Part shown: positions 1 to 64,000 of the stretch, in pieces
Layout: every line of letters begins with the position of its first letter
Numbering within the stretch: position 1 is the first letter of the stretch
Sequence record: MW748999.1
Reading direction: 5' to 3' (one strand)
Source of the DNA: Escherichia phage vB_EcoM_Skers
Length of the DNA stretch: 64,000 nt
Made by a program: the position numbers and the translations under genes
The notes under the pieces: model-generated
What the model saw: only the letters and a program-made list of their open reading frames with translations
What the model was told of the DNA's origin: nothing
Databases searched by the model: none

Positions 1-36
1 GTAATAAATAAAACGGGTACTATACGAGGACTTCTT

Positions 37-291
37 ATGACAGAAGACATTTTGTTAAAACTCTATGATCGTCTGGATAACGAATTAGCAACATTGCGGG
101 GTGAAGTTCTCTATTTGTCTAAATGCAATACAGATCTGCTTAAGCAGATTGCAGAAAGGGATGACCAAATAAAATCCCTTTCAGGTGCATTACGTGATCG
201 CGACAAGGCATTAGAGATTTTACAGCGTGTTACCAATAAGGAAGAATTAAAAGACTTCTTACATGGTTATGCTCATGCTATCGATCTATAA
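37..291 (+). CDS. hypothetical small coiled-coil protein (84 aa)
   Basis: ORF track; charged/leucine-rich heptad-like sequence; followed by hairpin terminator; no family recognised. Confidence 0.45.
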   Translation: MTEDILLKLYDRLDNELATLRGEVLYLSKCNTDLLKQIAERDDQIKSLSGALRDRDKALEILQRVTNKEELKDFLHGYAHAIDL

Positions 292-292
292 T

Positions 293-324
293 AAAAAAGC
301 CCGTCAATGACGGGCTTAATTTTA
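293..324. terminator. bidirectional rho-independent terminator between convergent genes
   Basis: A-run, 7-bp GC stem GCCCGTC/GACGGGC with 3-nt loop, T-run; lies between stop of + ORF 37..291 and stop of - ORF 322.. Confidence 0.6.
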
Positions 325-1350
325 ATATGTATCAGCTAATTTAATTATGTTATCAAGTTCCGTGATTGGTAAAGTTTCTGTGTATCCATCTTTCAACATG
401 GATTTATCAACAACGCCACAATGATAAGTTCTCTTTATTTCCTTTTCAAGTTCCCACGGAATCCTGCCATCAACACTTTGTTTGACGTAAACAAGTTTGT
501 GAACAAACTTAGATTTCTGCATATGTTGTTTCATTCTGGTTTCCGGTAATTCATTGGTTACACCAAACTTTATAAATTTATCATCTAACGTCTGGATATA
601 AAAATATCCCATCTCAGATGGACGATAGCCAGAAGAACTACATTTCGGACACCCTTTAGCATTTCTATTGAACGTACAATATCTTACAGAAAATTCTGCG
701 TCATGTTTTGTACATTTAAGTTTTATCCATGAATTTGCAGTACCTATCCATTCACCATCGACACCTATATATTCATACCCTAACTTTTTACATTTATCTT
801 CTATTCTAGATAGTGCATCTTCCACGGGAACGACATATTCCGTCTTAAATTGTTCAGCCGCACATTTCTTACAACCACATGTACCATGATTTTTAAAATC
901 AAAGAACTTTGTATTCTTCCAAATATGGTCATGTTTCTTGCATCTAAGAATCATCTTAGTAACTTGTGATTTCCAGCCACCAACAAATCCCAAAAATTCA
1001 TAATCAAGATCTTTACATTTTTCTTCAATGAATTTGGTTGCTTCCTCTTCTGTCATAACTCCCCTACATTGAGGGCAACCAACAATAACCTTTTTAGCAT
1101 AGAAACTATTACTGGAAACATCATAGACAGTTCCATGCTTATTGCATTGGATAACAGATCTAGTCAATTTTCCTTTCCATTCTCCAGAAAATCCTAAGAA
1201 TGTATGGTCGACAAGTTTACACCTTTCAATAACTTTATCCGCAAATTCTCTAGGAGATTTTGTTACCTTGTTTACTCTGTATTCTATTTTTTCCGGTTGA
1301 CGAAGATAATAAACGTGGGGATTGCTCCCCACGGAATTAATATTAAGCAT
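322..1350 (-). CDS. putative nuclease with three Cys/His zinc-ribbon repeats and C-terminal GIY-YIG/T5orf172-like domain (homing-endonuclease-like)
   Basis: ORF track 322..1452; probable start at internal Met (MLNINSV) overlapping stop of upstream gene; three repeats of FLGF-G-W...C-K-H...GCP-x-C; C-terminal GYFYIQ...KFGVTN...R...H pattern typical of GIY-YIG-like domains. Confidence 0.55.
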   Translation of the reverse strand: MLNINSVGSNPHVYYLRQPEKIEYRVNKVTKSPREFADKVIERCKLVDHTFLGFSGEWKGKLTRSVIQCNKHGTVYDVSSNSFYAKKVIVGCPQCRGVMTEEEATKFIEEKCKDLDYEFLGFVGGWKSQVTKMILRCKKHDHIWKNTKFFDFKNHGTCGCKKCAAEQFKTEYVVPVEDALSRIEDKCKKLGYEYIGVDGEWIGTANSWIKLKCTKHDAEFSVRYCTFNRNAKGCPKCSSSGYRPSEMGYFYIQTLDDKFIKFGVTNELPETRMKQHMQKSKFVHKLVYVKQSVDGRIPWELEKEIKRTYHCGVVDKSMLKDGYTETLPITELDNIIKLADTY

Positions 1351-2164
1351 CCTTCCACACCTTCCTTGCATCATAGTTTTTACCTTTAGAAACAAATTTA
1401 TATGTGTTAAGGTAGATAATATTGCTCCAGTCTTTCGGGCTAATCTCAACAAGTTTTGTTTTAATGTGTCCCGGTAGATATGCTTTGATCATGTGATCAC
1501 TTCCACGCATACCTTTTACATCGCTCCATTTGATTTTTAAGCGTGTTTTATTGCTCAAGGTAGGAGTAGATGCATATTGCTTTAAAAGTGCTTCCAGAAA
1601 CTGCTGACGGGCTTTAGGTGTTACATAGTGTAAGTTAAGACCCAGCATTACAGTATTACCCGCCTTTGTCTTAGAATCACCCAGACAAATGATCAGCGGG
1701 AAAACATCCCAATATGGCAAAGTGTCTTTATACTTCGCATCATACATAAAGGTATAGATTCGCCCTACTTGCGGTTTTACAATCTGGTGTCCCTTTATTC
1801 CCGCTTTTATTGTTTTAGTAAACCACTCCTGTGATTTTTCTTTAGGACGACTCTTTGATACAGCACGCATAGACGCACGAAAATCATTAATCATCATCAT
1901 TGCGCGTTGCTGCTTATTGAGACCCTTTGCACCTTTCCCTTTTAGTTTTTCAACTTCTAATGCTGTTTTAATTTCGCTGGCATAACGAGACATACTTTTA
2001 GTGAAAGTCGCATAGGCTATTCCCTTAGAATCTGCAAATGCTTTAGCTGTCATGCCTTTGGCTTTTGCTTTCGCAAATTCTACACCCAATTCGACCCACT
2101 GTTTAGACTTTCTTTTTTGGGGAGACGGCTTTTCGTCTTCTGTGATTATTTCAAATACGCTCAT
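1343..2164 (-). CDS. 2: gp2-like DNA end protector protein (assignment by size and position)
   Basis: 273 aa, basic; sits next to gp4-like and divergent from gene 53 as in T4; no direct motif check possible. Confidence 0.5.
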   Translation of the reverse strand: MSVFEIITEDEKPSPQKRKSKQWVELGVEFAKAKAKGMTAKAFADSKGIAYATFTKSMSRYASEIKTALEVEKLKGKGAKGLNKQQRAMMMINDFRASMRAVSKSRPKEKSQEWFTKTIKAGIKGHQIVKPQVGRIYTFMYDAKYKDTLPYWDVFPLIICLGDSKTKAGNTVMLGLNLHYVTPKARQQFLEALLKQYASTPTLSNKTRLKIKWSDVKGMRGSDHMIKAYLPGHIKTKLVEISPKDWSNIIYLNTYKFVSKGKNYDARKVWKDA

Positions 2165-2175
2165 AATATTATCCT

Positions 2176-2649
2176 CTATTTGTTAAGCCCTTTAAAGCCA
2201 AACACTTTCTTTAATGCATGTTCGGTGATGATCTTAAACTCCATGTTATGCTTTTGGCATAATTTCACGGCAGCTAACCATTTTTCAGTATTTTTTGTGT
2301 ATGTCCATACTTCATGCATATATCGTTGCTTTGTCTTCGCGGTCATTCTTTTTGGCTTTTCCGGTGGCCTTGTCTCTTTAGCTGGTTTAACTTCCCATAA
2401 ATGCTCCTTGCCATCATCAAACTTAACGTAAAAATCCATAAAGTATCTGTGTCTTTTTCCGTCTGTTGATGACTCATAAGGAATTACTACGGTCTCAGAT
2501 CCCCATTTTGCAACTCTAGGATTGCGGTCTAGCCACTGCATGATCCATCTTTCCCAGCTTGAACGGTATGTGATTTTACGTATATCCCCTTTATACTTTT
2601 CCTTATTCTCAGGAACATACTTGCCCTTATAAGTGTTAGATCCTCCCAT
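2176..2649 (-). CDS. 4: gp4-like head completion protein (assignment by size and position)
   Basis: 157 aa; divergently oriented immediately upstream of gene 53 as in T4. Confidence 0.45.
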   Translation of the reverse strand: MGGSNTYKGKYVPENKEKYKGDIRKITYRSSWERWIMQWLDRNPRVAKWGSETVVIPYESSTDGKRHRYFMDFYVKFDDGKEHLWEVKPAKETRPPEKPKRMTAKTKQRYMHEVWTYTKNTEKWLAAVKLCQKHNMEFKIITEHALKKVFGFKGLNK

Positions 2650-2663
2650 TTTAGCACCCTTTA

Positions 2664-2673
2664 TTATAAATAC
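2664..2673 (+). promoter_or_regulatory. T4-type late promoter TATAAATA upstream of gene 53
   Basis: exact TATAAATA about 35 nt upstream of the gene 53 start; coordinates approximate. Confidence 0.5.
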
Positions 2674-2704
2674 ATAATACTATTTATCAATTGAGGGTGA
2701 TAAA

Positions 2705-3259
2705 ATGCTCTTTTCTTTCTTCCCTGCCATTGAATACAACGGCAAGATGATTACTGACATTGTGCGCAATTACCGCGCATATTTCAACGCAATAATTTCT
2801 GATTATAACATACAAACATATTACATTCAAGGTAGTCCACGACCGGAACAAGTTGCATATGAAGTATACGGAAACCAACAACTTTATTGGATCTTGCTGA
2901 TGCTTAATGACGTATACGATCCGTTCCATGACTGGATCACCGATCAAGAGACAGCATATGAATCAGCCGAACAACGATATGCAAACGTAGGAGGAAATCA
3001 AGTATTATACCACGTTGATATTGACGGAAACAAGTATTGGAATCTTACCGAATATCCGAAAGGATCAAGCAATTGGTATGATAAAGGGGATATTCATCAC
3101 CGTTATTTGCAGTTTCAGGGTGCATTATCGGCAGTAGACACACTGGAAGATGCGATCCTCCGTAATGAGGAACGACGCAAGATCAAGATCATAGATCCTA
3201 CACAAATTAAACAATTTATTAACGCATTCATTCGAGAAATGGAAAAGGCTGATGTGTAA
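2705..3259 (+). CDS. 53: gp53 baseplate wedge protein
   Basis: 184 aa immediately upstream of gene 5; N-terminus MLFSFF..NYRAYFNAIISDYN resembles T4 gp53 as remembered. Confidence 0.7.
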   Translation: MLFSFFPAIEYNGKMITDIVRNYRAYFNAIISDYNIQTYYIQGSPRPEQVAYEVYGNQQLYWILLMLNDVYDPFHDWITDQETAYESAEQRYANVGGNQVLYHVDIDGNKYWNLTEYPKGSSNWYDKGDIHHRYLQFQGALSAVDTLEDAILRNEERRKIKIIDPTQIKQFINAFIREMEKADV

Positions 3260-3270
3260 GGTGATTAATT

Positions 3271-5070
3271 ATGCTAATGTTTAATAACTCCGTTAAATGG
3301 TTTACCGGAATTGTAGAAAACAGGGAAGACCCATTAATGCTGGGGCGTGTTCAGGTTAGGATTCATGGTATACATCCCTCGCTATCCGCACACGGTGACA
3401 TTCAAGGTCTTCCAACCGAAGATCTATTATGGATTACGCCAGTACAAGATATTACAAGCGCGGCGATCTCCGGTATAGGTCAAAGCCCTACTGGTATTGT
3501 TGAAGGTTCAATGGTATTTGGTTTGGCTTTAGATGAACGTTATTTAAACTGCGTTATTCTGGGTACTATTGCCGGACAATATACAGAGAAACCACTCACT
3601 ACAGAAGGTTTTTGCGACCCTTCTGGTGCATATCCTCGTTATATTGGTAATGATGTTAATATTCTTGCTCGTGGCGGTATTAACCCAGAAACCGGACAAA
3701 CAACAAAACCTGATAGTGTCTATATTCGAGATGAAAACACTGGAGTTGCAGTAAATCCAGACGACGAGCCATTAGACCAAATTCCGGTTGATGATAATCC
3801 TGATTTTACAATAGAAAAAATGCTGCGGGGCGATGAGGGGTATCGCGAGAAATGGTATCTTGATTCAGAAGGATATCCGACAATAGGCATCGGTCATTTG
3901 ATCATTTATAAGAAAACCAGTGATCTTGGTATTATCAATAATGAACTTTCTAAGCTGGTAGGGCGTGAAGTTACAAACGGAAGACTTACAGCCGAAGAAG
4001 TTAGTAAAGTATTTGCTGACGATATAGAAAAGACTCGTCGTGATATGCGCAAACATCCACGAATTGCACCTGTCTATAATAAATGTAATGCCTCACGTCG
4101 TATGGCATTAGAAAATATGGCGTTTCAAATGGGTGTTGGTGGATTGGGTAAATTTAAGAATAGTCTTGCTGCGATGTTAGCGGAAGAATGGAAACAAGCC
4201 TATGATGGATTACGTCAATCTGTATGGGCTAATCAAACTCCAGGACGGTCAAGCCGTGTTTCTAAAATTATTTTAACTGGTAACTTAGAATCATATGGCG
4301 TAATTGCTCCAAAGAAAGAGGAATCAATTTCTGATGATCCGCGAGCACGTTTGAGAAATGCCCGTATTGCTGCCTATAAGACGCAGAGAGCAGAAGAAGA
4401 CCCAGAAGCACCGTTTACCCCACAAGACACACGAATCATGTTTAAAGAGCCTAAGAGTTCGTATTCTGCAAGGTATCCATATAACCATGTATACGAGTCA
4501 GAGAGCGGTCATATTATCGAGATTGATGATACTCCGTCTCATGAGCGATATCATCGTAAACATCCTTCGGGTACATTTGAAGAAACCAGACCGGACGGAA
4601 CGAGGGTAGAAAAGATCGAAGGTGATGATTATCTGATCGTTAAACAAGGCCGGAAAGTAAACGTTAAGGGTAATTTGCAAGTTGTTGTTGAAGGTGACGC
4701 GCAAGTTTATTATATGGGTAATGTGATACAAACCGTTGATGGTAACGTCACTGAATTTATTCGTGGTAATGTTAATCAGACCGTTGAAGGTACTGCTAAC
4801 ATGCATGTTGTAGGTGATGTTATCGCACAGCTTGACGCTAATTTGACGGCTAATGTCAAGGGTAATGCTGAATTAATGATCGAGGGTAACACTACCGAAA
4901 CAATTAAAGGTAACTATGATTTAACCGTTGAGGGTAATTTTAATATGACCGTCAATGGCACTAAATCAGATCAGGTTAATGGTGACTGGTCCCGTAATTG
5001 TGGTGCAAGCGTTAAAGATATTGCATCTGGTACAGTTAAAATTGATGGTAGCCGTATTGATCTTGGGTGA
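3271..5070 (+). CDS. 5: gp5 baseplate hub subunit / tail-associated lysozyme (cell-puncturing device)
   Basis: 599 aa; N-terminal OB domain; central T4-lysozyme-like segment (DEGYREKWYLDSEGYPTIGIGHLI); C-terminal V-x-G-N octapeptide beta-helix repeats. Confidence 0.9.
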   Translation: MLMFNNSVKWFTGIVENREDPLMLGRVQVRIHGIHPSLSAHGDIQGLPTEDLLWITPVQDITSAAISGIGQSPTGIVEGSMVFGLALDERYLNCVILGTIAGQYTEKPLTTEGFCDPSGAYPRYIGNDVNILARGGINPETGQTTKPDSVYIRDENTGVAVNPDDEPLDQIPVDDNPDFTIEKMLRGDEGYREKWYLDSEGYPTIGIGHLIIYKKTSDLGIINNELSKLVGREVTNGRLTAEEVSKVFADDIEKTRRDMRKHPRIAPVYNKCNASRRMALENMAFQMGVGGLGKFKNSLAAMLAEEWKQAYDGLRQSVWANQTPGRSSRVSKIILTGNLESYGVIAPKKEESISDDPRARLRNARIAAYKTQRAEEDPEAPFTPQDTRIMFKEPKSSYSARYPYNHVYESESGHIIEIDDTPSHERYHRKHPSGTFEETRPDGTRVEKIEGDDYLIVKQGRKVNVKGNLQVVVEGDAQVYYMGNVIQTVDGNVTEFIRGNVNQTVEGTANMHVVGDVIAQLDANLTANVKGNAELMIEGNTTETIKGNYDLTVEGNFNMTVNGTKSDQVNGDWSRNCGASVKDIASGTVKIDGSRIDLG

Positions 5071-5078
5071 GGTAACTA

Positions 5079-5645
5079 ATGGTTGAAATTCTTCCGATGA
5101 GTTCAAAATTGGAGGATATCAGCGAGCGAGAAATCTTTGAGGTGGTGTTCTCTTATAAAGCAACGCCACCGGATGCAAATACCACATACACGATTAAAGA
5201 GTTTAAGATAAGCGAGTATCGCCCTAATAAGGGCGTTACCGTTGAAGAAACTAAAATATCTGGTGAGTATAGGGATAGTTTTTCGCTTGGCGCGGATTCT
5301 CTTAAATATATAACGAAAGATAGAATTAAAAAATCTGCCGGAAGTTTTGATGATTTACCAGATCCAACTACCGCAGATCTATATTATTTTAACGCTCCTA
5401 CACGTCTACAGGAGGTTTATACTTATAAAGTCACCCTAACCTATATCCAATCTGTTTCAGAGTCTTCTGGTGGTTCTGGTGAAGGAAATAGTGGTGGTTC
5501 CAATATCCGAGAGGGTGCTGGTGAAACTAATCCGCCTCCGGTAGTAACCGCACACACAATAGAGAAAGTTTATACTCAAACCGTTTTTGGAAATTGGGAT
5601 GTGTGGAGTAAACAGTTAAGAGATTATGTACATAGGGGTGTTTAA
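5079..5645 (+). CDS. gp5.1-like protein (by position)
   Basis: 188 aa ORF directly after gene 5; Gly/Ser-rich segment; no motif recognised. Confidence 0.45.
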   Translation: MVEILPMSSKLEDISEREIFEVVFSYKATPPDANTTYTIKEFKISEYRPNKGVTVEETKISGEYRDSFSLGADSLKYITKDRIKKSAGSFDDLPDPTTADLYYFNAPTRLQEVYTYKVTLTYIQSVSESSGGSGEGNSGGSNIREGAGETNPPPVVTAHTIEKVYTQTVFGNWDVWSKQLRDYVHRGV

Positions 5646-6452
5646 TGGCTGGCGGGTGTCGATGCCCCGCCGTCATAAATAGTTATATAATGATTTAATA
5701 TGAGGTGTTTTATGATTAAAGTGCATGACGATTTCAAAGAACTTTATAATGTATGCTCTGAACGTTTTTATTATGATGAAACGAGCGGAACAATTAGACG
5801 AAAATATGATTGTAAGAGCAATCATTATAAAGCGGGTGATGTAGTAGGATATAAAAGAAAACAAAAAAGAACAAATAGTGAAGATGATGTGTTCTATCTG
5901 TTTACTAAGATTGATGGAGTTTCTTATTCAATTCAACAAATTGTCTTCTTGCTTACCGAAGGGTATATACCCAATTGCATCGATCACATTAACAGAGACA
6001 CACTAGATAATCACCGTGAAAATCTTCGTGATGCATCGCGAAGCGGAAATGCTCGCAATAAATGCAAGGTATATAAAAATGGTTTCGCCTCTTCCGATTA
6101 CATTGGTGTGTCTAAGCGGGGTTCTGGATTTAGGTGTCGTATTAGAATAGACCATGTTATTGCATATGATGAAACGTTCGAAAATGAAACATCTGCTGCA
6201 TATGCATATAACGTAGAATGTATAAAATTAGGTGTCAGTGAATATACCAACTTTAATAAATTTGAAGACGAAGAATCTGTTAGGAAACTTTACGAAAAAG
6301 AGAAAGAAAATAAAGAGTTTCAAGAATATTGGAAGGGAACACATAAACAGGGTAAACGATGGGGTGCTAAAGTTAAGAGTGTGCGTTTGGGTACATTCGA
6401 AACAAGGGAAGAAGCTAGACTAGCTATAATTCGCTACAAAGAGGGGTTTTGA
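5646..6452 (+). mobile_element. free-standing homing-endonuclease insertion (hairpin plus HNH-AP2 endonuclease gene) between genes 5.1 and 5.4
   Basis: HNH endonuclease gene sits between two conserved baseplate genes, preceded by GGCGGG...CCCGCC hairpin and its own SD. Confidence 0.5.
5712..6452 (+). CDS. HNH homing endonuclease with AP2-type DNA-binding domains
   Basis: ORF track 5700..6452; start moved to second ATG, which has a GAGGTG SD; HNH motif [27 protein letters not shown]; two AP2-like segments ([15 protein letters not shown] and [19 protein letters not shown]). Confidence 0.8.
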
Positions 6453-6745
6453 TGGCTGGTTTATCATATGACAAAGCAAAAACTACTGGACATGGTAATT
6501 ACGGTCCGACAATAATTAATGCAACTCAATCTAAGGTATTTGTTGAGGGTATCCCTGTATTAGTCGAAGGAGACCCAATTACACCACATACAAAAACAAC
6601 AAAGCCTTATGATACACACGGGGGAACTACGGTCGCCAGTACCCCGAAAGTATTTGTTACCGGAAAGAAAGCAATTCAAATGGCAGATCGTATTAGCTGT
6701 GGCGATACCGTCGCTATGGCATCACCGAAGGTATTCATAAAATGA
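6449..6745 (+). CDS. 5.4: gp5.4 PAAR-repeat spike-tip protein
   Basis: 98 aa; PAAR-like repeats ([18 protein letters not shown] ... KVFVTGKK ... SPKVFIK); located between gene 5 region and gene 6. Confidence 0.8.
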
Positions 6746-8646
6746 CAAAGCAAAAGATTACACAAATTCCTGATATTTTTAATGCTGCTACATTCGATGA
6801 AATTAAAAGCGCATTAACAGACTGGATGAGAAACCAGGAAGAATTTAAAGATTTTGATTTTAATGGTGCTGGTATTAACGTATTGATGGACTTGCTCGCA
6901 TATAACACTCTGTATATTCAGCAATTCGCCAACGCCGCTCTATATGAATCTTTTATCAGAACGGCAATTAAGCGTAGTTCAGTTGTTCAAGCCGCGCAAG
7001 ATTTAGGATATTTGCCAGCAAGTAAAACTAGTGCATCGACTACAATTATGTTGCACGTATCCCATCCGCGAAATCCGGCAAGTATTCGAATCCCACGAGG
7101 AACTAAATTTATTGCAAGTGTGGATCGCCAGACGTCTTACCCGTTTGTGACTACAGAAGACGTTGTGAGTGTTTTAGGTTCAAATGGTTTATATACGCCT
7201 ATGCTTAAAGTCGCACAAGGTCGTATTGTTCGTACAGAAATGTTATTTGATCCGAAGAAACAAATTCTGATCCGTGATCCTGATATTGACCGCGCTCAGG
7301 TTAAATTGTGGGTAGATGGTGCTGAATGGAAAGACTGGACGCGAGAAAGCATTGTTAATGCAACTGGCGCTAGTAATATTTTCTATATGCGTGAAACCGT
7401 AGACGGCCATACAGAAATCTTCTTTGGTGAAGGTGAATCAACTTTATCTGCTGCTGGTGGGGCGCTGGAAGCAAATTATATTGGTGGGCTTAAGCCGTCA
7501 ACTGGTGCTAATATTGTTATCGAATATATCAGCACGAAGGGCGCGGAAGCAAACGGTTCAGTTAATTTTACATATGCGGATACCCTTGCATCTATCTCTA
7601 TTGTTAAAATTATTGAGAATCCGACAAATGATCGTGATTATGTCGGCGCAGATGGTGGTGGTGATCCTGAATCAATCGAACGTATCCGTGAACTTGCTCC
7701 GGTAATGCGTGAATCTCAGCGTCGTTGTGTTACTGCTTCCGACTATGAGGCTTTTGTGTCTAGCCGGTTTGGTAGTATTGTTCAGGCGGTACAATGTTTC
7801 ACCGACCGAGAAAAACCGGGTTATGCTTTTGTTGCGGTTAAGCCTAAATCTGGCTTGCGCTTGACAACTGTTCAAAAAGAAGATATGCGGGATTATCTGG
7901 CAAAATATAATCTTGCCCCTATCACTCCGAGCATCATTGACCCTAACTATCTGTATATTAAACAGAATATTAAAGTTTCCTATTCAATCAATGACTTGTC
8001 AGAATCAGAGCAGTGGTTGCGCGGTGCGGTTATTGATCAGATTGATGCATATTATACCGACGAAGTGGAAATTTTTAACCAGACCTTTAGTAAGTCTAAA
8101 ATGCTTGCGCGTATTGACAAAGCTGATGTATCTGTGATAGGTTCTAGTGCAGAAATCGAGATGGTGCGAGAGATCGACAACTTCTATAAAGCACCGATGG
8201 CTGGAATCAAGTTTTTAAACCAGTATAAGAGCGGAATCAAGTCTAGTTCGTTCAACTTCGAAAAGGACGGTAAACAATACCCGATCCATTATGTAAGTAC
8301 AGAAATGAAAAAAGAATCCGGTTTAGCTAAATTGCTGGTTGGACCTTTCCCTGTTGGTTCTGCAATCGCTTTACCGCACTATTCCGGCACTGATTTTGAT
8401 AAAGAGGTTATCGACGGTGCGGACCTATACTTTGAGGTTGGAGAGGTTCAGCATTATGAAGACCTTATTTCATGGGATCTGGGTAAACTGAATATCAATA
8501 GCGATCGCTTTACTGGTTCATATATTGAGTTGACAGCTAAACCGATTGCTGATAACATTTTTACTAAAGACGGTTCTTTGATCGTGTTTGAAAACGATCT
8601 CCGTCCTCAGTACACAACTATTAGTCTGGAGGCAATTGCTCAATGA
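6742..8646 (+). CDS. 6: gp6 baseplate wedge subunit
   Basis: 634 aa, size and position as T4 gp6; start overlaps gp5.4 stop. Confidence 0.85.
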
Positions 8647-11600
8647 TTAAAGCGCCTAGTGTAACTAGCTTGACAATAGAAAAATTGTCTGCTAATCAGG
8701 CGTATATCACATGGGATGACGTAGGCGAAAACTTCTTTTATTTTGTGGAGTTAGCCGAAACCAGAACACGAGACGGGGAGATCATCCCCGTCGATGAGTT
8801 AAGCTGGGTAAACCTGGGATATACTGCCGAACAAAACTGGTTTGAGGATAAAAACCTTTTTCCAGAATATTATTACAAGTTTCGTGTAGCAGTAGCCGCA
8901 GAAGGATTTGAACAAAGTAAATGGGTTGAAACAGAAGAGTTTCAGACATTTAAAACAAACGCATATAATTTTTCTATGATGCGAGAGTTCAACCTTGCAA
9001 ATGAGTTTATAAAGGAAAAATTTACATACGATAATCGAGAGTATGTCAAGTTTAATACCGACCTTATTCAAGCATCATTGATGAAGGAAGATTTTGTCTT
9101 TAGTCCTGAATATGCAAACATGACAAATATCTCAAACTACATTGTAGTTGATGAGAACTTTCATGAAATACAGGATCACATAGAAAAAGTTTGTACTGAT
9201 ATAAACCGCACTATGTTAGCGGAAATGAACGGTGTTTTGTACCTTTTCGAACGGTTCCAGCCGATCGTGAAAGTGTCAAATGATAAAGGTCAATCATGGA
9301 AAGCATACAAGGCTTTTAATGATCGTGTCGGCAATCCGGTTTCCCGTACATGCGTTTATCAGTCTAAGACTACTACTTACGTTTTAGGATATGACCGTAT
9401 CTTTTACGGACGACAAGCGAGCGATACTCGATGGAGCGCGGATGATGTTCGATTTAGTGATGATACGATCACTTTTGCAAAGGTTGGTGACGAAAACGAC
9501 TTAGGGTTTGACGTTGAGGTCTTTGGTGTATTTTCCAGATTAACAGGTGATACCACAAAATACGCCGAAGCTATGGCGTGCAGTGATGACTATTTGTGGG
9601 TTGGTGCTAAAGATGTTATTCGCCGGATTCGTCTTAAGAATACTCCAGTTGATACCGTACAGGGTTCGCCTACGTTTGGCGAAAAAATATTCGATCCTGA
9701 TGTTATCCGAGTAACAGGAAATGATAAAGCTGTCATTCAGAAAATGGATGTTATCGACGGTAAATTGCTTGTATTTGTTACGGGTGAAGTTAAACAGCGT
9801 TATCAAGATCCGACTAAACCTGAAAACGTTGTCCCATCAGACGATGCGGGTGTATACTTAATTGGGAGTGATGGCCTGTCTTTTCAGCGTGTATTTGGTA
9901 ATACTCCGCAAGAAAGAGAATATATTCAGCACGGATTTAGTAATATGTCAACAAACGGTGATGAGGTGTTCATAAGCCATTATAATCATCACTTCGAAAG
10001 CATTTTACCAGATCCAGAAACTGCCGCGAAATATGAATTGGGCGAAGCTGTAAAATATTCTCAGGAGCCAACTTATCTAACTGATAAGAAAATACATCAA
10101 ACTACTTTCAGAGCAAGTTATGATGATTTGCGTGTTTGGGAGTTAGGACCGCAAGCGTATTATAATGAGGCCGACTATACATGGATGCGTCGAAATGGTG
10201 TTCGTGTGTGGATCACAAATGATAATCGCCCGTTGGTTGTTTATCCAGAGGTTATCTATACTCAAGAAGTTGATACATCTGGCATTCTTGACCAAAATAG
10301 GGTTAACCGAGAAGTTTATGATAAAGGGACCGTGACCTGTTATCTTAACAATGTTAAATTTGAAGGATTCAAACAATATGCATCCGGTGTAATGTTCCAT
10401 AAAAACACAGGAGAGATCATAGGATTCTATCAATTTAACTATCGCGTTCGTGATCAGGTTGGTGTATATTGGAAACCTACAAATGTAGCATTTGTTGCTG
10501 AATTGCAAAATCAGGTTCGAGAGGTTCCCTGGGTTCCGGTTCACTACGATCGAGAGCAAGATCCAGATTTGCGGCCTTTACTGAATAAGATGACCCCTGA
10601 TAGCTTTTTACTTGAGAACGAAAATTTCAGAAAATTCTCTGAATATTATCTGCAATTCTTAAGCGATGGTTCAGGAACATATTATAATAAACTAAAAAAT
10701 CTGATTAAAAACAAATATCCACGCGAGAAAGATGCATATGAGTATCTTTGGTCAGAGATGAACAAACGAAACATCTATGCAGATAAAAACAAGCGAGATG
10801 CGGTAGTAAGATTCTTTGAATCCCGCAAATCAGATTTTTATTCCACTAAGGGCGTGGAGGCTTCTTATAAGTTCTTGTTTAAGTTACTTTATAATGAAGA
10901 TGTGGAAATTGAGGTTGAATCACAAGCCGGACTAGAGTATGATATTGTTGTTAGTTCAACGAACATTGACGAGGATATCGTAGGTCGCACGATTTATACT
11001 CCAACCGGACGGGCTAACGTGACGTATCTTGAAAGGGAATATGAAGGTGGTCGCCTACGCTGGCGAGTAACCATTCATAACCTGATCGGGCGGTTCGAAG
11101 AAGGACAAGTGATCAAATCAGAGAAAACAGCGTTTGAAGGGATGATCCTTGTTGGTGTACGTGGTAAAGAGTTGTTGAGTAGTTCAATCGACTATATCAA
11201 CCGCTCACGAAGCCAATACACCATGAAGATTAAAAGTGCATTGCCAGTTTCGCGCTATGCAAATGATGTAATGCGATTCGTTCATCCTGTCGGCTTTGGG
11301 TTTATCGGTGTTACCCTGCTTACGATGTTCATTAACAGCGGGTTGAGCATGAAGCACACCGAGACGATAATTCAATCTCTGAAAAATTATAAGTTTGACA
11401 GCGGATTTCCTAGCGTGTATCCTGATCGGGTGGCAGACCTTGACGTTGACGGAAACATTAAGAAAGACCCGCTTACCGGAAAAGCATTATATTTGACTTC
11501 ACCTTTAATCGGTGATGAATTTCCGGTTCCTCCTGAATATGATCAGGAGAACAGCGAATTGTTCCACGGACTTAAAGCAAGCGAACGAAGATTTGCAATG

Positions 11601-11729
11601 AGTCCACTGTTTGACCAGTCGGCGGTAACATTCTCTATGTTCCGTGAGCTTGTGGATAAACGGTTGAAGGATAATATAGGGAATCCACGCGATCCGAAGA
11701 ATCCGACACAGAGGAAAATTAATGGCTAA
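8643..11729 (+). CDS. 7: gp7 baseplate wedge initiator
   Basis: 1028 aa (T4 gp7 is about 1030 aa); between 6 and 8. Confidence 0.85.
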   Translation: MIKAPSVTSLTIEKLSANQAYITWDDVGENFFYFVELAETRTRDGEIIPVDELSWVNLGYTAEQNWFEDKNLFPEYYYKFRVAVAAEGFEQSKWVETEEFQTFKTNAYNFSMMREFNLANEFIKEKFTYDNREYVKFNTDLIQASLMKEDFVFSPEYANMTNISNYIVVDENFHEIQDHIEKVCTDINRTMLAEMNGVLYLFERFQPIVKVSNDKGQSWKAYKAFNDRVGNPVSRTCVYQSKTTTYVLGYDRIFYGRQASDTRWSADDVRFSDDTITFAKVGDENDLGFDVEVFGVFSRLTGDTTKYAEAMACSDDYLWVGAKDVIRRIRLKNTPVDTVQGSPTFGEKIFDPDVIRVTGNDKAVIQKMDVIDGKLLVFVTGEVKQRYQDPTKPENVVPSDDAGVYLIGSDGLSFQRVFGNTPQEREYIQHGFSNMSTNGDEVFISHYNHHFESILPDPETAAKYELGEAVKYSQEPTYLTDKKIHQTTFRASYDDLRVWELGPQAYYNEADYTWMRRNGVRVWITNDNRPLVVYPEVIYTQEVDTSGILDQNRVNREVYDKGTVTCYLNNVKFEGFKQYASGVMFHKNTGEIIGFYQFNYRVRDQVGVYWKPTNVAFVAELQNQVREVPWVPVHYDREQDPDLRPLLNKMTPDSFLLENENFRKFSEYYLQFLSDGSGTYYNKLKNLIKNKYPREKDAYEYLWSEMNKRNIYADKNKRDAVVRFFESRKSDFYSTKGVEASYKFLFKLLYNEDVEIEVESQAGLEYDIVVSSTNIDEDIVGRTIYTPTGRANVTYLEREYEGGRLRWRVTIHNLIGRFEEGQVIKSEKTAFEGMILVGVRGKELLSSSIDYINRSRSQYTMKIKSALPVSRYANDVMRFVHPVGFGFIGVTLLTMFINSGLSMKHTETIIQSLKNYKFDSGFPSVYPDRVADLDVDGNIKKDPLTGKALYLTSPLIGDEFPVPPEYDQENSELFHGLKASERRFAMSPLFDQSAVTFSMFRELVDKRLKDNIGNPRDPKNPTQRKING

Positions 11730-12717
11730 TGAAAATAGTGTGATCTATCGCTCAATCATTACTAGCAAATTCAGAACAGAAAAACTTCTGAACTTCTATA
11801 ATTCTGTAGGCGATGGGGCAAATCAAATTACAATTTATGGAACGTTTGGACGTTCGGAGCCGTGGTCAGAAAACGAAAAAGAGGTGGGCTTTGCCCCACC
11901 TTATCCGACCGATTCAACGGCTGGTGTTGTTGACATGTGGACCCATATGATGGGGGCGGTTAAGATTAACAAATCACTTCTTGATGCGGTTATCCCTCGT
12001 AAAGATTGGGGTGATACCGGACAGGATAACCCGCGCACGTTCTTTATCAATGACATTGTTGTCGTAAACTCAGCACCATATAACCGAACTGATGTTGGTA
12101 GCGGCTGGATGGTGTATCGCGTAACCGATGTTCCTGATCGCGGTTACTGCTCGATTTCAAGCATTGACGCTAAAGTAGAGTGTTTGAAGTTGGGCGGAAA
12201 GTGGACACCCACTCATGAATCAATTGCGCCACCTGTAGGAAAGGGCGATTCTATTGATATGGGTGACGGATATCGTTGGGAATATCTGTACACAATTCCA
12301 CCTGATGCGGCGATCAACCGTTGCACCAATGAACATATTGTTGTACCGTTCCCCGATGAACTGCGACAAGATCCGGCGCGTTGGGGCTATGACAATGTGA
12401 TCACCTGGTATAATGACTATAATCTGCTTTATCGGCTGAAAGTAGTAACTTTGCGTTTTCAGGCTTATATGGACTCTGCGCAATTCCCAACTACCGCGTT
12501 AGTGGGTAATACTGGTTTCCGTCAGTTAAGCATTATCCTTAACCCATTGGAAAAGAAAGCACGCCCTAGCGATCCAGACGTTAAAGCGGTTAAAGATAAG
12601 TACCGACCGCAAGACTTAGAGCCACACTCAGGCGAAATGATCTACATGGAAAACCGACAACCTATCGTTCGGTCATTAGATCAAACAGAACTTGTTTCTG
12701 TATTGTTTGAGTTCTAA
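11722..12717 (+). CDS. 8: gp8 baseplate wedge subunit
   Basis: 331 aa (T4 gp8 about 334 aa); follows gene 7 with overlap. Confidence 0.8.
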   Translation: MANENSVIYRSIITSKFRTEKLLNFYNSVGDGANQITIYGTFGRSEPWSENEKEVGFAPPYPTDSTAGVVDMWTHMMGAVKINKSLLDAVIPRKDWGDTGQDNPRTFFINDIVVVNSAPYNRTDVGSGWMVYRVTDVPDRGYCSISSIDAKVECLKLGGKWTPTHESIAPPVGKGDSIDMGDGYRWEYLYTIPPDAAINRCTNEHIVVPFPDELRQDPARWGYDNVITWYNDYNLLYRLKVVTLRFQAYMDSAQFPTTALVGNTGFRQLSIILNPLEKKARPSDPDVKAVKDKYRPQDLEPHSGEMIYMENRQPIVRSLDQTELVSVLFEF

Positions 12718-12730
12718 GTGTATGATTTTA

Positions 12731-12760
12731 AAAGCCAATTCGAGAGAGTTGGCTTTTTCC
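12731..12760 (+). terminator. rho-independent terminator after gene 8
   Basis: stem AAGCCAA/TTGGCTT followed by T-run. Confidence 0.6.
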
Positions 12761-12770
12761 ATTTTTGGTG

Positions 12771-12798
12771 TTGACAATCTTATTTGGTAAGGTATAAT
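12771..12798 (+). promoter_or_regulatory. sigma70-type promoter (TTGACA - 16/17 nt - TATAAT)
   Basis: perfect -35 and -10 hexamers read directly; AGGAGG-like SD (ACGGAGG) before ATG at 12828. Confidence 0.65.
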
Positions 12799-12827
12799 AC
12801 ACACATCTAAACAACGGAGGATAAATT

Positions 12828-13072
12828 ATGGCACGTCGTAAATTTACAGATAATTGTGAAGCAATTCAGGTATCCCCTTGCGGTTGGGATGTGATCGCGA
12901 ACGGTGAAAAGATCGGAGAGATCATCGATCATACTCATTCATCATTAGCCGATTACACCGATGAACTATGGGAGGGTATCAACTTCATGAATGACACTAA
13001 ACGATTCAAGACTATCGACGAAGCTATCTATTTTGTGTATAATCCAACTTTCGGTATGTGGGGAACTAGAAA

Positions 13073-13085
<13 letters not shown>
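12828..13085 (+). CDS. hypothetical protein (85 aa), early-promoter-driven
   Basis: ORF track; strong promoter and SD; no recognised family. Confidence 0.5.
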
Positions 13086-15226
<2,141 letters not shown>

Positions 15227-15256
15227 GATAATGCATAAAAAGATGAGGAAATTCTA

Positions 15257-17254
15257 ATGACTCTATTATCACCGGGTTTCGAAACGAAAGAAACTACTCT
15301 CTCCACTACCATTGTGCAATCTGCGACTGGTCGCGCGGCGCTGGTAGGTAAATTTCAATGGGGTCCAGCTTTCCAGATTGTTCAAGTAACTAATGAAGTT
15401 GAATTAGTTAATAAATTTGGTCAGCCGGATAATAACACCGCAGACTATTTCATGAGCGGGGCTAACTTCCTCCAGTATGGCAATGACCTGCGTGTTGTTC
15501 GTGTACTCAATAAAGAAAAAGCAAAAAACGCAACTGCCCTAGCTGGTAACGTAGAATTTAGTATTACCAACGAAGGTTCTAACTACAAAGTAGGCGATTC
15601 AATTAAAGTAAAATACAACCGTCAGGAAGTTGAAACCGCTGGCAAAGTAACCAAAGTAGATACAGAGGGTAAAATTAAAGGTATTTTCATCCCAACCGGG
15701 AAAATCATTGCTCTGGCTAAATCCGTTGGCGTTTATCCTAATCTTGGGAATTTCACTGTAGAAATCACTTCCGGTACTGGTAACTCAAATGCGGCAATTA
15801 CCATTTCTAAAATTGTTACTGATTCTGGTCTTCTCTTAACGGATCTGGAAACTTCCCGCGCCAATATCACCAATCAAGAATTTTTGACTAAGCTCAAAAA
15901 GTATGATATGCCAGCGGTAAGTGCAATCTATGCTGGTGAGATCGGCAACTCTCTGGAAGTTGAAATTCTGGCACGTAGCGCGTTCAGTGGCGCGGCAGCA
16001 CCTGAATTAACTAGGTATCCGTTCGGTGGAACTCGTGCCGCAGCACGCAACCTAATTCCATATGCACCGCAGAATGATAATCAATATGCGTTTATTGTTC
16101 GTCGAGATGGTGTTGTGGTAGAATCCTATGTACTGTCTACTCTGAAAGGGGATAAAGACGTATACGGTAATTCTATCTATATGGACGACTTCTTTGCTCG
16201 TGGTTCTAGCCAGTACATCTATGCAACCGCTCAGGGTTGGGTAAACGGTTTCAGTGGTATCATCTCTTTGGTTGGTGGTGTGTCTGCTAACGAAGCAACT
16301 TCTGGTGTTGGTGCTGATCCGTTCATTGGTGCGATGATGCAAGGTTGGGATCTGTTTGCTGAACGAGAATCTATTCACGTAAACCTGTTGATTGCTGGTG
16401 CATGTGCTGGCGAAGGTGATGCATTCTCTACTGTACAGAAACATGCTGTTTCCATCGGTGACGAGCGTCAGGATTGCTTAGTGATGGTTTCTCCTCCGCG
16501 TAGCACTGTTGTTAATATTCCGGTCACTACCGCAATCGATAATCTGATCGCATGGCGAGAAGGAAATAGCAATTATTCAGACAACAACATGAACATTAAT
16601 ACCACTTACGCGGTTATTGATGGTAACTACAAGTATCAGTATGACAAATACAACGATGTAAACCGTTGGGTTCCGTTGGCTGCTGATATTGCTGGCTTAT
16701 GTGCTCGAACTGATGTGGTATCTCAACCGTGGATGAGTCCGGCAGGTTATAACCGTGGTCAGATCATGAACGTGGTTAAACTGGCAATTGAGCCTCGCAA
16801 GGCGCACCGCGATCGTCTGTATCAGGCCGCAATTAACCCGGTAATCGGTGCTGGTGGTGAAGGGTTTATCCTAATGGGTGATAAAACCGCTACGACTGTT
16901 CCTAGCCCGTTTGACCGCATTAACGTTCGTCGTCTGTTTAACATGCTGAAAAAGAATATCGGCGATTCAAGCAAATACAAACTGTTTGAAAACAACGATA
17001 ACTTTACTCGCGCTTCCTTCCGTATGGAGGTTTCGCAATATCTCAGCACGATTCGCTCTCTGGGTGGCATTTATGACTTCCGAGTACAATGCGACACCAC
17101 GAACAACACGCCGGATGTAATTGATCGTAACGAATTTGTTGCTAGTATGTTCATCAAACCAGCAAAATCGATCAACTATATCATGCTCAATTTCACTGCT
17201 GTTGCAACTGGTGCTGATTTTGACGAAATTATCGGTCCAGCTAACCAGGCATAA
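15257..17254 (+). CDS. 18: gp18 tail sheath protein
   Basis: 665 aa (T4 gp18 659 aa); follows terminase and precedes tail tube. Confidence 0.9.
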   Translation: MTLLSPGFETKETTLSTTIVQSATGRAALVGKFQWGPAFQIVQVTNEVELVNKFGQPDNNTADYFMSGANFLQYGNDLRVVRVLNKEKAKNATALAGNVEFSITNEGSNYKVGDSIKVKYNRQEVETAGKVTKVDTEGKIKGIFIPTGKIIALAKSVGVYPNLGNFTVEITSGTGNSNAAITISKIVTDSGLLLTDLETSRANITNQEFLTKLKKYDMPAVSAIYAGEIGNSLEVEILARSAFSGAAAPELTRYPFGGTRAAARNLIPYAPQNDNQYAFIVRRDGVVVESYVLSTLKGDKDVYGNSIYMDDFFARGSSQYIYATAQGWVNGFSGIISLVGGVSANEATSGVGADPFIGAMMQGWDLFAERESIHVNLLIAGACAGEGDAFSTVQKHAVSIGDERQDCLVMVSPPRSTVVNIPVTTAIDNLIAWREGNSNYSDNNMNINTTYAVIDGNYKYQYDKYNDVNRWVPLAADIAGLCARTDVVSQPWMSPAGYNRGQIMNVVKLAIEPRKAHRDRLYQAAINPVIGAGGEGFILMGDKTATTVPSPFDRINVRRLFNMLKKNIGDSSKYKLFENNDNFTRASFRMEVSQYLSTIRSLGGIYDFRVQCDTTNNTPDVIDRNEFVASMFIKPAKSINYIMLNFTAVATGADFDEIIGPANQA

Positions 17255-17287
17255 TCAGTAAATTAGCATAGATTAAAAGTTAAATCA

Positions 17288-17310
17288 AGCGGGGATTTTC
17301 TCCCCGCTCT
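17288..17310 (+). terminator. GC-rich hairpin (GCGGGGA-TTTTC-TCCCCGC) after gene 18, terminator/attenuator-like
   Basis: 7-bp GC stem read directly; weak T-tract, so probably partial terminator or RNA-stability element. Confidence 0.45.
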
Positions 17311-17327
17311 ATTAAGGAATATCAATT

Positions 17328-17822
17328 ATGGCACTCGATTTGAATGATATTACACGCGGTTTCGAGTCTGGCGATTTTGCTCGTCCTAACCTGTTTGAAG
17401 TTGAGATCCCGTATCTGGGGCAAAACTTTAAGCTGATGTGTAAGGCTGCGACTGTCCCGGCTGCTACCGTAGAAAAAATTGCTGTAGGCTATCAAAACCG
17501 TAAAATTAACATCGCTGGCGACCGTGTATACGACGACTGGACCATCACTGTATTCAACGATGACGCACACAAGATCCGTGATGCTATCGTTGCATGGAGC
17601 GATCAGACACATGGCACAGGTTCGGCGATCACTGGTGCAACTCCTGCACAATATAAGAAACAAGCTATTGTTCGTCAACTTAACCGTAACACCGAATCAA
17701 CTAGCGAAAAAACATTGTACGGTATTTTCCCGACCAACGTTGGTGAAGTAACCCTCGATTGGGAACAAAACAACGAAGTTGAAACGTTTGAAGTTACTTT
17801 TGCTATCGATTGGGTAGAATAA
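17328..17822 (+). CDS. 19: gp19 tail tube protein
   Basis: 164 aa (T4 gp19 163 aa); position between sheath and portal. Confidence 0.9.
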   Translation: MALDLNDITRGFESGDFARPNLFEVEIPYLGQNFKLMCKAATVPAATVEKIAVGYQNRKINIAGDRVYDDWTITVFNDDAHKIRDAIVAWSDQTHGTGSAITGATPAQYKKQAIVRQLNRNTESTSEKTLYGIFPTNVGEVTLDWEQNNEVETFEVTFAIDWVE

Positions 17823-17834
17823 ATATATTATCAT

Positions 17835-17853
17835 GCGGGGAGAAGTTCCCCGC
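17835..17853 (+). terminator. GC-rich hairpin (GCGGGGA-GAAGT-TCCCCGC) after gene 19
   Basis: same stem sequence as the hairpin after gene 18; followed by TTAATTTCTCC. Confidence 0.45.
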
Positions 17854-17880
17854 TTAATTTCTCCCAATTCGAGGTGAATA

Positions 17881-19446
17881 ATGTTTAGTAGATTAAAAAT
17901 GCTTGCGCGTTGGGCTGATTTTGACAACGACAAATACGAAGAACAAATTAAAGATAAAGCAGAGTCTATCGCCGCACCTAAAAACAATGATGGTGCTACG
18001 GAAGTAGAAATTAACGATAATTCACCTGCTAGCTCGTGGAACTCTCTTACCCAGCAATTTTACAGCACCGACCAGAAAATCAGCACAACTAAGCAATTAG
18101 TTAACACATATCGCGGTTTGATGAATAACCATGAAGTCGAAAACGCTGTACAAAATATAGTTAACGATGCGATTGTATTTGAAGAAGGTTATGAAGTTGT
18201 TTCATTAAATCTTGAGGCGACTGGCTTTAGTGAATCTGTAAAAGAGCGCATTCATGAAGAATTTAAAGATCTTTTAAACACTATCCAGTTTGATAGGCGC
18301 GGTCAGGATATGTTCCGTCGCTGGTATGTCGATTCGCGTATTTTCTTCCATAAAATCATCGGCAAAAATCCAAAAGATGGTATCGTAGAATTACGCCAGC
18401 TTGACCCACGAAATCTTGAATATGTTCGCGAGATCATTACAGAAGACACACCGGAAGGTAAAATTTATAAAGCAACGAAAGAATATTTCATTTACACCGT
18501 AGGTAATAGCTCTTATTGCGCAGGTGGTCAAGTATTCTCTCCTAATAGTCGCGTTAAAATCCCGCGTAGTGCTATTACATACGCTCACAGCGGCTTGATG
18601 GATTGCGATGATAAATATATCATTGGTTATTTGCATCGGGCTGTTAAGCCAGCAAACCAGCTTAAACTGTTGGAAGACGCAATGGTCGTTTATCGTATCA
18701 CGCGTGCACCGGAACGCCGAGTGTTCTTTATTGATACCGGAAACATGAACAACCGCAAGGCTGCACAGCACATGAACTCAGTGGCACAGTCTTTTAAAAA
18801 CCGCGTTGTTTATGATGCATCGACTGGTAAACTTAAAAACCAGCAAGCAAATCTATCAATGACAGAGGACTACTGGTTACAGCGTCGAGATGGTAAAGCA
18901 ATCACCGACGTTACTACTTTACCCGGTGCATCCGGTATGAGTGATATCGATGATATTCGCTACTTTAACCGTAAATTGTATGAAGCGTTGCGTGTGCCAT
19001 TGTCACGCAGCAATCTCTCCGATGCTAATATGGTGATCGGTGGTGATGGTTCAGAAATTACTCGCGATGAGTTGGAATTTTCGAAATTCATTAGAACTCT
19101 GCAATCACAGTTTTCGGAAGTATTGCGCGATCCTCTGAAATATAATCTGATTCTCAAAAATGTAATTACGGAAGACGATTGGGATCGTGAAATAAATAAT
19201 ATCAAGGTGGTTTTCCATCGGGACTCTTACTATACAGAAGTTAAAGACGCGGAAATTTTAGAACGTCGAATCGGTCTAATCGAACGTATTACACCTTACA
19301 TTGGTAAATATTTCTCTAACCAGACAGTGATGCGTGACATTCTGAAATATACCGATGACCAGATGGACACCGAGAAGAAACAGATCGAAGAAGAAGCGAA
19401 CGATCCGCGCTTTAAACAAACTCCCGATGAAATAGAGGATTTTTAA
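17881..19446 (+). CDS. 20: gp20 portal vertex protein
   Basis: 521 aa (T4 gp20 524 aa); conserved position. Confidence 0.9.
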   Translation: MFSRLKMLARWADFDNDKYEEQIKDKAESIAAPKNNDGATEVEINDNSPASSWNSLTQQFYSTDQKISTTKQLVNTYRGLMNNHEVENAVQNIVNDAIVFEEGYEVVSLNLEATGFSESVKERIHEEFKDLLNTIQFDRRGQDMFRRWYVDSRIFFHKIIGKNPKDGIVELRQLDPRNLEYVREIITEDTPEGKIYKATKEYFIYTVGNSSYCAGGQVFSPNSRVKIPRSAITYAHSGLMDCDDKYIIGYLHRAVKPANQLKLLEDAMVVYRITRAPERRVFFIDTGNMNNRKAAQHMNSVAQSFKNRVVYDASTGKLKNQQANLSMTEDYWLQRRDGKAITDVTTLPGASGMSDIDDIRYFNRKLYEALRVPLSRSNLSDANMVIGGDGSEITRDELEFSKFIRTLQSQFSEVLRDPLKYNLILKNVITEDDWDREINNIKVVFHRDSYYTEVKDAEILERRIGLIERITPYIGKYFSNQTVMRDILKYTDDQMDTEKKQIEEEANDPRFKQTPDEIEDF

Positions 19447-19686
19447 ATGAAACAATTTATCGAAGCAATTAAAACTCGCGATCTAACGCTGATCGAAAAA
19501 GAATTTGATAAGATCATGGAGGCTAAAAAAGCCCAGATCATCGAATCCCAGCGTGTCGAAATCGCATCCAGTGTCATGATCGAAGGTGAAGAAGAAAAAG
19601 ACCGCGATGATGAAGATATGGATTATGAGGACGACGAAGACGAAGATCGCAAAGACGATAAAAAAGACAAAGAAGACGACGAATAA
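19447..19686 (+). CDS. 67: gp67 prohead core protein
   Basis: 79 aa with highly acidic C-terminus; position between 20 and 68. Confidence 0.65.
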   Translation: MKQFIEAIKTRDLTLIEKEFDKIMEAKKAQIIESQRVEIASSVMIEGEEEKDRDDEDMDYEDDEDEDRKDDKKDKEDDE

Positions 19687-19698
19687 TAGGAAGCCAAC

Positions 19699-20106
19699 AT
19701 GATTAAAGATTTTACTCCTAAAGCTGACTTAGAAACTTTTCTGCCGGAAGCACAGGAAAAATTGGACATGTTGGCTATGTTTGAGTCAGAAGAACTATTG
19801 AAAATCGTTGAAGGTATCTCCGAGGATGAGCCTGAACTGGCGGTAGCAATGCTGTCTATCATCGACGGAATTACTGTAAATGAAGCAATGGTTAAACATG
19901 TAAACGCACGCGGGGAAGTTGCACGTAAGAAAGATCGCAAAACCCGTGAGCGTAATGCTTACATGACTACTGGCCTAAGCAAAGCTAAACGCCGTCAAAT
20001 TGCCCGTCGTGCTGCAAAAACCAAACGTGCAAATCCATCTATCGAACGTCATGCGGAACGTAAGCGCAAAAAAGCAATGCGTAAACGTAAGGCGTTAGGA
20101 TTATAA
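19699..20106 (+). CDS. 68: gp68 prohead core protein
   Basis: 135 aa, basic C-terminus; position between 67 and 21. Confidence 0.65.
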   Translation: MIKDFTPKADLETFLPEAQEKLDMLAMFESEELLKIVEGISEDEPELAVAMLSIIDGITVNEAMVKHVNARGEVARKKDRKTRERNAYMTTGLSKAKRRQIARRAAKTKRANPSIERHAERKRKKAMRKRKALGL

Positions 20107-20117
20107 CAGGAAACAAC

Positions 20118-20813
20118 ATGGAAAAGAACGAATTACTGATCGAACAATGGGGCGTTCCTTGTGCTCGCGGTAGTTCGTCATTGCTTGAATCATTTGATGA
20201 TAAGGCTACAGGAAATCTCTATATTCAAGGGATTTTCCTGCAAGCCGAAACAGTAAACCGCAATAAACGCTGGTATCCTCGCAGTGTTCTAGAAAATGCG
20301 GTTACTAAATACATACATGAACAAGTTGAGACACATCAAGCTCTAGGCGAACTTAATCACCCAGCAAGAGCAATGCCAGATCCATCTAATGCTTGCATCA
20401 TAATTGAAAAATTATGGTGGGAAGGTAATAACGTGATGGGTAAAGCCCGTGTTATTGAAGGGGATAAAGGCGCAGGTGATAAACTTGCTGCACTGATTCG
20501 CGCTGGCTGGATTCCTGGCGTTTCATCCCGTGGATTGGGTCGTTTGAAAGACTCAGGTCGCGGATACAATATTGTACAGGAAGGTTTTGTGTTGACGGTT
20601 GGTGTTGATGTTGTATGGGGTCCGAGCGCACCGGATGCGTGGGTAACTCCGGTGGTTGAGTCAACGGATAGCGATTCTAGCGCGTCAGACGCACCAGAAA
20701 GCGATAAAACCGAAAAAGTGACTAACCCTACAGCCTCACAACAAAACATCGTAGAATCGAATAATAGCGCGTTTATGGCGCTCGCAGAAGCGTTATCTAA
20801 ACGCTATAAATAA
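20118..20813 (+). CDS. 21: gp21 prohead core scaffold / maturation protease
   Basis: 231 aa; strong similarity to T4 gp21 as remembered (GIFLQAE.VNRNKR.YP..LGELNHP..ARVIEGD.G.GDKLAA.IRAGWIPGVSSRGLG..VWGPSAPDAWVTP). Confidence 0.9.
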   Translation: MEKNELLIEQWGVPCARGSSSLLESFDDKATGNLYIQGIFLQAETVNRNKRWYPRSVLENAVTKYIHEQVETHQALGELNHPARAMPDPSNACIIIEKLWWEGNNVMGKARVIEGDKGAGDKLAALIRAGWIPGVSSRGLGRLKDSGRGYNIVQEGFVLTVGVDVVWGPSAPDAWVTPVVESTDSDSSASDAPESDKTEKVTNPTASQQNIVESNNSAFMALAEALSKRYK

Positions 20814-20844
20814 TAACGTCGTTATCAACAAGAAGGTTATAACC

Positions 20845-21639
20845 ATGCTTAAAGAAATGCTGCTCGAAGAAGCAAAACAGATCACCGTAGACGTTGCTCT
20901 CGATGACCTGTTTGAATCCGTCGAACTGTCGCCGGAAGTAAAAGAAAATTTTGGTACTATCTACGCTCAGGCGGTAAAAGCTAATGCTGTTGCTCTGGCA
21001 GAAAGCCACATTGAAAAAATCGCCGCTAAAGCCGATGAACTGGTAGAATCAAAGGTCGAAGAAGCACGCACCGAGATTGAAACCAAACTGTACGAAGATG
21101 CAGATAAATTCCTGAATCACTTAGGCGCTAAATGGCTGGCAGAAAATAAAGAAGCCGTTACCCGTAATATTAAAGCGGATCTGTGCGAATCCCTGATTGG
21201 TTCTCTGAAAGATGTTTTCGTTACTCACAATGTTGTAGTACCGGAAGAATCTGTAGACGTTGTTGCTGAACTTGACGAAGCACTCAAAGAAGAAAAAGAA
21301 AAAACCTCTGAACTCTTTGATGCCAAACTGCAACTTGAAAGCGAAATTCGTGGCATGAAGCGCGAACAAGCGATCAATGAAAGCACTCGTGATCTTTCCG
21401 ATACTCAGAAAGAAAAAGTAACCGCGCTGATTGAAGGACTGGAATATAGCGAAACTTTCGATAAGAAATTAACTGCAATTGTCGAAATGGTTGCTAAGAA
21501 AGAAGACAAACCAGCGAAGATTGAAGAATCACTAAATACTGATGCCGACAAGCTGAATGTTATTGCAGAAGCTGTTGAAGAATCAGAGAAAAAGGCAACT
21601 GTAGATTCCGGCGTATCCCGCTACCTGAATTTCATCTAA
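20845..21639 (+). CDS. 22: gp22 prohead core scaffold protein
   Basis: 264 aa, Glu/Lys-rich helical; position before major capsid gene. Confidence 0.75.
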   Translation: MLKEMLLEEAKQITVDVALDDLFESVELSPEVKENFGTIYAQAVKANAVALAESHIEKIAAKADELVESKVEEARTEIETKLYEDADKFLNHLGAKWLAENKEAVTRNIKADLCESLIGSLKDVFVTHNVVVPEESVDVVAELDEALKEEKEKTSELFDAKLQLESEIRGMKREQAINESTRDLSDTQKEKVTALIEGLEYSETFDKKLTAIVEMVAKKEDKPAKIEESLNTDADKLNVIAEAVEESEKKATVDSGVSRYLNFI

Positions 21640-21656
21640 TGTAATTCAAATCTACT

Positions 21657-21666
21657 TTATAAATAC
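21657..21666 (+). promoter_or_regulatory. T4-type late promoter TATAAATA upstream of gene 23
   Basis: exact TATAAATA about 35 nt upstream of gene 23 ATG; coordinates approximate. Confidence 0.6.
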
Positions 21667-21698
21667 TTTAGGTTAACAACAAACAAGGTTTAAAGAAC

Positions 21699-23285
21699 AT
21701 GAAAACTACCAAAGAACTGATGGAAAAATGGTCCCCGCTGCTGGAGAACGAAAAACTGCCGGAAATCGCAACTGCGTCTAAGCAGAAACTGGTTGCTAAA
21801 ATTCTGGAATCTCAGGAAGCGGATTTTGCTGTAGACCCGATCTATAAGGATGAAAAAGTTGTTGAAGCATTCGGTGGCTTTATCGCAGAAGCAGAAGTTG
21901 CTGGCGACCACGGTTATGATGCATCTCAGATCGCGGCTGGTCAGACTACTGGTGCAATCACCAACGTAGGTCCGGCTGTTATCGGTATGGTTCGCCGTGC
22001 TATCCCTAACCTGATCGCATTTGATATTTGTGGCGTTCAGCCGATGAGCACTCCGACCAGCCAGATCTTTGCAATCCGTTCTGTATACGGTCCAGATCCT
22101 CTGAAATCTGGTGCTCGTGAAGCATTCCATCCGATGTATGCACCTGATGCGTTCCATAGCTCTCTTGCTGCTAAAGGTGCATCTGTAGGTTCTCCGACCG
22201 GGACTCCGTTTGCTAAACTAACTATCAATACTCAGATTGAAGCAGGTGATATTGTACACCACACCTTCGCAGAAACTGGCATTGCATATCTGCAAAACGT
22301 TACCACTGGCGCAGTAACCCCGACCAAAGCTGGCAGCGAGTCAGATGATGAAGTTGTCATGAAGCTGATGGAAGAAGGTAAACTGGCTGAAATCGCTTTC
22401 GGTATGGCGACTTCCATTGCCGAAATTCAGGAAGGCTTTAACGGTTCCAGCAATAACCCGTGGGCTGAAATGTCAATGCGTATTGACAAACAGGTTGTTG
22501 AAGCGAAATCTCGCCAACTGAAAGCCCGTTACTCTATCGAAGTTGCGCAGGATCTGCGTGCTGTACACGGTATGGATGCTGACGCTGAACTGAATGCTAT
22601 CCTGGCTAACGAAGTTCTGCTGGAAATCAACCGTGAAATCGTTGACGTTATCAACTTTACCGCTCAGGTTGGTAAGACTGGTATGACTCAGACCGTTGGT
22701 TCTAAAGCTGGTGTATTTGACCTGCAAGACCCGATCGATACTCGCGGTGCTCGTTGGGCTGGTGAATCCTTCAAATCTCTGATCTACCAGATCGACAAAG
22801 AAGCTGCTGAAATCGCTCGTCAGACTGGTCGCGGTGCTGGTAACTTTGTTATCGCTTCCCGTAATGTTGTAAACATTCTGGCTTCTGCTGATCAGGGTAT
22901 CAGTCTTGCTATGCAGGGTGCTGCAAAAGGTCTGAATACCGACACCACTAAAGCTGTTTTCGCTGGTGTTCTGGCTGGTAAGTACAAAGTGTTCATCGAC
23001 CAGTATGCTCGTCAAGACTACTTCACCGTAGGTTACAAAGGCGACAACGAAATGGATGCTGGTATCTACTATGCTCCGTATGTTGCTCTGACTCCGCTGC
23101 GTGCAACTGATCCGCAGTCTTTCCACCCGGTTCTGGGCTTCAAGACTCGCTACGGCATCGGTATTAACCCGTTTGCAGACAGCAAATCCCAGGCACCGTC
23201 CGCTCGCATCACCTCCGGTATGTTGAGCAAAGACAGCGTAGGTAAAAACGCATACTTCCGTCGTGTATGGGTTAAAGGTTGCTAA
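21699..23285 (+). CDS. 23: gp23 major capsid protein
   Basis: 528 aa (T4 gp23 521 aa); typical gp23 segments (AIRSVYGPDP, YKVFIDQYARQDYFTVGYKGDNEMDAGIYYAPYVAL, RITSGMLSKD). Confidence 0.95.
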   Translation: MKTTKELMEKWSPLLENEKLPEIATASKQKLVAKILESQEADFAVDPIYKDEKVVEAFGGFIAEAEVAGDHGYDASQIAAGQTTGAITNVGPAVIGMVRRAIPNLIAFDICGVQPMSTPTSQIFAIRSVYGPDPLKSGAREAFHPMYAPDAFHSSLAAKGASVGSPTGTPFAKLTINTQIEAGDIVHHTFAETGIAYLQNVTTGAVTPTKAGSESDDEVVMKLMEEGKLAEIAFGMATSIAEIQEGFNGSSNNPWAEMSMRIDKQVVEAKSRQLKARYSIEVAQDLRAVHGMDADAELNAILANEVLLEINREIVDVINFTAQVGKTGMTQTVGSKAGVFDLQDPIDTRGARWAGESFKSLIYQIDKEAAEIARQTGRGAGNFVIASRNVVNILASADQGISLAMQGAAKGLNTDTTKAVFAGVLAGKYKVFIDQYARQDYFTVGYKGDNEMDAGIYYAPYVALTPLRATDPQSFHPVLGFKTRYGIGINPFADSKSQAPSARITSGMLSKDSVGKNAYFRRVWVKGC

Positions 23286-23369
23286 TATAAGCCATTCCTG
23301 AAAACTCCGGTCGGGTGCAATACCCGACTTATCATAAACCTTATGACAGTGTAAAGTGTTAATTCCAAA

Positions 23370-23400
23370 GGGAAGACTCGAAAGGGTCTTCCCTTTTTGC
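23370..23400 (+). terminator. strong rho-independent terminator after gene 23
   Basis: stem GGGAAGAC/GTCTTCCC with 7-nt loop followed by TTTTT; a second weaker hairpin lies about 50 nt upstream. Confidence 0.7.
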
Positions 23401-23413
23401 GTATTATAACCCG

Positions 23414-23423
23414 TTATAAATAA
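23414..23423 (+). promoter_or_regulatory. T4-type late promoter TATAAATA with no adjacent ORF
   Basis: exact TATAAATA directly after the gene 23 terminator; next plausible SD/ATG is about 360 nt downstream. Confidence 0.45.
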
Positions 23424-23782
23424 GGTTGCAAGCCTATATTCTATTGTGAGCGAAAATAGATACACACAACAAAGACAGGAAGATGCAGAACATCGGTGGG
23501 TTGCTAGCCTAAATCCGGTGGCTATGATATGTGATTTCTTTTGATGCTGGATTTATTAAAACACAACAAACAATTCCACCAATTTTCGTAGTAACTGCAT
23601 GGCAAAGGGACCAATGAATGAAATGAGCGTTCATGTTGATATTGGGTCGGATAGATTTGGTAGATATACAGATCTGATGTATGCCGACCTTGTTATGACA
23701 TTCCGGTGTGACGCTAGCGGTAATTTTTGGTTTTGGTACGCTGTTCCCTGAATTAACCCAAAATTCTCCATAAGGAGGAATG

Positions 23783-23935
23783 CATGAGTAAGAAAGAAAA
23801 CAGCTATGTTATGACTCGTAAGGAATACAACAAATTGATGTTAGCATTAGCTTATGCAATTATTCGTTCTGATCATGCAATTAATCTGGTAAACAAAGTT
23901 AACCGTAGCGTTGATAATGTTTCTAGGAAGAAGTA
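23783..23935 (+). CDS. hypothetical small protein (about 50 aa) between genes 23 and 24
   Basis: hand-translated (MSKKENSYVMTRKEYNKLMLALAYAIIRSDHAINLVNKVNRSVDNVSRKK); strong SD AAGGAGG 5 nt upstream; below ORF-track length cutoff. Confidence 0.35.
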
Positions 23936-23945
23936 AGTTTATTTT

Positions 23946-23973
23946 GGAATCCTTCGGATTCCTTTTTCTTTTT
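23946..23973 (+). terminator. rho-independent terminator upstream of gene 24
   Basis: stem GGAATCC/GGATTCC (loop TTCG) followed by TTTTTCTTTTT. Confidence 0.6.
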
Positions 23974-23983
23974 GTATAAATAT
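23974..23983 (+). promoter_or_regulatory. T4-type late promoter TATAAATA upstream of gene 24
   Basis: exact TATAAATA about 35 nt upstream of gene 24 ATG; coordinates approximate. Confidence 0.6.
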
Positions 23984-24018
23984 GATATATCCATTAAGCA
24001 AATACAGGATTCATAAAC

Positions 24019-25260
24019 ATGACTCATATTTTTACTGAACTGTTGCGGGAATCTACTTCCTCAGTAGCTAACCAGACAGCGCGACCGCAACTATTATCAT
24101 TAACTCGCGCGGTAAACAACCTGATTTTCTCTGATCTGGTAGCAATCCAGCCAACGGATCAACCAGTATCGGCATTGTACGGCCTACGTTATCTTAATCG
24201 TGATGGTCAGATGACTTTCCGAACTGCTGCGACCTACGGTGGCGCGGCTGGTGATCGCACAGAGATTGAAGAGTTTTCAAAAGAAAAATCTTATGACGAA
24301 GGCGCACTGTTCAAATCAGGCGATGTTGTATACGAAGTTGTGACCGCTGGTACAGTCGGTGAAGATGCCGAAACTCCAGAAGCTGCGATCTTTAAAGGCG
24401 TAATGACAAACAAAATTCGTTTCTATAGCGATTGTGCATCGGTAGAATACTTTGAAGATAAAAACACCGAAATTGCGTCTACCTCTATGCAGTTTGACAA
24501 GTGGCAAGTTAATGTAGGTTCTCGTAAACTGAAAACCTCGTTCACCACTGAATTAATGCAGGATCTTGAGGCAAGCCAAATCAACTCTGAAAACTCTGTA
24601 ATTGATCTTCTGGCTACTGTTGCTTCCGAAGAGATCAACAAAGATATTATTCAGAAGTTGATCACTGTATCATCTCGCTATAAAATTAAAGGGATCACCC
24701 CTGATGGCGTACTTTCTCTCGTTAGCGTTCAGGATGCACCAACACAAGCGCGTGAACTTTACCGCTATGCTTGCGAGATGAGCAATCAAATGTTGCGGAC
24801 TTCCTCCTTTGCTGGTACATACGTTTTGGCGTCTTCTCGCGTGGTTGGCCTCCTGCAATCTACCGGATGGATGGAAGAAACCGACAATGCTCTAAGCGAA
24901 GGTCGTCTACGTTGCGGTCTGGAAGTGTACGCAGACACGACAACACCTTTCGATTATATGCTCGTTGGTTGTAAGCACATGATCGGTGATATGGAGAGTG
25001 TAGGTTCTCTGTTCTACTCCCCATATACAGAAGCCGACGGCGCTGGCGCGTATAAGAGCGTAATTGACCCTAATAGCTTCCAGCATCATGTAGCTATTAT
25101 GAATCGTTATTCACTCTCTGTCAACCCATACACATCAAAAGTTGATCAGGAAGAACACCAGGTCATCAAGGGTGACGATTGGGGTAAAATGGCTGGACGT
25201 TCAGAAATGTCCTACATTTTAGGAATCGAACTGCCACCGCTTGAGATTGACAACGCTTAA
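24019..25260 (+). CDS. 24: gp24 head vertex protein
   Basis: 413 aa (T4 gp24 427 aa); gp23-like fold segments; position after gene 23. Confidence 0.9.
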   Translation: MTHIFTELLRESTSSVANQTARPQLLSLTRAVNNLIFSDLVAIQPTDQPVSALYGLRYLNRDGQMTFRTAATYGGAAGDRTEIEEFSKEKSYDEGALFKSGDVVYEVVTAGTVGEDAETPEAAIFKGVMTNKIRFYSDCASVEYFEDKNTEIASTSMQFDKWQVNVGSRKLKTSFTTELMQDLEASQINSENSVIDLLATVASEEINKDIIQKLITVSSRYKIKGITPDGVLSLVSVQDAPTQARELYRYACEMSNQMLRTSSFAGTYVLASSRVVGLLQSTGWMEETDNALSEGRLRCGLEVYADTTTPFDYMLVGCKHMIGDMESVGSLFYSPYTEADGAGAYKSVIDPNSFQHHVAIMNRYSLSVNPYTSKVDQEEHQVIKGDDWGKMAGRSEMSYILGIELPPLEIDNA

Positions 25261-25848
25261 CTAAATATCTAACCAAGACAAGTCAGATCCGCCCAAGATT
25301 TTTTCGACGGCGGATCTATTTTCTTGATGATATAAGTTAAAACATGGTATCCCATGTCTACGGGCAACATAAACAGCAATTCTAGTTCCTCCAGAAACGA
25401 TTCCATTAACTTCTTTCGCCCAGAATATCACACAATCTACAGGATCATCAAGTGTCTCACCTAAGACTTGAGCAACATTTCTAGAAAACAGATTTTGCAT
25501 GTATAACGGTATAGAACGAGGATTATCATAAACGTGTTCTAATTCATCCATCGCCAGATTTTTTTGTTCTAAGGTTTGCCATGCAATCACATCATGACCG
25601 TTATGCTTGTGGTCATAAAACTTCCAATTTGGAATGAAAATTTTTCTATAATCTGGATCGTAATACTTCATGAAAGCATTGTCCATACCGTAAGCCCCTC
25701 CAGAATGCGCTACAACGCGATTTTCTGACAATACCCTCCCAATGGTACTAGCCATTATCAAAATGTCGCTAGGCGCTTTTCTAGAGCCGATTAAAGCACA
25801 TCTACGAAGTTGTTTTACTCCAAATAGATCTTGTAACTGGTCAAACAT
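25261..25848 (-). CDS. DprA/Smf-like Rossmann-fold (SLOG superfamily) protein
   Basis: 195 aa; motif ALIGSRKAPSD...VVAHSGGAYGMDNAF resembles the DprA/LOG nucleotide-binding core (GSR-x-x-S ... SGGA-x-G-x-D); family assignment by motif only. Confidence 0.55.
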   Translation of the reverse strand: MFDQLQDLFGVKQLRRCALIGSRKAPSDILIMASTIGRVLSENRVVAHSGGAYGMDNAFMKYYDPDYRKIFIPNWKFYDHKHNGHDVIAWQTLEQKNLAMDELEHVYDNPRSIPLYMQNLFSRNVAQVLGETLDDPVDCVIFWAKEVNGIVSGGTRIAVYVARRHGIPCFNLYHQENRSAVEKILGGSDLSWLDI

Positions 25849-26002
25849 AATATTTCCTCCATAGAAAGCAATATCATACTACAAGTTAATAACAAATACA
25901 AGTATCCGCGTAGCGGAAGCGAGCACAGCGAGCAATAAAAACACTTCCAGTAATTGATTAATAAATGTTCGAAACAAATTTTTATTATTCTATAAGATAA
26001 GT

Positions 26003-26186
26003 CTTCGTTTTGATCATAATTTAATCATACATGTAAAAACTACACAAAAGGATATCGCTTCGCGAACTCCTACGGAGTATAACATTTGTGTTACAATATG
26101 TAGTGATTAATAATTAACCAAAGATACATTTTCTATGTTCTAAAGATCTTTCTTCGTTTTGATCATAATTTAATCAAACAGTATTA
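26003..26186. repeat. two copies of a 25-bp direct repeat (CTTCGTTTTGATCATAATTTAATCA) about 159 bp apart in a 410-bp intergenic region
   Basis: identical 25-mers at about 26003-26027 and 26162-26186, each followed by a CATGTAAA-containing segment; read directly. Confidence 0.6.
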
Positions 26187-26230
26187 ACATTGTGCACATG
26201 TAAACTAAAATTATGTTAATAACAGATACA

Positions 26231-26254
26231 AAAAAGCCGTCCCGAAGGACGGCT
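26231..26254 (-). terminator. rho-independent terminator after minus-strand gene 26263..26700
   Basis: minus-strand reading GCCGTCC-TTCG-GGACGGC followed by TTTTTTG. Confidence 0.7.
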
Positions 26255-26262
26255 AATGTTAA

Positions 26263-26700
26263 TTATTTGTTGATAACGATCTGATTTCGGCGAATGGTAA
26301 CATTACTCTTAGAGATGATCAGATCATCCGGCACTACGTTAGTTTTGTATGGCTGGAAGCGAACAAGCATCTGATTGCGTTTAGACCCTTCCTTAATCTT
26401 GATTTCCATCTGGATATTGTTGCCTACGTGAGCAACCGCAATTTCACCTTTATTCTCATAGACCCACTTGCTGGTAACGTCTCCAGCAAAAGCCTTAATA
26501 ACTTGCAATGCTTCGTCGTATGCGGTAGAGCTATGAACTTTCAGAAGGCCAGCCGTAGCAAGACGGGAGCAGGTGATCGCCGGAGATTGCCAAACATCAA
26601 CATTAATTTGCTCAATCAGAGTAACACCGCCTTGATCAACTGCTTTGAATGCTTCGAACATTGCCTTTTTCATTGCTACGTGGTTTTTACGGAATTTCAT
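26263..26700 (-). CDS. hypothetical protein (145 aa)
   Basis: ORF track; followed by a clear terminator; no family recognised. Confidence 0.5.
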   Translation of the reverse strand: MKFRKNHVAMKKAMFEAFKAVDQGGVTLIEQINVDVWQSPAITCSRLATAGLLKVHSSTAYDEALQVIKAFAGDVTSKWVYENKGEIAVAHVGNNIQMEIKIKEGSKRNQMLVRFQPYKTNVVPDDLIISKSNVTIRRNQIVINK

Positions 26701-26746
26701 AATTAGTCACCTCTATTGATTAGTTATTCAGAATATTAATTACAAA

Positions 26747-27022
26747 TCAGGACATTGCCCGTTTGAATGCGTCCATTATAACAGTGTTATTTGGCTTGTC
26801 AACACGTTTTTGAACTTTATTTTTAAATTTTTTGTTGATGTGGTGTTTACGATAAACAACCTTTTCACGGTTGGCGTAAGCCTCGCGTGCATCTTTTACC
26901 ATCAACCATGCCTTAGCCGCATCTTGTCCGCTGATCCCGCCAATCTTCTTAGCAATATCAACAAAATTAAGACCGTGGTCTTCGCGTAGCATGTAAACCC
27001 TTAACGCTGTTTTCTTGTCCAT
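26747..27022 (-). CDS. hypothetical basic protein with helix-turn-helix-like segment (about 91 aa)
   Basis: ORF track 26747..27130; start placed at internal Met (MDKKTALRV) forming a TGATG stop/start overlap with the upstream ORF; LNFVDIAKKIGGISGQDAAKAW resembles an HTH. Confidence 0.4.
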   Translation of the reverse strand: MDKKTALRVYMLREDHGLNFVDIAKKIGGISGQDAAKAWLMVKDAREAYANREKVVYRKHHINKKFKNKVQKRVDKPNNTVIMDAFKRAMS

Positions 27023-27219
27023 CACTTCGCCCCATTGACGATTAACAGGATAGTGATCAGTACCGGAAACTGGATCATGACAGTACCAATAAACCGGATA
27101 AACGCATTTTCTGACTTCCACACATGACATGCGACTAGCTGATAGACCATTGTTGCAACCAAAGCCAGAAAATACATCTCGATTGGTGCTTCTTTGATCA
27201 ATCGTACAATCTCATTCAT
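27022..27219 (-). CDS. hypothetical small membrane protein (65 aa)
   Basis: ORF track; hydrophobic stretches (YFLALVATMVYQLVA, VMIQFPVLITILLIV); GAGGTGA SD upstream. Confidence 0.4.
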   Translation of the reverse strand: MNEIVRLIKEAPIEMYFLALVATMVYQLVACHVWKSENAFIRFIGTVMIQFPVLITILLIVNGAK

Positions 27220-27375
27220 ACTTCACCTCATACATTCATAAACACAACAACGAATAGGACAGTAACAGTTATTAAAGCCATTTTCAACCCCATATTCATA
27301 ATATTTTCCTCATAAGGTAACGCCCTGTTGATGTGTGCCATTATAAGCCACTAAATCACACTGTCAAGCACTAAA

Positions 27376-27407
27376 AACAAAAAAGCCACCCCGAAGGATG
27401 GCTGATA
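27376..27407 (-). terminator. rho-independent terminator after hoc
   Basis: minus-strand reading GCCATCC-TTCG-GGGTGGC followed by TTTTTTGTTTTT. Confidence 0.7.
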
Positions 27408-27414
27408 GATTTCA

Positions 27415-28629
27415 TTAAGCAGGATGCGTTTCACGAATGCGTAGAACTCGCTCTAACGTATCTCGGTCCAGTTTATGTAACTCTTTGGAATGATACATGA
27501 AACCATTGCGAGATTCCATGCAAGTGCAATCACTATATTTTTCTTCCGCTGCCGCGATTGTCTCCAGATCTTTGGCGTACTTGCTGGTAGAATAAACTTC
27601 TCGGTCACGCCACTCTAACCCAGCCTCATTGAATTTAACAATCTCGTCAAATACCCACCATCCAATGTAGATAAATGAAGTTTTGCGCCACGGGATCGGG
27701 TGTACGTAACGAAACATTTTAACAACTTCCATTGAACATTTTCTACTTGTACTTGTTGCAACTTCTACTGTTTCATCTTCGATCTGTTGATATAGTTTAG
27801 CAACACACCAGAATTTGGCTGTGTCATCGTAAGTAGCACTCTCTTTGAACAGATGACCGTCTGGCATGATAGAAAATCCTTCCAGTGCTTCGCCGACCTC
27901 ACTACCGATTAGAGTCGGTGACATTTGCCCTTCGCGCTGCAAATACCAGTTATATTTGATCGTCAAATTAGGCATACCGCTAGAATCGCCTACAATGTCC
28001 TCTGACACAACATAATTAAGTAAGATCTCATTACCTAGTGCCACGGTCTTTGATTCCACCACATCCTGTTCTACGTTCATTGTTGCCAGCATGATTTTAG
28101 TCGATGCGCTAGCGGCTGAATCTTCCGACTCACCCCACACTTTTACAGTATACACGCCGTTTTTATCTGCTGTAAATTCTTGGATTGTAATGTCCTGTTT
28201 TGTGTCTATAACTTCTTCGCCCTTACTCCAACTATAATGTAGTTCATAGTCGTCTGCTGGAGTCTTCCCACCCGAAAATTTTACTGTTGCATGTAATTCT
28301 ACGTCTTTTTGTGATGATACGTAGAAATGCTGCGGTTCGGTGATATTTACGATTAATTCAGCTTCTTCCATGAGGAAAACGTCAGATTCTACTGATTCCA
28401 TCGTATCGGTATCTTGTACCGTTACTTTATAGCTACCCGCATTTTCACTTGTTGCACCTACTACAGATAGCGTAGCTGTGCTATTTTCATGTGGTTGGTC
28501 GTCTTTTGTCCATGTATATGTCAAATTGCTGGGTAATGGTTCGTCACCCGCTACAGTCGCCGTTAAGGTGAAACCATCTCCAGCAAGAAAGCATCTTTTG
28601 TCAGATTTAATTGATACTGTGAAAGCCAT
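27415..28629 (-). CDS. hoc: Hoc-like head outer capsid decoration protein with Ig-like domains
   Basis: 404 aa; tandem Ig-like segments (LTYTWTKDDQ..SENAGSYKVTV; YELHYSWSKGEE..KNGVYTVKVWG); position between gene 24 region and uvsW as in T4. Confidence 0.7.
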   Translation of the reverse strand: MAFTVSIKSDKRCFLAGDGFTLTATVAGDEPLPSNLTYTWTKDDQPHENSTATLSVVGATSENAGSYKVTVQDTDTMESVESDVFLMEEAELIVNITEPQHFYVSSQKDVELHATVKFSGGKTPADDYELHYSWSKGEEVIDTKQDITIQEFTADKNGVYTVKVWGESEDSAASASTKIMLATMNVEQDVVESKTVALGNEILLNYVVSEDIVGDSSGMPNLTIKYNWYLQREGQMSPTLIGSEVGEALEGFSIMPDGHLFKESATYDDTAKFWCVAKLYQQIEDETVEVATSTSRKCSMEVVKMFRYVHPIPWRKTSFIYIGWWVFDEIVKFNEAGLEWRDREVYSTSKYAKDLETIAAAEEKYSDCTCMESRNGFMYHSKELHKLDRDTLERVLRIRETHPA

Positions 28630-28893
28630 ATAAAGCCACTCCCATAGAAAATCCGAATTTAATTAATTGAAATAGTTGATTGCCATCAACCAGATAACCA
28701 TTGCGAGATTCCAATACATGAGTATTAGAATAGTGATGCAACGAGGCCGAAATAGTATCGATCACGTCTGGGTATTTGTTCTGTTTGATGTAATACATTG
28801 ATTTTGTTAGACATGTAGTATCCTCTTTTAATTGCATAACGGAACTACAATTAAAATTATAACAAATATTTCACAACTTTTATCACCCAAAAA

Positions 28894-29619
28894 TTACTTG
28901 AGTGTGTGGAATTGGCTATGTTTAGTCTCTCGCACCTTGACAGACCCATCGCGTTTGATATAATAGATCAGTGACTTGAGGGTGTCGTGTACATACGCGT
29001 GCGGGAAACGCTCTGGATACTTCTTCCAATCTGGAGTATTAACGATCCAGTCGAAAATCCACCACGGGCAGGAGTAGTAACCACGACCGCCACCGATCAA
29101 GCAAATGGTCGGACGGAAGCCAGTAAGATCGCAAAATGAATCAGTGTCATTTGCTGGGGAACGATGTTCTGCTTCGTCAGAGAAAATGTTTGCTACCGGA
29201 GATTCCACTTTAACTTCCTGTGCTTCTTCAACATCTGACTTAACTTCTTCGACCACTGGTTCAACTGCTGGAGATTCTTCTTTTGTTTCTTCAATGACGA
29301 TCTCAGGTTCTTTCATTGCTTCAACCAGAGACGGGTCAACTTCGTCGAATACCACTTTATCATCTGCGGTGTCTGCTGCCAGAATAAGATCGTTAATACC
29401 GGTTCCTTCTGCCGGAGTTTCTTCTTCCATTTCGGAAGCAAGTTTAGTTAATTCGGTTTCTACGAACTCGATCATGTTCTCTAGTGATAAAGTCTTTTTG
29501 ACCTTGATATCAAATTGTTTGGCATAATCAGCTAATTCTGTTTTAGCGGTTTTCTGTGCTTCTTTGTCGTCGGACGCCGCAATAGCGCGGAGTTCTTCGA
29601 AATATTCTTTATCAAACAT
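28894..29619 (-). CDS. hypothetical acidic protein at the T4 inh position
   Basis: 241 aa with acidic central region; located between hoc and uvsW where T4 has inh; similarity to Inh not verified. Confidence 0.45.
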   Translation of the reverse strand: MFDKEYFEELRAIAASDDKEAQKTAKTELADYAKQFDIKVKKTLSLENMIEFVETELTKLASEMEEETPAEGTGINDLILAADTADDKVVFDEVDPSLVEAMKEPEIVIEETKEESPAVEPVVEEVKSDVEEAQEVKVESPVANIFSDEAEHRSPANDTDSFCDLTGFRPTICLIGGGRGYYSCPWWIFDWIVNTPDWKKYPERFPHAYVHDTLKSLIYYIKRDGSVKVRETKHSQFHTLK

Positions 29620-29644
29620 GTTATTCTCCTGATTGGGGGTGTTT

Positions 29645-29654
29645 GTATAAATAT
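29645..29654 (+). promoter_or_regulatory. T4-type late promoter TATAAATA upstream of uvsW
   Basis: exact TATAAATA about 40 nt upstream of uvsW ATG; coordinates approximate. Confidence 0.55.
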
Positions 29655-29689
29655 TTGTATACTGTATTTATTGAGTGAGGCTATTCGCT

Positions 29690-31192
29690 ATGCAAGATAT
29701 TAAAATTCACTTTCTGAACTACTCCCATGTTCAAATTGAATGTAGCGATTCAATTTTATTAGAAATGCGAGATTATTTTAGTTTTGAAGTCGAGGGAGCG
29801 CGGTTTCAAAAAAGATTTAAGTATGGTGGATGGGATGGGCGTATTCGTCTTTTAGATTACAACGGAAAGCTGCCAATCGGCCTAACTAAAACTGTGGGAA
29901 TCTTCGCTAAAAATATGGGCTATAGCGTATGGGTAGATCCTCGCTTATTCGAAAAAGAACAAGTTACAGAAGAAGAAATTACAAAATGGTGTAATAACTT
30001 AGAATTATATTCCGGTGCTAACAGGATCACCCCGCATTGGTATCAATCAAAGGCCGTCTTTGAAGGTATTCATCATAAACGCCGCATGTTAGTTTTGCCT
30101 ACGTCCGCTGGTAAATCTGCGATTGCTTGTATGTTGTCTCGTTGGTACTTAGAGAACTACGAAGGGAAAGTGTTGATCATCGTTCCTACCACGTCGCTAG
30201 TGCTGCAAATGCGTGATGACTTTGTTGATTATCGCCAGTTTCCTTATGAAGCAATTCATACTATCATGAGCGGTACTAGTAAACACGTAGGTGATCGCCT
30301 GATCGTTGTTAGTACGTGGCAATCAGCATGTAAACAGCCTCGTGAGTGGTTCCAACAATTTGGGATGGTAATTGTTGATGAATGTCACAAAGCCACTGCT
30401 AAAAACCTGCTAAACATCGTTACTGATATGGATCATTGCCAATTTAAGATCGGCATGACTGGTTCCCCTCGTGACGGGAAAGCTAACATGATGCAGTATG
30501 TCGGGCTTTTCGGTGATATTTCTAAGATCGTGAGTATTGACCGCCTGATGGAAGAAGGGCAGGTGACAAAACTGAAAATTAACTGTCTTTTCCTTCGTTA
30601 TACCGATGAGGAATGTAGCGCGGTTAAGGGTAGAGAATATGCGGAAGAGATCAAGTATATTACGTCTAACCCACGACGTAATAAGTTTGCTTGTAATTTG
30701 GCGCTAAAACTCGCTAAGAAGGGCGAAAACGTATTCCTGATGTTCCGCAACACTAAGCACGGAAAACTTATGTATGATGCGTTACAGAAGGTACACGACA
30801 AGGTTTATTATATTGACGGTGGAGTTAAGACAGAAGAACGTGATGAATTTAAGAAAATGGCGGAGGGTGACACCGGGATCATTTGTGTTGCGTCTTATGG
30901 TGTGTTCTCTACTGGTGTTTCAATTAAGAATTTGCACCATGTTATTTTCGGTCATCCAGTGAAGGAATCAACTATCGTTCGTCAGAGTATCGGTCGTGCA
31001 TTGCGTAAACATGGTTCTAAGGATATTGCAACGGTCTGGGATCTTATAGATCATCTGGCGGTGAAGACAAAGAGCAAGAATGCTAAGAAACAGTTTAGTC
31101 ACCTTAATTATGCTCTTAAACATGCCCTTGAAAGAATAAAAATTTACAACACCGACCGATTCGAATATGTCACGAAAACCATCGAGATTTAA
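29690..31192 (+). CDS. uvsW: UvsW DNA/RNA helicase (SF2)
   Basis: track ORF 29675 starts at GTG; ATG at 29690 aligns with the T4 UvsW N-terminus (MDIKVHF); near-collinear similarity to T4 UvsW as remembered (PTSAGKS Walker A, DECH box, VASYGVFSTG.S.KNLHHV, GRALRKHGSK). Confidence 0.95.
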   Translation: MQDIKIHFLNYSHVQIECSDSILLEMRDYFSFEVEGARFQKRFKYGGWDGRIRLLDYNGKLPIGLTKTVGIFAKNMGYSVWVDPRLFEKEQVTEEEITKWCNNLELYSGANRITPHWYQSKAVFEGIHHKRRMLVLPTSAGKSAIACMLSRWYLENYEGKVLIIVPTTSLVLQMRDDFVDYRQFPYEAIHTIMSGTSKHVGDRLIVVSTWQSACKQPREWFQQFGMVIVDECHKATAKNLLNIVTDMDHCQFKIGMTGSPRDGKANMMQYVGLFGDISKIVSIDRLMEEGQVTKLKINCLFLRYTDEECSAVKGREYAEEIKYITSNPRRNKFACNLALKLAKKGENVFLMFRNTKHGKLMYDALQKVHDKVYYIDGGVKTEERDEFKKMAEGDTGIICVASYGVFSTGVSIKNLHHVIFGHPVKESTIVRQSIGRALRKHGSKDIATVWDLIDHLAVKTKSKNAKKQFSHLNYALKHALERIKIYNTDRFEYVTKTIEI

Positions 31193-31235
31193 TAAATAGG
31201 GGCTTTAATGCCCCTTTATTCTACGGAGATTAAAA

Positions 31236-31472
31236 ATGATTAGCTTTAAACGTTTTTTGGTTGAGGCCGCTATTGACGGTTTCATGCGTAAGATTTATTC
31301 TTGTAATACTATCGAGGGATTAAATGAACTTGAGGCATATTATGAGAAGCGCAAGAAAGAAACAGAATTGAAACCTGCTGATGATATTTCGATCCGTGAT
31401 GCCATCGCTGGACGCCGTAAGCAATTGGAAGCGGACAACGAGCCAGAAGATGAGCCGGAAGAGGATTTTTAA
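31236..31472 (+). CDS. uvsW.1: UvsW.1-like small acidic protein
   Basis: 78 aa immediately downstream of uvsW, acidic C-terminus. Confidence 0.65.
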   Translation: MISFKRFLVEAAIDGFMRKIYSCNTIEGLNELEAYYEKRKKETELKPADDISIRDAIAGRRKQLEADNEPEDEPEEDF

Positions 31473-31477
31473 GATAT

Positions 31478-31510
31478 AAAAAAGCCCCATCAATGATGGG
31501 GCAAAATAAA
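31478..31510. terminator. bidirectional hairpin terminator between convergent uvsW.1 and uvsY transcripts
   Basis: stem GCCCCATC/GATGGGGC flanked by A-run and T-run. Confidence 0.6.
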
Positions 31511-31535
31511 CCAATTAAAATCGGTTATCAACAAA

Positions 31536-31712
31536 TTACATTAACAGCATTGTTTGCTCTACGAGTTGTTCTTGTTCTTCGCCGTTCGCATCTTCACTAA
31601 TCGAACGTTCTGTTACTAGCTGTAAGCAGTAGCCAGTGTGAACAACGCCGTTTTCTGTCTGGACGGCTAACGCATCCTCGACAGGTTGTTTACAACAAAT
31701 ACAGATTTTCAT
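31536..31712 (-). CDS. hypothetical small Cys-rich protein (about 58 aa) downstream of uvsY
   Basis: hand-translated (MKICICCKQPVEDALAVQTENGVVHTGYCLQLV...); SD GCAGGAGG 6 nt upstream; position of T4 uvsY.-1. Confidence 0.35.
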   Translation of the reverse strand: MKICICCKQPVEDALAVQTENGVVHTGYCLQLVTERSISEDANGEEQEQLVEQTMLLM

Positions 31713-31732
31713 AAAATTCCTCCTGCATGTAT

Positions 31733-32140
31733 TTAGCGACCAGATTCAAGCATACGCAATTCTATAGCATTCTTGATCGCAAATCCACGAGATTTAACGA
31801 TATCAAGTGCGCGACCAGCGAAATCCATTACCATCTGGTAGTATGCAATTTTCGTATCAAGTGGTAAGATCTCGTCGTCTGCTGCCATGACAACTTTCAA
31901 TTCTGATTTCTCATACTCAGCGCGACACCAGTCATCACTACGGTTAGTGTAAAAGTCAAGACGATTTTTCATAGCCTTTTTCTTTTTAGCCTCAAGAGCA
32001 ATCGTCTCTCTTTTCGCCTCGCTGTAAATCCTTAACCACTTTGAGTATACTACCGGATTATTCAGCGCCTCCCATTGCAACTTAGTCGCATCGATCTTCA
32101 TGTCAGCTTCTAATTGTTCTTTCAAATCGTTTAGGTCCAT
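31733..32140 (-). CDS. uvsY: UvsY recombination mediator protein
   Basis: 135 aa; similarity to T4 UvsY as remembered (KLQ.EA.NN...YSKWL, KSRGFAIK). Confidence 0.9.
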   Translation of the reverse strand: MDLNDLKEQLEADMKIDATKLQWEALNNPVVYSKWLRIYSEAKRETIALEAKKKKAMKNRLDFYTNRSDDWCRAEYEKSELKVVMAADDEILPLDTKIAYYQMVMDFAGRALDIVKSRGFAIKNAIELRMLESGR

Positions 32141-32187
32141 AATATCCCCTTATTCACACTAAGACCTATATCATATCACACACAAAA

Positions 32188-32586
32188 TCACTTTGCAAGT
32201 CTTATGCGTAGTTGTTCAAGATCATCTGGGTTATCTATTACTGAAAAGTAGATTGATACTATGATTGAGTTATCGTCGTACTGCGGAGTTACTTCTACTG
32301 TCAGGTTTCGGACCCGTGGTTCATAGTTTCGGATCGCCTCATTGATGTTTTTTGATAAAGTGTCTACTGTCAGTGGGTTCATGTTCTCAAACAGTGATTT
32401 ATTGAGATCGCATCCAAACAGTGGATCAAATGGACGAGATCCCTTGCGAGTAGTCACGATCAGTAGAATAGAATCCTTAACCGCTTTAATCCCTATGTTC
32501 TTTTTAACGTCGTTATTCCACGATCTGGATATATTGAGATCCAAATCAGTATACATCTGATTAATAGTTGCCATGTTATACCTCAA
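32188..32586 (-). CDS. 25: gp25 baseplate wedge subunit (LysM-like sheath initiator)
   Basis: 132 aa (T4 gp25 132 aa); motif RPFDPLFGCDL; position next to gene 26. Confidence 0.85.
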   Translation of the reverse strand: MRYNMATINQMYTDLDLNISRSWNNDVKKNIGIKAVKDSILLIVTTRKGSRPFDPLFGCDLNKSLFENMNPLTVDTLSKNINEAIRNYEPRVRNLTVEVTPQYDDNSIIVSIYFSVIDNPDDLEQLRIRLAK

Positions 32587-33212
32587 AGAATTTTAAGGAA
32601 ACTGGATAGACCTGATAATGAATATACACCAGATTCCCCGCATTCGCACTTGATCGGTACTGCCAGCGTGATTTGATTTCTTGTTAGCTCGTCGATCACT
32701 TCTTCCACTTTATCCGTGGTAAGCATATCCAGCACGCGGTCAAAGTCCTGTGCGTTCAGGTCGTCTATATTGAATTGCTGATCGCCGATCACGATATATT
32801 CGATACATGCAATTACCATCTGCATAATATCAACATCTTCTGTAAATTTAGGTTGACGAAACTTGATTTTTACTTGTCCTAAGTCCAGAATATACGGTTC
32901 AACTTCTGGTATCTGTGTGCGTGAAACATCAAGAGAGTATACTTTCTCTTTATTGCATACACCACACACCCAAGTAGCATCAATTTTCATCTTATTGAGG
33001 CTGTGACACCATAAGAGAAGAAAAATATATTCTGCTTCGCATTTCTCTAGCTCTAATGCATTGATCCCCGTACATTCATGTATGATCTCTATAACAACCT
33101 CTGACAGCTTGCCAGTCTCTTTTGCTGCTACCAGTTTTTGAAATTCGCCGAAGGTGAAAGCACGGGCGTGTATCAACTTTTCGCCTAATTGGATCTTGAA
33201 AAAGTATTGCAT
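32583..33212 (-). CDS. 26: gp26 baseplate hub subunit
   Basis: 209 aa (T4 gp26 208 aa); divergent from gene 51 as in T4. Confidence 0.8.
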   Translation of the reverse strand: MQYFFKIQLGEKLIHARAFTFGEFQKLVAAKETGKLSEVVIEIIHECTGINALELEKCEAEYIFLLLWCHSLNKMKIDATWVCGVCNKEKVYSLDVSRTQIPEVEPYILDLGQVKIKFRQPKFTEDVDIMQMVIACIEYIVIGDQQFNIDDLNAQDFDRVLDMLTTDKVEEVIDELTRNQITLAVPIKCECGESGVYSLSGLSSFLKIL

Positions 33213-33253
33213 AATAAAACACCCTTTATAAACACATAGAATTATTTAGTATT

Positions 33254-33263
33254 TTATAAATAC
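33254..33263 (+). promoter_or_regulatory. T4-type late promoter TATAAATA upstream of gene 51
   Basis: exact TATAAATA about 20 nt upstream of gene 51 ATG; coordinates approximate. Confidence 0.55.
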
Positions 33264-33282
33264 CCGAAAGGGGGATTATACC

Positions 33283-34053
33283 ATGAATATTATCCGAATA
33301 AAACTACCGGAAGGTGTGCAGAGATTTAAACCATTCACGGTAAAAGATTATAGAGATTTCCTTCTGGTGTCAACTGAAATTAAGATGAATCCAGAAGAAG
33401 AACAAACGATTCTGGATGAGCTATTAGAAGAAATATATCCAGAAGTAGATCCGGCATTTCGTGAATATATTTTCCTGAATGTCTTTACTAGTTCAATCGG
33501 TAAAACTAAGATACCGCTTTGTTTTACTTGCCCGACTTGCAACAAAGAAAGAAAAATGTTGCTTAACTTACAGGTTGAAGCACTAAAACCAATCGTTCTA
33601 GAGGCCGCAGGGCTTAAAATAACTTTCCGGTATGTTAAACCATCAACCGACTATGCAAAAACGTTTCTGGATGCGATAGAGCGTGTATCTGATGGTATTA
33701 ATGATTATCTATGGACTGAATTACCGGAAGAAGTTAGAGAACAGGTTATCGATTCAATCTCATTTGCTGAATTTGAAGAAGTTGTTAAGCAGATGCACAC
33801 AATCAAGATCGAACAAAAGATATCTTGTTGTGAAAGTCATGACCTGAAATACATAGGTCTTCTTCCATTATTCAAATTGTTGTTGAATCCAGATGAGTTA
33901 TTCATCTTTTATCGAATAAACCATCTATTGGCAAAATCAAATTATTCTATCAGTGATCTTATGGATATGTTACCGATTGAGAGAAACATTGCACTGACAC
34001 TGGTCGAGAAAGACGTAAAAGAGGCAACTAATGCAAAGAACGGGGTTTCCTAA
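33283..34053 (+). CDS. 51: gp51 baseplate hub assembly catalyst
   Basis: 256 aa (T4 gp51 249 aa); position between 26 and 27. Confidence 0.7.
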   Translation: MNIIRIKLPEGVQRFKPFTVKDYRDFLLVSTEIKMNPEEEQTILDELLEEIYPEVDPAFREYIFLNVFTSSIGKTKIPLCFTCPTCNKERKMLLNLQVEALKPIVLEAAGLKITFRYVKPSTDYAKTFLDAIERVSDGINDYLWTELPEEVREQVIDSISFAEFEEVVKQMHTIKIEQKISCCESHDLKYIGLLPLFKLLLNPDELFIFYRINHLLAKSNYSISDLMDMLPIERNIALTLVEKDVKEATNAKNGVS

Positions 34054-35140
34054 TGTCTCAATAAAACTTTATCAGGATTATGAGGCATTTCTAAATCATC
34101 GCTTTATAGAGTTGGGTGCTACCTTTGTTACAATGACTCTGCGTGATTCGATTCGTGGGGTGAATGAAGGATTGTTGCAATTCTATGATAATAAGGCGAT
34201 GCATACAAAATTAAATGGGAGAGAGATCATTCAGATTTCGCTATCCACTGCTAATACAGATGAAGTGTTTAACCGAATCTATGGGATCTCTCATAGTAAT
34301 GTAACAATTGACCAAAAATCCGACAACATTTTAACATTCCAGTTAAAGAGCTATCACGAAACACTAAACCTTAAATTTTCTCGCTCATTAACAAATAACG
34401 CTGTTAATAACGTAACTAGCATGATTGATGCCATCTATAAGGAAGTTCCTTTATGGAAACCTACTATAAAGGGTGATAACGTTGTTATTCCTCGTTGTCC
34501 GTGGGTTAGTACCGTAAATGACTATATGGATTTTGTGAGGGCATACGGGCAAAGCGTAGAAACAGAGTCTTTCGTGTATTGCTGGGAAGATTTTGATGGT
34601 ATAACGATCGCTGGACACGATACATTATTAAAAAATGAGCCAATACCAGCTATAATCTGTGAGCCTAGACTCATGGGTCAATTTATTGATATGTCACCTA
34701 ATCTGATGGTTTTTAATTTCGAGTGGCAGACTAAGAGCAATGCTAAAGTCAAAAACTCGTTTAACAATGTGACATACACAGCTATTGATTTTGTTACTAA
34801 GCAGTATAATAAAATTGTTGTTGGTAATGGGGATAATATTGCACACTTTGCTCATGGTGGCGCTTATGGAGATTTAACTTATAAGAATGCGTTTTTGGAA
34901 GGTTCTAAACTTGCCACAATAGAACAATATGATTCGTATGCTACCGCCGTGTGTCACGGTAATTTTTCGTTGCGCCCCGGTATGGTTATTCGATTCTTTG
35001 ATGAGAAACAACAAGCACGCAATGATTTTATTGTTGACGAAGTTGTGCATGAAATTAGCCGAGAGCAATCATTAACTCACCTGTATATGATCGGTAACAG
35101 CGAAGAATTACAGGAAGTCAAATTTGAAGGTAAGATATAA
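34031..35140 (+). CDS. 27: gp27 baseplate hub subunit
   Basis: 369 aa (T4 gp27 391 aa); conserved position. Confidence 0.85.
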   Translation: MQRTGFPNVSIKLYQDYEAFLNHRFIELGATFVTMTLRDSIRGVNEGLLQFYDNKAMHTKLNGREIIQISLSTANTDEVFNRIYGISHSNVTIDQKSDNILTFQLKSYHETLNLKFSRSLTNNAVNNVTSMIDAIYKEVPLWKPTIKGDNVVIPRCPWVSTVNDYMDFVRAYGQSVETESFVYCWEDFDGITIAGHDTLLKNEPIPAIICEPRLMGQFIDMSPNLMVFNFEWQTKSNAKVKNSFNNVTYTAIDFVTKQYNKIVVGNGDNIAHFAHGGAYGDLTYKNAFLEGSKLATIEQYDSYATAVCHGNFSLRPGMVIRFFDEKQQARNDFIVDEVVHEISREQSLTHLYMIGNSEELQEVKFEGKI

Positions 35141-35658
35141 TGACAGAAACTAAACCTATGTTAAAATTTGTTGTTCCTGTAAAAAAATTAGAGATAAACG
35201 GGAAACATATTAAGATCCCAAAAATGGGGATTAAGCAACATCGATTATTAAAAGATGTTCGTAGCTGTGATGAAACATTAAAGATTCTTCTTGATTCAAT
35301 CTGTCCTGGGTTAAACGCTGCCGAGTCTGAATTGGTTATGCTTAACCTTTGTGCGTTTAATGGTAAGTGTCTGGAAGAAAAAGATGGTCTTAAGCTGTCT
35401 GATGTGTATATTTGTACAGAGACCGAATTTACTTTAAATGGTAAAGTCTTTAAATTTAAAAATCCAATGTATACTTCTGACCCCATTATCGATGACGCTG
35501 ATTTCTTGAGTCATCATTATCACGATCCTAGTGTAGACTTCCATGATTTCCCAGCTTTTATTATGGATTGGGCTACAGGATTAAGAAAAACTATTGCGCT
35601 GGATACGCCGGAAGGCACTATCTATGGTGGAATTAACATATTGGATCGCCTATCATGA
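35140..35658 (+). CDS. 28: gp28 baseplate hub distal subunit
   Basis: 172 aa (T4 gp28 177 aa); start overlaps gene 27 stop. Confidence 0.7.
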   Translation: MTETKPMLKFVVPVKKLEINGKHIKIPKMGIKQHRLLKDVRSCDETLKILLDSICPGLNAAESELVMLNLCAFNGKCLEEKDGLKLSDVYICTETEFTLNGKVFKFKNPMYTSDPIIDDADFLSHHYHDPSVDFHDFPAFIMDWATGLRKTIALDTPEGTIYGGINILDRLS

Positions 35659-37388
35659 ATGACGCATTAACATCATTTCGCGGGATGCGCAAGGAAGCGG
35701 AAGAAAATCCGATTGATAAACTTAACAAGTTAGATAAACTTGATTCTATTGATAATTTGCAAGCCGCTACCGAATTGGTGGCGGAGACAGTAGAACAAAA
35801 ATCTAATGAAGTTGTTGGTGCGGTAGAGGATAACACCGCAGCCAATGAATTGACGGCAGAGAATACCCAATCTACCGCTGGCAATACCCAAAAAACTTAT
35901 GAAGAATTGCAAAAACTCAATAATTTCTCTTCTCAGATGAATGAGAAATTACGTGGTTTTGGTGTTATGATGGAACGTAGATTTGGTGTTGTCAGTAAAA
36001 TGGCTAGCGGTATTGGTGCGATTGAAGAAGCACTGAAAAAACCTGAACAACCGCAAACAATGCCATCACCTCAGCCAGTTTTGCCTACTGTACCGGAACA
36101 GCCTAATAATGACAACTATCAAGGTCTTCCAAAGAAAAAACCAGATGTTGAGGAACGGAAGAAAAAGAACGCCGCAGATAAGCGCAATGCGGATTCTATG
36201 GAAAATCTTCTTAAAGTTGTTCGTGGAGGATTTAAAGAAACCATAGGTATCTCTAATAAGGTCTTAGGGATGTTATTTAAGATCACCTTGACCGCTATGG
36301 CAGAAGCCGCAAAATGGGGCGCTATTTTGATGGGTATTGTTTTTGCCATCGACACCCTTATGATTCATTTCAGATATTGGAGTGATTTATTCGAAACAAA
36401 ATTCGATGAATTTATGGATAAGGCCGGAGAATGGGCTGGACCAATTAGTGATATTCTAACAACTATTCGTCAAGTTCGAGATTATTGGTCTAAAGGTGAA
36501 TATGGAGAATTAATTAAATCTCTTGTTATGGGTATTGGTGATGCATTCTATAAAACCTTTATCCAACTTGATCGAATTATCACTACTGGTATTGCTAAAA
36601 TTCTTCGCATGATCCCTGGTATGGGTGATTATGCCGATAAGTTAGAATATGGTGCTTTAAAATCTGCTGTCGCTCAAGGCTATACGCCAAATGAAAGAGA
36701 ACTCGAATTAATGGATAAGGTCGAGTCTGAACACGAAGAGGACAAATACGGGGAGCGTACTGGCTGGACCGGAAAAGCCCGTGATATTGGTGAGGCTATC
36801 GGTGACTCCATTAAAGATAAAGTTAACGAGGGTCTTGTTAGTCTGGGCTGGAGAGATCAAAAGGATGTTGACGCAGAGAAGCGACAAGAAGAATTAAAAC
36901 GCGGGGAATATGAGTCTGTTTCTGCTGAACAGCGATCTGCTAGTCGTAAACTTAGAATTAAAAGCGAGGGCGCGATCAATAATATTAATGAAGTTATGGA
37001 GAACTTGAGCGGTGACTATGACAAAGAAAAAATTGGAGAGTTGAAAAAGGATATTGATGTTTACCGTGAGCAAGTTCAAGATCCTACATTAGTTGAAAGT
37101 GATCGTTCTCAGTTAGAGCGTCTTATTGAAAAATTTGATGAGATGTATGCTGATAAAACTAAGGGTGTGGTTCCAGCTAAATCTGTTCCGGCAACTGAAA
37201 CGGAAACAGCAAAACAAGCGGAACGTACTGAACAAATGCAGAAACAAGCTGCAATCCAGCAACAAACGACAAATCAGACCTCAAACGTAAATAATACACA
37301 AATTGTAACAAACAATAGAACTATTAAACAGGGTGCACCAACAACTAGAATTGATGCACCAGGTACAATTAATATGGGGAACTTTTAA
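35655..37388 (+). CDS. 29: gp29 baseplate hub / tail length determinator (tape-measure-like)
   Basis: 577 aa (T4 gp29 590 aa); long helical protein with hydrophobic central segment. Confidence 0.85.
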   Translation: MNDALTSFRGMRKEAEENPIDKLNKLDKLDSIDNLQAATELVAETVEQKSNEVVGAVEDNTAANELTAENTQSTAGNTQKTYEELQKLNNFSSQMNEKLRGFGVMMERRFGVVSKMASGIGAIEEALKKPEQPQTMPSPQPVLPTVPEQPNNDNYQGLPKKKPDVEERKKKNAADKRNADSMENLLKVVRGGFKETIGISNKVLGMLFKITLTAMAEAAKWGAILMGIVFAIDTLMIHFRYWSDLFETKFDEFMDKAGEWAGPISDILTTIRQVRDYWSKGEYGELIKSLVMGIGDAFYKTFIQLDRIITTGIAKILRMIPGMGDYADKLEYGALKSAVAQGYTPNERELELMDKVESEHEEDKYGERTGWTGKARDIGEAIGDSIKDKVNEGLVSLGWRDQKDVDAEKRQEELKRGEYESVSAEQRSASRKLRIKSEGAINNINEVMENLSGDYDKEKIGELKKDIDVYREQVQDPTLVESDRSQLERLIEKFDEMYADKTKGVVPAKSVPATETETAKQAERTEQMQKQAAIQQQTTNQTSNVNNTQIVTNNRTIKQGAPTTRIDAPGTINMGNF

Positions 37389-38446
37389 TGAAAATTAGTG
37401 TTATCAATGATGCCGTTGATAGCTTTAAAGCGGGGGTTAAAACCTCCGCTGGTTTTACCTCAAAAAATAAAGGGAAAACATTAACCGCTCAATTCCCCGC
37501 TGAACGTGCTAGCGGTAATGATGCTAGCGGTTATTATATCAACGACTTATATAATAATGGTCTGTTATTCACTGCATACGATTACACATCTCGTACTACT
37601 GGATCGTTGCGTGATTTCAGGAAAAAGAAAAATGTTGCTAGCGGTTTTGGTGGTAGCGTTAATATCGCTGGTTTTGATTTAAATTTGGGTGGGAGAAATG
37701 CTGCATTTGACCGAGAGGCAATTGCTAATATTCTTCTTCCTCGTAGTCAATCTGACGTTGACGCTGCCAGCCATAAGTTTAATGATGTTGGTGAATCTGT
37801 TATTTCTCGCGGCGGTGGTACTTTAGGCGGTGCTCTTTCTAATATGGCATCTACGGCCGTTTTTGGTGGTATCGAAAGTATTACTGGTGGATACCTTGCC
37901 GATCACGGTGAACAGATTTATAATACTGCGCGAAGCATGTATGCGGGTGCTGACGCACGAACGAAAAACTACGTATGGCATCTAACCCCACGTAGTATTG
38001 AAGACCTTCGCAATATTCTGATCATATACGAAACGTTTTTAGAGTTGTCTTATGGTTCTAGTGGTATTTCCAGCACCGCAAAAGAATTAAAAGCGGAAGT
38101 TGATGCGTGGTATAAAAATACACTATTGAGCAAATCCACTCCAGCCGAGGCAAAGAGAAATGATACGCTGTTTGAAGGGATCACCGATTTTCTATCAAAC
38201 GTAATTACTGTATCTAACCCGACAATATGGATGATATCTAACTTCGGTAAGCGTACATCGTTTGAAGGGCGTAGCGATGCATTTGGTCCCGCTCAGATCT
38301 CAAGTGTACGTCTGGACAAGTCGCCTGATGGTAAGTTTAATGGCCTTGCTATTTCTCCTAACTTGCCGAGTACCTTTGTTCTGGAAGTATCATTTAGAGA
38401 GATCTTGACACTTTCCCGTGGTACTATATTTGGGAGTGCGGCATAA
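37388..38446 (+). CDS. 48: gp48 baseplate tail-tube cap
   Basis: 352 aa (T4 gp48 364 aa); conserved position. Confidence 0.85.
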   Translation: MKISVINDAVDSFKAGVKTSAGFTSKNKGKTLTAQFPAERASGNDASGYYINDLYNNGLLFTAYDYTSRTTGSLRDFRKKKNVASGFGGSVNIAGFDLNLGGRNAAFDREAIANILLPRSQSDVDAASHKFNDVGESVISRGGGTLGGALSNMASTAVFGGIESITGGYLADHGEQIYNTARSMYAGADARTKNYVWHLTPRSIEDLRNILIIYETFLELSYGSSGISSTAKELKAEVDAWYKNTLLSKSTPAEAKRNDTLFEGITDFLSNVITVSNPTIWMISNFGKRTSFEGRSDAFGPAQISSVRLDKSPDGKFNGLAISPNLPSTFVLEVSFREILTLSRGTIFGSAA

Positions 38447-39378
38447 TGTTTGATTTAAATGACTTTAACGAACAAGCCGCTAACCTTGACTTTCAGCGAT
38501 CGAACTTATTCAGTGTGGCATTTGCCACCACTCCAAGTAATAAGACACAAGCGATCCTAGAAAGTATGGGCGGTGCGGTATATGATATTATACCAAATGC
38601 ATTAAATGACTATTTCGGGATTACTCGTGGTGATTATACTGACGCATTAACAAATCTTGCTGTACAGGGTGTTAGGCGTGCTGTTGATTCATCCGGTGTC
38701 AAAAAGTATCTTTTAGGTGCAATGTCATCCCGCGTAGTTCAATCTCTTCTGGGGCAATTTGATGTTGGTACATATGCGCTTGACTGGTTCAATATGGCAT
38801 ATAAGACAAGCGGTCTTCTGGTGTATGCTGTTAAGGTTCCAGAAAACAGATTGAATTATGAAATGGACCGTAACCACAATGCGCCGAACATTCGAATTAC
38901 CGGACGTGATTTTGATCCGCTTGTATTGAGCTTTAGAATGGACTCTAGCGCATCAAACTATAGAGCAATGCAGGATTGGGTTAACTCAGTAGAAGACCCC
39001 GTTACAGGGCTTCGTGCGCTTCCTGTTGACGTTGAAGCAGATATTCAGGTCAACTTACATAACCGAATGGGAGTTCCTCACACGATCATGATGTTTAATG
39101 GTTGTGTTCCTGTTGGTGTGAGTGCACCGGAATTAAACTATGAAAACAACAACGAAATCACAACATTCGATGTTACTTTCGCATATCGTTCTATGCAAAC
39201 TGGTGCTGTAGGAGAGCAAGCCGCGCGAGAATGGATTGAGGATAAGGCAATAAACGCAATAACAAACACTTTCGGCAATAATTTACTTGATAGTGGGTTA
39301 TCTGCTGCTGGTAATGCTTTATCGCGTCTAAATGGCGTTGGTGGGCGTGTGGTGAATACTGTCACTAACTGGTTCTGA
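38446..39378 (+). CDS. 54: gp54 baseplate tail-tube initiator
   Basis: 310 aa (T4 gp54 320 aa); tube-like C-terminal domain. Confidence 0.85.
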   Translation: MFDLNDFNEQAANLDFQRSNLFSVAFATTPSNKTQAILESMGGAVYDIIPNALNDYFGITRGDYTDALTNLAVQGVRRAVDSSGVKKYLLGAMSSRVVQSLLGQFDVGTYALDWFNMAYKTSGLLVYAVKVPENRLNYEMDRNHNAPNIRITGRDFDPLVLSFRMDSSASNYRAMQDWVNSVEDPVTGLRALPVDVEADIQVNLHNRMGVPHTIMMFNGCVPVGVSAPELNYENNNEITTFDVTFAYRSMQTGAVGEQAAREWIEDKAINAITNTFGNNLLDSGLSAAGNALSRLNGVGGRVVNTVTNWF

Positions 39379-39385
39379 TAAGCGA

Positions 39386-39416
39386 AAGGCGGGGATTATC
39401 CCCCGCCTTTTTATTT
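39386..39416 (+). terminator. strong rho-independent terminator after gene 54
   Basis: stem GGCGGGGAT/ATCCCCCGCC followed by TTTTTATTTT. Confidence 0.75.
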
Positions 39417-39899
39417 TGCTAAATCATTGCAATATTTTAGTGCCTTAGTTTGAAATTCTGCGCTGTTAAGTTCTTCATAACGGTCATAATCACCGTTTAA
39501 TGCTGCCTTTCTTGCTTCTTGCTCTATCTGCATGTCAGACATGATAATACAGCGATCCCGTGCTTTCATCTTCTCAAGTTGTATAGACTCTTCTTTCTGT
39601 TTGCGCAATTCTTCTTGACGCTTCTTTTCTTCTCGTGCTTTCTCTTCCCGCGCTTCTTTGATTGCATCCTTGAACATCTGCGTTTGTGGTGCTAAACCAA
39701 CTTTAACGCGATCCACGTCTCGACGTTCCATTTTAGAAATAAAGCATGATTCGATCTGACCATCACTTGCATATGCTGCTTTACATTCACGAAGCAAGAA
39801 AACCGGATCTGATTTAGCCTTCATCATAGCTTCCATGTTAGCACAACCATTAAGCATAGCCACTAAAGCCGCAAGACCAATTAGTTTAATCATTTTCAT
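39411..39899 (-). CDS. putative lipoprotein (162 aa) with signal peptide and lipobox
   Basis: N-terminus MKMIKLIGLAALVAMLNGC (lipobox L-N-G-C); Lys/Glu-rich helical middle; start overlaps stop of the upstream ADP-ribosyltransferase gene. Confidence 0.55.
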   Translation of the reverse strand: MKMIKLIGLAALVAMLNGCANMEAMMKAKSDPVFLLRECKAAYASDGQIESCFISKMERRDVDRVKVGLAPQTQMFKDAIKEAREEKAREEKKRQEELRKQKEESIQLEKMKARDRCIIMSDMQIEQEARKAALNGDYDRYEELNSAEFQTKALKYCNDLAK

Positions 39900-40720
39900 T
39901 TAGTCACCTCACCGAAAATTGTAAATTGTCTACGATTCTCATCGCCGAAAGATTCTACTACGTCGTTTACCTTGACGCAAGTCCCGCGCGGTAAAATTAC
40001 TTCACATTCGCAAGGATTCCATGCAATCGACCCAACAACAAAACCTTTATGATCTTTTACGTCAATTACCCATGATACATTACAAGAATGTTGCATCTTT
40101 CCGGTCATCGATTCATATCGATTCTCACAATAAAGGCTAGTGCTATTTGAAAGCCAGCCTCCAAAGATGATTGGTGTCATGCTGGTTGATACAAAGTTTT
40201 TAAAGGTAAATTCCTTATCTTCAATAATACGCTCTATTGTTTGAATGTCAAGATGTTGACCACGATAAAGAGTACCGTTTAACTTTTCGGTTTTATCCAT
40301 GACGCAATCCATCAAATCAACAATTTCGGATATCTCGTCGGTCATGTCTTCTTCCCCTAAGAGAGCACCATTTACCCATTCGTATTGTTCAGACACATAA
40401 TCACAGATTGCATTATATTCTGCTGGGGTTATGTTGTTATGTTTGTAATGTTTGAATACATTATCTCCAAAATCTTCGGAGTGTACTTCATACATCACAT
40501 TAATGATTTTCTTGATAAATCCATAATCTTGTGTCTCACGCTCAAGGAAGCGGATAACCTTCACATAATCATCAAAGTTAATCTGATCACTGATCATCTC
40601 AGTGATCATGTAACCATTAATCCCCTCAATGTCATATGTTTCGATGTAATTATCCATACGTTCCATCATTGATTCGCGTGATTCTTCTGAAAGACGAAAA
40701 TCCTGTAATTTCTTGAACAT
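39896..40720 (-). CDS. second ADP-ribosyltransferase (Alt/Mod-like paralog, 274 aa)
   Basis: R-S-E triad in order: TLYRGQ (Arg), FVSTSM (STS), CECEVILPRG (catalytic Glu), matching the same motifs in the adjacent full-length Alt. Confidence 0.7.
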   Translation of the reverse strand: MFKKLQDFRLSEESRESMMERMDNYIETYDIEGINGYMITEMISDQINFDDYVKVIRFLERETQDYGFIKKIINVMYEVHSEDFGDNVFKHYKHNNITPAEYNAICDYVSEQYEWVNGALLGEEDMTDEISEIVDLMDCVMDKTEKLNGTLYRGQHLDIQTIERIIEDKEFTFKNFVSTSMTPIIFGGWLSNSTSLYCENRYESMTGKMQHSCNVSWVIDVKDHKGFVVGSIAWNPCECEVILPRGTCVKVNDVVESFGDENRRQFTIFGEVTK

Positions 40721-40797
40721 TTTAAACCTCCCATATAACAGAAAACGGGGCTAGTATAAAACTAGTCCCCGTTTGAGTCAACCATTATTTCTTAAAA
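40721..40797 (-). promoter_or_regulatory. early promoter with embedded terminator hairpin (PeSL-like cassette) between alt and the ART paralog
   Basis: minus-strand reading TTGACT - 17 nt - TATACT; the spacer/-10 region forms hairpin CGGGGACTAGT/ACTAGCCCCG followed by TTTTCTG; GGGAGG SD before ATG. Confidence 0.6.
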
Positions 40798-42849
40798 TTA
40801 CATTTTAAATTTATCTGGCATTGCGTCTACAGATACCAGATCAGCGATAAGCTGACGTAGAGTTGCCTTATCTGCTTTCTTACGTTCGGTTTTAGCTTCG
40901 GTAATAAAGCTGGAGAAAGACAGGTCAGAAGCAGGTTTAATAACACCTTCACGGATGAATGCATCACCGTCAGCGATCATCTCGCCAGATTCTTGTAATG
41001 CTGCCAGTTCATTTTTGTTCATAATATGTGCCTCAATGTAATAAGTTTCTTGTGAATCCGTCGATGCCGTAGCACGAGTTACCGTATCAAAGGATAGCAC
41101 AACACCGCGAGGAAGTAAAATCTCGCATTCTTTGTAAGCAAATGCTTTGTTACCTACTGGCAATACAGGGATGTTTTCCGCGCCAGCAATGGAGAAAGCA
41201 ACATTAGCGCCACCTTCACCGCGAGAGCCAGCCATAGAATCAACACCAGCAACGGCACTAGCCACGTTTGCATTCCAGCCGCCAAAAATGTTAGGTGCAA
41301 GGGAAGTGCTCACATAGTTTTTAAAGTAAAACGCTTTTTGCTTACGTGCAGTTTCCCACATTTGCGAACGGAAGTCCATACCACGATACAGAATAGTACC
41401 CGGATCAAGTTTAACGCCATAGTTAGAGAAGGCATTATCCAGTGCATCGCACATCTTGACCAATTCTTCTGGATCTGCGATGCCGTCAAACTCTTCCAGC
41501 TTACGGTCGGTTAGGAAGTTGTTCATATTGATGTATGCTGCATCGGCATATTCGCTCAACACAAAACCTTCCGCGCCCGGCAGATCAAGATCAATATCTG
41601 CCATCATTTCACCCATGTTGCTAGCAATTGCTTCAAACATACCGGAAGCAACATTACGTAGGGCATCGGTTTTAATCTGTGTGATGTGACTACGCAACAT
41701 TTCAGCTTTTACATCTGCTGGCATAGACTGGTCTACTCGATCCATTGCTATGGCAGTGATCTTGTTTTCGAATACGTCCTCGCTCATGATTTCTTTTAAG
41801 CGTTTGATTGATGCTGCGATAACTTCCGCAGACAACGGATCATATTGATCCTGAACTTTTACCAGTTCGCTTACTGCGTATTTTGCATCGGCTTCGCTTT
41901 CAAAAATAGTACGCATGAAACCATAGCGAGTGATAATATCACTTGTCCAGTCATTCAGAGAACGAGCGGTTGAACGTTCTAAGGCTTGACGATCAATCAG
42001 AGTATTAAACTGTTTCTTAGGTTCTGCTTCGGTGATATCTTCTTCCGGTTTAAGATTAATTTTTTCTGGATGATTCACATAGTCGCTGTTATAGGTCGCT
42101 TGAGTTTTCAGCATTTCTTCTTTAGTCAAACGAGATTTAGCCGCTACGCGTTGTTCTGCTTCCGCGTTTCGTTCTTCTTCTGACACAAGACTAGCCGCAT
42201 ATGCCTCATCTTTAGTCAGAGATTCACCAGTAGCCTTAGATACCCAGCGATCACCTAAATCACTTTCTACTTTAGTGAACAAGGATTCATCAAGTTTAAT
42301 CCCTTTAATCTTATCAATCGCCATCCCGCGACGCTTGACAACAACTAAAGCGATCTTTTTGCTGGTCATTACTTCCTGCTGGAATACTTCAAACTTCGGT
42401 GTACGACGCACCAAACGCTCTATAACGCGCTTAACCAGTTCGGTCTTACCCTTCATACGGGATACGTTAAAACGGAACATAACAGCGTCTAATTGCGCTT
42501 TACGGGCTGTTTCCATAACCACATCAAAAGCACTTGCCATAACTGCAATCGGGTTATCGCCTAGACCATTTTTAAGCTGTACAATACGACCGCTTTTGTT
42601 CATTTCGCACAGTACAACATGTGCGGTCTTGTCACCCATACGAATGATTTTAGGTGTTTTGTTGGTGAAGTTACAAAGACGGACAATCACATCTTTATCG
42701 CGTGTCTGTACTGCAAAAAGCTGTTTAGGATTCTGCTTAGGCTTTAAGCACTGTACCGGAGCAATACTGCCAAAGTTTTCTTCCTCTTCCGTCAACAGCC
42801 ATTTCTCGAAAGATTCAATCATTAGATCGTCGATTTCTAAGTTAAACAT
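40798..42849 (-). CDS. alt: Alt ADP-ribosyltransferase (injected head protein)
   Basis: 683 aa (T4 Alt 682 aa); C-terminal ART motifs ILYRGM, YVSTSL, KECEILLPRG; located after gene 54 as in T4. Confidence 0.85.
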   Translation of the reverse strand: MFNLEIDDLMIESFEKWLLTEEEENFGSIAPVQCLKPKQNPKQLFAVQTRDKDVIVRLCNFTNKTPKIIRMGDKTAHVVLCEMNKSGRIVQLKNGLGDNPIAVMASAFDVVMETARKAQLDAVMFRFNVSRMKGKTELVKRVIERLVRRTPKFEVFQQEVMTSKKIALVVVKRRGMAIDKIKGIKLDESLFTKVESDLGDRWVSKATGESLTKDEAYAASLVSEEERNAEAEQRVAAKSRLTKEEMLKTQATYNSDYVNHPEKINLKPEEDITEAEPKKQFNTLIDRQALERSTARSLNDWTSDIITRYGFMRTIFESEADAKYAVSELVKVQDQYDPLSAEVIAASIKRLKEIMSEDVFENKITAIAMDRVDQSMPADVKAEMLRSHITQIKTDALRNVASGMFEAIASNMGEMMADIDLDLPGAEGFVLSEYADAAYINMNNFLTDRKLEEFDGIADPEELVKMCDALDNAFSNYGVKLDPGTILYRGMDFRSQMWETARKQKAFYFKNYVSTSLAPNIFGGWNANVASAVAGVDSMAGSRGEGGANVAFSIAGAENIPVLPVGNKAFAYKECEILLPRGVVLSFDTVTRATASTDSQETYYIEAHIMNKNELAALQESGEMIADGDAFIREGVIKPASDLSFSSFITEAKTERKKADKATLRQLIADLVSVDAMPDKFKM

Positions 42850-42884
42850 TTTATATCCTCTAGTTGATAACCTATAAACCTATA

Positions 42885-42910
42885 TTTATGAAAAAGGGGC
42901 TTAACGCCCC
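42885..42910 (-). terminator. rho-independent terminator upstream of alt (ends the early small-gene transcripts)
   Basis: minus-strand reading GGGGCGTTAAGCCCC followed by TTTTTC; a CATAAATA late-promoter-like octamer lies just downstream. Confidence 0.65.
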
Positions 42911-42915
42911 ATTTA

Positions 42916-43128
42916 TTATAATGCACCATCGAGCAATTGCTCTAAGGTGTATCCTGAATAGTCTTTTTCAATCAGGATATATTTTCCTACTCGTTTAATA
43001 CAACCACGCATTTCAACGTATTCTGCGTAGTTGATGGTACGAGTTGTTCCATCTTCCAGTAATGCAGTACCGATTTCGTTAATGCGGTCATAAGTTACGT
43101 CGGTAATGATGATTTCGATGTTAGCCAT
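42916..43128 (-). CDS. hypothetical protein (70 aa)
   Basis: ORF track; preceded by PeSL-like promoter cassette. Confidence 0.5.
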   Translation of the reverse strand: MANIEIIITDVTYDRINEIGTALLEDGTTRTINYAEYVEMRGCIKRVGKYILIEKDYSGYTLEQLLDGAL

Positions 43129-43199
43129 TTGATACTCCTTAGTAGTTCGTTTCGGTATGGGTGTATTATGATATACACCCTCTGTTATGTCAACAACTT
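43129..43199 (-). promoter_or_regulatory. PeSL-like early promoter cassette
   Basis: minus-strand TTGACA - 17 nt - CATAAT; hairpin GGGTGTAT/ATACACCC around -10; leader ends AAGGAGTATCAA-ATG. Confidence 0.6.
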
Positions 43200-43379
43200 T
43201 TAGAACATTTTTGAAATTAATTCTGCTTTGATTTCGCAGAGAACATCTAAAGATTTCTCGTCACCTGCTTTTGCGGCTTCTGCTTGCATTTTTGAAATGG
43301 CTTCAATGTCAGTGCAATTATAAGCCGCTTGAACTTTAGCGATTGCGATGATTGCCGATTCGATGGTTAAGTGTTTCAT
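43200..43379 (-). CDS. hypothetical small protein (about 59 aa)
   Basis: hand-translated (MKHLTIESAIIAIAKVQAAYNCTDIEAISKMQ...); flanked by PeSL cassettes on both sides; below track cutoff. Confidence 0.4.
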   Translation of the reverse strand: MKHLTIESAIIAIAKVQAAYNCTDIEAISKMQAEAAKAGDEKSLDVLCEIKAELISKMF

Positions 43380-43447
43380 GTTTGATTCTCCTTTCGTTTC
43401 GGTATGTGTGTATTATAGGGGATCGATGATCCCCTGTCAACAACTTT
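43380..43447 (-). promoter_or_regulatory. PeSL-like early promoter cassette
   Basis: minus-strand TTGACA - GGGGATCATCGATCCCC (palindromic 17-nt spacer) - TATAAT; leader ...GGAGAATCAAAC-ATG. Confidence 0.65.
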
Positions 43448-44002
43448 TTAGTTATTTTTTAATTGCTCATCTTGCAATAGGGCAATCACATGCTGGCGAT
43501 GCTCTTCCGATTGAGGCACACCGAAAAAGTTTGTTTTGTAGAAATACTCTAATCGGTCTTCTCGTGTGCTCTCTTCCATCATGATCGCTGGTAGTCCGAG
43601 ATTTCGGAAACGTCGCTTTTCTGCTGGAGTAAAATCACTGTAATACAACATAGAATCATCATTACCAGCAATGCTAAACTCATCCTTCATAAAGGAGAAT
43701 ATTGCGTTTAAACGCTGTTTACCGTCCACGATTTCGATCTCATAGCGAGAGCCATCATCAATCTTAGCCATTGCGATAGCACCAACCGGAAAATCATTAA
43801 TAAGGTTTTCGATAAACATACGTTTGTTTTCTGTGTCCCATACTAAAGGACGCTGATAATCTGGGTTCATGTTGATATAGCCATCTTCTAACCATGCATC
43901 ATAAACAGAGATGACAAAGTTTTTAGTATTGGTATAGTAACGGCGTTTAGGCGTTAAACGGTTCATGTTATAGTCTCCTGAATGGATCATCACGTAAATC
44001 AA
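43448..44002 (-). CDS. DUF262 / ParB-Srx-superfamily protein (DGxQR motif)
   Basis: motifs PDYQRPLVWDTENKRMFIENLINDFPVG and IVDGKQRLNAI match the DUF262/ParB-like N-terminal domain pattern; true start may be an internal Met near 43966. Confidence 0.6.
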   Translation of the reverse strand: MIYVMIHSGDYNMNRLTPKRRYYTNTKNFVISVYDAWLEDGYINMNPDYQRPLVWDTENKRMFIENLINDFPVGAIAMAKIDDGSRYEIEIVDGKQRLNAIFSFMKDEFSIAGNDDSMLYYSDFTPAEKRRFRNLGLPAIMMEESTREDRLEYFYKTNFFGVPQSEEHRQHVIALLQDEQLKNN

Positions 44003-44300
44003 TATCTTTTAAGAACTCCTCCCATGAATGGCGGATATTGTTCTTAATTCTCCAGATAAGAGCAGGGATTGAACGCTCTCCCATCTGGAAGTATGGATCA
44101 TATGATCCATATGCCCAATATGCTACTACAATTCCACAATCAGCGCAATAATATTCTATTTCACTTGCTGGCGACCAAAGTCCATCAATATGATCGGTGA
44201 TCTTGCTTTCGATGTTATGGCTATGACAATCAGGGCAACGGATGCAATGACCTTGTTTATCGTAATTTGACGTTAGAGAATACTTAAACAATCTCATCAT
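43968..44300 (-). CDS. hypothetical zinc-ribbon protein (110 aa)
   Basis: two CxxC pairs (CIRCPDC ... CADCG); co-oriented and overlapping neighbours. Confidence 0.5.
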   Translation of the reverse strand: MMRLFKYSLTSNYDKQGHCIRCPDCHSHNIESKITDHIDGLWSPASEIEYYCADCGIVVAYWAYGSYDPYFQMGERSIPALIWRIKNNIRHSWEEFLKDIDLRDDPFRRL

Positions 44301-45013
44301 AGATCCTTATTTGCTTCAAATACTGCCTTTGCGAATCCTCGCGGGGTAAGTGACCTTATAGTCTTTGTTTTCGTTCCTTTCCCGCCTAGCTTAGAATGCT
44401 GTTTACTGTACCCTTTATTAATCTGCAAAGGTTTCTTTTCTGGCATTATAAAGCCTTGTCCGGTCCATAAGCAAGTCTTTTTCGGGTACATATCACGGGC
44501 GGCAATATACTCAGGAAACGTAGGATGCTTATCATCTTCCGGCAAATAACCGCCATATTCCCACGGATGGAACATATAATCAGGCTTACGCCACATGCTA
44601 GAGATAACGCTTACAGGATTCTCTATCATGTAGGGAACTCCTAGCCATTCACCCAAATACGCGGTTATTTTGGCTGCCCTTACATCATGAACTTGAATCA
44701 ATGGTCCTTGTTCTCGTTTCTTTCGTTCAAAGTGCGCAGCGCCACTAACAGCTAAATTGGTGCACGGTGGGAATGCAAAGATAATATCCGGTTTCCCCCA
44801 TTCAAGGTCCATTGCTCTTTCCAGCCAGTTCAAATCAATCCAGGTGTTTACATAGGTAATGTTTGGATGTTCAAATCGGGTATTATACTTTTTGTATGTG
44901 CCGTGGTCGGCGTCATCCGCATTAAAGCAGACTACCTTATGACCTGCTTTAGCCCATTCTAGCCCCATTATCCCCGATCCGTCAAAGTTGCAGAATATTA
45001 ATTTTTGTTTCAT
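44297..45013 (-). CDS. truncated DNA C5-cytosine methyltransferase-like protein (238 aa; motifs I, IV, VI only)
   Basis: FCNFDGSG (motif I F-x-G-x-G-like), FPPCTNLAVSGA (motif IV Pro-Cys), MIENP (motif VI ENV-like); no recognisable target-recognition domain or motifs VIII-X. Confidence 0.55.
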   Translation of the reverse strand: MKQKLIFCNFDGSGIMGLEWAKAGHKVVCFNADDADHGTYKKYNTRFEHPNITYVNTWIDLNWLERAMDLEWGKPDIIFAFPPCTNLAVSGAAHFERKKREQGPLIQVHDVRAAKITAYLGEWLGVPYMIENPVSVISSMWRKPDYMFHPWEYGGYLPEDDKHPTFPEYIAARDMYPKKTCLWTGQGFIMPEKKPLQINKGYSKQHSKLGGKGTKTKTIRSLTPRGFAKAVFEANKDL

Positions 45014-45255
45014 ATACGCCCCTTTAATCCAACACAGATTTTAGAAGGTTCTTTGCCGTGCCACATTAAGTAAAGTCCGTTAATGCGGCCTTGTTTTGTA
45101 TATGATTCTTTTCTGATCTTCTTATAGTGTCGTGCTTCCTCAACCGATTGTTTAGAATACCAATCATAAAGGAAGAGGCACAAAGGCCAACCATTAGCGG
45201 CCTTAATGCAGTTATTAAGAAATTCCTTATTGCGTTTAATTAATTTTCTTTTCAC
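45010..45255 (-). CDS. hypothetical basic protein (81 aa)
   Basis: ORF track; start overlaps upstream gene stop. Confidence 0.45.
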   Translation of the reverse strand: MKRKLIKRNKEFLNNCIKAANGWPLCLFLYDWYSKQSVEEARHYKKIRKESYTKQGRINGLYLMWHGKEPSKICVGLKGRI

Positions 45256-45503
45256 GCTGCCCCCATTGGTTTGATAGTAACAGAATCTAAAAGACCTTTG
45301 TTAGCCAGTTCGCGGCAAGTTTTCAGATCCGCAACTTCCCAGCCAGCCGCAATCAGGTTATCAATGAGGCTGTTAGCAACTTCTTCGCTCATGAAAGAGC
45401 ACTGTTTGCCGATGGTGTAGCGTACACGCTGTAATTTCAGTTTACGGAAGCCTTTAACGTTCAGGTCTTTAGCGATTTTCTTTGCGGTTTCGATGTTAGC
45501 CAT
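45252..45503 (-). CDS. hypothetical protein (83 aa), first gene of a five-gene operon
   Basis: ORF track; directly downstream of a PeSL-like promoter cassette. Confidence 0.5.
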   Translation of the reverse strand: MANIETAKKIAKDLNVKGFRKLKLQRVRYTIGKQCSFMSEEVANSLIDNLIAAGWEVADLKTCRELANKGLLDSVTIKPMGAA

Positions 45504-45586
45504 TGTTTGATTCTCCTAAGTGGTATCTCGTCTTGATGGTTGTATTGTAGGGGAGTTATCCTCCCCTGTCAACACTTTTTATAAAA
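45504..45586 (-). promoter_or_regulatory. PeSL-like early promoter cassette
   Basis: minus-strand TTGACA - GGGGAGGATAACTCCCC (palindromic spacer) - TACAAT; leader ...TAGGAGAATCAAACA-ATG. Confidence 0.6.
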
Positions 45587-45754
45587 TCATTTGTTAATTT
45601 CTGGTGCGTTGCTAGGATAGTAACCTTCTTTAACTCCGAGGTATTTCGCAACCATCCCTACAATCTTCTGTGCTACTACAATGTCAAATTTCAGATAATC
45701 TTCGCCGTGGGTTTCAATGATATATGCTTCACATGCTGCTTTCGTCTCGAACAT
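45587..45754 (-). CDS. hypothetical small protein, copy A of duplicated 55-aa gene (MFETKAACEAY...)
   Basis: ORF track 45587..45802, start placed at internal Met directly after the PeSL leader; about 85 percent identical at protein level to hand-translated copy B. Confidence 0.55.
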   Translation of the reverse strand: MFETKAACEAYIIETHGEDYLKFDIVVAQKIVGMVAKYLGVKEGYYPSNAPEINK

Positions 45755-45829
45755 TTTGATTCTCCTATATCTCGTTGGTATGTGTGTAGTATAGGGGATC
45801 ACCGATCCCCGTCAACAACTTTTTTAAAA
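45755..45829 (-). promoter_or_regulatory. PeSL-like early promoter cassette
   Basis: minus-strand TTGACG - GGGATCGGTGATCCCC - TATACT; leader ACACACATACCAACGAGATATAGGAGAATCAAA-ATG. Confidence 0.65.
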
Positions 45830-46111
45830 TTATTCGTGATTAGTTTCGATGTTGTGCATTTTGCACCAGTTCAGCCAATCGCCCAGATCCTGATAGTTGA
45901 TGCTTTTATCTGCTGCCATCGTTTTTGTCTTGATACCCATATGTGCGTTATGAGTAAGCATTTTTACAGTGAACTCGATTTTATCGCCTTTAGCTTTAAC
46001 ATCAACCAGTTTGGTCCACTGGCTACCAGCGCCGCGAATGTTCATACCAACGATGTTTCCGATGTATGCTTCTTTGTTTTTCAGGATTTCGGTTGCTTTG
46101 ATGAATTTCAT
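45830..46111 (-). CDS. hypothetical protein (93 aa)
   Basis: ORF track; PeSL cassette immediately upstream. Confidence 0.5.
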   Translation of the reverse strand: MKFIKATEILKNKEAYIGNIVGMNIRGAGSQWTKLVDVKAKGDKIEFTVKMLTHNAHMGIKTKTMAADKSINYQDLGDWLNWCKMHNIETNHE

Positions 46112-46183
46112 TGTTTGATTCTCCAGTTCGTTTCGGTATGGGTGTATTATGCTATGTTCTTACTTTGGTGTCAACAACTTTTT
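46112..46183 (-). promoter_or_regulatory. PeSL-like early promoter cassette
   Basis: minus-strand TTGACA followed by spacer and CATAAT; leader CACCCATACCGAAACGAACTGGAGAATCAAACA-ATG. Confidence 0.6.
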
Positions 46184-46453
46184 TTAGATATTTTCAGAAA
46201 TAAATTTTAAAACTTGACGTAAATGTTTCTCATCTTTGATAGTCGCCGGAAGTTCTTCTTTTACTTCCTGTGCAAGATAGATATTTCCGTTCCAAGTGAA
46301 AGATCCGTCTTCGTTTACGCGATAGCTGAACATCCACTCGCAATCATTTTCGATTTCATATACACACAGAAGGGTGTAATCGTTAAAGCTATTGATTTCA
46401 AGGTCGAAGCCGTGGCGTTTTGCAAAGTTGGTAGTGGTTTTAGTCAGTGCCAT
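46184..46453 (-). CDS. hypothetical protein (89 aa)
   Basis: ORF track; PeSL cassette immediately upstream. Confidence 0.5.
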   Translation of the reverse strand: MALTKTTTNFAKRHGFDLEINSFNDYTLLCVYEIENDCEWMFSYRVNEDGSFTWNGNIYLAQEVKEELPATIKDEKHLRQVLKFISENI

Positions 46454-46530
46454 TGTTTGATTCTCCTAAGTGGTATCTCGTTTCGATGTGTGTATTATGC
46501 TATAGGCGTGATCTGGTGTCAACAACTTTT
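46454..46530 (-). promoter_or_regulatory. PeSL-like early promoter cassette
   Basis: minus-strand TTGACA - 17 nt - CATAAT; leader ...CGAAACGAGATACCACTTAGGAGAATCAAACA-ATG. Confidence 0.6.
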
Positions 46531-46546
46531 TTAATTTTTTGGAAAT

Positions 46547-46571
46547 AAAAAAAGCCGACACTAAGGTCGGC
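46547..46571 (-). terminator. rho-independent terminator after gene 46580..46891
   Basis: minus-strand GCCGAC-CTTAGT-GTCGGC followed by TTTTTTT. Confidence 0.7.
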
Positions 46572-46579
46572 TAATAAAA

Positions 46580-46891
46580 TCATTTAGACAAATAATCATT
46601 CTGTGCAATCCGGTCAGCATGTTCCGGCGTTACGTCAATTGCAATCACTTTAACGCGCGCTTTCTTGACTGAATTTTCTCGTAGCCAGTGCGTGTGAGCG
46701 TGCACATTTTTATATTTTGATGCTGATGCGGTTTCAAAGGTACGGATCGGACCAGGGTAATCAGCGTAAAGGATCTCTAGGTCATCGGTGATGTAAAAAT
46801 ATACATCATAATTACTGTTCTCTAGTTTAAGCAGAGACTTTCGGAACATTGGGAGATTTTCGCGGGTAAATTCAAAGATATTATCTTTCAT
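46580..46891 (-). CDS. H-x-H-W family small protein, member 1 (103 aa)
   Basis: shares YDVYFYITDDLEI and HAHTHW...VKVIAIDVTPEHAD motifs with five other ORFs in this region. Confidence 0.6.
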   Translation of the reverse strand: MKDNIFEFTRENLPMFRKSLLKLENSNYDVYFYITDDLEILYADYPGPIRTFETASASKYKNVHAHTHWLRENSVKKARVKVIAIDVTPEHADRIAQNDYLSK

Positions 46892-46923
46892 AGTATTATC
46901 CTCAATAGTTGGATGAAAAGGGG

Positions 46924-46946
46924 CGTTAACGCCCCCATATATTAAA
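46924..46946 (-). terminator. hairpin terminator overlapping the stop of gene 46942..47229
   Basis: minus-strand GGGGGCGTTAACGCCCC followed by TTTTCAT. Confidence 0.55.
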
Positions 46947-47229
46947 ACAGTCCTTCCTGTACACCGTAGTAGAGTTCATCGCTGATAATTTCATTAATGC
47001 GACGGTGTGCATATTCCTGATTTGCGAAGTTATCAGCAAGTTCTACTTTAGTTTCGCCGTCATGAGTCCATTTAGTGATAACTTTACCATCTGCAAATTT
47101 GAAGTTGAACTCTTTAGCTACCGCATCGCGTACCAGACGTGCAAACTTATTGTTGCGGATTGCATTGTCGGTTTCGTGTGCAGCGTGAGCGAATTTGTTA
47201 ACTTTCAGGGTGATAGTAATGTATGCCAT
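46942..47229 (-). CDS. hypothetical protein (95 aa)
   Basis: ORF track; PeSL cassette immediately upstream. Confidence 0.5.
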   Translation of the reverse strand: MAYITITLKVNKFAHAAHETDNAIRNNKFARLVRDAVAKEFNFKFADGKVITKWTHDGETKVELADNFANQEYAHRRINEIISDELYYGVQEGLF

Positions 47230-47310
47230 AATTTGATTCTCCTAGTTAGAAAGTGTATCTCGTTTCGATGGGTGTATTATGCTATACACCCGATCTTATG
47301 TCAACACTTT
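47230..47310 (-). promoter_or_regulatory. PeSL-like early promoter cassette
   Basis: minus-strand TTGACA - 17 nt - CATAAT, hairpin GGGTGTATAGCATAATACACCC enclosing the -10; leader ...CTAACTAGGAGAATCAAATT-ATG. Confidence 0.6.
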
Positions 47311-47589
47311 TTATAAAATAATTTTTTGATATTTTTCTATGATGTTCGTGTAAGTCACATCAACCGCTAGCACCGTTGCTTCGAATCCACCGTTTAGCCA
47401 ATGGCTATGATCATGATCGTGAAAGAAACCTAGACCAGTACGAAGACCTTCTTTATATTCTGCGCGTACATTCAGTTTGTCGTCGATAAACAGATAAAAC
47501 CATGAATTTTTACTAGGATTGATGATACAACCTTTCAGATTAGGGAGAATATCACGACTAAGAATAAACTTATCACCTACTTTGAACAT
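47311..47589 (-). CDS. H-x-H-W family small protein, member 2 (92 aa)
   Basis: motifs WFYLFIDDKLNV and HDHDHSHW...ATVLAVDVT. Confidence 0.6.
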   Translation of the reverse strand: MFKVGDKFILSRDILPNLKGCIINPSKNSWFYLFIDDKLNVRAEYKEGLRTGLGFFHDHDHSHWLNGGFEATVLAVDVTYTNIIEKYQKIIL

Positions 47590-47603
47590 AATATTTTCCT
47601 CAC

Positions 47604-47912
47604 TTATAAAGTTTGACCGTTGTTTTTCGCATAATGCTTAATGCGTGCTTGATCTGCTTCCGCTGGTGATAGATTCCATGCAACCACTACAACTTCTGAC
47701 GCATCATGATCATTATCACTTACCCAATGATTATGATTCATACAATTGTTTGCTATCGCGTGAGTAAATGATCTCATTACCGGAGACGTATAATCATAGT
47801 AACGGATTTTCAGATTTTCATCAACGTACAAGTAGATCGTATACGGCTTATATTCAGTAACCAGTAACAGACAGTTACGCAATTCTGGGAAAATCTTTTT
47901 AGTTAATTTCAT
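47604..47912 (-). CDS. H-x-H-W family small protein, member 3 (about 102 aa)
   Basis: ORF track 47604..47993; start placed at internal Met (MKLTKK) just after the upstream stop; motifs YTIYLYVDENLKI and MNHNHW...VVVVAWNLSPAEAD. Confidence 0.55.
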   Translation of the reverse strand: MKLTKKIFPELRNCLLLVTEYKPYTIYLYVDENLKIRYYDYTSPVMRSFTHAIANNCMNHNHWVSDNDHDASEVVVVAWNLSPAEADQARIKHYAKNNGQTL

Positions 47913-47913
47913 T

Positions 47914-48123
47914 TTATAATCCTCGGTCGCGGCTATAGTACACTGTACGCCATACAATTTCATGTTTCGTGTCGCTCCAGCACACGATCTCATTTACTCT
48001 TAAATCTTTGTTATCAACAAAAGATGAACATTGTGACGCTTCTTTCATCATTTTATCTGCTGTTTTCTCATCAAATACAGCACAGATTTCTTTATACACT
48101 CGATAATCTTTAAACTTGCTCAT
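47914..48123 (-). CDS. hypothetical small protein, MSKFKDY paralog 1 (about 69 aa)
   Basis: ORF track 47914..48135 with start at internal Met; N-terminus MSKFKDYRVYKEI...ADKMMKEASQCSSF parallels the adjacent paralog. Confidence 0.5.
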   Translation of the reverse strand: MSKFKDYRVYKEICAVFDEKTADKMMKEASQCSSFVDNKDLRVNEIVCWSDTKHEIVWRTVYYSRDRGL

Positions 48124-48125
48124 AA

Positions 48126-48335
48126 TTAACACCAATCAAGAGTTTTTGAAAACACATCTATCCATTGTTGAGTATATGCGGTTTCTTTCCATGACACAAT
48201 ACCAGTCGAATAATGGTTTTTGTTTCCAGAAAAGGACGGGCATTTTGATGCATCTTCCATCATCTTTTCGGCGAACTCTGGTGCGTATACTCGCAGGATC
48301 TGTTGATATGCTTTATAGTCTTTAAATTTGCTCAT
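48126..48335 (-). CDS. hypothetical small protein, MSKFKDY paralog 2 (69 aa)
   Basis: MSKFKDYKAYQQI...AEKMMEDASKCPSF; tandem with paralog 1. Confidence 0.5.
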   Translation of the reverse strand: MSKFKDYKAYQQILRVYAPEFAEKMMEDASKCPSFSGNKNHYSTGIVSWKETAYTQQWIDVFSKTLDWC

Positions 48336-48600
48336 AATCGTTAACTACCTTATCAGCTTCTTTTATTGTTTTTACATCAACTGCGATAATCCGTAAAGGT
48401 TCGTCGAAGGTCCACCAGTGGTCATGAATATCAGCTTGTGATTTATCACCAAAGGAATCACGAATATCATTTTTACATTTATAGCTAATGTGACCTTCAT
48501 AGTCAACATAAAGGTAATTATCGAAAATCGGCGTTTTTAAGATCATACCGAAAAATCTTTCTTTGTGTGTCTTATCCAGTGTTGCAGTAATTCGCATCAT
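48322..48600 (-). CDS. H-x-H-W family small protein, member 4 (92 aa)
   Basis: motifs NYLYVDYEGHI and HDHWW...RIIAVDVKTIKEAD. Confidence 0.6.
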   Translation of the reverse strand: MMRITATLDKTHKERFFGMILKTPIFDNYLYVDYEGHISYKCKNDIRDSFGDKSQADIHDHWWTFDEPLRIIAVDVKTIKEADKVVNDYEQI

Positions 48601-48612
48601 AATATATTCCTC

Positions 48613-48792
48613 TTAGAAAGGGATGGTCATTTCTTGAGCTTGTACATTCTCGTTAGGATTAAACTTCATCCAACCGATATTGTCTACCAGCATATGCACA
48701 TTTTTATCATATCCTACGTGAGTAGTCAACACTAAATGTGCTTTACCTTCAACGATGATTTCCATGTACTTCTGAACTTCGATAGCTTTCAT
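48613..48792 (-). CDS. hypothetical small protein (about 59 aa)
   Basis: hand-translated (MKAIEVQKYMEIIVEGKAHLVLTTHVGYDKNVHMLVDNIGWMKF...); directly downstream of a PeSL leader; below track cutoff. Confidence 0.4.
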   Translation of the reverse strand: MKAIEVQKYMEIIVEGKAHLVLTTHVGYDKNVHMLVDNIGWMKFNPNENVQAQEMTIPF

Positions 48793-48857
48793 TTTTGATT
48801 CTCCGTTTGTTGTCTTGATGGGAGTATATTACTACTCCCTTTAATCATTGTCAACTA
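48793..48857 (-). promoter_or_regulatory. PeSL-like early promoter cassette
   Basis: minus-strand TTGACA - 17 nt - TAATAT, hairpin GGGAGTAGTAATATACTCCC over -10; leader ...CAAACGGAGAATCAAAA-ATG. Confidence 0.6.
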
Positions 48858-49025
48858 TTATTTGTTAATTTCCGGTGCGTTGCTCGGATAGTAACCTTCT
48901 TTAACACCCAGATATTTCGCAACCATTCCGGTGATCTTCTGTGCTACTACGATATCGAATTTCAGGTAGTCTTCACCGTGGTTTGCTACAATGTATGCTT
49001 CGCATTCTGCTTTAGTCTGGAACAT
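48858..49025 (-). CDS. hypothetical small protein, copy B of duplicated 55-aa gene (MFQTKAECEAY...)
   Basis: hand-translated; protein about 85 percent identical to copy A at 45587..45754; below track cutoff. Confidence 0.5.
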   Translation of the reverse strand: MFQTKAECEAYIVANHGEDYLKFDIVVAQKITGMVAKYLGVKEGYYPSNAPEINK

Positions 49026-49096
49026 TTTTGATTCTCCTATATCTCGTTGGTATGTGTGTAGTATAGGGGATCACCGATCCCCTGTCAACAACTTTT
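49026..49096 (-). promoter_or_regulatory. PeSL-like early promoter cassette (near-identical to the one at 45755..45829)
   Basis: minus-strand TTGACA - GGGGATCGGTGATCCCC - TATACT; leader identical to the cassette upstream of copy A. Confidence 0.65.
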
Positions 49097-49399
49097 TTAT
49101 TCTTCGTCTTTATCTTTATATGCGTATTTCATAAATTTGTCTGCTACTTCATCGGCATGTTCCGATTCTACGTCGGATTCGAGAACAATAGCAAGATCGG
49201 TTTCGTCGTTTCCGTCATACCAATGATTATGGGTATCGTTTTCTTCGATATAGAATGAGTCATTTGGAGTTGGACGACAATATACATCTAAATTCTCATC
49301 GATGTAAAAGATCCAATCTTCGTAAAGAATAACCGTATTAGCCAGATTTTTATTGCCTTCAACGAAAGGTTCAGCTACAAATAGCTTAGTTTGTTCCAT
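49097..49399 (-). CDS. H-x-H-W family small protein, member 5 (about 100 aa)
   Basis: ORF track 49097..49456 with start at internal Met (MEQTKLF); motifs WIFYIDENLDV and THNHW...LAIVLESDVESEHAD. Confidence 0.55.
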   Translation of the reverse strand: MEQTKLFVAEPFVEGNKNLANTVILYEDWIFYIDENLDVYCRPTPNDSFYIEENDTHNHWYDGNDETDLAIVLESDVESEHADEVADKFMKYAYKDKDEE

Positions 49400-49415
49400 A
49401 ATATTTTCCTCAAAA

Positions 49416-49607
49416 TTATACAGCTTCGTAAACTTCCCAATGTTCAGCGCCAGCACGCTTAACGAAAAGGTTTTCTTTGATGTTATTCATAAACGTCTGG
49501 ATGGATTTAATGCGGTTGGAAGGTTTCCAGTCTTCGTTGGAATTGCGTCGATACATCATAACATTACCAGATCGCTTATATTCAGCAACCATTTTAAGAC
49601 CACACAT
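49416..49607 (-). CDS. hypothetical basic protein (63 aa)
   Basis: ORF track; own promoter-like element upstream. Confidence 0.45.
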   Translation of the reverse strand: MCGLKMVAEYKRSGNVMMYRRNSNEDWKPSNRIKSIQTFMNNIKENLFVKRAGAEHWEVYEAV

Positions 49608-49685
49608 AATATTATCCTCAATTTGTGGGAGAGTATTACCCTCCCGATTATTGTTATACTACATTACGCAAAATGGCGTGTCAAT
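49608..49685 (-). promoter_or_regulatory. sigma70-like promoter with 5'-leader stem-loop
   Basis: minus-strand TTGACA - 17 nt - TAGTAT overlapping the 3' end of the upstream gene, then hairpin GGGAG...CTCCC and GAGGATAATATT-ATG. Confidence 0.5.
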
Positions 49686-49966
49686 GCTTCTTTTGCTGTT
49701 CCGCTAAGATTCTCGATCTCTCCTGGCATAACATCAACCGCCAGAACTTCTACAACATCCTCTGATCCTAACCAGTGAGTATGACCTTTGTAGAACTTGA
49801 TATCCCATTTATCGCTATCGCTAGCCCACCACACATCACCGTCGATAAAGTTGATGTAAAGCACACTACGACACATTGAATTAATTACTTTCAATACTGC
49901 GCCTTTCATATCTTCCACGGTATGGTCTTCCATTTTGAAGACCTCACCTACCTGAACTTTTGCCAT
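49664..49966 (-). CDS. H-x-H-W family small protein, member 6 (100 aa)
   Basis: motifs VLYINFIDGDV and GHTHW...VVEVLAVDVMPGE. Confidence 0.55.
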   Translation of the reverse strand: MAKVQVGEVFKMEDHTVEDMKGAVLKVINSMCRSVLYINFIDGDVWWASDSDKWDIKFYKGHTHWLGSEDVVEVLAVDVMPGEIENLSGTAKEALTRHFA

Positions 49967-49983
49967 TTAGTCACCTCTCTTTA

Positions 49984-50163
49984 TTACATAACAATCACGC
50001 CAGCCGTTGAAAGTTGATGTTTCAACTGAGCATTTTCTGCTACTGTCAAATCAATGATTTCTTGTGACGCTGCAATCATATAGCCATTGGTGATATTGTT
50101 TTTCATCAGTTCAATGGTTTCTTCGTTGTAGCGGATTTTAGCGATGATTTCGTTGAAGTTCAT
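49984..50163 (-). CDS. hypothetical small protein (about 59 aa)
   Basis: ORF track 49984..50229 with start at internal Met (MNFNEI) directly after the PeSL leader. Confidence 0.45.
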   Translation of the reverse strand: MNFNEIIAKIRYNEETIELMKNNITNGYMIAASQEIIDLTVAENAQLKHQLSTAGVIVM

Positions 50164-50239
50164 GTTTGATTCTCCTAGTTCGTTTCGGTATGTGTGTAGT
50201 ATAGGGGATCGGTGATCCCCTGTCAACAACTTTTTTGAA
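50164..50239 (-). promoter_or_regulatory. PeSL-like early promoter cassette
   Basis: minus-strand TTGACA - GGGGATCACCGATCCCC - TATACT; leader ACACACATACCGAAACGAACTAGGAGAATCAAAC-ATG. Confidence 0.65.
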
Positions 50240-50716
50240 TTATTTTTCTTGATGCTCGCGCTCGTACTTTTCGAAATAAAATTCTACTGGCTGGTCGTGG
50301 ATTGACAGTAAGCCAAAGCGTTTAGCCGCTCGCAATCCCATATTGCGCTGAATGTACTTCTGGAAGTTCTCGCGTATACACTTACGCCAGTATTCTAAGC
50401 CCATACAGCTTTTATAAAGATTGCATTGCACACATGCCGGATTCATGTTATCAAGTATATCATGCTCCGGTTTATGCATTCCTACAACCTTATACTTCCA
50501 CGATCCATCATCATTACGGGCAATTCGTCCATTTTCATCATAGACTACCTTTGAGCGTCGCAATACTGGTTTGATGTGGTCTGCGTGCCAGCGATCCCCT
50601 AGTTCCTCGCCACAATAGGCACAACGTCCACCATATTTCATTTTCAGGATCTGGCGTTGCTCTTTCTTTGACAATTTTTTAGGTTTAGGGGCTTTCGCCC
50701 CTTCATTATCACACAT
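50240..50716 (-). CDS. HNH endonuclease (free-standing, homing-endonuclease-like)
   Basis: 158 aa; HNH core GRCAYCGEEL...WHADHIKPV...NMNPACVQCN (Cys pair, His-x-Asp-His, Asn, Cys pair); start overlaps DNA ligase stop. Confidence 0.75.
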   Translation of the reverse strand: MCDNEGAKAPKPKKLSKKEQRQILKMKYGGRCAYCGEELGDRWHADHIKPVLRRSKVVYDENGRIARNDDGSWKYKVVGMHKPEHDILDNMNPACVQCNLYKSCMGLEYWRKCIRENFQKYIQRNMGLRAAKRFGLLSIHDQPVEFYFEKYEREHQEK

Positions 50717-52208
50717 CGAATACCTCTTTTACTGTATTTGCAGTGGTCTTGTCGTAGCGAATACGTTTGATGATCGGGAGAAATAAAGAGAACTCTGGTT
50801 CATCTTCTTTACGTGATTTGCTGCGGATATACCCGTTGCATGTCATCTCAATGACTTTTCCAATCAGGTTATGACGGTCAGCCCATAACATTTCTCGGTC
50901 AAGTTCATTTCTACGATCGAACGGAATCACACGTTCAATACCATCATCTTTTTCGGTTGTAGTGTCGGTCAATCCCGATCCGGTGTTGGTCATCATTCGT
51001 CCGCACGCACTACGGACAGTAAAACCGCCTACCTTATTAGGATCTTTACTATGCGGATATACATCAACAATTTCCGCGTCGAAGTCAATCACTTCTTTAA
51101 ATTTAACCTGATCTTTACTACGGCGATCTTCAAATACACCATGTAAATTTTTAAGGATAATACCTTCTAAGCCCATGTTTACATAGCGATGATATACTTC
51201 GCGAGCTTCATCTATATTGTTAACTACAGTGTTTTCGATTATCTGAACACGAGGATCGTTAAGTTCTTCAACAATCTGTTTTAGTTCTTCGAATCGATCT
51301 TTATATTGCTTCGTTGCTTTCTCGTTTCCGTAATACACATCACGGTCGATAACATCCCAGACAGTGTAAACAATACATTGGGCTTCTTCTTTTGGAATAG
51401 TTCCTTTCAGTGATTTGTTGAGGATACCATTTCCGGTCTGACGATCTGCAACAACGGATTCTTTTACTGCTTCCGCTACTGGCGTTAATGGCATTTCCTC
51501 TTCTTCAAATATCCATGACAGAGTACCATCATAAACGCTTTCAACGAAGTTCTGCGCTGGTGTTTGCGAAAGGGTAGGCATATATACCAATTCCCCATCT
51601 AGAACAATTCCACGGCCTCGTAGACGCTCTAAAACAGCAAACAAATCATCCAGCCCCTGATAGGTATTACCTGAACGGGTATAGATTGCTAATGTTTCCC
51701 CGTCAATATCAGCCATCCCACGAGCGCCATCGCTTTTAAGTTGTGCATACGCCGGATACTTGATATTAGCAATAGTCTTATCAGAACATGACGATGCAAG
51801 GTGGCACGGTTGCTGAGGGATCAGTTTCTTCCATACCTTGTTTGCAGTGGTAGCGGAACAACCGCATTCCAGATCACGATTCAGGACCATCATTGCAACT
51901 TTAGCATCATCTTCTGACAAGCAAGTCAGAGTATCGGTAACTAGCTGTAATGCTGCATTACCAGTTACTTGACGCGTGGCAAGTTTATTTTTAAAGACCT
52001 GTAATGCACCGGATAAAGACAATACAGACGAATAACGCGATGGTTTATCGTATTTCTTTACGCCAAACGTAACCTGTTTGCAATATGCCAGATAAAAACA
52101 TTCTTTCAGTGTTTCATTGCTTGCAGATTCTTTCAGGATCTTTTCTTTCAGCGATGTTTTGTCTGTTGCTGCAAGCTGGTTAATGATATTAAGAATTGAC
52201 ATTTTCAC
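50709..52208 (-). CDS. 30: gp30 ATP-dependent DNA ligase
   Basis: 499 aa (T4 ligase 487 aa); motif I lysine in AQLKSDGARG (KxDG); located after alt region as in T4. Confidence 0.9.
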   Translation of the reverse strand: MKMSILNIINQLAATDKTSLKEKILKESASNETLKECFYLAYCKQVTFGVKKYDKPSRYSSVLSLSGALQVFKNKLATRQVTGNAALQLVTDTLTCLSEDDAKVAMMVLNRDLECGCSATTANKVWKKLIPQQPCHLASSCSDKTIANIKYPAYAQLKSDGARGMADIDGETLAIYTRSGNTYQGLDDLFAVLERLRGRGIVLDGELVYMPTLSQTPAQNFVESVYDGTLSWIFEEEEMPLTPVAEAVKESVVADRQTGNGILNKSLKGTIPKEEAQCIVYTVWDVIDRDVYYGNEKATKQYKDRFEELKQIVEELNDPRVQIIENTVVNNIDEAREVYHRYVNMGLEGIILKNLHGVFEDRRSKDQVKFKEVIDFDAEIVDVYPHSKDPNKVGGFTVRSACGRMMTNTGSGLTDTTTEKDDGIERVIPFDRRNELDREMLWADRHNLIGKVIEMTCNGYIRSKSRKEDEPEFSLFLPIIKRIRYDKTTANTVKEVFDV

Positions 52209-52668
52209 CTCGTTTTGTTAAACGTTCACGAATATCATTGAGGATACTACAAAATTCCGATTCAGTCAATATAGTCTTTAACGGATCAGTTCCACCTATG
52301 CTATGTCGCAATTTCTTATTTCCGGTCGCGAGTAATGCTTTACAAAATTCTGGGTTATTCCGTGCCATCGTAACAAATGCCAGATGTACCAGTCTGTAAT
52401 AATGCTCACTCATTCGATGAATCGGGCGACCCTGAAAATATAACATGTGATTCTCAATCTTTTCAGTTCTTCCGGTTCTTTTTGCTTTGCCACCGTGCAT
52501 CAAAAAGATTTCTCTTTGTCTCTGAGGGTTCTTAAATCTTAGCCCCTGTAAAAATCCTTCTGTGCTGTTAATATCGCAACCAAATAGACGGAATGGTCTT
52601 TTATTGAAATTACTCAATTCACCCGATGGATAAGGTCCACCCGCATAGATATCAATTTCAGAAGTCAT
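52189..52668 (-). CDS. NADAR (YbiA/DUF1768) domain protein
   Basis: 159 aa; patterns ELSNF...PF, NSTEGFLQGLRF and KALLATG parallel E. coli YbiA segments (DFSNF, PTSEHYFQAQKF, ALLLAT) as remembered. Confidence 0.6.
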   Translation of the reverse strand: MTSEIDIYAGGPYPSGELSNFNKRPFRLFGCDINSTEGFLQGLRFKNPQRQREIFLMHGGKAKRTGRTEKIENHMLYFQGRPIHRMSEHYYRLVHLAFVTMARNNPEFCKALLATGNKKLRHSIGGTDPLKTILTESEFCSILNDIRERLTKRGENVNS

Positions 52669-52822
52669 TGAAACTAATCTCGCTAATCAGAGAGAACGGA
52701 TCATAATCGTCATTAGGAATATCGATAGTAATCGAATGAGGATTTACCCATACACCAAACTGGTCTTCTTCGGTGAATACTTCGGTATGGATTTCGTGGA
52801 TGTTTACATTCATAGTTTTCAT
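52658..52822 (-). CDS. hypothetical small acidic protein (about 54 aa)
   Basis: hand-translated (MKTMNVNIHEIHTEVFTEEDQFGVWVNPHS...); SD AAGGAA upstream; 3' end overlaps NADAR gene start; below track cutoff. Confidence 0.3.
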   Translation of the reverse strand: MKTMNVNIHEIHTEVFTEEDQFGVWVNPHSITIDIPNDDYDPFSLISEISFNDF

Positions 52823-52861
52823 AATAAAATTCCTTAATAATCAATAACTTACAAAATCATA

Positions 52862-52893
52862 TAGCCAAAATATAGGCGGGATTATTTCCCGCC
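52862..52893 (-). terminator. rho-independent terminator after gene 31
   Basis: minus-strand GGCGGGAAATAATCCCGCC followed by TATATTTTGG. Confidence 0.6.
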
Positions 52894-52904
52894 GTTTAAA
52901 ATCA

Positions 52905-53228
52905 TTAACCGTAAACTACCACAATATTCTGTTTGTGCGTTACAGTCCATTTCAGGTCGATCTCTTCTTCCTTCTTAACGCCGTTAATAACGTCTGGATG
53001 AGGAACTTTATTCATCTTTCCATGTGGCAGTAGAACAGTTTTACCCAGCAATTCTTTATCTACCGTTTCACCAATATCAATAATCTTACCTACCAGCGGA
53101 ATCTCGCCCATAGTGCGCTTTTGCTCAATAATGATCCCCATAGAGCTTTTTACTTCGGTCCCTGCGCTTTCTGCTTTAGCTTCGATAATTACATAATCAC
53201 CAAGTGCTTTAGGAGTTTTAACGGTCAT
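52905..53228 (-). CDS. 31: gp31 head assembly co-chaperonin (GroES-like)
   Basis: 107 aa (T4 gp31 111 aa); GroES-like pattern (YVIIEAKAESAG, KVPHPDV parallel to T4 NVPHPFV). Confidence 0.75.
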   Translation of the reverse strand: MTVKTPKALGDYVIIEAKAESAGTEVKSSMGIIIEQKRTMGEIPLVGKIIDIGETVDKELLGKTVLLPHGKMNKVPHPDVINGVKKEEEIDLKWTVTHKQNIVVVYG

Positions 53229-53270
53229 AATTTTTATTACCTCTTCAAATCAATACAGTTTAATGATGAA

Positions 53271-53591
53271 TTATTTATAAATTTCGACGATCTGCGCTGG
53301 AGTCAGCCCGTCTACATTAATCAGACTATCAAGCCCAAAACTACGGAAACCTTCAACTGCAATTTCATATACTGGCAAAGATGTTTCTGATTCTTTACGC
53401 GGTTTTTCAACATTAGGAACTAACCACTTTTCGTATGTTTCAAACGGCATCAGTGCCGGATCTCGCGTGGCGAACATCTCACGGACAGTACCATCTTTCT
53501 TAGTAAACTGTAAAGAGTGAGTACCTACAGCAAGCATTTTCTTTAGTGCTTCACGAAGTGCGATATTATCAATTTGTTCAGTCATTATCAA
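53271..53591 (-). CDS. hypothetical protein (106 aa)
   Basis: ORF track; overlaps cd stop; no family recognised. Confidence 0.5.
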   Translation of the reverse strand: MIMTEQIDNIALREALKKMLAVGTHSLQFTKKDGTVREMFATRDPALMPFETYEKWLVPNVEKPRKESETSLPVYEIAVEGFRSFGLDSLINVDGLTPAQIVEIYK

Positions 53592-54084
53592 TACCCTTCA
53601 AATCAGTCAATAATGCTTTTGGAATACGCGTAACCGTAATGTCGGCTTTATCCAAAATATCAGCCCAATCACGCCCACCATTTCGGTCGTATGTATCGCA
53701 ATAGTATAGATGTTTAATACCACTGTTTGCAATTGCTTTAGCGCAATCTGGACACGGTGAAGCAGTACACCACATACTAGCGCCTTCAATCGATACACCG
53801 CTACGGGCAGCAAACAAAATAGCATTTAATTCAGCGTGGATCTCGTTTTTCTGTGACCATGCACTATGTTCTGGTCGTTTTTCTGGGATCATTTTACCGT
53901 CACCATCCAGCCAACCGCTTTTATGTGCATGACAGCTACAATTTACTTGCCCTGCTGGAGTGCCATTAAATCCAGTAGAAATGATTCGCCCGTCTTTTTC
54001 AATTAGTGCGCCTACCTTCCACGAAACACATTTAGAGTTCTTTGCGATTAGATAGGCGATCTGCATGTAAGTTTGTGACAACAT
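53578..54084 (-). CDS. cd: dCMP deaminase
   Basis: 168 aa; cytidine/deoxycytidylate deaminase zinc motifs HAELNAI and PCPDCAKAI. Confidence 0.9.
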   Translation of the reverse strand: MLSQTYMQIAYLIAKNSKCVSWKVGALIEKDGRIISTGFNGTPAGQVNCSCHAHKSGWLDGDGKMIPEKRPEHSAWSQKNEIHAELNAILFAARSGVSIEGASMWCTASPCPDCAKAIANSGIKHLYYCDTYDRNGGRDWADILDKADITVTRIPKALLTDLKGIDND

Positions 54085-54105
54085 AATATAATCCTCACAT
54101 ATTAA

Positions 54106-54309
54106 TTAACCGTATACGCGAAAGTATTCTACTGATCCGTCGCTATATTGTTTTACATTGAATGTATTCACGCCATGATCATTGCTCATAATGACATACA
54201 CACTGCGACGCTCATCACTAAACGGGTTAACTGGTGCTGGTTCAATTTCAACATTAAAACCACGTTTAGCAAGTGCTTCGCCTAATTGCTTGAGTTTATC
54301 GGTAAACAT
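54106..54309 (-). CDS. hypothetical small protein (67 aa)
   Basis: ORF track; between cd and pseT. Confidence 0.45.
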   Translation of the reverse strand: MFTDKLKQLGEALAKRGFNVEIEPAPVNPFSDERRSVYVIMSNDHGVNTFNVKQYSDGSVEYFRVYG

Positions 54310-55187
54310 TAAAAGTCTCCGTAGTTAACCTGAAAACATTCTACACCAATTGAGCGGTACATGTCAACCACTTGATCACGGTCATCTACTGCCAAAACAA
54401 CATGATATCGCGGTGCAATTTCAGAGAAGAAAATCTCTTTCTTTACTTCATGATCAGGACGACGATCATTAGTTTCACGTTGAAAGTGATCACTAGGTTC
54501 AATACCCTGTTCACGCAACCATTGCAGAGTATCTTCTTCGCAAACATCCTCACGCCCTGAGCATGTAATGATACGATAGCCATTATCACGATACAGTTTA
54601 AGCATTTCGACCACTTGCTGACGTGGTTTATCTTCTTTGACCTTTGTCCAGTCAAACGGATGACGACCGCCCTTATCCGCTAATGTTCCATCAATATCAA
54701 AGATCACTGCCTTTGGCAGCATAGTATTCGGTTTGTATACTTCTTGACCCATATATTCCTGCATCAGATAAAATTGGTTACGCAAATGAGAAAGTGGAAT
54801 TGCTTTCTCGCCGCGATAGAAATTACGTTTCTTTAGTGTCTCAAACGGTTCATTGAACACTTGTTCAGTATACACCGCGTTAAATTCTTTTGCAAGTTCT
54901 TTGTAGAATACACGATGTTTTTCTTTCAGGTTGGTATCAGAGATAATGATACTCAATCCGCGTGATAGAGTCTCGCGAGCAATCATTCTCTGAATAGACT
55001 CTACCAGCTTTTCCTTTTCCTTAGTATATTTGTATTTCAAAAGTGAGTCAACACCAAACAACATAAGACGAAGGTCATCACGATTCACATTACGATAATT
55101 ACTAAACCTTTTACATGTTTCCATAGCCCATGTAGTTTTACCGGACCCAGAACAACCAACGGTTAAAATCACTTCACATTTCGGCAT
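54309..55187 (-). CDS. pseT: polynucleotide 5'-kinase / 3'-phosphatase
   Basis: track ORF 54309..55208; start at internal Met (MPKCEVIL) with GAAGGAG SD; kinase P-loop GCSGSGKTT and HAD phosphatase motif VIFDIDGTLADKG. Confidence 0.9.
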   Translation of the reverse strand: MPKCEVILTVGCSGSGKTTWAMETCKRFSNYRNVNRDDLRLMLFGVDSLLKYKYTKEKEKLVESIQRMIARETLSRGLSIIISDTNLKEKHRVFYKELAKEFNAVYTEQVFNEPFETLKKRNFYRGEKAIPLSHLRNQFYLMQEYMGQEVYKPNTMLPKAVIFDIDGTLADKGGRHPFDWTKVKEDKPRQQVVEMLKLYRDNGYRIITCSGREDVCEEDTLQWLREQGIEPSDHFQRETNDRRPDHEVKKEIFFSEIAPRYHVVLAVDDRDQVVDMYRSIGVECFQVNYGDF

Positions 55188-55639
55188 TATTTCTCCTTCG
55201 GTTTGCACCGTTCCTCATTAAGTTCTTTTCGATAATAACACATGATCAACTTACTTTCAAGTGTATATCTCTTAATATCCGCAAGCCAGACTCTGAATTT
55301 TTGGGAGTCCTCCCACGACATAGAAACTCTAGGTTTACCGTCTATTGTATCCACTTTCAGGTCAATGTCAACTTTTTCTATTGGTGCTGGTAGTGGAGGA
55401 TGTAATTTCGGTTCCTGTGAATAATGGTCCATTGTACACGAAGAAAGAGCAAATACAATAGGTACAGCGCAGACATGGATTATGGCGGTCTGAAAATTCT
55501 TATGTGCTTTCTTAAACATCCAGTGTATCACGAAAATTGAAAACACCATCAGGATAATAATGCTTGCACCTATCCCCAGATAATCAACAAGATTAAAATT
55601 GTTTATCTGCTCTTGCGTAGACAATATTTCTATGCTCAT
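55187..55639 (-). CDS. hypothetical membrane protein (150 aa)
   Basis: TM segment LGIGASIIILMVFSIFVIHWMF; second hydrophobic segment ending in Cys. Confidence 0.5.
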   Translation of the reverse strand: MSIEILSTQEQINNFNLVDYLGIGASIIILMVFSIFVIHWMFKKAHKNFQTAIIHVCAVPIVFALSSCTMDHYSQEPKLHPPLPAPIEKVDIDLKVDTIDGKPRVSMSWEDSQKFRVWLADIKRYTLESKLIMCYYRKELNEERCKPKEK

Positions 55640-55959
55640 TTAGTCGCCTCCTTTAATTCTTCGGTAAACTCCTTAAATGAATCATTAAGCTGTTTCTCTA
55701 CCAACTTGGGTTTTTGTGCTACTACATAGCCTCGTGTAGCGTCTTTCATTGCTTTGTTTTGTTCTTCTGCAAACTTAGTTCTTATTCCGTACATCTCCTT
55801 TTGTAGTGAGTCTACGACCTTCATCTTTTCATCTGTCTTTTTCTTATATTCTGTAAATTCCTGATTCAGTCGATCTACCTCTTTTTTATTTTCCCACCAC
55901 ATATTGCCACCCACCCCCAGCAATACAGATATGATAACAATGTATATCAGCTTTGACAT
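55636..55959 (-). CDS. hypothetical membrane-anchored coiled-coil protein (about 107 aa)
   Basis: track ORF 55636..56010; start at internal Met (MSKLIYIVIISVLL) preceded by GGGGGTAAT SD and located after the rnlA terminator. Confidence 0.5.
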   Translation of the reverse strand: MSKLIYIVIISVLLGVGGNMWWENKKEVDRLNQEFTEYKKKTDEKMKVVDSLQKEMYGIRTKFAEEQNKAMKDATRGYVVAQKPKLVEKQLNDSFKEFTEELKEATK

Positions 55960-55969
55960 ATTACCCCCA

Positions 55970-55997
55970 ACGACAAAAGGCGGGGAACTAGCCCCGC
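55970..55997 (-). terminator. rho-independent terminator after rnlA
   Basis: minus-strand GCGGGG-CTAGTT-CCCCGC followed by CTTTTGTCG. Confidence 0.6.
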
Positions 55998-56003
55998 TTA
56001 TTA

Positions 56004-57173
56004 TTACCAATCAATCTTATCAGCCGGAATAAGTTTCTTATAATTCCGTAGATAGTAAGTTTTCATTGAATCCATAATACGGTCATAATCAAGACCATCA
56101 AATGCAATCATCAGACACATGAAAATATATGCTTGTGCATCACCGTGTTTACGTGATTCGATAGTCGCATTTGATGCATATGTCTTTCTGTCTTCTCCCG
56201 CGTGTGCGTTATAAAATTCTGTTGCTGTCGTGAAGGCATTGCGAAGAATAGACCTGAATGCTTCCTCGAATAGCTCGATTCGTTCCATTGCTTCCGGTTC
56301 GCCTTCATATGCAGCACGCAAATCATCGGTTTCGCTTTCTACGACATAGTAGATCAGGTTATTAGGAAACATCGATGTGTTTTTAATGTTGTGCACACCA
56401 ATATACCATTCACTCTTCACTTTGAACATTTGACCGTCTTTAGTGCGGGCAACAATTCCTTCGATACCTTCTGCGATCCTAACTTCATCAAGAATATTGC
56501 TAAAACGCGCTGAATCAACCTGTAACGCATTTACCAGATGAGGACGTAGGATTGCGTCAGCAAATAGCATTTGATGCGGTACGTACTCTCCTGTGACGTT
56601 ATGGCGTACATTCAGAAGTGTTAGCGACGGTTCAGAATATTCTACAACAATTCGGTTGCTGGGTGCTGTATATTCAAAGTTGAAAGTATAATCAGACCCA
56701 ATATCAGCAATCTTAGCGCGTAGATCCGCATACTTCTCTGAATACAGAAGACCGTTTGCTCTCTCTGCCTGGCTTGAGTACAAGGCCGCTTTAGACTTCA
56801 ACTGAACATAGCCGTTATCAATGTATGTGCTTACTAGACTACCGTCCATTTTGTCCATGACCATTTCCACATCTTCCGGCTTAAAGCGAGCGCGATCATT
56901 CTCGCCCAAATTAAAAAACTTCTCCATAGGACGAGATGCGATGCGGACCGGACGACCTTTATCGTCAATTTCAAACATGATCCCGCGACACTCTAACGCA
57001 TCTGGTTTATTCCACATTTCCGGTTTGCTCAAGTACAGATAGCTAAAAATGCGCATACGGGTTTGCATCGCCGTAATTTCATCTTTGTAATAGAACGTAT
57101 CAGATCCGTCACATAGTGCCATCAGATTTTTGAACAATGCTAAAACTTTTTTGTTGTTTTCTTTTGTTGACAT
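56004..57173 (-). CDS. rnlA: RNA ligase 1
   Basis: 389 aa (T4 Rnl1 374 aa); long similarity to T4 Rnl1 as remembered (LFKNLMALC, PDALECRGIMFE, PVRIASRPMEKFFNL, KMDGSLVSTY, ILLNVR.N.TGEY, IEGIVA..KDG..FK.KS.WY, GEDRKTYA, FLKNYKK). Confidence 0.9.
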   Translation of the reverse strand: MSTKENNKKVLALFKNLMALCDGSDTFYYKDEITAMQTRMRIFSYLYLSKPEMWNKPDALECRGIMFEIDDKGRPVRIASRPMEKFFNLGENDRARFKPEDVEMVMDKMDGSLVSTYIDNGYVQLKSKAALYSSQAERANGLLYSEKYADLRAKIADIGSDYTFNFEYTAPSNRIVVEYSEPSLTLLNVRHNVTGEYVPHQMLFADAILRPHLVNALQVDSARFSNILDEVRIAEGIEGIVARTKDGQMFKVKSEWYIGVHNIKNTSMFPNNLIYYVVESETDDLRAAYEGEPEAMERIELFEEAFRSILRNAFTTATEFYNAHAGEDRKTYASNATIESRKHGDAQAYIFMCLMIAFDGLDYDRIMDSMKTYYLRNYKKLIPADKIDW

Positions 57174-57570
57174 AATTTGTGTTCCATTCTGGTTTAAATT
57201 TGGTGATCAAAACAGGTTCTTCGATATCGGCAGTGCTTATAATATCTTTACCCGTTGGATTCTCAATATATAACTCAAAGCACTGGCGGTAATAGAATGT
57301 TACTGTCTTCCCTTCCTCTAGCGCCTTATGAATATTCTTACTCTTGCGAGTATCCGCCGTTGGTGTCTGTCTGTTAATGCTAGTCCGGTAATAATTGATC
57401 CGCTTTCTGAGATTAACAGTCTGACCAATATATACCAGTTCATCATCAACCACAATAGCGTAAAGAACATTTAAACGGTTCTTCTGAGGCGGTAGAATCA
57501 CATCACCATCTTTACACTCTAAACATGAATATTTAACGAATCCATAGTTTTCTATTAGCTCATTAATCAT
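57109..57570 (-). CDS. denA: endonuclease II (GIY-YIG family)
   Basis: 153 aa; GIY-YIG core VLYAIVVDDELVYIGQTVNLRKRINYYRTS matches T4 EndoII as remembered; 3' end overlaps rnlA start by about 65 nt. Confidence 0.75.
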   Translation of the reverse strand: MINELIENYGFVKYSCLECKDGDVILPPQKNRLNVLYAIVVDDELVYIGQTVNLRKRINYYRTSINRQTPTADTRKSKNIHKALEEGKTVTFYYRQCFELYIENPTGKDIISTADIEEPVLITKFKPEWNTNYVNKRKQQKSFSIVQKSDGTM

Positions 57571-57589
57571 TATCCTTTCCTCACGTCAC

Positions 57590-57613
57590 AACAAAGGCGG
57601 GATTTCTCCCGCC
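57590..57613 (-). terminator. rho-independent terminator upstream of denA
   Basis: minus-strand GGCGGGAGAAATCCCGCC followed by TTTGTTGTG. Confidence 0.6.
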
Positions 57614-57620
57614 CACCTTA

Positions 57621-58019
57621 TTAACTTTCCAGAATATCGCGAGCTTCGTTACGCTCCTTGATGATTTTCAGGACAAATTCCAGTTTTTCTTTGTTCAGTG
57701 TTCCGTTTTCCATTGCTTCTTTGACGGTAAACACTCCGCCACCTTGCCCGTATACAGTGACAGTGATTTCACCTAACATCGTGGTATGAAAACCGCCAAT
57801 TTTCGGTGATTCGAAAGAAACAATTACCTCGCGGACATTATTACCGTCGTTGATTTCTGAGAGGGTAATGTCGTTTTTGTAGGCGGTTGCTTTAACCATA
57901 CGGATCAGCATAGTCTGATCTGGGGAGATGGTCATTTTGTCCATTGCATGTTGCAATGCAGCGTAACCGAAAACTTTAACGAAGTCCAGAACGTCTTTGC
58001 GAGTTTGAAATTTAATCAT
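57621..58019 (-). CDS. hypothetical protein (132 aa)
   Basis: ORF track; PeSL cassette immediately upstream. Confidence 0.5.
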   Translation of the reverse strand: MIKFQTRKDVLDFVKVFGYAALQHAMDKMTISPDQTMLIRMVKATAYKNDITLSEINDGNNVREVIVSFESPKIGGFHTTMLGEITVTVYGQGGGVFTVKEAMENGTLNKEKLEFVLKIIKERNEARDILES

Positions 58020-58089
58020 CTTGATACTCCTTAGTAAGTTAGTTTCGTTTCGATGGGGGTATATTACTACCCCCGTTTCATGCTGTCAA
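58020..58089 (-). promoter_or_regulatory. PeSL-like early promoter cassette
   Basis: minus-strand TTGACA - 17 nt - TAATAT with hairpin GGGGGTAGTAATATACCCCC over -10; leader ...AACTTACTAAGGAGTATCAAG-ATG. Confidence 0.6.
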
Positions 58090-58308
58090 CTACTTTTTAA
58101 TGACAAGTTCGAATTTTGCTACCTTGCGTCCTCGTTTATTGAAAGCAACCCACGGACGGTTTTCAATGTAGAACAATTCTTCACCAATAATGAATACTGG
58201 CTGATTGTAAAGGCGACCCATCAGGTCACGCTGGCGAATGGTAGTAGATTCGTATACTTCTCCTACTACAAAGTGTTTGCTGATAGAGTCGGTGCAAGTA
58301 AATTTCAT
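58090..58308 (-). CDS. hypothetical small protein (72 aa)
   Basis: ORF track; shares FVVGEVYE segment with the ORF at 60713..60880 (FVVGDVYEA); PeSL upstream. Confidence 0.5.
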   Translation of the reverse strand: MKFTCTDSISKHFVVGEVYESTTIRQRDLMGRLYNQPVFIIGEELFYIENRPWVAFNKRGRKVAKFELVIKK

Positions 58309-58377
58309 TTTGATTCTCCTTTGTTTCGTTTCGATGGGGGTATATTACTACCCCCGTTATTCAGTGTCAACTACTTT
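58309..58377 (-). promoter_or_regulatory. PeSL-like early promoter cassette
   Basis: minus-strand TTGACA - spacer - TAATAT with hairpin GGGGGTAGTAATATACCCCC; leader ...CGAAACAAAGGAGAATCAAA-ATG. Confidence 0.6.
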
Positions 58378-58596
58378 TTACTTGTTGTATTCATTCCACC
58401 ATTGAGTGAGCTTATCAATTATTTTTGTGTTTCTATCCAACTTATCCCACCGTTTTCGAGGGTTTATCAACCGGAATAGGTAAGGTGTACTTGTTAAGTG
58501 GACTCGGTCAATATAGTGATTGATGTACTGTTTTTCGATTCTAAGTTTCATCTTTTTACGATGAAAATATGCAATGACTTGTTCTTCTGTTTCCAT
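58378..58596 (-). CDS. hypothetical small basic protein (72 aa)
   Basis: ORF track; PeSL-like promoter upstream. Confidence 0.5.
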   Translation of the reverse strand: METEEQVIAYFHRKKMKLRIEKQYINHYIDRVHLTSTPYLFRLINPRKRWDKLDRNTKIIDKLTQWWNEYNK

Positions 58597-58659
58597 ATGT
58601 TCCTCCGTTTCGATGTGCGTATTATGCTATGGCAAGATCCGATTATCAACACCCAATAA
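58597..58659 (-). promoter_or_regulatory. sigma70 early promoter (PeSL-like, no strong hairpin)
   Basis: minus-strand TTGATA - 17 nt - CATAAT; leader CGCACATCGAAACGGAGGAACAT-ATG. Confidence 0.55.
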
Positions 58660-58684
58660 CAAAAAAGTCGCCACTATGGGCGAC
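58660..58684 (-). terminator. rho-independent terminator after the HAD-like gene
   Basis: minus-strand GTCGCC-CATAGT-GGCGAC followed by TTTTTTGTT. Confidence 0.7.
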
Positions 58685-58696
58685 TTTGAACAAACA

Positions 58697-59173
58697 TTAA
58701 TCATGACCGTGATTTGCAATATCCGCTCGCGTCTTATCTTTGTGATTTCCTACGTCAAAGACACGATAACCATTTTCACGCAAAACTTTAATCACTTCTG
58801 GGTTATCCTCAAAGACTCCGACAACTTCATCTTTATCAAAGGATTTAATTACCTCTAATTTGATGTGATAATCTTTACGGGAATCGGTACGGCCTCTCAT
58901 AAAGATTTTATCAAAACACACCCCGTTAGAAATTAACCAATCAATTGTTTCCATGTAAGCATGTGAACTTCGTCCGGTGAGGATGTAAATCAAATGCCCG
59001 TTGTCGGAAAGAGCATTAATAACACGAATTACATCGTAAATGGGGGAATCTCCCCCACATGCCTTGTTATATTCGATCCATGACTCGACTTTATCAAGAT
59101 TTTCGGTTGGCATCTTTGCTAGTCGATGTGTTGGATCTGTGATCGTAAAATCTAAATCGACAAAATATATCAT
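58697..59173 (-). CDS. HAD-superfamily phosphatase-like protein
   Basis: 158 aa; HAD motif I FVDLDFTIT (D-x-D-x-T), ILTGRS, and C-terminal FEDNPE; follows nrdB. Confidence 0.6.
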   Translation of the reverse strand: MIYFVDLDFTITDPTHRLAKMPTENLDKVESWIEYNKACGGDSPIYDVIRVINALSDNGHLIYILTGRSSHAYMETIDWLISNGVCFDKIFMRGRTDSRKDYHIKLEVIKSFDKDEVVGVFEDNPEVIKVLRENGYRVFDVGNHKDKTRADIANHGHD

Positions 59174-60357
59174 AGATATTTACCGAATCGGTTGTAGTCA
59201 TCGTCTGTTAAATCGGTATTAACCTGAGACACCAGATACATAATCTCTACTTCTTGCGCCGCGTTTTGAACTTCGTCAGAGTTTAACCACTTACGCATCC
59301 ACGGTAACGGATGACGACGAACACTAAACGGGCTTTTCAGTCCGACAGCACGCATACGGGAATCTGCCAGGTATTCTACATAGGTTTTCAGAATTTCCGG
59401 TGACAGGTTAGGAATTGCCCCCATTGCGAATAGGTGGTCTACCCATTCTTTTTCTTGCTCGACAACATCCAGAAAGATTTTCGTTGCTTCGCCTTCAAGT
59501 TCTTCCGCAATCTGTTTCCACTCATCACCATCACCCCCCGTTTGCCATTGACGAATAATGTATTGTGTGCCTTTTAAATGAAGTTGTTCATCACGCGCAA
59601 TAAATTTCATGATCTTCGCGTTACCTTCCAGTAAACCACGTTCGGCAAAGCTGAAAGTACATGCAAAGGACACATAAAAACGGATTGCTTCCAGTGCATT
59701 GACGCAGTGTGCACACAGATAAATCGAAGCCATCAGATCTCGTTTTGTATCTTCAAAAAATCTTCTTGCATCATCTAATTCTGTCTGATCGTCTCGTTCT
59801 TCCCAATAGTGGTGGAGAACTTCTTCTTCCCAATAGCGGAGATCTTCTTTTGCATTCTCATACTTACGAATCCAATAAAGAACATCATCATAATATTTCC
59901 CGATAGATTCCGCTCGCTTCATGATAGCAGGGTTATCGATGATCTGGTCGAACTCACTAGCCGGATCAATGAAACAGTTACGCATAATGTGTGTATAGCT
60001 TCGGCTATGAATCGTTTCGCTGAATGTCCATGTTTGCAACCATGTATCGAGAGTTGGATCAGATACAATTGGACCAAATGCTGCGGACGGTGCGCGACCT
60101 TGAATAGAATCAAGTAATGTCTGATACTTCAAGTTTTCGGTAAAGAAACGCTTTTCAACGTCACCCATATTAAGATATTGTATGCGGTCGGTTGCAAGTG
60201 AAATCTCTTCGGGACGCCAGAAAAATGACAATTGCTTTTCGATCAGTTCTTCAAATACTTGATGACGCTGAATATCATAGCGAGCGATACCCAACCCACT
60301 ACCCAGAAACATCGGTTCGTTCATAATATCAACATGTTCGCGGTTAAATACGCTCAT
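59170..60357 (-). CDS. nrdB: ribonucleotide reductase class Ia small subunit
   Basis: 395 aa (T4 NrdB 388 aa); di-iron/tyrosyl radical protein pattern; continuous ORF with no sign of an intron. Confidence 0.95.
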   Translation of the reverse strand: MSVFNREHVDIMNEPMFLGSGLGIARYDIQRHQVFEELIEKQLSFFWRPEEISLATDRIQYLNMGDVEKRFFTENLKYQTLLDSIQGRAPSAAFGPIVSDPTLDTWLQTWTFSETIHSRSYTHIMRNCFIDPASEFDQIIDNPAIMKRAESIGKYYDDVLYWIRKYENAKEDLRYWEEEVLHHYWEERDDQTELDDARRFFEDTKRDLMASIYLCAHCVNALEAIRFYVSFACTFSFAERGLLEGNAKIMKFIARDEQLHLKGTQYIIRQWQTGGDGDEWKQIAEELEGEATKIFLDVVEQEKEWVDHLFAMGAIPNLSPEILKTYVEYLADSRMRAVGLKSPFSVRRHPLPWMRKWLNSDEVQNAAQEVEIMYLVSQVNTDLTDDDYNRFGKYL

Positions 60358-60372
60358 TAATTCACCTCACTA

Positions 60373-60540
60373 TCACTTTTTAACACAAAAGAACTTAGTA
60401 TTTCTGTTTATTTCGTTATCCTGTTGCAATTCCTGCACGGCTTCAAAACAGCTTTGATGTGATGAAAACTCCACGCTGGTAACAGTTCCTTTATTATATG
60501 ATCCTACGCTAACGGAAAGCAATAACCATAATGTAGCCAT
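60373..60540 (-). CDS. hypothetical small protein with hydrophobic N-terminus, tandem paralog 2 (about 55 aa)
   Basis: hand-translated (MATLWLLLSVSVGSYNKGTVTSVEFSSHQSCFEAV...FFCVKK); TAATG-coupled to upstream paralog; GAGGTGA SD of nrdB follows; below track cutoff. Confidence 0.4.
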   Translation of the reverse strand: MATLWLLLSVSVGSYNKGTVTSVEFSSHQSCFEAVQELQQDNEINRNTKFFCVKK

Positions 60541-60713
60541 TAGTTCACCTTTTGTTTTTCAACGCAATATAGATTCATAAAGCGTTTATTGTCTTCACGG
60601 ATAATCTCGCGAGCTTTAACGCAATCCTGCTTTGTTGCAAACTCAATGCTTGACATATTTCCGTAATTATACATTGAATTGCTTATTGCAATCAATAACC
60701 ATACAGTAGCCAT
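60540..60713 (-). CDS. hypothetical small protein with hydrophobic N-terminus, tandem paralog 1 (about 57 aa)
   Basis: hand-translated (MATVWLLIAISNSMYNYGNMSSIEFATKQDCVKAR...LYCVEK); TAATG overlap with stop of ORF 60713..60943. Confidence 0.4.
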   Translation of the reverse strand: MATVWLLIAISNSMYNYGNMSSIEFATKQDCVKAREIIREDNKRFMNLYCVEKQKVN

Positions 60714-60880
60714 TATCCTACAACCTCAAAACATTTATCATCGGGAAGAATAGCCCATTCTACGCCGTATTCATCCTCAACGTAGTAGCAAGTCCCATCA
60801 TATCGAGCCTCATATACATCACCGACAACAAAGCTATCAGCTAGCTCAAAATCTACAGCAACACATTTTAATTTGGTCAT
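60713..60880 (-). CDS. hypothetical small acidic protein (about 55 aa)
   Basis: track ORF 60713..60943 with start at internal Met (MTKLKCVAVDF) right after PeSL leader. Confidence 0.5.
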   Translation of the reverse strand: MTKLKCVAVDFELADSFVVGDVYEARYDGTCYYVEDEYGVEWAILPDDKCFEVVG

Positions 60881-60948
60881 AATAAAATCCTCACTTGTTT
60901 TTGATGGTTGTATTATAGCGGGGATTTCTCCCCGCGTCAACACTTATT
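60881..60948 (-). promoter_or_regulatory. PeSL-like early promoter cassette
   Basis: minus-strand TTGACG - CGGGGAGAAATCCCCGC (palindromic 17-nt spacer) - TATAAT; leader ...AAGTGAGGATTTTATT-ATG; spacer hairpin is nearly the same sequence as the hairpin after gene 18. Confidence 0.65.
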
Positions 60949-63192
60949 TTACAGCTTGCAAGATGAGCACTCGCTAGCGTCTTCCGTACCATCTGCACCG
61001 TCGCGAACGTTCGCATAATACAGGGTTTTCAGACCGTAATGTTGAGCGAACAACATATCATCTAACACATCAGCAATATCGACTTTACCAGTCTTATAAG
61101 TGCTTGGATCATAGGATGTATTGGAACTAATCGCCTGATCTACAAACTTCTGCATGATCGCTGCCAGTGTCAGATAGGGCTTGTTACCTTTCTTGATCAG
61201 TGTCCAAAGCAGGTCAATAACATCAGCATTATTCTCTACGTTCGGAATAACCTGATTAAATTGCCCTTCTTTCGATCCTTTAACCGATACAATCCCGCGA
61301 GGCGGTTCAATACCGTTTGTGCTGTTAGATACCTGAGAAGACGACTCACAAGGCATCAGAGCCGAAAGCGTACTATTACGAATGCCATATTTTTTCAGGT
61401 CTTCGCGCAGTTCTTCCCAATCCATCTCATACACAGGATCAACCAGTTCATCTACTGTCTTTTTGTACCAGTCGATAGGCAGTTCACCGCGTCCATAACG
61501 TGTTTCGTGCATCAGTTCGCAAGCACCCTTCTCTTTAGCCAGTTGCACACTAGCCTTAATCAGAGCATATTGCAAGCGTTCAAACGTTTTATGCGTAAAC
61601 TCGTTAGCGTCTTCATATGTGAAGAAATTATCCGCTAGATATGACGCAAAGTTAGTAACACCAACACCCAGAGAGCGACGTTTTTTGGCTGTCAGAGCTT
61701 GTTCTACAGGATAATCCTGATAATCTAACAGGTTGTCAAGTGCACGCACCATAACCATAGCAATGCGTTCTACTTCTTCCATGTTTTCGATATCGAAATT
61801 ACCTAAAACATATGCTGCCAAAGTACATAGGCTGATCTCTGAATCATCACGCCCCATCGGTTTAGTAGGCAGAGCAATTTCACAACACAGGTTAGATTGT
61901 TTAATTGGTGCTACATTACGAATAAACGCCCCGTGATTGTTCATGTTGTCTGTGAATGTTGGGTAGATTCGACCAGTGTTAAAACGTTCAATTGCCACCG
62001 CTAAAAACAGGTCTTCGGCTTTAACACGAGTTTTACGAACACTCGGATCTTTTTCCAGTTTTTCGTAAAGCTGGCGGAAACCTTCCTCATCTCGGAAGTA
62101 CAGATCCCACAACAAGCCACCTGCAACATCTGGACTAAACAGAGTAATGTAATCCCGTTTAAGGAATCGCTCTACCATCAGGTTATTAATCTGTACGCCG
62201 TAGTCAAGATGGCGAATGCGGTTATCTTCCACGCCCTTATTGTTCTTTAACACAATCAGACTTTCAAACTCTAAATGCCACATTGGGTAATAGAGAGTCG
62301 CCGCCCCGCCACGAATACCGCCTTGTGAGCATGACTTAACGGCAGTCTGAAAATGTTTCCAGAATGGGATAACGCCAGTATGACGAACTTCACCATGCCC
62401 GATCTTAGATCCTTCCGCGCGAATCATGCCAGCGTTGATACCGATACCAGCACGCTTGCTAATATACTTGATGATTGCATTTGCTGTTTCGTTGATGCCC
62501 TGCAATGAGTCATCACTTTCAATCACCACACACGAACTAAATTGTCGTGTTGGAGTACGCACACCCGCCATAATCGGAGTAGGCAGAGAGATTTGCTTAT
62601 TCGCAACAGCATTATAAAAATCAATCACATGTTCAAGTCGATTTTCTGTCTCTTCTTGATGCAAACACATACCAATCAGCATATACGCAAATTGCGGTGT
62701 TTCGATGATTTTCTTAGTGCTGCGATCCTGAACAAGATATTTCTCTTTTAACTGCATCGCACCAGCATAGGTCATTTTAAAATCAAGTTTATGGTCGATG
62801 AATTTCTCCAGATATTCCACTTCTTCACGGGAATATTTTTGCAGAATTTCGCGATCATATTTTCCGGTTGCAATATTACGCTCAATATGGCTATAAAAAT
62901 CAATAGGTTGGAATTGACCGTATACTGATTTACGAAGCGCGAACATTGCAAGGTTACTTGCTACATATTGATAATCAGGCGTTTCTACAGTAATGTTATC
63001 TGCGGCGACCTTAATCAATACTTTCTGGATATCATTGGTAGACATACCTTCTGTCAGAAGTGGTTCAACCATATCAAACAATTCATATGGATCAACGTTA
63101 TGACCTTCGGCTGCCGCTTCCAGAATTTTCATTACTTTTTCTTTTTCAAACGGAACAGTCAGACCGGAAGACTTAACAACATTTTTAATCAT
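60949..63192 (-). CDS. nrdA: ribonucleotide reductase class Ia large subunit
   Basis: 747 aa (T4 NrdA 754 aa); N-terminal ATP-cone, active-site segment SNLCCEIALP; continuous ORF. Confidence 0.95.
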   Translation of the reverse strand: MIKNVVKSSGLTVPFEKEKVMKILEAAAEGHNVDPYELFDMVEPLLTEGMSTNDIQKVLIKVAADNITVETPDYQYVASNLAMFALRKSVYGQFQPIDFYSHIERNIATGKYDREILQKYSREEVEYLEKFIDHKLDFKMTYAGAMQLKEKYLVQDRSTKKIIETPQFAYMLIGMCLHQEETENRLEHVIDFYNAVANKQISLPTPIMAGVRTPTRQFSSCVVIESDDSLQGINETANAIIKYISKRAGIGINAGMIRAEGSKIGHGEVRHTGVIPFWKHFQTAVKSCSQGGIRGGAATLYYPMWHLEFESLIVLKNNKGVEDNRIRHLDYGVQINNLMVERFLKRDYITLFSPDVAGGLLWDLYFRDEEGFRQLYEKLEKDPSVRKTRVKAEDLFLAVAIERFNTGRIYPTFTDNMNNHGAFIRNVAPIKQSNLCCEIALPTKPMGRDDSEISLCTLAAYVLGNFDIENMEEVERIAMVMVRALDNLLDYQDYPVEQALTAKKRRSLGVGVTNFASYLADNFFTYEDANEFTHKTFERLQYALIKASVQLAKEKGACELMHETRYGRGELPIDWYKKTVDELVDPVYEMDWEELREDLKKYGIRNSTLSALMPCESSSQVSNSTNGIEPPRGIVSVKGSKEGQFNQVIPNVENNADVIDLLWTLIKKGNKPYLTLAAIMQKFVDQAISSNTSYDPSTYKTGKVDIADVLDDMLFAQHYGLKTLYYANVRDGADGTEDASECSSCKL

Positions 63193-63239
63193 ATTACCTC
63201 ACTTCATATTTTAGCAGGAACAAGTTTATCCTCCATATT

Positions 63240-63256
63240 GGGGGCTTTCGCCCCCT
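63240..63256. other. GC hairpin (GGGGGC-TTTC-GCCCCC) in the td-nrdA intergenic spacer
   Basis: read directly; on the coding (minus) strand it is not followed by a U-run, so more likely an RNA processing/stability element than a terminator. Confidence 0.4.
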
Positions 63257-63261
63257 TTTGT

Positions 63262-64000
63262 TTATACTGCCATTTGAGCGGTGATTGCTGGATGGCTTTG
63301 ATAGTTGTGAATTTTAAAGTCTTTCGGAGTCTTTGTCAATACCTCATCTAAAGACTTAAATTCCGGCAACTCAATTGTTGGTTTATCAAACGGAACACGG
63401 CTTAACTGTTCCATAACTTGATCAAAATGGTTTTTGTAAATGTGGCAATCCCCACACTGATAAACCAGTTCGCCAACTTCTAACCCGCAAATCTTCGCGA
63501 TGATATGCGTTAACAGTGCATAGCTCGCTACGTTGAACGGATTCCCTAAAAAGAGATCATTCGAACGCATGAAAAATAAACAACTCAATTTGTTGTCGTT
63601 GGAAACATAAAACTGTACCATCGGATGACATACACCTAACACAGCATTATGCGTTTCCTGTACGTTCCATGAATCAATGATAATACGACGACTATACGGA
63701 TCATTCTTGATCATGTCAATAACTTTTTGTAACTGGTCTTCCCAAATCTTCGGGCGATAGACATATTCTTCATCGTCTTTAGTGCTTGATGTGTCTACGT
63801 CCATACTAGCAAAGATCGTGGTATCTGGTGCTAAAATATCCCCACCCAGATAATCACTATCAAGCAGATAACCGAAATAACCATCATCTACCCATTCCTG
63901 GAATCCCCACAAGCAATATGCATCATTAACAAAATTAGATTGAGTCTTCCAGTGATCGGCTACTAAGAATTGATTATATTCAGAATCAAACTCTTCATAA
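63262..64000 (-). CDS. td: thymidylate synthase (3' portion; gene continues beyond the window edge)
   Basis: TS-family motifs DPYSRRIIIDSWN, LGVCHPMVQFYV (catalytic Cys), MRSNDLFLGNPFNVASYALL, C-terminus KDFKIHNYQSHPAITAQMAV like T4 Td (KDFVLNNYVSHPPIKGKMAV); the TTG start in the track is an artefact, the frame stays open to position 64000; carries an insertion of about 40 aa relative to T4/E. coli TS. Confidence 0.85.
   Translation of the reverse strand, partial: YEEFDSEYNQFLVADHWKTQSNFVNDAYCLWGFQEWVDDGYFGYLLDSDYLGGDILAPDTTIFASMDVDTSSTKDDEEYVYRPKIWEDQLQKVIDMIKNDPYSRRIIIDSWNVQETHNAVLGVCHPMVQFYVSNDNKLSCLFFMRSNDLFLGNPFNVASYALLTHIIAKICGLEVGELVYQCGDCHIYKNHFDQVMEQLSRVPFDKPTIELPEFKSLDEVLTKTPKDFKIHNYQSHPAITAQMAV

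Follow-up and report, generated by a model that had tools for sequence, protein, structure and literature searches.

Among proteins of known structure, the closest relative of the gene product examined here is Gmet_0936 (PDB 4h9d), an HNH nickase from Geobacter metallireducens. Gmet_0936 is a small stand-alone protein that binds zinc through four cysteines, has an H-N-N set of residues and shows weak Mn-dependent nicking (PMC3765158). The phage protein shares its CxxC...DH...N...CxxCN layout and is about 27% identical to it over the core. It differs from Gmet_0936 in that its beta-hairpin insertion between H and N is 28 residues larger, and in having a conserved C-terminal helical domain that ends in FYFE and a basic N-terminal tail.

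A second point of comparison comes from the homing genes of T4-type phages, namely the T4 mob and seg genes and RB49ORF040c, which differs between RB49 and phi1 (PMC2839356). Like the gene examined here, these genes lie between conserved DNA-metabolism genes and are of horizontal origin, and HNH chemistry is common to mob, ORF040c and the present gene. Zinc-ribbon HNH nickases of the N.phiGamma, HK97 gp74 and GVE2 HNHE type are found beside terminase genes, whereas our gene lies by neither a terminase gene nor a cos site, and its product has no significant sequence match to this type past the HNH core. The Cas9 HNH domain resembles it in fold only (15–23% identity), and the phage protein stands alone, with no guide-RNA machinery.

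The DNA that we analyzed (the window, a 64,000-nucleotide stretch of Escherichia phage vB_EcoM_Skers) comes from a Krischvirus, that is, an RB49-like T4-type coliphage. Its region of interest is 96–99% identical to 58 Krischvirus records, which include RB49, Phi1, JSE, GEC-3S and related T4-type coliphages. The gene is RB49ORF212c (AAQ15441) and is thus already known and annotated in RB49 and its relatives. Orthologues in Phi1, JSE, GEC-3S, ECD7 and others occupy the same junction and share 97–99% nucleotide and 98–100% amino acid identity with the window copy. RefSeq records name the ORF ‘HNH endonuclease’. The sole mention of RB49ORF212c that we found in the literature is a table entry that lists it among ‘putative mobile DNA elements’ with a Pfam HNH match of 9.2e-7 (Nolan et al., 2006; PMC1524935).

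The ORF encodes 158 amino acids from an ATG start and occupies positions 50240–50716 on the minus strand. It follows gene 30 (50709–52202, minus strand), which encodes an ATP-dependent DNA ligase according to the RB49 annotation and to matches with Pfam DNA_ligase_A_M (2.8e-22) and PHROG 114 (1e-141). The ligase ATG is placed at 52202 in RB49, while the mechanical ORF starts at a GTG at 52208. An earlier note on this DNA had described a 158-residue HNH ORF that overlaps the 3' end of the ligase gene, and this description is confirmed. The first 8 nt of the ORF, ATGTGTGA (50709–50716, minus strand), are the last 8 nt of the ligase gene, such that the HNH ATG begins 5 nt ahead of the first base of the ligase TGA (50709–50711). 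This junction string is invariant in all 12 Krischvirus-type loci compared; a more distant metagenome contig (L004) has a TAATG overlap instead. A Shine-Dalgarno sequence, AAGAGG (50723–50728, minus strand), can be read 6 nt upstream of the HNH ATG within the ligase coding sequence and is annotated as a ribosome-binding site in Ec_Makalu_003.

Several observations identify the product as an HNH protein. First, Pfam HNH (PF01844) matches with 27 bits, above its gathering cut-off of 21.4. This alignment covers only the first half-motif (residues 32–53) because about 40 residues separate DH from N...CxxCN. Second, PHROG 2118 (‘HNH endonuclease’) matches over the full length (residues 4–157, E = 7.9e-55). 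Third, in an alignment of 65 homologues at 35–69% identity, C32, C35, D46, H47, N90, P93, C95, C98, N99 and K102 are invariant, as is a C-terminal F-x-F-E. Finally, an AlphaFold2 model built from the same alignment (mean pLDDT 92.7) confidently predicts a beta-beta-alpha-metal HNH fold, and alignment and model agree on a conserved C-terminal helical region. Scans with NCBIfam and PADLOC returned only sub-threshold, generic HNH matches (retron HNH, PtuB and Cas9), and Pfam revealed no DNA-recognition domain besides HNH.

The predicted active site is complete and of the H-N-N, four-cysteine type. Its first half (C32-x2-C35...D46-H47; 50576–50623, minus strand) contains predicted zinc ligands and the predicted catalytic Asp-His, and its second half (N90...C95-x2-C98-N99-x2-K102; 50411–50449, minus strand) contains the remaining invariant residues. 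In a profile search of PDB sequences, the only solved structure recovered was 4h9d (E = 3e-5), in which C38, C41, D53 and H54 of Gmet_0936 (PMC3765158) align with C32, C35, D46 and H47, and N68, C73, C76 and N77 with N90, C95, C98 and N99. A single-protein sequence search of the PDB gave nothing below E = 0.19. By this alignment, the two CxxC pairs (C32, C35, C95 and C98) would bind zinc, H47 would serve as the general base, D46 and N99 would hold a catalytic Mg2+ or Mn2+, and N90 would brace the motif. The complete HNH signature claimed in the earlier note is thus borne out, and the protein is predicted to be a DNA endonuclease, most probably a nickase.

Some matches raise the possibility of a structure-specific nuclease that resolves branched DNA in the manner of T4 endonuclease VII or lambda Rap. 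The protein matches PHROG families labeled ‘endonuclease VII’ weakly (1e-9 and 6e-7), two of its BFVD neighbors carry the same label, and homologues lie near RecT and replication genes. RB49, however, keeps its own gene 49, and a BLASTP comparison with that gene's product aligns only 33 residues around the first CxxC (E = 0.008); similarity to T4 endonuclease VII (gp49) does not extend beyond the generic HNH core. In addition, Gmet_0936 is reported not to act on its own as a Holliday-junction resolvase (PMC3765158). We therefore reject the idea that the HNH protein substitutes for a missing endonuclease VII, as RB49 has gene 49 and the similarity is marginal, and we regard a resolvase function in general as decidedly improbable.

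A position beside an essential gene is by itself no evidence of homing. The HNH ORF adjoins the ligase gene in all 58 Krischvirus records that hold the ligase (96.9–99.2% nucleotide identity). It is also present at five further Krischvirus-type loci, comprising three metagenome loci and two IMG/VR contigs, the latter being the only Krischvirus contigs that the IMG/VR search yielded. A search of phage, IMG/VR and metagenome collections for a junction without the HNH gene found no empty junction, and thus no endonuclease-less allele among relatives able to recombine. The nearest ligases without an adjoining HNH gene are at most about 42% identical at the amino acid level, and no HNH-less genome was found within the range of homologous recombination. 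Among 77 distant T4-like metagenome ligase loci (34–42% ligase identity), none has a member of this HNH family after the ligase.

Two of these 77 distant loci, both from freshwater, have an unrelated HNH-type ORF about 1 kb downstream of the ligase (L084, 5123–5686; L060, 4418–4981). These ORFs match the family profile weakly (E about 4e-5).

The same 58 genomes supply an internal control in the form of the AP2-HNH gene RB49ORF040c, which lies beside gene 47 (RB49 locus L114, 4381–4935). This gene is sporadic, being present in 5 of the 58 records. In 52 of the non-carriers the site is cleanly empty, with a gap of about 570 bp, and in phiS it holds another endonuclease. The sequences that flank RB49ORF040c are 98% identical among carriers versus 91–96% in non-carriers. 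RB49ORF040c thus has the appearance of a homing element, active or recent, whose flanks were co-converted.

The HNH gene has also diverged in step with the ligase gene. Two metagenome contigs (L004 and L005) encode a ligase whose C-terminal half is 70% identical to that of the window, followed directly by a 155-residue HNH protein that is likewise 70% identical to its window counterpart. In the comparison of the window with L004, the HNH gene has a dN of 0.23 and the ligase gene one of 0.22, with both products at 70–71% amino acid identity, so the HNH gene shares the history of its flanking gene, whereas a homing gene would be expected to have a different one. Within Krischvirus, dS is similar for the two genes. 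Pairwise dN/dS ranges from 0 to 0.08 for the HNH gene, from 0.006 to 0.03 for the ligase gene and from 0 to 0.1 for gene 30.3, and the 15 nucleotide differences between the window and Ec_Makalu_003 copies of the HNH gene are all synonymous. These values exclude a dead remnant. The HNH ORF is real, intact and under purifying selection rather than a chance ORF; it has long been inherited with the ligase gene, under selection of nearly the same strength.

Base composition was also considered as a marker of recent foreign import. The GC3 of the HNH gene is only mildly higher than the average for the window (z +1.4; rank 6 of 69 ORFs), which is uninformative and gives no sign of import.

A free-standing homing endonuclease that is active, or was so until very recently, would cut the ligase region of relatives that lack the gene, be copied by recombinational repair and hitch-hike on the essential ligase gene. 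HNH nucleases are one of the classic homing classes, and RB49ORF212c has been listed among putative mobile elements (PMC1524935). The position of the gene coincides exactly with the boundary between a conserved core gene and a hyperplastic region, only one lineage among the T4-type phages covered carries it, and its family is patchy in Stx and other phages. T4-type homing genes are, however, sporadic among close relatives and carry extra DNA-binding modules, whereas the present gene is fixed at one junction, encodes no domain besides HNH that Pfam recognizes, has co-diverged with its neighbor under a dN/dS near the ligase range and has no evident promoter of its own. The contrast with the sporadic RB49ORF040c, with its clean empty site and the higher flank identity of its carriers, and the failure to find any HNH-less relative close enough to recombine with in the collections searched, point in the same direction. 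The earlier note had pointed to homing endonucleases and had named universal presence with conserved synteny, together with a lack of nuclease activity, as an outcome that would refute its reading; the universal presence and conserved synteny are what the 58 records display. The homing reading is thus unsupported, and we consider it unlikely.

We favor, with a probability of roughly 0.6, a resident gene that is passed on vertically, is under selection and encodes a small HNH endonuclease which stands alone, is made together with the ligase and does not seem to be homing at present. Presence in all records and co-divergence with the ligase argue for such a domesticated resident. Its role would most likely be in phage DNA metabolism, such as the nicking or processing of DNA in the course of replication, recombination or repair. 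Several findings count against this reading. One is the patchiness of the family in other phages (4 of 217 Stx records), which fits an accessory or selfish gene. Another is the restriction of the gene to one lineage among the T4-type phages covered, which implies a past horizontal acquisition. A further one is a metagenome contig with a stop at codon 110 of the HNH gene, for which a sequencing error is possible.

That contig (L113, 4297–4330; TGG to TAG) is one of three Krischvirus-type contigs with a damaged HNH copy. Another has frameshifts (L029, 473–977), and in a third the gene runs after codon 75 into unrelated DNA of higher GC content, at the end of a scaffold (L112, 5225–5724). These copies are single metagenome contigs and may represent sequencing or assembly errors or rare knock-outs; as possible errors or chimeras, they were left out of the evidence.

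The HNH gene would be the last cistron of a gene string that runs from ORF215 through 30.3 and 30. Gene 30.3 (52189–52668, minus strand; Pfam Phage_30_3, 1.2e-38; RB49 annotation) overlaps the start of the ligase gene, and the overlaps along the string ORF215, 30.3, 30 and HNH are 11, 14 and 8 nt, in that order. A terminator-like hairpin after gene 31 (52875–52893, minus strand; annotated as a terminator in Ec_Makalu_003) marks the upstream limit of the string. Between this hairpin and ORF215 (52823–52905, minus strand), we found no convincing sigma-70 promoter. Promoter-like hexamer pairs in positions 49600–53400 number 9 against 10.9 expected, and the only strong one belongs to a PeSL cassette downstream of the HNH gene. 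No late promoter of the form TATAAATA was found near the HNH gene, the nearest such motif being upstream of gene 31.

Because of these overlaps, the flanking hairpins, the lack of any promoter excess and the lack of a nearby late promoter, co-transcription with coupled or Shine-Dalgarno-driven translation is the simplest reading, and the HNH gene is very probably co-expressed with the ligase gene. The co-expression proposed in the earlier note is thus supported at this level, as there is no intergenic space, the Shine-Dalgarno sequence lies in the 3' end of the ligase gene and promoter-like sites occur at chance frequency. Under this arrangement, the HNH protein would be translated from the ligase mRNA, starting from the internal Shine-Dalgarno sequence and the start codon that overlaps the ligase stop, and the PeSL hairpin right after the gene would end the transcription unit. 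We infer early timing, co-translation and the biological role, arguing for the role from gene neighborhood alone.

An RNA hairpin with a GNRA loop (AGGGGC-GAAA-GCCCCU; 50687–50702, minus strand) is predicted at codons 5–10 of the HNH gene, 7 nt past the ligase stop. The surrounding 81 nt have a predicted fold of -18 kcal/mol (z -2.9). The hairpin lies within an N-terminal extension (DNEGAKAP) that neither L004 nor the wider family has, and it is weakened in phage Cognac by one mismatch. Its effect could be to reduce HNH translation, or it could mark where the ligase message ends.

The proposed shared transcript raises the question of whether the two enzymes work as a nick-and-seal pair, in which programmed or damage-directed nicks are resealed by the co-translated ligase, or which behaves as an addiction-like module. 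Variants of this idea include nicks for recombination-dependent replication, AP-site repair and T5-like genome nicks. The coupled overlap is kept across the split at 70% identity even though its sequence changed from ATGTGTGA to TAATG. Gmet_0936, the closest relative with a solved structure, nicks DNA weakly in an Mn-dependent manner and has a preference for AP-site DNA (PMC3765158), and site-specific nicking is typical of small phage HNH proteins (PMC3592412). Against this, none of 18 non-Krischvirus homologue loci examined has a ligase-like ORF nearby; the pairing is lineage-specific and may reflect a landing site. Overlapping starts and stops are moreover the rule along the whole gene string, and nothing points to nicks in Krischvirus DNA. 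We consider a nick-and-seal pair quite unlikely. Should the two proteins act together, they would offer a small example of how a selfish-type nuclease can be taken into phage DNA metabolism, although nothing that we found requires this.

A stricter version, which we hold to be improbable, is an obligate, translationally coupled HNH-ligase pair, in which programmed or lesion-directed nicks in replicating Krischvirus DNA or in competing DNA are tolerated or exploited only when the ligase is co-expressed. Such a pair would account for the persistence of the gene at the ligase stop codon on both sides of the split at 70% identity.

The gene belongs to a large family. A tblastn search with the HNH protein returned 117 non-Krischvirus hits, below 60% identity. 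All of those sampled are siphovirus or temperate phage records of 12–79 kb, and no other Straboviridae or T4-type phages were among them. The nearest homologues are stand-alone HNH proteins of 120–160 residues that are 42–51% identical to the window protein. The family is single-domain and comprises 157 clusters at E<=1e-30 and 1533 at E<=1e-10 among 1.84 billion representatives. Most homologues are found in siphoviruses and prophages, within early modules or those for replication or recombination, with varying neighbors that include helicase, polymerase, primase, RecT, ParB and methylase genes. Examples are polymerase and helicase genes in eiAU, primase, methylase and ParB genes in Sasha, a helicase gene in fLi-Aba03 and a nearby RecT gene in a JGI contig. 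In an Stx phage, the homologue lies in the mosaic ‘ea’ region. The gene is rare in Stx phages: of 217 records in which the flanks match, the 4 noted above contain most of the region. A general association of HNH and ligase genes in the family can be dismissed, given the 18 loci described above.

T4-type phages package DNA by a headful mechanism with the gp17 nuclease, and T4-type packaging is not known to use a terminase-associated HNH factor. Many small phage HNH genes adjoin cos sites and terminase genes (PMC3592412), and in Bas77, an exception within the family, the homologue lies 765 bp upstream of the large terminase gene with two small ORFs between. An HNH protein that assists the terminase, as in the HK97 gp74 or N.phiGamma type, is extremely improbable here, as the neighbors in the window are the ligase gene and small hyperplastic-region ORFs rather than terminase genes, and most homologues belong to replication or early modules.

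Among the T4-type phages covered by the sampled tblastn hits and the metagenome ligase loci, only the Krischvirus lineage carries the gene, which must therefore have been horizontally acquired once, as a homing gene would have been. The sequence comparisons point to one capture event in the ancestry of Krischvirus followed by fixation, and to an insertion point at the 3' edge of the conserved gene block, where the hyperplastic region begins. The ancestor may have taken the gene from a large pool of HNH genes of about 130 codons, after which it would have diverged in step with the ligase gene.

The earlier note had also placed a PeSL cassette directly after the ORF. PeSLs were defined in RB49 and phi1 (PMC2839356), and a perfect one is indeed present in the window 14 nt past the HNH TAA stop (TTGACA-17 nt-TATACT; 50198–50226, minus strand). 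Its hexamers score 11 of 12 against the consensus and enclose the hairpin GGGGATC-ACC-GATCCCC. The whole cassette (50164–50239, minus strand) has the intergenic PeSL layout, with an AT-rich tract, the -35 hexamer TTGACA (50221–50226), the hairpin (50203–50221), the -10 hexamer TATACT (50198–50203), and a Shine-Dalgarno sequence and ATG for the next ORF. That ORF is the first small ORF of the hyperplastic region (59 codons; 49984–50163, minus strand; PHROG 14803) and is predicted to be PeSL-driven. A second perfect PeSL copy lies at 49060–49088. The RB49 PeSL211/210 hairpin, at the equivalent position, was a strong terminator in a reporter assay, and RB49 PeSLs 193/192 and 206/205 were shown to act as promoters (PMC2839356). 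PeSLs have also been reported in T4/PST and KVP40/nt-1 (PMC4122927). A link between the HNH gene and PeSL shuffling is unlikely to be required, since no T4-type phage outside Krischvirus is among the sampled HNH tblastn hits.

On L004 (1216–1320), a classical terminator (AAGCCGATCC...GGGGTCGGCTTTTT) comes after the HNH gene, and beyond it lies a separate promoter, TTGACA-17-TAATAT, with no hairpin between the hexamers. This terminator and promoter are an unfused version of the composite Krischvirus PeSL.

The 3' end of the HNH gene varies within Krischvirus. The window protein ends in ...YEREHQEK and the PeSL follows directly, whereas in RB49, JSE and Cognac the protein ends in ...YERENKE. Of the 58 Krischvirus records, 22 (those of RB49, JSE and Cognac type) have another sequence than the window in the last 16 nt of the ORF (50240–50255, minus strand). 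Two of the 22, RB49 and Cognac, were inspected, and in both ORF211c (114 codons; RB49 locus L014, 3136–3500) lies between the HNH gene and the PeSL. The junction TAATTCAAAAAAGTTGTTGACAGGGG comes after ORF211c in RB49 and Cognac and after the HNH gene in the window, and this shared junction therefore indicates that an insertion or deletion had its breakpoint within the 3' end of the HNH ORF.

Further into the hyperplastic region, five minus-strand ORFs of 92–104 codons (47311–47589, 47604–47915, 48322–48600, 49097–49399 and 49664–49966) are paralogues at 22–28% identity. They have in common an invariant D...HxHW and a ...VLAVDV... motif, and the two of the five that were scanned both fall into PHROG families of unknown function. 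Their neighbors at 47914–48135 and 48126–48335 both start with MSKFKDY.

Follow-up and report, generated by a model that had tools for sequence, protein, structure and literature searches.

A Krischvirus Ortholog of the T4 Anti-DarT Factor AdfN Encoded Next to DNA Ligase in Escherichia Phage vB_EcoM_Skers

Introduction

Gene 30.3 of phage T4 encodes AdfN (anti-DarT factor NADAR), a guanine-specific DNA ADP-ribosylglycohydrolase (PMC11825919, PMC11125620, bioRxiv 10.1101/2025.11.20.689424) that is necessary and sufficient for the escape of T4 and T2 from DarTG1 (Johannesman et al., Nat Commun 2025; Toxins 2024; HIDEN-SEQ preprint 2025). Deletion of adfN renders T4 and T2 sensitive to DarTG1 by ~4 logs, ectopic AdfN rescues RB69, the substitutions E36A and K43A impair counter-defense by the T4 protein, and DarT1-modified DNA loses its ADP-ribose to purified AdfN (PMC11257639, PMC11825919). 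The enzyme hydrolyzes guanosine-ADPr in vitro but not thymidine-ADPr (PMC11125620), and 30.3 transposon mutants disappear on DarTG1 hosts (10.1101/2025.11.20.689424). The residue in the last β-strand sets apart the NADAR classes: His defines the gp30.3 class, Glu occupies the position in YbiA, and Asp in DarG1 (PMC11125620, PMC11543638).

The work in PMC11825919 was carried out with phages of the Tevenvirinae, and T4 AdfN is fully effective only in T-even infection and may need a further phage factor. A requirement for hydroxymethylcytosine DNA, put forward in a 2024 preprint, was withdrawn in the published version (PMC11825919); T4-GT7 needs AdfN even though its cytosine is unmodified (PMC11257639, PMC11825919). 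Our literature search retrieved no paper joining Krischvirus with DarTG or RB49 with AdfN, and no experiment with RB49 gp30.3 or a Krischvirus phage. Here we describe an adfN gene in a 64,000-nucleotide stretch (the window) of the sequence record of Escherichia phage vB_EcoM_Skers (MW748999.1). The initial annotation of the window had proposed that this gene encodes a NADAR enzyme that strips ADP-ribose from guanine to reverse DarT-type toxins.

Results and Discussion

Identity of the gene and its family

The adfN open reading frame (Table 1) runs from an ATG to a TAA and carries all of the NADAR-signature motifs reported for it initially: S19-N20-F21, P25-F26, STEGFLQGLRF (S35 to F45), and ALLATG (A111 to G116). 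Only 18 residues precede the SNF motif, and the product is a single domain without an N-terminal extension. It is 100% identical to RB49 gp30.3. A full-length alignment with T4 gp30.3, which extends to the last T4 residue, shows 38% identity (E 2e-30). Furthermore, Skers, RB49, and T4 all carry the gene between gene 31 and the ligase gene 30. The Skers gene is the Krischvirus (RB49-type) positional ortholog of T4 gene 30.3, adfN. The product matches PHROG 652 (E 2.5e-45) and nearly the whole of PF08010 (Phage_30_3; profile positions 2–138 of 138, E 1.2e-38), with 132.5 bits against a cut-off of 36.

Table 1. Features of the adfN region in the Skers window.
Feature	Coordinates	Strand	Description
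Second, shorter Alt-like ADP-ribosyltransferase, 274 aa	39896..40720	-	PF03496 E 4.1e-16; PHROG 15144 and 802
Alt-like ADP-ribosyltransferase, 683 aa	40798..42849	-	PF03496 E 3e-9; PHROG 802 Alt-like E 1.9e-179
Gene 30, ATP-dependent DNA ligase	50709..52202	-	PF01068 E 2.7e-22; positional marker of orthology
adfN / gene 30.3 CDS	52189..52668	-	159 aa + stop; NADAR-fold ADP-ribosylglycohydrolase, phage gp30.3 class
C-terminal α-helix, residues 136–157	52198..52263	-	AF2 model
H122 codon, in KKLRHSIGG of last β-strand	52303..52305	-	Hallmark His of phage gp30.3-type NADARs
R44 codon AGA, site of phosphate-coordinating catalytic Lys	52537..52539	-	Equivalent to T4 K43, Pn K50, C7 K95
E37 codon, catalytic Glu equivalent	52558..52560	-	Equivalent to T4 AdfN E36, Phytophthora NADAR (Pn) E43, E. 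coli C7 NADAR E88
ORF 31.-1, 54 aa	52658..52822	-	Named 31.-1 in RB49 record; PHROG 15277 (function unknown)
GC-rich hairpin, then T-rich tail	52875..52893	-	Between gene 31 and 31.-1; consensus scan and sequence

The AF2 model of the protein (pLDDT 94) has the NADAR (YbiA-like) α+β fold, and its structural matches are NADAR only. E37 corresponds to the Glu in the YbiA sequence TSEHYFQAQKF, and the E-x6-basic motif matches the YbiA catalytic motif. We therefore considered whether the protein could be a housekeeping N-glycosidase of the YbiA type, detoxifying intermediates of the riboflavin pathway with no role in defense. Its score against PF08719 (NADAR, YbiA subfamily) is 15.5 bits, far under the gathering threshold of 35.1, and the last-strand Glu that defines the YbiA class is replaced by His (PMC11125620). 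The phenotype of the T4 ortholog is, in addition, DarTG1-specific. These data assign the protein to the gp30.3 class and not to the YbiA class, contrary to the outcome named initially as a refutation (placement in the riboflavin-repair YbiA subgroup only), and make a YbiA-type role extremely improbable.

A phmmer search of PDB sequences with the protein matched no NADAR. Its best match was the D-alanine carrier-protein ligase DltA (7vhv_D, E 3.8e-4; NCBIfam PRK04813 at a weak E of 0.24), a local similarity that we regard as spurious because the confident model matches NADAR structures only and the YbiA catalytic motif lines up with the family profile. The extent of the family was visible only in an exhaustive representative search (973 matches at E ≤ 1e-3), since a word-indexed homolog search gave just 13 proteins. 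Ten long family members that we scanned carried a mixture of fusions (metallophosphoesterase, thymidine kinase, Lgt, LRR_5, a tandem gp30.3 repeat) or none. The fused domains gave no hint of function, and some of the fusions may be gene-calling artifacts.

Active-site residues and the Lys-to-Arg variant

The position of E37, which aligns with T4 E36, is Glu in 161 of the 167 aligned family domains, and that of H122 is His in 160 of them (the modeled strand spans residues 119–121). H122 is also invariant in a further alignment of the family. Seven positions past the Glu, the T4 alignment retains a basic residue but places Arg (R44) where T4 has Lys. Of the 167 family domains, 151 have Lys at this site and 10 have Arg, and the Arg-bearing sequences with an intact motif form at least three separate clusters. 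The equivalent substitution in the E. coli C7 NADAR (K95R) keeps hydrolysis in vitro but loses the rescue of cells from DarT1 in vivo (PMC11543638). Arg looks like a tolerated variant, given its recurrence in at least three clusters and the catalytic competence of K95R in vitro, yet full anti-DarTG1 potency of the R44 allele is not guaranteed, because C7 K95R no longer rescues cells. This natural exchange of Lys for Arg may affect potency or specificity.

One reading of the variant is that specificity has moved, with cytidine-ADPr, RNA bases, the product of another DarT-like or YarT-like toxin, or a soluble ADPr derivative as the main substrate. The replacement of the catalytic Lys, the 62% divergence from T4 AdfN, and the separation of in-vitro activity from in-vivo rescue in C7 K95R agree with such a shift, as does the argument of Iyer et al. 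that phage NADARs perhaps prefer soluble ADPr derivatives (PMC9503650). However, Arg recurs in otherwise intact members, K95R is competent in vitro, and E37, H122, the fold, and the genome position are all unchanged. Moreover, the phage NADARs tested so far, three proteins from three clades, are all guanine-specific anti-DarTG1 factors (PMC11825919). We consider altered specificity quite unlikely on this evidence.

The loss of the catalytic Lys could also signal a decaying allele, for which there is a natural precedent: RB69 is DarTG1-sensitive because a frameshift in its allele removes the C-terminal helix (PMC11825919). But the Skers protein is full length and its confident model includes the helix missing from the inactive RB69 allele. 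Furthermore, adfN is full length in 59 of 59 Krischvirus records, and comparison with a 69%-identical syntenic relative, which also bears Arg, gave a dN/dS of ~0.11. The gene is under purifying selection within an Arg-bearing lineage, and decay is very unlikely.

Genomic neighborhood

Reading in the order 31, 31.-1, 30.3, 30, names that the RB49 record also uses, the Skers genes place the ligase directly downstream of adfN, in agreement with the adjacency noted initially. The ligase start codon (ATG at 52202) falls within adfN, so that the two genes share 14 nt at the 3′ end of adfN, as they do in the RB49 record; gene 30 and adfN are one transcription unit. Upstream, the end of ORF 31.-1, with its stop codon, and the start of adfN share 11 nt, an arrangement suggestive of translational coupling. 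We also compared ORF 31.-1 with T4 gp30.4 as a candidate for an equivalent conserved partner and rejected it, as the comparison showed no similarity. The hairpin upstream of 31.-1 is terminator-like and may mark one limit of the 31.-1/30.3/30 unit. It is weak evidence because the promoter and terminator scan found sites no more numerous than expected in shuffled sequence; for the same reason we assign no specific promoter.

The two ADP-ribosyltransferase genes recognized initially in the region both match PF03496 (ADPrib_exo_Tox) and Alt-like PHROGs. The initial annotation had offered, as an alternative, a functional pairing of adfN with these genes. AdfN would then reverse or limit what Alt and the 274-aa enzyme modify, or clear their by-products, and the presence of both genes on the same strand and in the same 13-kb stretch speaks for this. 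However, 9.3–12.8 kb and more than 25 small ORFs separate them from adfN, and the gene order alt...30...30.3 belongs to the ancestral T4 backbone and does not define a specific operon. T4 Alt is, moreover, a virion-packaged ADP-ribosyltransferase that modifies proteins at arginine, and we know of no report of NADAR activity on arginine-directed protein ADP-ribosylation. The gp30.3 family also has members in many contexts and fusions unrelated to ADP-ribosyltransferases. Finally, T4 can do without adfN on plain K-12 and requires it only when DarTG1 is present (10.1101/2025.11.20.689424, PMC11825919). We found no evidence for the proposed pairing, which we regard as highly improbable.

A tblastn search for other DarTG-related genes covered the complete genome of kaaroe, a close relative. 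AdfA (gp61.2) was not found, leaving AdfN as the only recognizable anti-DarTG1 factor, and a homolog of the AdfM/tk.4 macrodomain, a published anti-DarTG2 factor, was present. The same searches did not find the T4 neighbors gp30.2 and gp30.4, nor gp42 and beta-gt; the phage that hosts this adfN has unmodified cytosine (PMC4041780). An adfN gene in RB49 is not anomalous on that account, since T4-GT7 depends on AdfN with unmodified DNA. The RB49 context, with its unmodified DNA and without the T4 neighbors of 30.3, may bear on the T-even dependence of T4 AdfN. A functional shift of the Krischvirus clade as a whole (Arg, unmodified cytosine, no AdfA, gp30.2, or gp30.4), toward another substrate or toxin or toward independence from T-even helpers, is unlikely.

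Proposed role in counter-defense

As a positional ortholog of T4 AdfN in which Glu, His, and the C-terminal helix are all retained, the Skers protein supports the main idea of the initial annotation, whose biochemistry has been demonstrated experimentally for T4 gp30.3/AdfN. We conclude that the Skers adfN product is, in all likelihood, an AdfN that counters DarTG1 by removing guanine-ADP-ribose from phage DNA. Weighing on the other side are the R44 exchange, an identity to T4 AdfN of only 38%, and the possible need of T4 AdfN for a T-even factor, in a lineage that lacks gp30.2 and gp30.4. The idea that it opposes DarT toxins in general would apply to DarT1, which modifies guanine, but not for DarT2, which modifies thymine and falls outside the published activity of AdfN.

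In the proposed mechanism, infection of a DarTG1-carrying E. coli cell would lead DarT1 to ADP-ribosylate the N2 of guanine in single-stranded phage DNA, blocking replication. Produced from the 31.-1/30.3/30 gene string as a single-domain NADAR-fold N-glycosidase, AdfN would bind the ADP-ribose and hydrolyze the ribose-guanine bond, returning unmodified DNA and allowing replication to proceed. E37 and H122 are expected to surround the distal ribose, and R44 would coordinate the phosphate in place of the usual Lys. By analogy with the T4 experiments, the substrate would be guanine-ADP-ribose on DNA, the target DarTG1 rather than DarTG2, and expression early enough to shield replication.

The counter-defense idea is supported but already published, and Skers adfN places a known counter-defense gene in one more T4-like lineage. 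Its practical value is one of annotation: almost all of the listed Krischvirus records call the product a "hypothetical protein," and the function of the family has been demonstrated since 2024–2025.

Comparison with known NADAR systems

T4 AdfN is the closest described system. Like the Skers protein, it is a PF08010 member with the same fold (152 versus 159 aa) and a single domain lacking an N-terminal extension, and it shares the Glu (E36/E37), the phage-specific His, the C-terminal helix, and the slot between genes 31 and 30. Besides the sequence divergence and the R44-for-K43 exchange, the two differ in their surroundings. The T4 order is 31...30.4, 30.3, 30.2, 30.1, 30, alt, whereas Skers adfN abuts the ligase directly because the neighbors 30.1, 30.2, and 30.4 are absent. 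T4 also has an internal out-of-frame ORF, 30.3', with no counterpart within adfN in the Skers ORF list, and the phage carrying the present gene, unlike T4, has unmodified cytosine (PMC4041780).

The DarG1/BC4488 NADAR antitoxins (E. coli C7; Geobacter lovleyi, PDB 8BAT) carry an N-terminal fold extension and are larger than the 159-aa Skers protein, at 219–234 aa (219 residues in the 8bat chain, 229–234 aa at full length; PMC11543638). Their catalytic residue in the last strand is Asp, in contrast to the His of the Skers protein. They sit in an operon with DarT1, whereas Skers adfN has 31.-1 and DNA ligase as neighbors; no DarT1 toxin lies beside it, and the only ADP-ribosyltransferases of the region are the Alt-like ones (PF03496), ~9 kb or more away. 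Skers adfN is, in this sense, an "orphan antitoxin" used by a phage. In the absence of infection, T4 AdfN is no substitute for DarG1.

E. coli YbiA (PDB 2B3W; PF08719) differs in its last-strand Glu, where Skers has His, and the Skers protein falls under the PF08719 threshold. YbiA acts as an N-glycosidase of riboflavin intermediates or as an SOS operon member, whereas the role of the Skers protein would be in phage counter-defense. AdfN-Bas32 (T5-like) and AdfN-Bas60 (Vequintavirinae) are likewise orphan NADARs of phages and counter DarTG1 but not DarTG2 (PMC11825919). They belong to other, independently acquired NADAR clades and, unlike T4 AdfN, also neutralize DarT1 in cells without phage infection.

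Family assignment and fold of the 30.3 protein

The 30.3 ORF lies where the initial annotation had placed it, and its translation contains each of the motifs listed there (SNF...PF, STEGFLQGLRF, and ALLATG). The protein matches PHROG 652 (E 2.5e-45) and, across the entire model, the Pfam family PF08010 'Bacteriophage protein GP30.3' (132.5 bits, E 1.2e-38; cut-off, 36 bits). The generic NADAR model (PF08719) scored 15.5 bits, which is below threshold. Pfam therefore identifies a gp30.3-family member, and the name NADAR needed structural confirmation. The best fold comparisons were with E. coli YbiA (2b3w, 12.1), a Phytophthora nicotianae NADAR with ADP-ribose (8bau, 12.0), and the DarT1-associated NADAR of Geobacter lovleyi (8bat, 9.9); the next best match scored 4.1. 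Furthermore, the YbiA motif 'TS-E-HYFQAQ-K-F' aligned with the '...sm-E-gllQsl-K-f' segment of the gp30.3-family profile. Against PDB sequences, phmmer also gave a nominally significant match between query residues 45–151 and the C-terminal region of the D-alanine carrier-protein ligase DltA (7vhv_D, E 3.8e-4), with a faint echo in NCBIfam PRK04813 (E 0.24). In view of the confident NADAR fold, which it contradicts, this is taken to be a chance local similarity.

Its sequence does not differ from that of phage RB49 gp30.3 (100% identity; AJ550428.1, CAD79437.1), and it aligns end to end with T4 gp30.3 (BLASTP; 38% identity, 151 residues, E 2e-30), which has been renamed AdfN, for anti-DarT factor NADAR (PMC11257639, PMC11825919). 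The 30.3 product is almost certainly an AdfN-family NADAR. In T4, gene 30.3 has an annotated internal out-of-frame ORF, 30.3' (3134..3361 of the T4 locus). The RB49-type gene, unlike T4, has no same-strand alternative-frame ORF of at least 40 aa; the ORF scan gave two antisense ORFs only (67 and 52 aa).

Gene neighborhood and conservation

Features of the 30.3 region and of the variable alt-to-ligase region
Feature	Position	Strand	Remarks
GmrSD_N/DUF262 ORF, 184 aa	43448..44002	-	PF03235, E 6e-20
238-aa ORF	44297..45013	-	PHROG 757 'DNA methyltransferase'
HNH endonuclease ORF, 158 aa	50240..50716	-	PF01844; PHROG 2118, E 8e-55
DNA ligase gene 30	50709..52202	-	PF01068, E 2.7e-22
30.3	52189..52668	-	ATG start, 159 codons, TAA stop
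31.-1, 54 aa	52658..52822	-	stop codon overlaps 30.3 start by 11 nt
GC-rich hairpin, then T-rich tail	52875..52893	-	between gene 31 and 31.-1
Gene 31 co-chaperonin	52905..53228	-	

The adjacent DNA ligase gene was also recognized correctly in the initial annotation. Its ATG lies 14 nt within the 3' end of 30.3 and, given this and the overlap on the other side, 31.-1, 30.3, and 30 look translationally coupled. Upstream, the hairpin has a perfect 7-bp stem (GGCGGGA-AATAA-TCCCGCC) followed by TATATTTTGG, and may be a promoter/stem-loop (PeSL) module boundary like those reported in RB49-like phages (PMC4122927). The HNH ORF, directly downstream of the ligase gene and overlapping its stop region, is probably a homing-type endonuclease.

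The RB49 record names these neighbors 31, 31.-1, 30.3, and 30, whereas the T4 string reads 31, rIII, 30.9...30.4, 30.3, 30.2, 30.1, 30, alt.1, alt. The RB49 lineage lacks T4 genes 30.1, 30.2, and 30.4: tblastn of the whole genome of kaaroe, a close Krischvirus relative, found no 30.2 or 30.4 homologue, and 31.-1 has no similarity to T4 gp30.4. The relationship of 30.3 to its T4 counterpart is one of positional orthology.

The 5 kb around 30.3 are 97–98% identical in DNA to 59 phage records (Escherichia, Enterobacteria, Shigella phages or Krischvirus, including kaaroe, W115, and JK32); kaaroe and RB49, the two records checked, are classified as Krischvirus RB49. In several close relatives this stretch aligned in two to three pieces with 350–1,400 extra bases, so the region is indel-prone. 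All 59 records carry full-length 30.3 (95–99.4% nucleotide identity), annotated in almost all of those listed as 'hypothetical protein'. The closest non-Krischvirus relative (P0002; 69% identical) is on a metagenomic contig with conserved gene order (rnlA, pseT, cd, 31, 31.-1, 30.3, 30), and the two genes give a dN/dS of 0.11 (Nei-Gojobori; dS near saturation). This value and the intact ORFs in 59/59 genomes speak against decay of the allele, as has occurred in RB69.

Catalytic residues

The conserved catalytic Glu of T4 AdfN (E36) corresponds to E37. H122 aligns with T4 H123, the His that defines phage NADARs and is replaced by Glu in YbiA and Asp in DarG1 (PMC11125620, PMC11543638). Residues 136–157 correspond to the C-terminal helix missing from the RB69 allele. 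The catalytic Lys (K43) is, however, replaced by Arg (R44), as in P0002. An exhaustive family survey (973 matches at E up to 1e-3; 150 representatives, 167 domains aligned) recovered Glu at position 37 in 161/167 domains, His at position 122 in 160, and Lys at position 44 in 151, with Arg in 10. Arg is apparently a recurrent, tolerated minority state of the family, because Arg-44 sequences with an intact motif form three or more separate clusters, and the nearest neighbors of these have Lys. The natural R44 may be of functional significance: the equivalent K95R change in the E. coli C7 NADAR kept guanine-ADPr hydrolysis in vitro but lost DarT1 rescue of cells (PMC11543638).

The family also includes some much longer metagenomic proteins (P0021, P0058, P0061, P0070, and P0140). 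In these, gp30.3 is apparently joined to a metallophosphoesterase, thymidine kinase, Lgt or BspA-type LRR domain, or is repeated in tandem, either truly or as an artefact of gene calling. The catalytic motif is degenerate in several of the second copies.

Probable role in counter-defense

The main hypothesis of the initial annotation, a phage NADAR that removes guanine-ADPr from DNA to counter DarT, is correct and already in the literature, as experiments with T4 AdfN demonstrate. Without adfN, T4 and T2 become about 10^4-fold sensitive to DarTG1, and RB69, which has an allele shortened by 15 residues, is fully rescued by ectopic AdfN (PMC11257639, PMC11825919). In the same studies, purified AdfN took ADP-ribose off DarT1-modified DNA, E36A and K43A impaired it, and DarTG2 was not countered. 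Independently, gp30.3 hydrolysed guanosine-ADPr and not thymidine-ADPr (PMC11125620), and a transposon-sequencing preprint reported that 30.3/adfN insertions are lost specifically on DarTG1 hosts (10.1101/2025.11.20.689424).

The initial annotation also proposed functional pairing with the phage's own ADP-ribosyltransferases (ARTs). Both ORFs that it named are ARTs (PF03496, E 4e-16 and 3e-9), one a full-length Alt homologue (683 aa) and the other resembling the Alt catalytic part (274 aa). Pairing has a precedent in the early expression of T4-like NADARs along with ARTs noted by Iyer et al. (PMC9503650), but more than 25 small ORFs separate the ARTs from 30.3, at a distance of 9.3–12.8 kb. 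The alt...30...30.3 order is present in T4 too and is therefore inherited backbone synteny rather than a dedicated module. Furthermore, the T4 adfN phenotype is conditional on DarTG1. Neither the present analysis nor later experiments support pairing. Kaaroe has a third ART-like gene (kaaroe_156, ModA/ModB-sized, annotated 'ADP-ribosylase').

RB49 DNA contains neither hydroxymethylcytosine nor its glucosylated form (PMC4041780). Consistent with this, T4 gp42 and beta-gt gave only a weak tblastn match in the full kaaroe genome, at the annotated thymidylate synthase gene. A specialization of AdfN for hydroxymethylated DNA, which would make the RB49 copy interesting, was proposed in a 2024 preprint and withdrawn in the published version: T4-GT7, which has unmodified DNA, is still dependent on AdfN (PMC11825919). 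The type IV-restriction-like GmrSD_N domain is curious in a phage with unmodified cytosine. Its ORF may be truncated, because it covers only the first ~180 of 417 PHROG positions. The 238-aa ORF lies ~300 bp upstream on the same strand, and its kaaroe counterpart is annotated Dcm.

A whole-genome tblastn found no AdfA (gp61.2) homologue in kaaroe and a tk.4 homologue at 6503..6958 (44% identity to T4 Tk.4, E 5e-39). The Tk.4 macrodomain, recently named AdfM, counters DarTG2 (10.1101/2025.11.20.689424). Judged by homology, the lineage seems to have a single enzyme against each of DarTG1 and DarTG2.

The literature search found no experiments on any Krischvirus. Judged by its orthology and fold, by two of the three catalytic residues, and by its full length and purifying selection, the 30.3 product is probably a guanine-ADPr DNA glycohydrolase that would act against DarTG1 during infection. 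The gene and its family are both known, and the mechanism has been demonstrated in the orthologue.

What the first reader, a model, noticed from the sequence alone, without database searches (positions are those of the whole stretch)
58020..60948. Second cluster of PeSL-like cassettes around the nrdB/nrdA early genes
Cassettes of the same design occur at 58020..58089, 58309..58377, 58597..58659 and 60881..60948, each in front of a small ORF. The first two share the hairpin GGGGGTAGTAATATACCCCC, and the last has a perfect TATAAT with palindromic spacer CGGGGAGAAATCCCCGC. Their presence in a separate genome region argues that the cassette is a dispersed, reusable module rather than a local tandem duplication.
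Basis: seen in the sequence. Interest (0 to 1): 0.55.

Follow-up and report, generated by a model that had tools for sequence, protein, structure and literature searches.

The report
Known PeSL promoter–hairpin cassettes near nrdAB
The four short intergenic repeats are real, but they are the already published "PeSL" early-promoter/stem-loop cassettes of RB49-like T4-type coliphages, and related phages show genes being gained, lost or swapped at exactly these cassettes, as the published model predicts.

Summary
The window is a Krischvirus (RB49-like T4-type coliphage; 96-97% identical to pEJ01, Sf20 and RB49). All four cassettes exist at the stated coordinates. They lie on the minus strand and each fills one intergenic gap in front of a small ORF of unknown function.

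A sequence-only profile trained on the ten cassettes of the main cluster recovers them at E = 1e-13, 8e-11, 2e-6 and 2e-4. The likeness therefore extends beyond the promoter hexamers, into the A-rich upstream tract, the G-run/C-run hairpin, the leader and the Shine-Dalgarno site.

Their RB49 orthologues were listed as predicted early promoters in 2006. The element class (PeSL, promoter-early stem-loop) was described and partly tested in RB49/phi1 in 2010.

Related phages show ORF226 absent with two different junctions, ORF227 absent in one phage, ORF228 replaced by two other ORFs, and patchwise exchange between neighbouring cassettes. Every breakpoint lies inside a cassette.

Verdict: observation confirmed, interpretation supported, already known, low interest.

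The parts
58020..58089 (-). Cassette c1, in front of the 132-aa ORF homologous to RB49ORF225c. It has -35 TTGACA at 58089-58084 and -10 TAATAT at 58066-58061. The inferred transcription start is near 58054. The leader is ATCGAAACGAAAC, followed by SD AAGGAG. It is a chimera: the 5' ~60 nt equal RB49 PeSL227/226 and the SD end equals PeSL226/225.
   Evidence: 38.5 bits, E 8e-11
58055..58074 (-). c1 stem-loop GGGGGTA-gtaata-TACCCCC. The stem has 7 bp and a computed energy of -12.5 kcal/mol. Its loop and 3' arm cover the -10 hexamer and the discriminator. No U-tract follows it.
58309..58377 (-). Cassette c2, in front of the 72-aa ORF homologous to RB49ORF227c. It has -35 TTGACA at 58370-58365 and -10 TAATAT at 58347-58342. 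It is orthologous to the RB49 predicted early promoter Pe:132020.
   Evidence: 47.6 bits, E 1e-13
58336..58355 (-). c2 stem-loop, identical in sequence to the c1 stem-loop.
58597..58659 (-). Cassette c3, in front of the 72-aa ORF homologous to RB49ORF228c. It has -35 TTGATA at 58649-58644, -10 CATAAT at 58626-58621 and the leader ATCGAAACGGAGGA. No hairpin lies inside this span. It is orthologous to RB49 Pe:132299.
   Evidence: 18.1 bits, E 2e-4
58664..58687 (-). Canonical intrinsic terminator, AAAGTCGCC-catagt-GGCGACTTT followed by a T-run. It ends the nrdA-nrdB-phosphatase unit and serves as the stem-loop component of c3 (the subclass with the stem-loop upstream of the -35).
   Evidence: GenBank records G2248 and GEC-3S annotate a terminator at the orthologous site.
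60881..60948 (-). Cassette c4, between the nrdA stop codon and the 55-aa ORF homologous to RB49ORF233c. It has -35 TTGACG at 60940-60935 and -10 TATAAT at 60917-60912, followed by SD GAGGA. It is orthologous to RB49 Pe:134563 and its sequence is identical in RB49 and G2248.
   Evidence: 24.5 bits, E 2e-6
60918..60935 (-). c4 stem-loop GCGGGGA-gaaa-TCCCCGC, which fills the promoter spacer. The stem has 7 bp and a computed energy of -13.7 kcal/mol. The cassette folds with z = -4.75.
57595..57614 (-). Intrinsic terminator GGGCGGGA-gaaa-TCCCGCCT followed by TTTGTTG. It closes the ORF225 unit before denA. It shares the core GGGAGAAATCCC with the c4 hairpin.
57621..58019 (-). ORF driven by c1 (132 aa, phrog_10173, unknown function).
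58090..58308 (-). ORF driven by c2 (72 aa, phrog_14957, unknown function). It is absent in phage AV108.
58378..58596 (-). ORF driven by c3 (72 aa, phrog_18672, unknown function). It is replaced by two other ORFs in phages E26 and ELT4.
60373..60880 (-). Three small ORFs of 55, 57 and 55 aa driven by c4, lying ahead of nrdB. All are of unknown function. The two distal ones are paralogues.

Best explanation
These are four members of the published PeSL family (promoter-early stem-loop) of RB49-type T4-like coliphages. They sit in a small variable patch inside the conserved td-nrdA-nrdB-denA block.

Each cassette is a self-contained expression unit read on the minus strand. It has five parts:
- an A-rich, UP-like tract that holds the stop codon of the upstream gene;
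- a near-consensus sigma-70 promoter with a 17-nt spacer;
- a G-run/C-run stem-loop placed in the spacer (c4), over the -10 (c1, c2) or just upstream of the -35 (c3);
- a conserved leader that begins at the inferred start site (CAT(A)C(C/G)AAAC);
- a Shine-Dalgarno site and the start codon of a small ORF of unknown function.

Inferred function: host RNA polymerase starts early transcripts at each cassette. A transcript that starts at a cassette's own promoter does not contain that cassette's hairpin. Only read-through RNA from upstream contains it, and the hairpin attenuates or ends that RNA. Each small ORF is thereby expressed largely from its own promoter.

Shown here by comparison of genomes: the roughly 70-nt cassettes are near-identical repeats, so the phage's homologous recombination system exchanges between them. 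This deletes, inserts or swaps the ORFs they flank and leaves chimeric cassettes behind. c1 of this window is such a chimera.
For: Identity of the phage: megablast matches Krischvirus genomes at 96-97%.

Family membership:
- A profile from the main cluster hits all four cassettes.
- The main cluster contains the orthologues of the experimentally tested RB49 PeSL206/205 (97% identical) and PeSL211/210 (96%).
- Similarity outside the hexamers is about 4 standard deviations above that of generic hexamer matches.
- 12 of 14 PeSL-type promoters carry a hairpin of -8 kcal/mol or stronger, against 4 of 83 other hexamer matches (Fisher p = 2e-10). The stems vary by compensating changes at the fourth pair, which is G-C, A-T or T-A.

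Prior knowledge:
- The RB49 orthologues are listed as predicted early promoters Pe:131514, 131739, 132020, 132299 and 134563 in Nolan 2006, Additional file 3.
- The GEC-3S GenBank record annotates promoters at all orthologous sites.
- The PeSL definition, the promoter and terminator assays and the mini-circle model are in PMC2839356. The G(n)-loop-C(n) stem and the TTGACA-N17-TATAAT signature are in PMC4122927.

Recombination:
- ORF226 plus one cassette is present in 46 of 58 matching records and absent in 12, and it is also absent from the window.
- The junction in the window, ECD7, JSE and SSG23 lies in the leader. The junction in phiS lies in the -35 region, so it is a second junction type.
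- AV108 lacks ORF227, with the junction at the SD.
- E26 and ELT4 carry two different ORFs in place of ORF228, with both junctions inside cassettes.
- The 9-nt spacer patches GCATGAAAC and CTGAATAAC, and the hairpin 3' arms TACCCCC and TACTCCC, reassort between neighbouring cassettes in different phages.

ORFs: all are of unknown function.
Against: - I found no transcription-start or 3'-end data for this phage or for these particular cassettes. Promoter and attenuator activity is therefore extrapolated from other family members.
- The c1, c2 and c4 hairpins lack a following U-tract, and the terminator scan does not call them. Efficient termination at them is uncertain. The only canonical terminators are at 58664-58687 and 57595-57614.
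- c3 and c4 are weaker profile matches. They share the promoter core and the start of the leader but not the full cassette.
- The direction of each event (deletion or insertion) was not resolved.
- The window's c1 junction contains 8 nt (CTAACTTA) that are not present in either RB49 parental cassette. It is therefore not a simple recombinant of the RB49 alleles.
Confidence: 0.88

Rival explanations
1. These are ordinary strong early promoters. They resemble each other only because selection holds UP element, hexamers, start-site context and ribosome-binding site near their optima. They play no special part in gene shuffling.
For: Most conserved blocks coincide with functional promoter or translation signals. 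Hexamer matches alone are not enriched. The leader/SD part also occurs in unrelated Drexlerviridae coliphages, which could reflect convergence.
Against: c1 and c2 are identical over 35 + 15 nt, including positions with no known constraint. Spacer patches and hairpin arms reassort among phages, and all five observed indel or replacement junctions lie inside cassettes. Functional constraint and recombination are not mutually exclusive.
Confidence: 0.07
2. The three adjacent cassettes c1-c3 are remnants of a local tandem duplication of a gene-plus-promoter unit.
For: The start-to-start spacing is regular, at 281 and 279 nt. Two of the ORFs have the same length, 72 aa.
Against: The ORFs between the cassettes show no similarity to one another. 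The same cassette design occurs 8-15 kb away and on the other strand at 12768-12822.
Confidence: 0.02
3. The G-run/C-run hairpins are targets of a dedicated DNA-binding or structure-specific recombination protein. Exchange would then be site-specific rather than by general homologous recombination. Arbiol et al. raised this possibility.
For: The GGGG...CCCC stems are conserved across otherwise different cassettes. The RB49 PeSL228/227 hairpin looks like a chimera with a crossover in or near the loop. The idea is stated in PMC2839356.
Against: The crossover points inferred here are spread over the -35 (phiS), the spacer and loop, the leader (window type, ELT4) and the SD (AV108). They are not focused at the hairpin. 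c3 and two main-cluster members have no such hairpin and still sit at junctions. No recombinase gene is evident nearby.
Confidence: 0.05

Closest known systems
PeSLs (promoter-early stem-loops) of coliphages RB49 and phi1 (Arbiol et al. 2010, PMC2839356)
   Same: The host phage group is the same. The architecture is the same: AT-rich tract, TTGACA-N17-TATAAT-like promoter, G(n)-loop-C(n) stem-loop in variable register, and SD plus the start of an ORFan. The association with ORF presence/absence differences and with chimeric junctions is the same. The cassettes are positional orthologues of the RB49 intergenic regions 226/225, 228/227, 229/228 and nrdA/233.
   Different: Nothing essential differs. 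This phage lacks ORF226, so c1 is a 227/225 chimera. The papers I could read do not name the nrdA-nrdB patch explicitly, and the genome map figure was not available to me.
Predicted RB49 early promoters (Nolan et al. 2006, PMC1524935, Additional file 3)
   Same: The coordinates Pe:131514, 132020, 132299 and 134563 correspond one-to-one to c1-c4. The consensus is sigma-70-like with an A-rich -40 region and C-rich -3 to -1.
   Different: That work treated them as promoters only. It did not consider the stem-loop or any role in recombination.
PeSLs/PmSLs of PST/T4 and nt-1/KVP40 (Comeau et al. 2014, PMC4122927)
   Same: These are composite promoter-terminator repeats that flank variable ORFs, with exchanges at the repeats.
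   Different: The promoter consensus differs (TTTACW or TTGYVH -35) and so do the stem sequences (AG(n)A/TC(n)T; A3-4G3/C3T3-4). No sequence similarity to the cassettes here was tested.
Integron gene cassettes (comparison from general knowledge)
   Same: In both, small single-gene modules are bounded by repeated structured sites and can be excised as circles and reinserted.
   Different: Integron cassettes are usually promoterless and are moved by a dedicated tyrosine recombinase at attC/attI. Here each module carries its own promoter, and the exchange looks like general homologous recombination.

Membership tests
RB49/phi1-type PeSL | Near-consensus sigma-70 promoter, TTGACA-N17-TATAAT | tested here: met
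   c1 and c2 have TTGACA/TAATAT, c3 has TTGATA/CATAAT and c4 has TTGACG/TATAAT. All have a 17-nt spacer and match 10-11 of 12 hexamer positions.
RB49/phi1-type PeSL | AT-rich tract upstream of the -35 that contains the stop codon of the upstream gene | tested here: met
   c1 and c2 have TAAAAAGTAG, c3 has TTTTTTGTTATTGGGTG and c4 has TAAAATAAGTG. The 14-mer that includes this tract is enriched, with 16 occurrences against 1.9 expected. The tract is weaker in c3 and c4.
RB49/phi1-type PeSL | Stable stem-loop, typically G(n)-loop-C(n), located in the spacer, overlapping a hexamer, upstream of the -35 or downstream of the -10 | tested here: met
   The c1/c2 hairpin is -12.5 kcal/mol and overlaps the -10. 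The c4 hairpin is -13.7 kcal/mol and lies in the spacer. c3 is met only through the upstream terminator hairpin GTCGCC/GGCGAC, which is not a G-run/C-run stem.
RB49/phi1-type PeSL | Shine-Dalgarno site and start codon of a downstream gene, usually an ORFan, at the 3' end | tested here: met
   GGAG or GAGG lies 6-9 nt before the ATG in all four cassettes. The downstream ORFs match only PHROG families of unknown function and have no Pfam match above threshold.
RB49/phi1-type PeSL | Sequence relatedness to characterised PeSLs | tested here: met
   The profile was built from cassettes that include the orthologues of tested PeSL206/205 and PeSL211/210. It hits c2, c1, c4 and c3 at E = 1e-13, 8e-11, 2e-6 and 2e-4.
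RB49/phi1-type PeSL | Association with insertions, deletions or replacements between close relatives, with junctions in the cassette | tested here: met
   ORF226 is present or absent with two junction types. ORF227 is absent in AV108. ORF228 is replaced in E26 and ELT4.
RB49/phi1-type PeSL | Early promoter activity in vivo | not testable with these tools
   Only predictions exist for these sites. Activity was shown for PeSL206/205 in PMC2839356.
RB49/phi1-type PeSL | Terminator or attenuator activity of the stem-loop | not testable with these tools
   This was shown only for the PeSL211/210 stem-loop. That stem-loop lies in the spacer, as the c4 stem-loop does.
RB49/phi1-type PeSL | Formation of mini-circles by recombination between flanking PeSLs | not testable with these tools
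   This needs inverse PCR on infected cells or virion DNA.
Canonical Rho-independent terminator | GC-rich hairpin immediately followed by a U-tract | tested here: not met
   The c1, c2 and c4 hairpins are followed by AUCGAAAC or UAUAAUAC and are not called by the scan. Only 58664-58687 and 57595-57614 qualify.

The most novel reading that the evidence does not exclude
PeSL-PeSL exchange in this 1-kb patch may be recurrent and still ongoing in natural Krischvirus populations. It would then be a tractable natural system for measuring short-homology recombination. The evidence for recurrence is at least two junction types for ORF226 absence, one ORF227 absence, one ORF228 replacement and patchwise conversion. 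In addition, the leader/SD half of the cassette occurs at 81-90% identity in unrelated Drexlerviridae coliphages (SU57, AugustePiccard, vB_Ec-G8). This leaves open that parts of the cassette move between phage families that co-infect E. coli.
Probability: 0.12. Interest if true: 0.45.

Novelty: already known. Interest (0 to 1): 0.15.

Why it matters
The finding adds little that is new. It confirms, in one more RB49-like phage, that PeSL cassettes also populate the small variable patch inside the conserved nucleotide-metabolism block.

The now much larger set of Krischvirus genomes shows several exchanges at these cassettes. The modest added value is that the inferred crossover points are scattered over the whole cassette: the -35, the spacer and loop, the leader and the SD. 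This favours ordinary short-homology recombination over a hairpin-specific recombinase, a question the original authors left open.

For annotation, the result means the small ORFs in this patch should be treated as separately promoted early units of unknown function.

Tried and rejected
- Generic sigma-70 hexamer scan of 55-64 kb: 29 sites against 25.3 expected. It is not informative on its own.
- The 11-mer CCATCGAAACG with 2 mismatches: 20 matches against 16.9 expected. This is too permissive to be useful.
- Rfam search at E <= 1 on 57000-61500: no family matched.
- Literature search for Krischvirus or RB49 transcriptome or start-site data: nothing usable.
- Desplats 2002, which mapped 5' ends of RB49 early transcripts, is not held. 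The supplement of Arbiol 2010 is not held. I therefore could not check whether these exact cassettes are among the 51-52 listed PeSLs.
- A formal pair-count on one alignment of the hairpins that overlap the -10 was not run. MAFFT aligned them without gaps, and the two sub-types have 5' arms offset by 2 nt. Covariation is instead reported from the per-cassette hairpin table.
- Tandem duplication of gene-plus-cassette units is rejected, because the ORFs are unrelated.
- Hairpin-targeted site-specific recombination is considered unlikely, because the junctions are dispersed.
- The apparent 'absence' of ORF225 in kaaroe and LF73P4 was a BLAST piece-joining artefact. kaaroe has the RB49 arrangement.
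Full report
**What the window is.** The 3.7-kb region around the finding matches 89 phage records. The best matches are Krischvirus genomes at 96-97% identity: pEJ01, Sf20, RB49 and phi1. All genes here are on the minus strand. In order they are nrdA (60949-63192), three small ORFs, nrdB (59170-60357), a PNK-phosphatase-like gene (58697-59173), three small ORFs, and then denA (57109-57570).

**Checking the observation.** Read on the minus strand, the four stated spans are exactly four intergenic gaps.
- c1 (58089..58020) and c2 (58377..58309) read AAAAAGTAG-TTGACA-N17-TAATAT. The hairpin GGGGGTA-gtaata-TACCCCC overlaps the -10. It is followed by CATCGAAACGAAAC, an AGGAG Shine-Dalgarno site and the ATG.
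- c3 (58659..58597) reads TTGATA-N17-CATAAT-ACGCACATCGAAACGGAGGA-ATG.
- c4 (60948..60881) reads TTGACG-N17-TATAAT. The palindrome GCGGGGA-gaaa-TCCCCGC fills the spacer.

The downstream ORFs are 132, 72, 72 and 55 aa long.

The repeat finder returns a 61-nt direct repeat shared by c1 and c2 at 89% identity, and a 24-nt family that adds c3. The hairpin-bearing cassettes fold better than shuffled sequence, with z = -2.8 (c1), -2.2 (c2) and -4.75 (c4).

One correction is needed. A canonical terminator at 58664-58687 lies 14 nt upstream of its -35.

**Is the likeness more than generic hexamers?** Hexamer matches alone are not enriched: 29 found against 25.3 expected. The extended design is enriched.
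- The 14-mer AAAAGTWGTTGACA occurs 16 times against 1.9 expected. Thirteen of the 16 occurrences lie at cassette-type promoters on the minus strand.
- Over 28 flank positions outside the hexamers and the spacer, the four cassettes share 14.9-18.7 positions with the ten main-cluster cassettes. The 83 other hexamer matches share 8.0 +/- 2.3.
- A sequence-only profile was built from the ten main-cluster cassettes only and run unfiltered on both strands. It ranks c2 (47.6 bits, E 1e-13), c1 (38.5 bits, 8e-11), c4 (24.5 bits, 2e-6) and c3 (18.1 bits, 2e-4) just after its own training set. The only other hit in that range is a plus-strand cassette at 12768-12822.
- Hairpins of -8 kcal/mol or stronger accompany 12 of 14 cassette-type promoters but only 4 of 83 other hexamer matches (Fisher p = 2e-10). 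The stems keep GGG/CCC ends, while the fourth pair is G-C, A-T or T-A.

**What it is.** These are PeSLs, the promoter-early stem-loop cassettes described in RB49 and phi1 (PMC2839356).
- About 51-52 occur per genome.
- They combine an AT-rich tract, a sigma-70 consensus promoter, a G-run/C-run stem-loop in one of five positions, and the SD plus start codon of an ORFan.
- Promoter activity was shown for PeSL206/205. Terminator activity was shown for the PeSL211/210 stem-loop.
- A mini-circle shuffling model was proposed for them.

The 2014 follow-up gives the RB49-type signature as G(n)-loop-C(n) and TTGACA-N17-TATAAT.

The window's main cluster contains the orthologues of the tested PeSL206/205 (97% identical) and PeSL211/210 (96%). 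The profile test therefore ties c1-c4 to characterised members.

The RB49 orthologues of c1-c4 are already listed as predicted early promoters Pe:131514, 132020, 132299 and 134563 in Nolan 2006, Additional file 3. GEC-3S annotates promoters at all of these sites. c3 fits the published subclass with the stem-loop upstream of the -35. The plus-strand cassette at 12768 has the same layout.

**Comparative evidence for the module idea.**
- RB49 and 45 other records carry an extra 150-nt ORF (ORF226) plus one more cassette between ORF227 and ORF225. The window and about a dozen phages lack it.
- In the window, ECD7, JSE and SSG23, cassette c1 equals RB49 PeSL227/226 through ...CGAAACGAAA and equals PeSL226/225 from CTAAGGAG onward. 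The junction is therefore in the leader.
- phiS also lacks ORF226, but its junction lies in TTGACAGCAT. This is a second junction type.
- AV108 lacks ORF227, with the junction at the Shine-Dalgarno site.
- E26 and ELT4 carry two unrelated ORFs in place of ORF228, with both junctions inside cassettes.
- The spacer patches GCATGAAAC and CTGAATAAC, and the hairpin 3' arms TACCCCC and TACTCCC, reassort between neighbouring cassettes in different phages. Some of the resulting stems contain G-T pairs.
- The ORFs between the cassettes are mutually unrelated, which excludes tandem duplication of whole units.

The junctions are scattered across the whole cassette. This fits general short-homology recombination better than a hairpin-specific enzyme. 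That is an inference from about six events.

**Mechanism, shown versus inferred.**
- Shown here: the repeated architecture, its statistical support, orthology to published elements, and recombination junctions inside the cassettes.
- Inferred from the family: early transcription starts about 7 nt after the -10, at the conserved C-A.
- Also inferred: a cassette's own transcripts do not contain its hairpin, so the hairpin acts only on read-through RNA.
- Uncertain: how well the c1, c2 and c4 hairpins terminate. They lack U-tracts and are not called by the terminator scan.
- The canonical terminators at 58664-58687 and 57595-57614 bound the larger transcription units.

**Novelty and score.** The element class, its presence in this phage group and the shuffling interpretation are all published. 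This is a correct recognition of a known feature. Interest is low (0.15). The small increments are the two junction types for ORF226 absence and the dispersed crossover points.

Noticed in passing
window 59797-59839 (within nrdB, minus strand): There is a 27-nt tandem duplication (TTCTTCCCAATAGYGG repeated 27 nt apart). It makes NrdB 395 aa here, against 386 aa in RB49. The span lengths suggest that pEJ01 shares it and that Whisky and ECD7 do not.
   Followed up: partly
window 60373-60540 and 60540-60713 (minus strand): Two adjacent small ORFs between c4 and nrdB are paralogues. They are 40% identical over 55 aa and both match phrog_5579. This is a tandem gene duplication with no cassette between the copies.
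   Followed up: partly
window 12733-12830 (plus strand): A further cassette lies on the opposite strand. It consists of the terminator AGCCAA..TTGGCTTTTT, then TTGACA-N16-TATAAT-ACACACATC, then GGAGGA and an ATG for an 85-aa ORF. The profile E-value is 4e-5. Its layout is the same as that of c3.
   Followed up: partly
window 63693-63733 and 26767-26815 (minus strand): These are weak profile hits (E 0.026 and 0.058) with TTGACA-N17-TATAGT and TTGACA-N16-TATAAT. The first lies inside the ORF upstream of nrdA and may be an internal promoter for nrdA.
   Followed up: no
window 58017-58071 versus L013 1501-1569 (phage SU57, Drexlerviridae): The -10, leader and SD part of c1 (CCATCGAAACGAAAC...ACTAAGGA) is 81-90% identical over 40-55 nt to regions upstream of genes in unrelated ~46-50-kb coliphages (SU57, AugustePiccard, vB_Ec-G8). 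This could be convergence or transfer of a regulatory leader.
   Followed up: partly
L011 2958-3605 (phage phiS): A free-standing homing endonuclease gene is inserted directly upstream of nrdB in phiS. In the window the corresponding gap is only 15 nt (60358-60372).
   Followed up: no
L005 1961-2030 (phage AV108): The cassette in front of ORF225 is rearranged in AV108. The -35 is destroyed and part of the hairpin is duplicated (GTAGTAAGATACTTAGTAAGATACTCCC). It looks like a slipped or decayed PeSL.
   Followed up: no
window 57595-57614 and 60918-60935: The terminator hairpin after ORF225 (GGGCGGGAGAAATCCCGCC) and the c4 spacer hairpin (GCGGGGAGAAATCCCCGC) share the core GGGAGAAATCCC, including the GAAA loop.
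   Followed up: no
window 58090-58308 and 60713-60880 (minus strand): The small ORFs behind c2 and c4 share a short motif, FVVG(E/D)VYE, with 7 of 13 residues identical (pairwise E 5e-4). They may be distant paralogues.
   Followed up: partly

Follow-up and report, generated by a model that had tools for sequence, protein, structure and literature searches.

A probable early accessory cassette of three already annotated mini-genes between nrdA and nrdB of a Krischvirus

Organization and prior annotation of the nrdA-nrdB gap

The window analysed here is the entire 64,000-nucleotide stretch of DNA from Escherichia phage vB_EcoM_Skers (sequence record MW748999.1), a Krischvirus (RB49-like) phage. 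On its minus strand, the genes for the two subunits of class Ia ribonucleotide reductase flank three small open reading frames, here called orfA, orfB and orfC. A first-pass annotation had described three tightly packed mini-genes at this location, and they are real: recomputing the coordinates leaves every frame intact on the minus strand. The features of the locus, in the direction of transcription, are as follows.

60949..63192, minus strand: nrdA, class Ia ribonucleotide reductase large subunit, 747 aa (from the ORF list; matches the annotated nrdA of RB49, Sf20 and Phi1)
60951-60949, minus strand: nrdA stop codon, TAA
60912..60940, minus strand: putative PeSL (promoter-early stem-loop), with a -35 box TTGACG at 60940-60935 and a -10 box TATAAT at 60917-60912
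60935-60918, minus strand: stem-loop GCGGGGA-GAAA-TCCCCGC, in the 17-nt spacer between the boxes
60889..60892, minus strand: orfA Shine-Dalgarno sequence GAGG, 8 nt 5' of the orfA ATG (read from the sequence; invariant in 9 genomes)
60713..60880, minus strand: orfA, 55 aa (RB49p233, PHROG 16302)
60540..60713, minus strand: orfB, 57 aa, paralog 1 (RB49p232, PHROG 5579, VOG8694)
60373..60540, minus strand: orfC, 55 aa, paralog 2 (RB49p231, PHROG 5579, VOG8694)
60375-60373, minus strand: orfC stop codon, TGA
60363..60368, minus strand: nrdB Shine-Dalgarno sequence GAGGTG, within the 15-nt gap after the orfC stop (read from the sequence)
59170..60357, minus strand: nrdB, class Ia ribonucleotide reductase small subunit, 395 aa (annotated in RB49 and Sf20)

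The junctions between orfA and orfB and between orfB and orfC read GGATAATGGCT and AACTAATGGCT, such that the last A of each TAA stop is common to the next ATG. The proposed TAATG stop/start chaining is therefore borne out, at 60713 and 60540. This arrangement is not special to the locus, as the window has at least 11 one-base and at least 8 four-base stop/start overlaps. The nrdB Shine-Dalgarno sequence that had been noted after the last mini-gene is also present (60368-60363), ahead of the nrdB ATG at 60357 on the minus strand, and nrdB is probably co-transcribed with the three mini-genes. The NrdB protein of the window shares 97% identity with that of RB49 and carries a 9-aa insertion. An Rfam search of positions 59000-63400 returned no RNA family.

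The expectation that these ORFs would be missed by standard annotation proved wrong, since they are annotated CDSs in RB49 (RB49p233/232/231), Sf20, Phi1, GEC-3S and G5211, and their exact sequences are present in NCBI as hypothetical proteins. The gap region is 96-99% identical to 53 of the 58 matching Krischvirus records, and three hypothetical proteins occupy the nrdA-nrdB gap in 23 of the 30 Krischvirus records listed. RB49 ORFs 233, 232 and 231 (NP_891804, NP_891803 and NP_891802) are all labelled hypothetical protein. Compared with the window, the RB49 and other Krischvirus orthologs are the same genes in the same order and with the same overlaps between nrdA and nrdB, at 93-100% protein identity; orfB is identical, and orfA and orfC differ from their RB49 counterparts at a few residues that change nothing of substance. 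Annotation of the three ORFs as hypothetical proteins dates back to 2003, and the genes, their arrangement and their type of cassette are already known. A literature search that covered the locus tags, the PHROG and VOG identifiers and transcriptomes of Krischvirus brought up no work on these ORFs or their families.

Coding status of the three ORFs

Given that the ORFs are only 55-57 codons long, it seems appropriate to ask whether they are open by chance, within spacer DNA that does not code for protein. However, several lines of evidence stand against this reading. A Shine-Dalgarno-like sequence precedes the start of each ORF, and confident folds are predicted for the products. The translated sequences match PHROG profiles at E=1e-24 to 9e-41: orfA (N-terminus MTKLKCVAVDF...) is a member of PHROG 16302 (E=8.9e-41, covering positions 1-55 of 55), and orfB and orfC are members of PHROG 5579 (E=6.8e-24 and 1.2e-24, respectively), each matching the profile at full length (1-52 of 52). 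An exhaustive profile search gave 69 homologous cluster representatives at E<=0.001, two of them spurious. Moreover, pN/pS is well under 1 in every case (0.26 for orfA, 0.10 for orfB and 0.31 for orfC, from 5-8 Krischvirus genomes), and the window, RB49, Phi1, GEC-3S and kaaroe all encode the same orfB protein. We consider the chance-frame reading to be effectively refuted already, with next to no probability left to it, and on this sequence evidence we take the three ORFs to be genuine protein-coding genes that exceed what chance would produce. The ORF list also offered a 76-aa version of orfA with a GTG start, which we rejected because every PHROG member and every record starts at the ATG at 60880; the longer version would begin inside the promoter described below.

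A likely PeSL promoter upstream of the cassette

The sequence between nrdA and orfA has the features by which PeSLs were defined (PMC2839356; the fit extends to PMC4122927), namely near-consensus boxes 17 nt apart, a polyG/polyC stem-loop and an intergenic placement. The TTGACG-17-TATAAT arrangement matches 11 of 12 consensus sigma-70 promoter positions, and the stem-loop, of the G4/C4 type, lies between the boxes, which is the most common placement (PMC2839356). Folding of the 80 nt that surround the hairpin (60881-60960) gives -21.5 kcal/mol (z=-3.4), and a comparison of 9 Krischvirus genomes shows only 1 substitution within 96 nt of the PeSL stretch. Before the -35 box is TAAAATAAGTG, an AT-rich stretch that holds the nrdA stop, and GAGG and the ATG come after the boxes; this layout is kept in 9 genomes. 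The site is annotated as a promoter in GEC-3S. Promoter and terminator activity have been shown for other PeSLs, which were studied by reporter assays, 5'-end mapping or inverse PCR (PMC2839356), and the element found here is likely an early sigma-70 promoter for orfA-orfB-orfC-nrdB that would also act as an attenuator of read-through from nrdA. As there is no second flanking PeSL between orfC and nrdB, the promoter would appear to serve nrdB as well.

The same build is seen in the PeSL and ORFan cassettes described for RB49 and phi1 (Arbiol et al. 2010, PMC2839356; Comeau et al. 2014, PMC4122927), with TTGACx-N17-TATAAT, a Gn-loop-Cn element between the boxes, a Shine-Dalgarno sequence and a small gene, and they share the stop codon within the AT-rich stretch. 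In contrast to those cassettes, which are located in a large hyperplastic region, the present one sits between two core genes, and neither its PeSL nor its ORFs are named in the main text of the two papers. The PeSL directly upstream marks the trio as a candidate early accessory cassette.

Variation of the slot among related phages

The content of the nrdA-nrdB gap varies among isolates. In kaaroe, FL20 and AV108 the orfA gene is frameshifted, each time independently, and some of these three frameshifts could be sequencing errors. FL20 has lost orfB, and AV108 lacks both orfB and orfC while keeping nrdA and nrdB. Homing endonucleases are found in the gap of G5211 and AV108, besides or in place of the mini-genes, and Serratia phage CHI14 has an unrelated 65-aa ORF there. 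Isolates with a frameshifted orfA, a lost orfB, or a homing endonuclease replacing orfB and orfC indicate that these genes are dispensable. The slot has a counterpart in T4, where mobE occupies the gap and regulatory elements within it tune nrdB expression (PMC2988022). Although mobE occupies the same position and likewise has a one-base stop/start overlap (UAAUGA), it is an HNH homing endonuclease that is unrelated in sequence and size to the mini-genes.

A predicted SH3-like barrel for orfA

The orfA product is acidic, with 13 D/E residues versus 4 K/R, and is predicted to be an SH3-like beta-barrel restricted to Krischvirus. AlphaFold2 modelled it as a five-stranded barrel of this type with a pLDDT of 87.7, where the input consisted of only 7 shallow sequences and the five models disagree (pLDDT 51-88). 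The SH3-clan family DUF7244 in Pfam scored 18.4 bits (E=0.0023), below its gathering cut-off of 27, and the resemblance is at the fold level only. Furthermore, the DUF7244 genes of Drexlerviridae adjoin the lysis module, whereas orfA does not. Bas11 Gp54 is a standalone SH3-like mini-protein (PDB 9axb) that has six strands instead of the five predicted for orfA, and no sequence similarity between the two proteins is detectable.

The orfB/orfC family of phage mini-proteins

The proposal that orfB and orfC are paralogs is well supported, as the proteins share 40% identity and 71% similarity (E=1e-16), and the motif quoted in the first-pass annotation is common to both. Their tandem duplication is specific to Krischvirus, and the family to which they belong is far broader. 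Of the 69 representatives obtained by profile search, 67 are proteins of 42-113 aa, mostly 50-72 aa; the other two (P0048 and P0059) are long repeat proteins that we discarded as spurious matches. Among 65 aligned members, PHROG 5579 is matched by 55 and PHROG 3766 by 8, the latter profile being the one that recognizes the T1-like relatives. The pVOG label VOG8694 is carried by both kaaroe and the T1-like phage tonijn. Searches of Pfam/NCBIfam with orfB, orfC and 65 relatives gave nothing beyond scattered single chance matches, and a sequence search of the PDB found no meaningful match for this family or for orfA. The family that includes orfB and orfC is widespread in phages, its members measure about 55 aa, and no Pfam family, solved structure or function is assigned to it.

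The family has a conserved pair of cysteines. These are the only invariant residues among the 65 aligned sequences, whose average column identity is 28%, and they correspond to C31 and C52 in orfC. Exactly two cysteines are present in 62 of the 65 members, separated by 15-27 residues. A YNxG hairpin that follows strand 1 of the predicted fold is also conserved.

Family members elsewhere reside in small-gene arrays in varied contexts, including Drexlerviridae, an autographivirus, the vicinity of Dam and a nin-like region, with no reductase gene in the neighbourhoods sampled. A copy in a Vibrio phage is directly upstream of baseplate genes. Among T4-like phages, however, the family was seen only immediately upstream of nrdB (in the window, P0018 and P0019), a recurring position that may mean more than shared ancestry. 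We also considered a link to the HAD-type 3'-phosphatase encoded downstream of nrdB, which is 39% identical to the product of the gene immediately upstream of a family member in the T1-like phage PHB17. This adjacency is absent in tonijn and other phages, so we take it to be coincidence or shared module ancestry and did not retain the link.

The apolar N-terminus: structural strand or export signal

The N-termini of orfB (MATVWLLIAISNSM...) and orfC (MATLWLLLSVSVGS...) are hydrophobic, and membrane insertion or secretion had been suggested on this basis. Hydropathy, charge, conservation and the AlphaFold2 model all argue against that suggestion. A membrane helix is expected to comprise about 18-20 apolar residues and to reach a 19-residue Kyte-Doolittle mean of at least 1.6, and the best windows of orfB (0.61) and orfC (0.81) fall below this threshold, which speaks against a transmembrane helix. 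Across the family, the median of the best window is 0.93, with 2 of 65 members reaching 1.6. In the AlphaFold2 model of orfC (pLDDT 83.8), strands span residues 5-11, 19-25 and 48-54 and helices span residues 28-39 and 42-47. The protein is thereby predicted to be a beta-beta-alpha-beta mini-domain in which the apolar N-terminus would be the buried strand 1 of a three-stranded sheet, and the predicted fold of the family as a whole is strand-hairpin-strand-helix-strand. In BFVD, the same fold is predicted for a large number of uncharacterised phage proteins, which range over about 50-90 aa and are mostly 50-70 aa long.

It might still be proposed that the two proteins are exported or membrane-anchored, with the apolar stretch serving as a short signal peptide or anchor and the cysteine pair forming a periplasmic disulfide, in the manner of small superinfection-exclusion or envelope-targeting phage proteins. 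An apolar run does follow directly after Met-Ala-Thr in both proteins, and two invariant cysteines would be in keeping with disulfide formation outside the cytoplasm. One BFVD structural neighbour, from Rhizobium phage Paso (21% identity), has been auto-annotated as a ‘putative secreted protein’. The strictly apolar run, however, has a median of 7 and a maximum of 9 residues among 65 members, and the 7-9 residues of orfB and orfC stand at the lower limit of the about 7-15 expected for the core of a Sec signal peptide. No positive charge precedes it in orfB or orfC, and across the family the net charge before the run is 0 in 54 members, +1 in 7 and -1 in 4, leaving 58 of the 65 without net positive charge; an acidic residue occurs there in 6. 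The candidate cleavage context of orfC (V-G-S|Y) is tolerable, but that of orfB (N-S-M|Y) breaks the -1 rule, so that this paralog is left without an acceptable -3/-1 site, and cleavage would leave about 41 aa lacking the first strand of the hairpin. Signal regions are typically poorly conserved relative to the mature part of a protein. The opposite is seen here, as the N-terminal third is the best-conserved region (W5, L7, S11, G13, Y15, N16 and G18) and 8 of the 10 best-conserved columns fall within the first 25 residues. The AlphaFold2 model confidently places the segment as a strand of the sheet, and lysis or envelope genes are found in none of the sampled family neighbourhoods. We therefore regard export or anchoring as unlikely, though it keeps a small share of the probability, and the model points to orfB and orfC being neither membrane proteins nor secreted, as part of the overall explanation that we consider probable.

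Possible roles of the encoded proteins

Given these findings, we believe that the three ORFs, which are catalogued coding genes, probably make up an early accessory cassette, whose products would be soluble, would act by binding some host or defence component and would be neither membrane proteins nor parts of the reductase. The three ORFs would form an ‘ORFan’ cassette in the variable nrdA-nrdB gap of Krischvirus, where the stem-loop may damp read-through from nrdA and the promoter may restart transcription to yield one early mRNA carrying orfA-orfB-orfC-nrdB. One-base TAATG overlaps would pack the genes and may couple their translation, and orfB and orfC would be a tandem duplication within a widespread mini-protein family. 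The products would be cytoplasmic early proteins that might act as homodimers or heterodimers joined by way of their apolar strand 1, and they could be helpful in some hosts while being dispensable in the laboratory.

Two other explanations take the neighbouring reductase genes as their starting point. On the model of YfaE or NrdH in E. coli, orfB and orfC might assist the phage ribonucleotide reductase as accessory factors with a redox or metal function. They would serve as a dithiol shuttle, or pair into a dimeric Cys4 carrier of metal or Fe-S for the maintenance of NrdB. A helper role would explain the place just upstream of nrdB, which is occupied by a family member in three independent T4-like lineages, and both the invariant cysteine pair and a transcript probably common with nrdB are compatible with it. 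However, these proteins do not resemble thioredoxins, glutaredoxins or NrdH, since they lack a CXXC motif (their cysteines being 15-27 residues apart) and have no Pfam or PDB sequence match. Likewise, a YfaE-type [2Fe-2S] ferredoxin needs four cysteines where 62 of 65 members have two (although a dimer might build a Cys4 site), there are no conserved His or Asp ligands, and the sequences match no solved ferredoxin or redoxin. Members in Drexlerviridae, in a Koutsourovirus, in a nin-like region and beside Dam have no reductase gene nearby, AV108 retains nrdA and nrdB without either paralog, and T4 and CHI14 have other genes in the slot. A helper of the reductase is accordingly very unlikely. 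Even less probability attaches to the idea that the ORFs are a translated spacer, in which coupled short frames carry ribosomes from the PeSL to nrdB and so fix how strongly nrdB is expressed compared with nrdA, such that the peptide sequences matter little. This idea draws on the one-base chaining of frames that end 15 nt before nrdB, and on the separate and coordinate expression of nrdA and nrdB in T4, with regulatory elements in the gap (PMC2988022). It is opposed by the purifying selection on the amino acids, which is most evident in orfB (identical in five genomes, pN/pS 0.10), by the conservation of the orfB/orfC family in unrelated phages and contexts, by the strong Shine-Dalgarno sequence that nrdB has of its own, and by the rearrangement of the chain in AV108, FL20 and G5211, all of which keep nrdB.

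The invariant cysteine pair is not explained by a pure binder and suggests that these residues form a disulfide, hold a metal or take part in redox chemistry. Since these residues are invariant across sequences as divergent as those of this family, a model of binding alone falls short. A doubtful but more specific proposal is that PHROG 5579/3766 proteins are thiol-dependent small effectors, either redox-active or metal-bridged as dimers, or else atypically exported, disulfide-bonded periplasmic effectors. The two cysteines would be close together, both at one end of the beta-beta-alpha-beta fold. If the thiol-dependent reading were true, the duplication in Krischvirus would produce a heterodimer, and the family would have been recruited next to nrdB in T4-like phages.

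Implications

The analysis corrects the first view of this locus in three respects: the ORFs were already annotated, the oily N-terminus of orfB and orfC is better read as a predicted structural strand, and the sequence after nrdA is a likely PeSL promoter and attenuator. As a discovery, the locus has little significance. However, small early phage proteins of this sort have repeatedly proved to inhibit or to trigger bacterial defence systems, as in the case of Bas11 Gp54 (PMC11578894), and for this reason the orfB/orfC family would be a reasonable, if low-priority, candidate for screens of that kind. We see in this family, with its invariant cysteine pair, one modest lead.

Gene layout and prior annotation

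Reading the minus strand from 60990 down to 60330 alongside the ORF listing gives the following layout between the nrdA and nrdB genes (window coordinates).

Features of the nrdA-nrdB region
60949-63192, minus: nrdA, stop codon TAA at 60951-60949
68 nt, minus: nrdA-orfA spacer, containing a promoter and a hairpin
60912-60940, minus: promoter-early stem-loop (PeSL), TTGACG-17 nt-TATAAT, starting eight nt past the nrdA stop and matching 11 of 12 consensus positions
60713-60880, minus: orfA, 55 aa, MTKLKCVAVDF...
60540-60713, minus: orfB, 57 aa, MATVWLLIAISNSM...
60373-60540, minus: orfC, 55 aa, MATLWLLLSVSVGS...
15 nt, minus: orfC-nrdB gap, containing GAGGTG
59170-60357, minus: nrdB

The orfA/orfB and orfB/orfC junctions (GGATAATGGCT and AACTAATGGCT) are one-base TAA/ATG overlaps. 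Such overlaps are not unusual in the window, where the stop and start codons of sizeable ORFs overlap by one base in at least 11 places and by four bases in at least 8, the junction of nrdB with the next gene among them. The first-pass annotation had described three coupled mini-genes, two of them paralogous, and its coordinates, translations, shared motif and overlaps all agree with the ORF listing and our reading of the sequence. The genes and the paralogy are real, as judged from pN/pS ratios and from the 40% identity of orfB and orfC (71% similarity, E=1e-16). By Nei-Gojobori counts over 5-8 Krischvirus genomes, pN/pS is 0.26 for orfA, 0.10 for orfB and 0.31 for orfC. The window, RB49, Phi1, GEC-3S and kaaroe all encode an identical orfB protein, and a Shine-Dalgarno-like sequence precedes each of the three starts. 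These sequence features indicate that all three ORFs are coding.

The same annotation expected standard gene calling to overlook these ORFs, and here it was mistaken, because they are CDSs in RB49 (RB49p233, RB49p232 and RB49p231 for orfA, orfB and orfC) and likewise in Sf20, Phi1, GEC-3S and G5211, their exact protein sequences are held by NCBI as hypothetical proteins, and they match PHROG 16302 (orfA, E=9e-41) and PHROG 5579 (orfB and orfC, E about 1e-24). In the kaaroe record, both paralogs carry the label VOG8694. Krischvirus comprises RB49-like T4-type coliphages. Among 58 phage records matching the 701-nt region, 53 show 95% identity or more, all of these being Krischvirus; the nearest is Shigella phage Sf20 (99.3%).

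Two neighbouring genes have features of their own. Compared with the 386-aa NrdB of RB49 and Sf20, the window NrdB (59170-60357, minus) carries a 9-aa insertion, EVLHHYWEE, at residues ~179-187, which looks like an incomplete copy of the LRYWEE just before it; the 1188-nt form of nrdB is also present in G5211. A 153-aa ORF at 57109-57570 (minus), YAIVVDDELVYIGQT..., has a GIY-YIG-like N-terminal motif, is probably a free-standing homing endonuclease, and overlaps the start of an RNA ligase-like ORF (56004-57173).

A predicted promoter-early stem-loop before orfA

The PeSLs of RB49 and phi1 pair a sigma-70 promoter of near-perfect sequence with a Gn-loop-Cn stem-loop, which in most cases lies between the boxes; the stop codon of the gene ahead comes first, and a Shine-Dalgarno sequence and a small ORFan come after. 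Other copies have been shown to act as promoters and terminators (PMC2839356; PMC4122927). The nrdA-orfA element, identified here from sequence, matches this description. Its hairpin, GCGGGGA-GAAA-TCCCCGC, lies within the 17 nt that separate the two boxes, and the surrounding 80 nt fold at -21.5 kcal/mol (z=-3.4). Between the nrdA end and the orfA start, one of 96 nt varies among nine Krischvirus genomes, and the adjoining coding DNA varies by several percent. A promoter is annotated at this site in the GEC-3S record. Three elements of this type (-35 box, G4-loop-C4 hairpin, -10 box) occur in the window against a chance expectation of 0.01, the other PeSL-like sites being at 45544-45572 and 43412-43440 (both minus).

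It is likely that the hairpin weakens transcription running on from nrdA and that an early mRNA spanning orfA-orfB-orfC-nrdB starts at the promoter. The expression logic is similar in the corresponding gap of T4, which contains mobE and an internal terminator and where nrdB has its own promoter (PMC2988022).

A variable slot between nrdA and nrdB

Comparison of related loci (L numbers denote phage or metagenome loci) suggests that the contents of this slot vary and that orfA, orfB and orfC are dispensable.

Contents of the gap in other phages
T4: mobE (PMC2988022)
Serratia phage CHI14: an unrelated 65-aa ORF
G5211 (L008 879-1418): HNH endonuclease inserted between orfC and nrdB
AV108 (L010/L011): orfA frameshifted; orfB and orfC replaced by a homing endonuclease
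FL20 (L009 701-868): 2-nt deletion in orfA; one orfB/orfC-type gene with an orfB-like start (MATVWLL), then orfC sequence
kaaroe: one T added within a T-run of orfA
GEC-3S (L007 701-889): in-frame 21-nt tandem duplication in orfA (DVYDARR/DEYDARH), 62-aa protein

The endonucleases of AV108 and G5211 parallel T4 mobE. The FL20 gene and a metagenomic protein, P0017 (a 44-aa chimera with an orfB N-part and an orfC C-part), suggest that the tandem paralogs have recombined unequally.

Homolog searches found orfA only in Krischvirus. Its product is acidic (13 D/E, 4 K/R), and AlphaFold2 predicts five strands (pLDDT 87.7, from a shallow alignment whose five models range from 51 to 88). It scores 18.4 bits against Pfam DUF7244, under the cut-off of 27, and the predicted resemblance is at fold level only. 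InterPro assigns DUF7244 to the SH3 clan (PMC13164509).

The orfB/orfC family

When 1.84 billion cluster representatives were searched with a profile built from orfB and orfC, 69 matched at E<=0.001, of which 67 are 42-113 aa long (mostly 50-72 aa); the two long matches are repeat proteins and were rejected as spurious. Across 65 diverse members, mean column identity is 28%, and the motif is W-L-L-I-x-x-S-x-G-x-Y-N-x-G-(5)-E-x-F-(5)-C-(15-27)-C-[VI]. Only the two cysteines, C31 and C52, are invariant, and 62 of the 65 proteins have exactly two. Pfam and NCBIfam yielded no family, a PDB sequence search no relative, and the literature no published function. BFVD gave numerous matches to uncharacterised proteins of Burkholderia, Aeromonas, T1-like and other phages, ~50-90 aa long and in most cases 50-70 aa. 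AlphaFold2 (20 sequences, pLDDT 83.8) predicts strand 5-11, strand 19-25, helix 28-39, helix 42-47 and strand 48-54.

The hydrophobic N-termini had been taken to suggest membrane insertion or secretion, for which we find no support. The best 19-residue Kyte-Doolittle windows, 0.61 in orfB and 0.81 in orfC, are far below the level of a membrane helix (roughly 1.6). Export would suit the invariant cysteine pair, which could form a periplasmic disulfide, but we regard it as improbable, given that the strictly apolar run is short (median 7 residues, maximum 9), the net charge ahead of it is 0 in 54 members (+1 in 7, -1 in 4), and the best-conserved columns fall mostly in the N-terminal third (W5, L7, S11, G13, Y15, N16, G18, F25). 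Signal peptides are a protein's least conserved part and usually carry positive charge. The N-terminal region instead has the character of a structural hairpin, as in the AlphaFold2 model, where a YNxG turn joins strands 1 and 2. Every position of strand 1 is apolar and a single helix layer covers the predicted sheet, so the face left uncovered is probably buried by dimerisation or by contact with a partner.

A role as reductase helpers could be proposed from gene position, since a family member lies immediately upstream of nrdB in three T4-like lineages: the window, P0019 (47% identity) and P0018 (51%), the last a single orfC-like copy flanked by the second nrdA piece and nrdB on a metagenomic contig (L013 2753-5940). 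In the sampled neighbourhoods outside T4-like phages, however, the family is found in arrays of small genes and in diverse settings that lack a nearby reductase gene, and its members have two cysteines and no CXXC motif; we therefore consider this role very unlikely.

Family members outside T4-like phages
T1-like phage PHB17 (L004): after a HAD-type phosphatase
T1-like phage tonijn: present
Koutsourovirus, Enterobacter phage SDFMU_EhYP, an autographivirus (L003 2501-2671; OQ884031.1 2644-2814): unannotated 56-aa ORF, MNTVWLLIAISSGSYNRGNVSSVEF..., between AAA ATPase and DNA polymerase genes (47.5% identity, E=2e-7)
NinG region: present
Dam neighbourhood: adjoining Dam
Phage with amidoligase and GATase genes: present
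Vibrio phage: just upstream of baseplate genes
Klebsiella phage and Salmonella phage: one in each

The nrdA gene of L013 is two ORFs split by an inserted I-HmuI/NUMOD-like endonuclease gene, as is reportedly the case in Aeromonas phage Aeh1. The HAD-type 3'-phosphatase downstream of nrdB (58697-59173, minus) is 39% identical (E=8e-38) to the PHB17 'polynucleotide kinase' (L004 1965-2504), whose gene is followed, with a 4-nt overlap, by the family member; this adjacency was not seen in the tonijn, Vibrio, Klebsiella and Salmonella phages.

The genes were already on record, and the residual lead is the orfB/orfC family, which is without a published function. The region is best read as an early accessory cassette of a known type, coding for three small, predicted soluble proteins; by their sequences, two of these belong to a widespread family whose cysteine pair is invariant.
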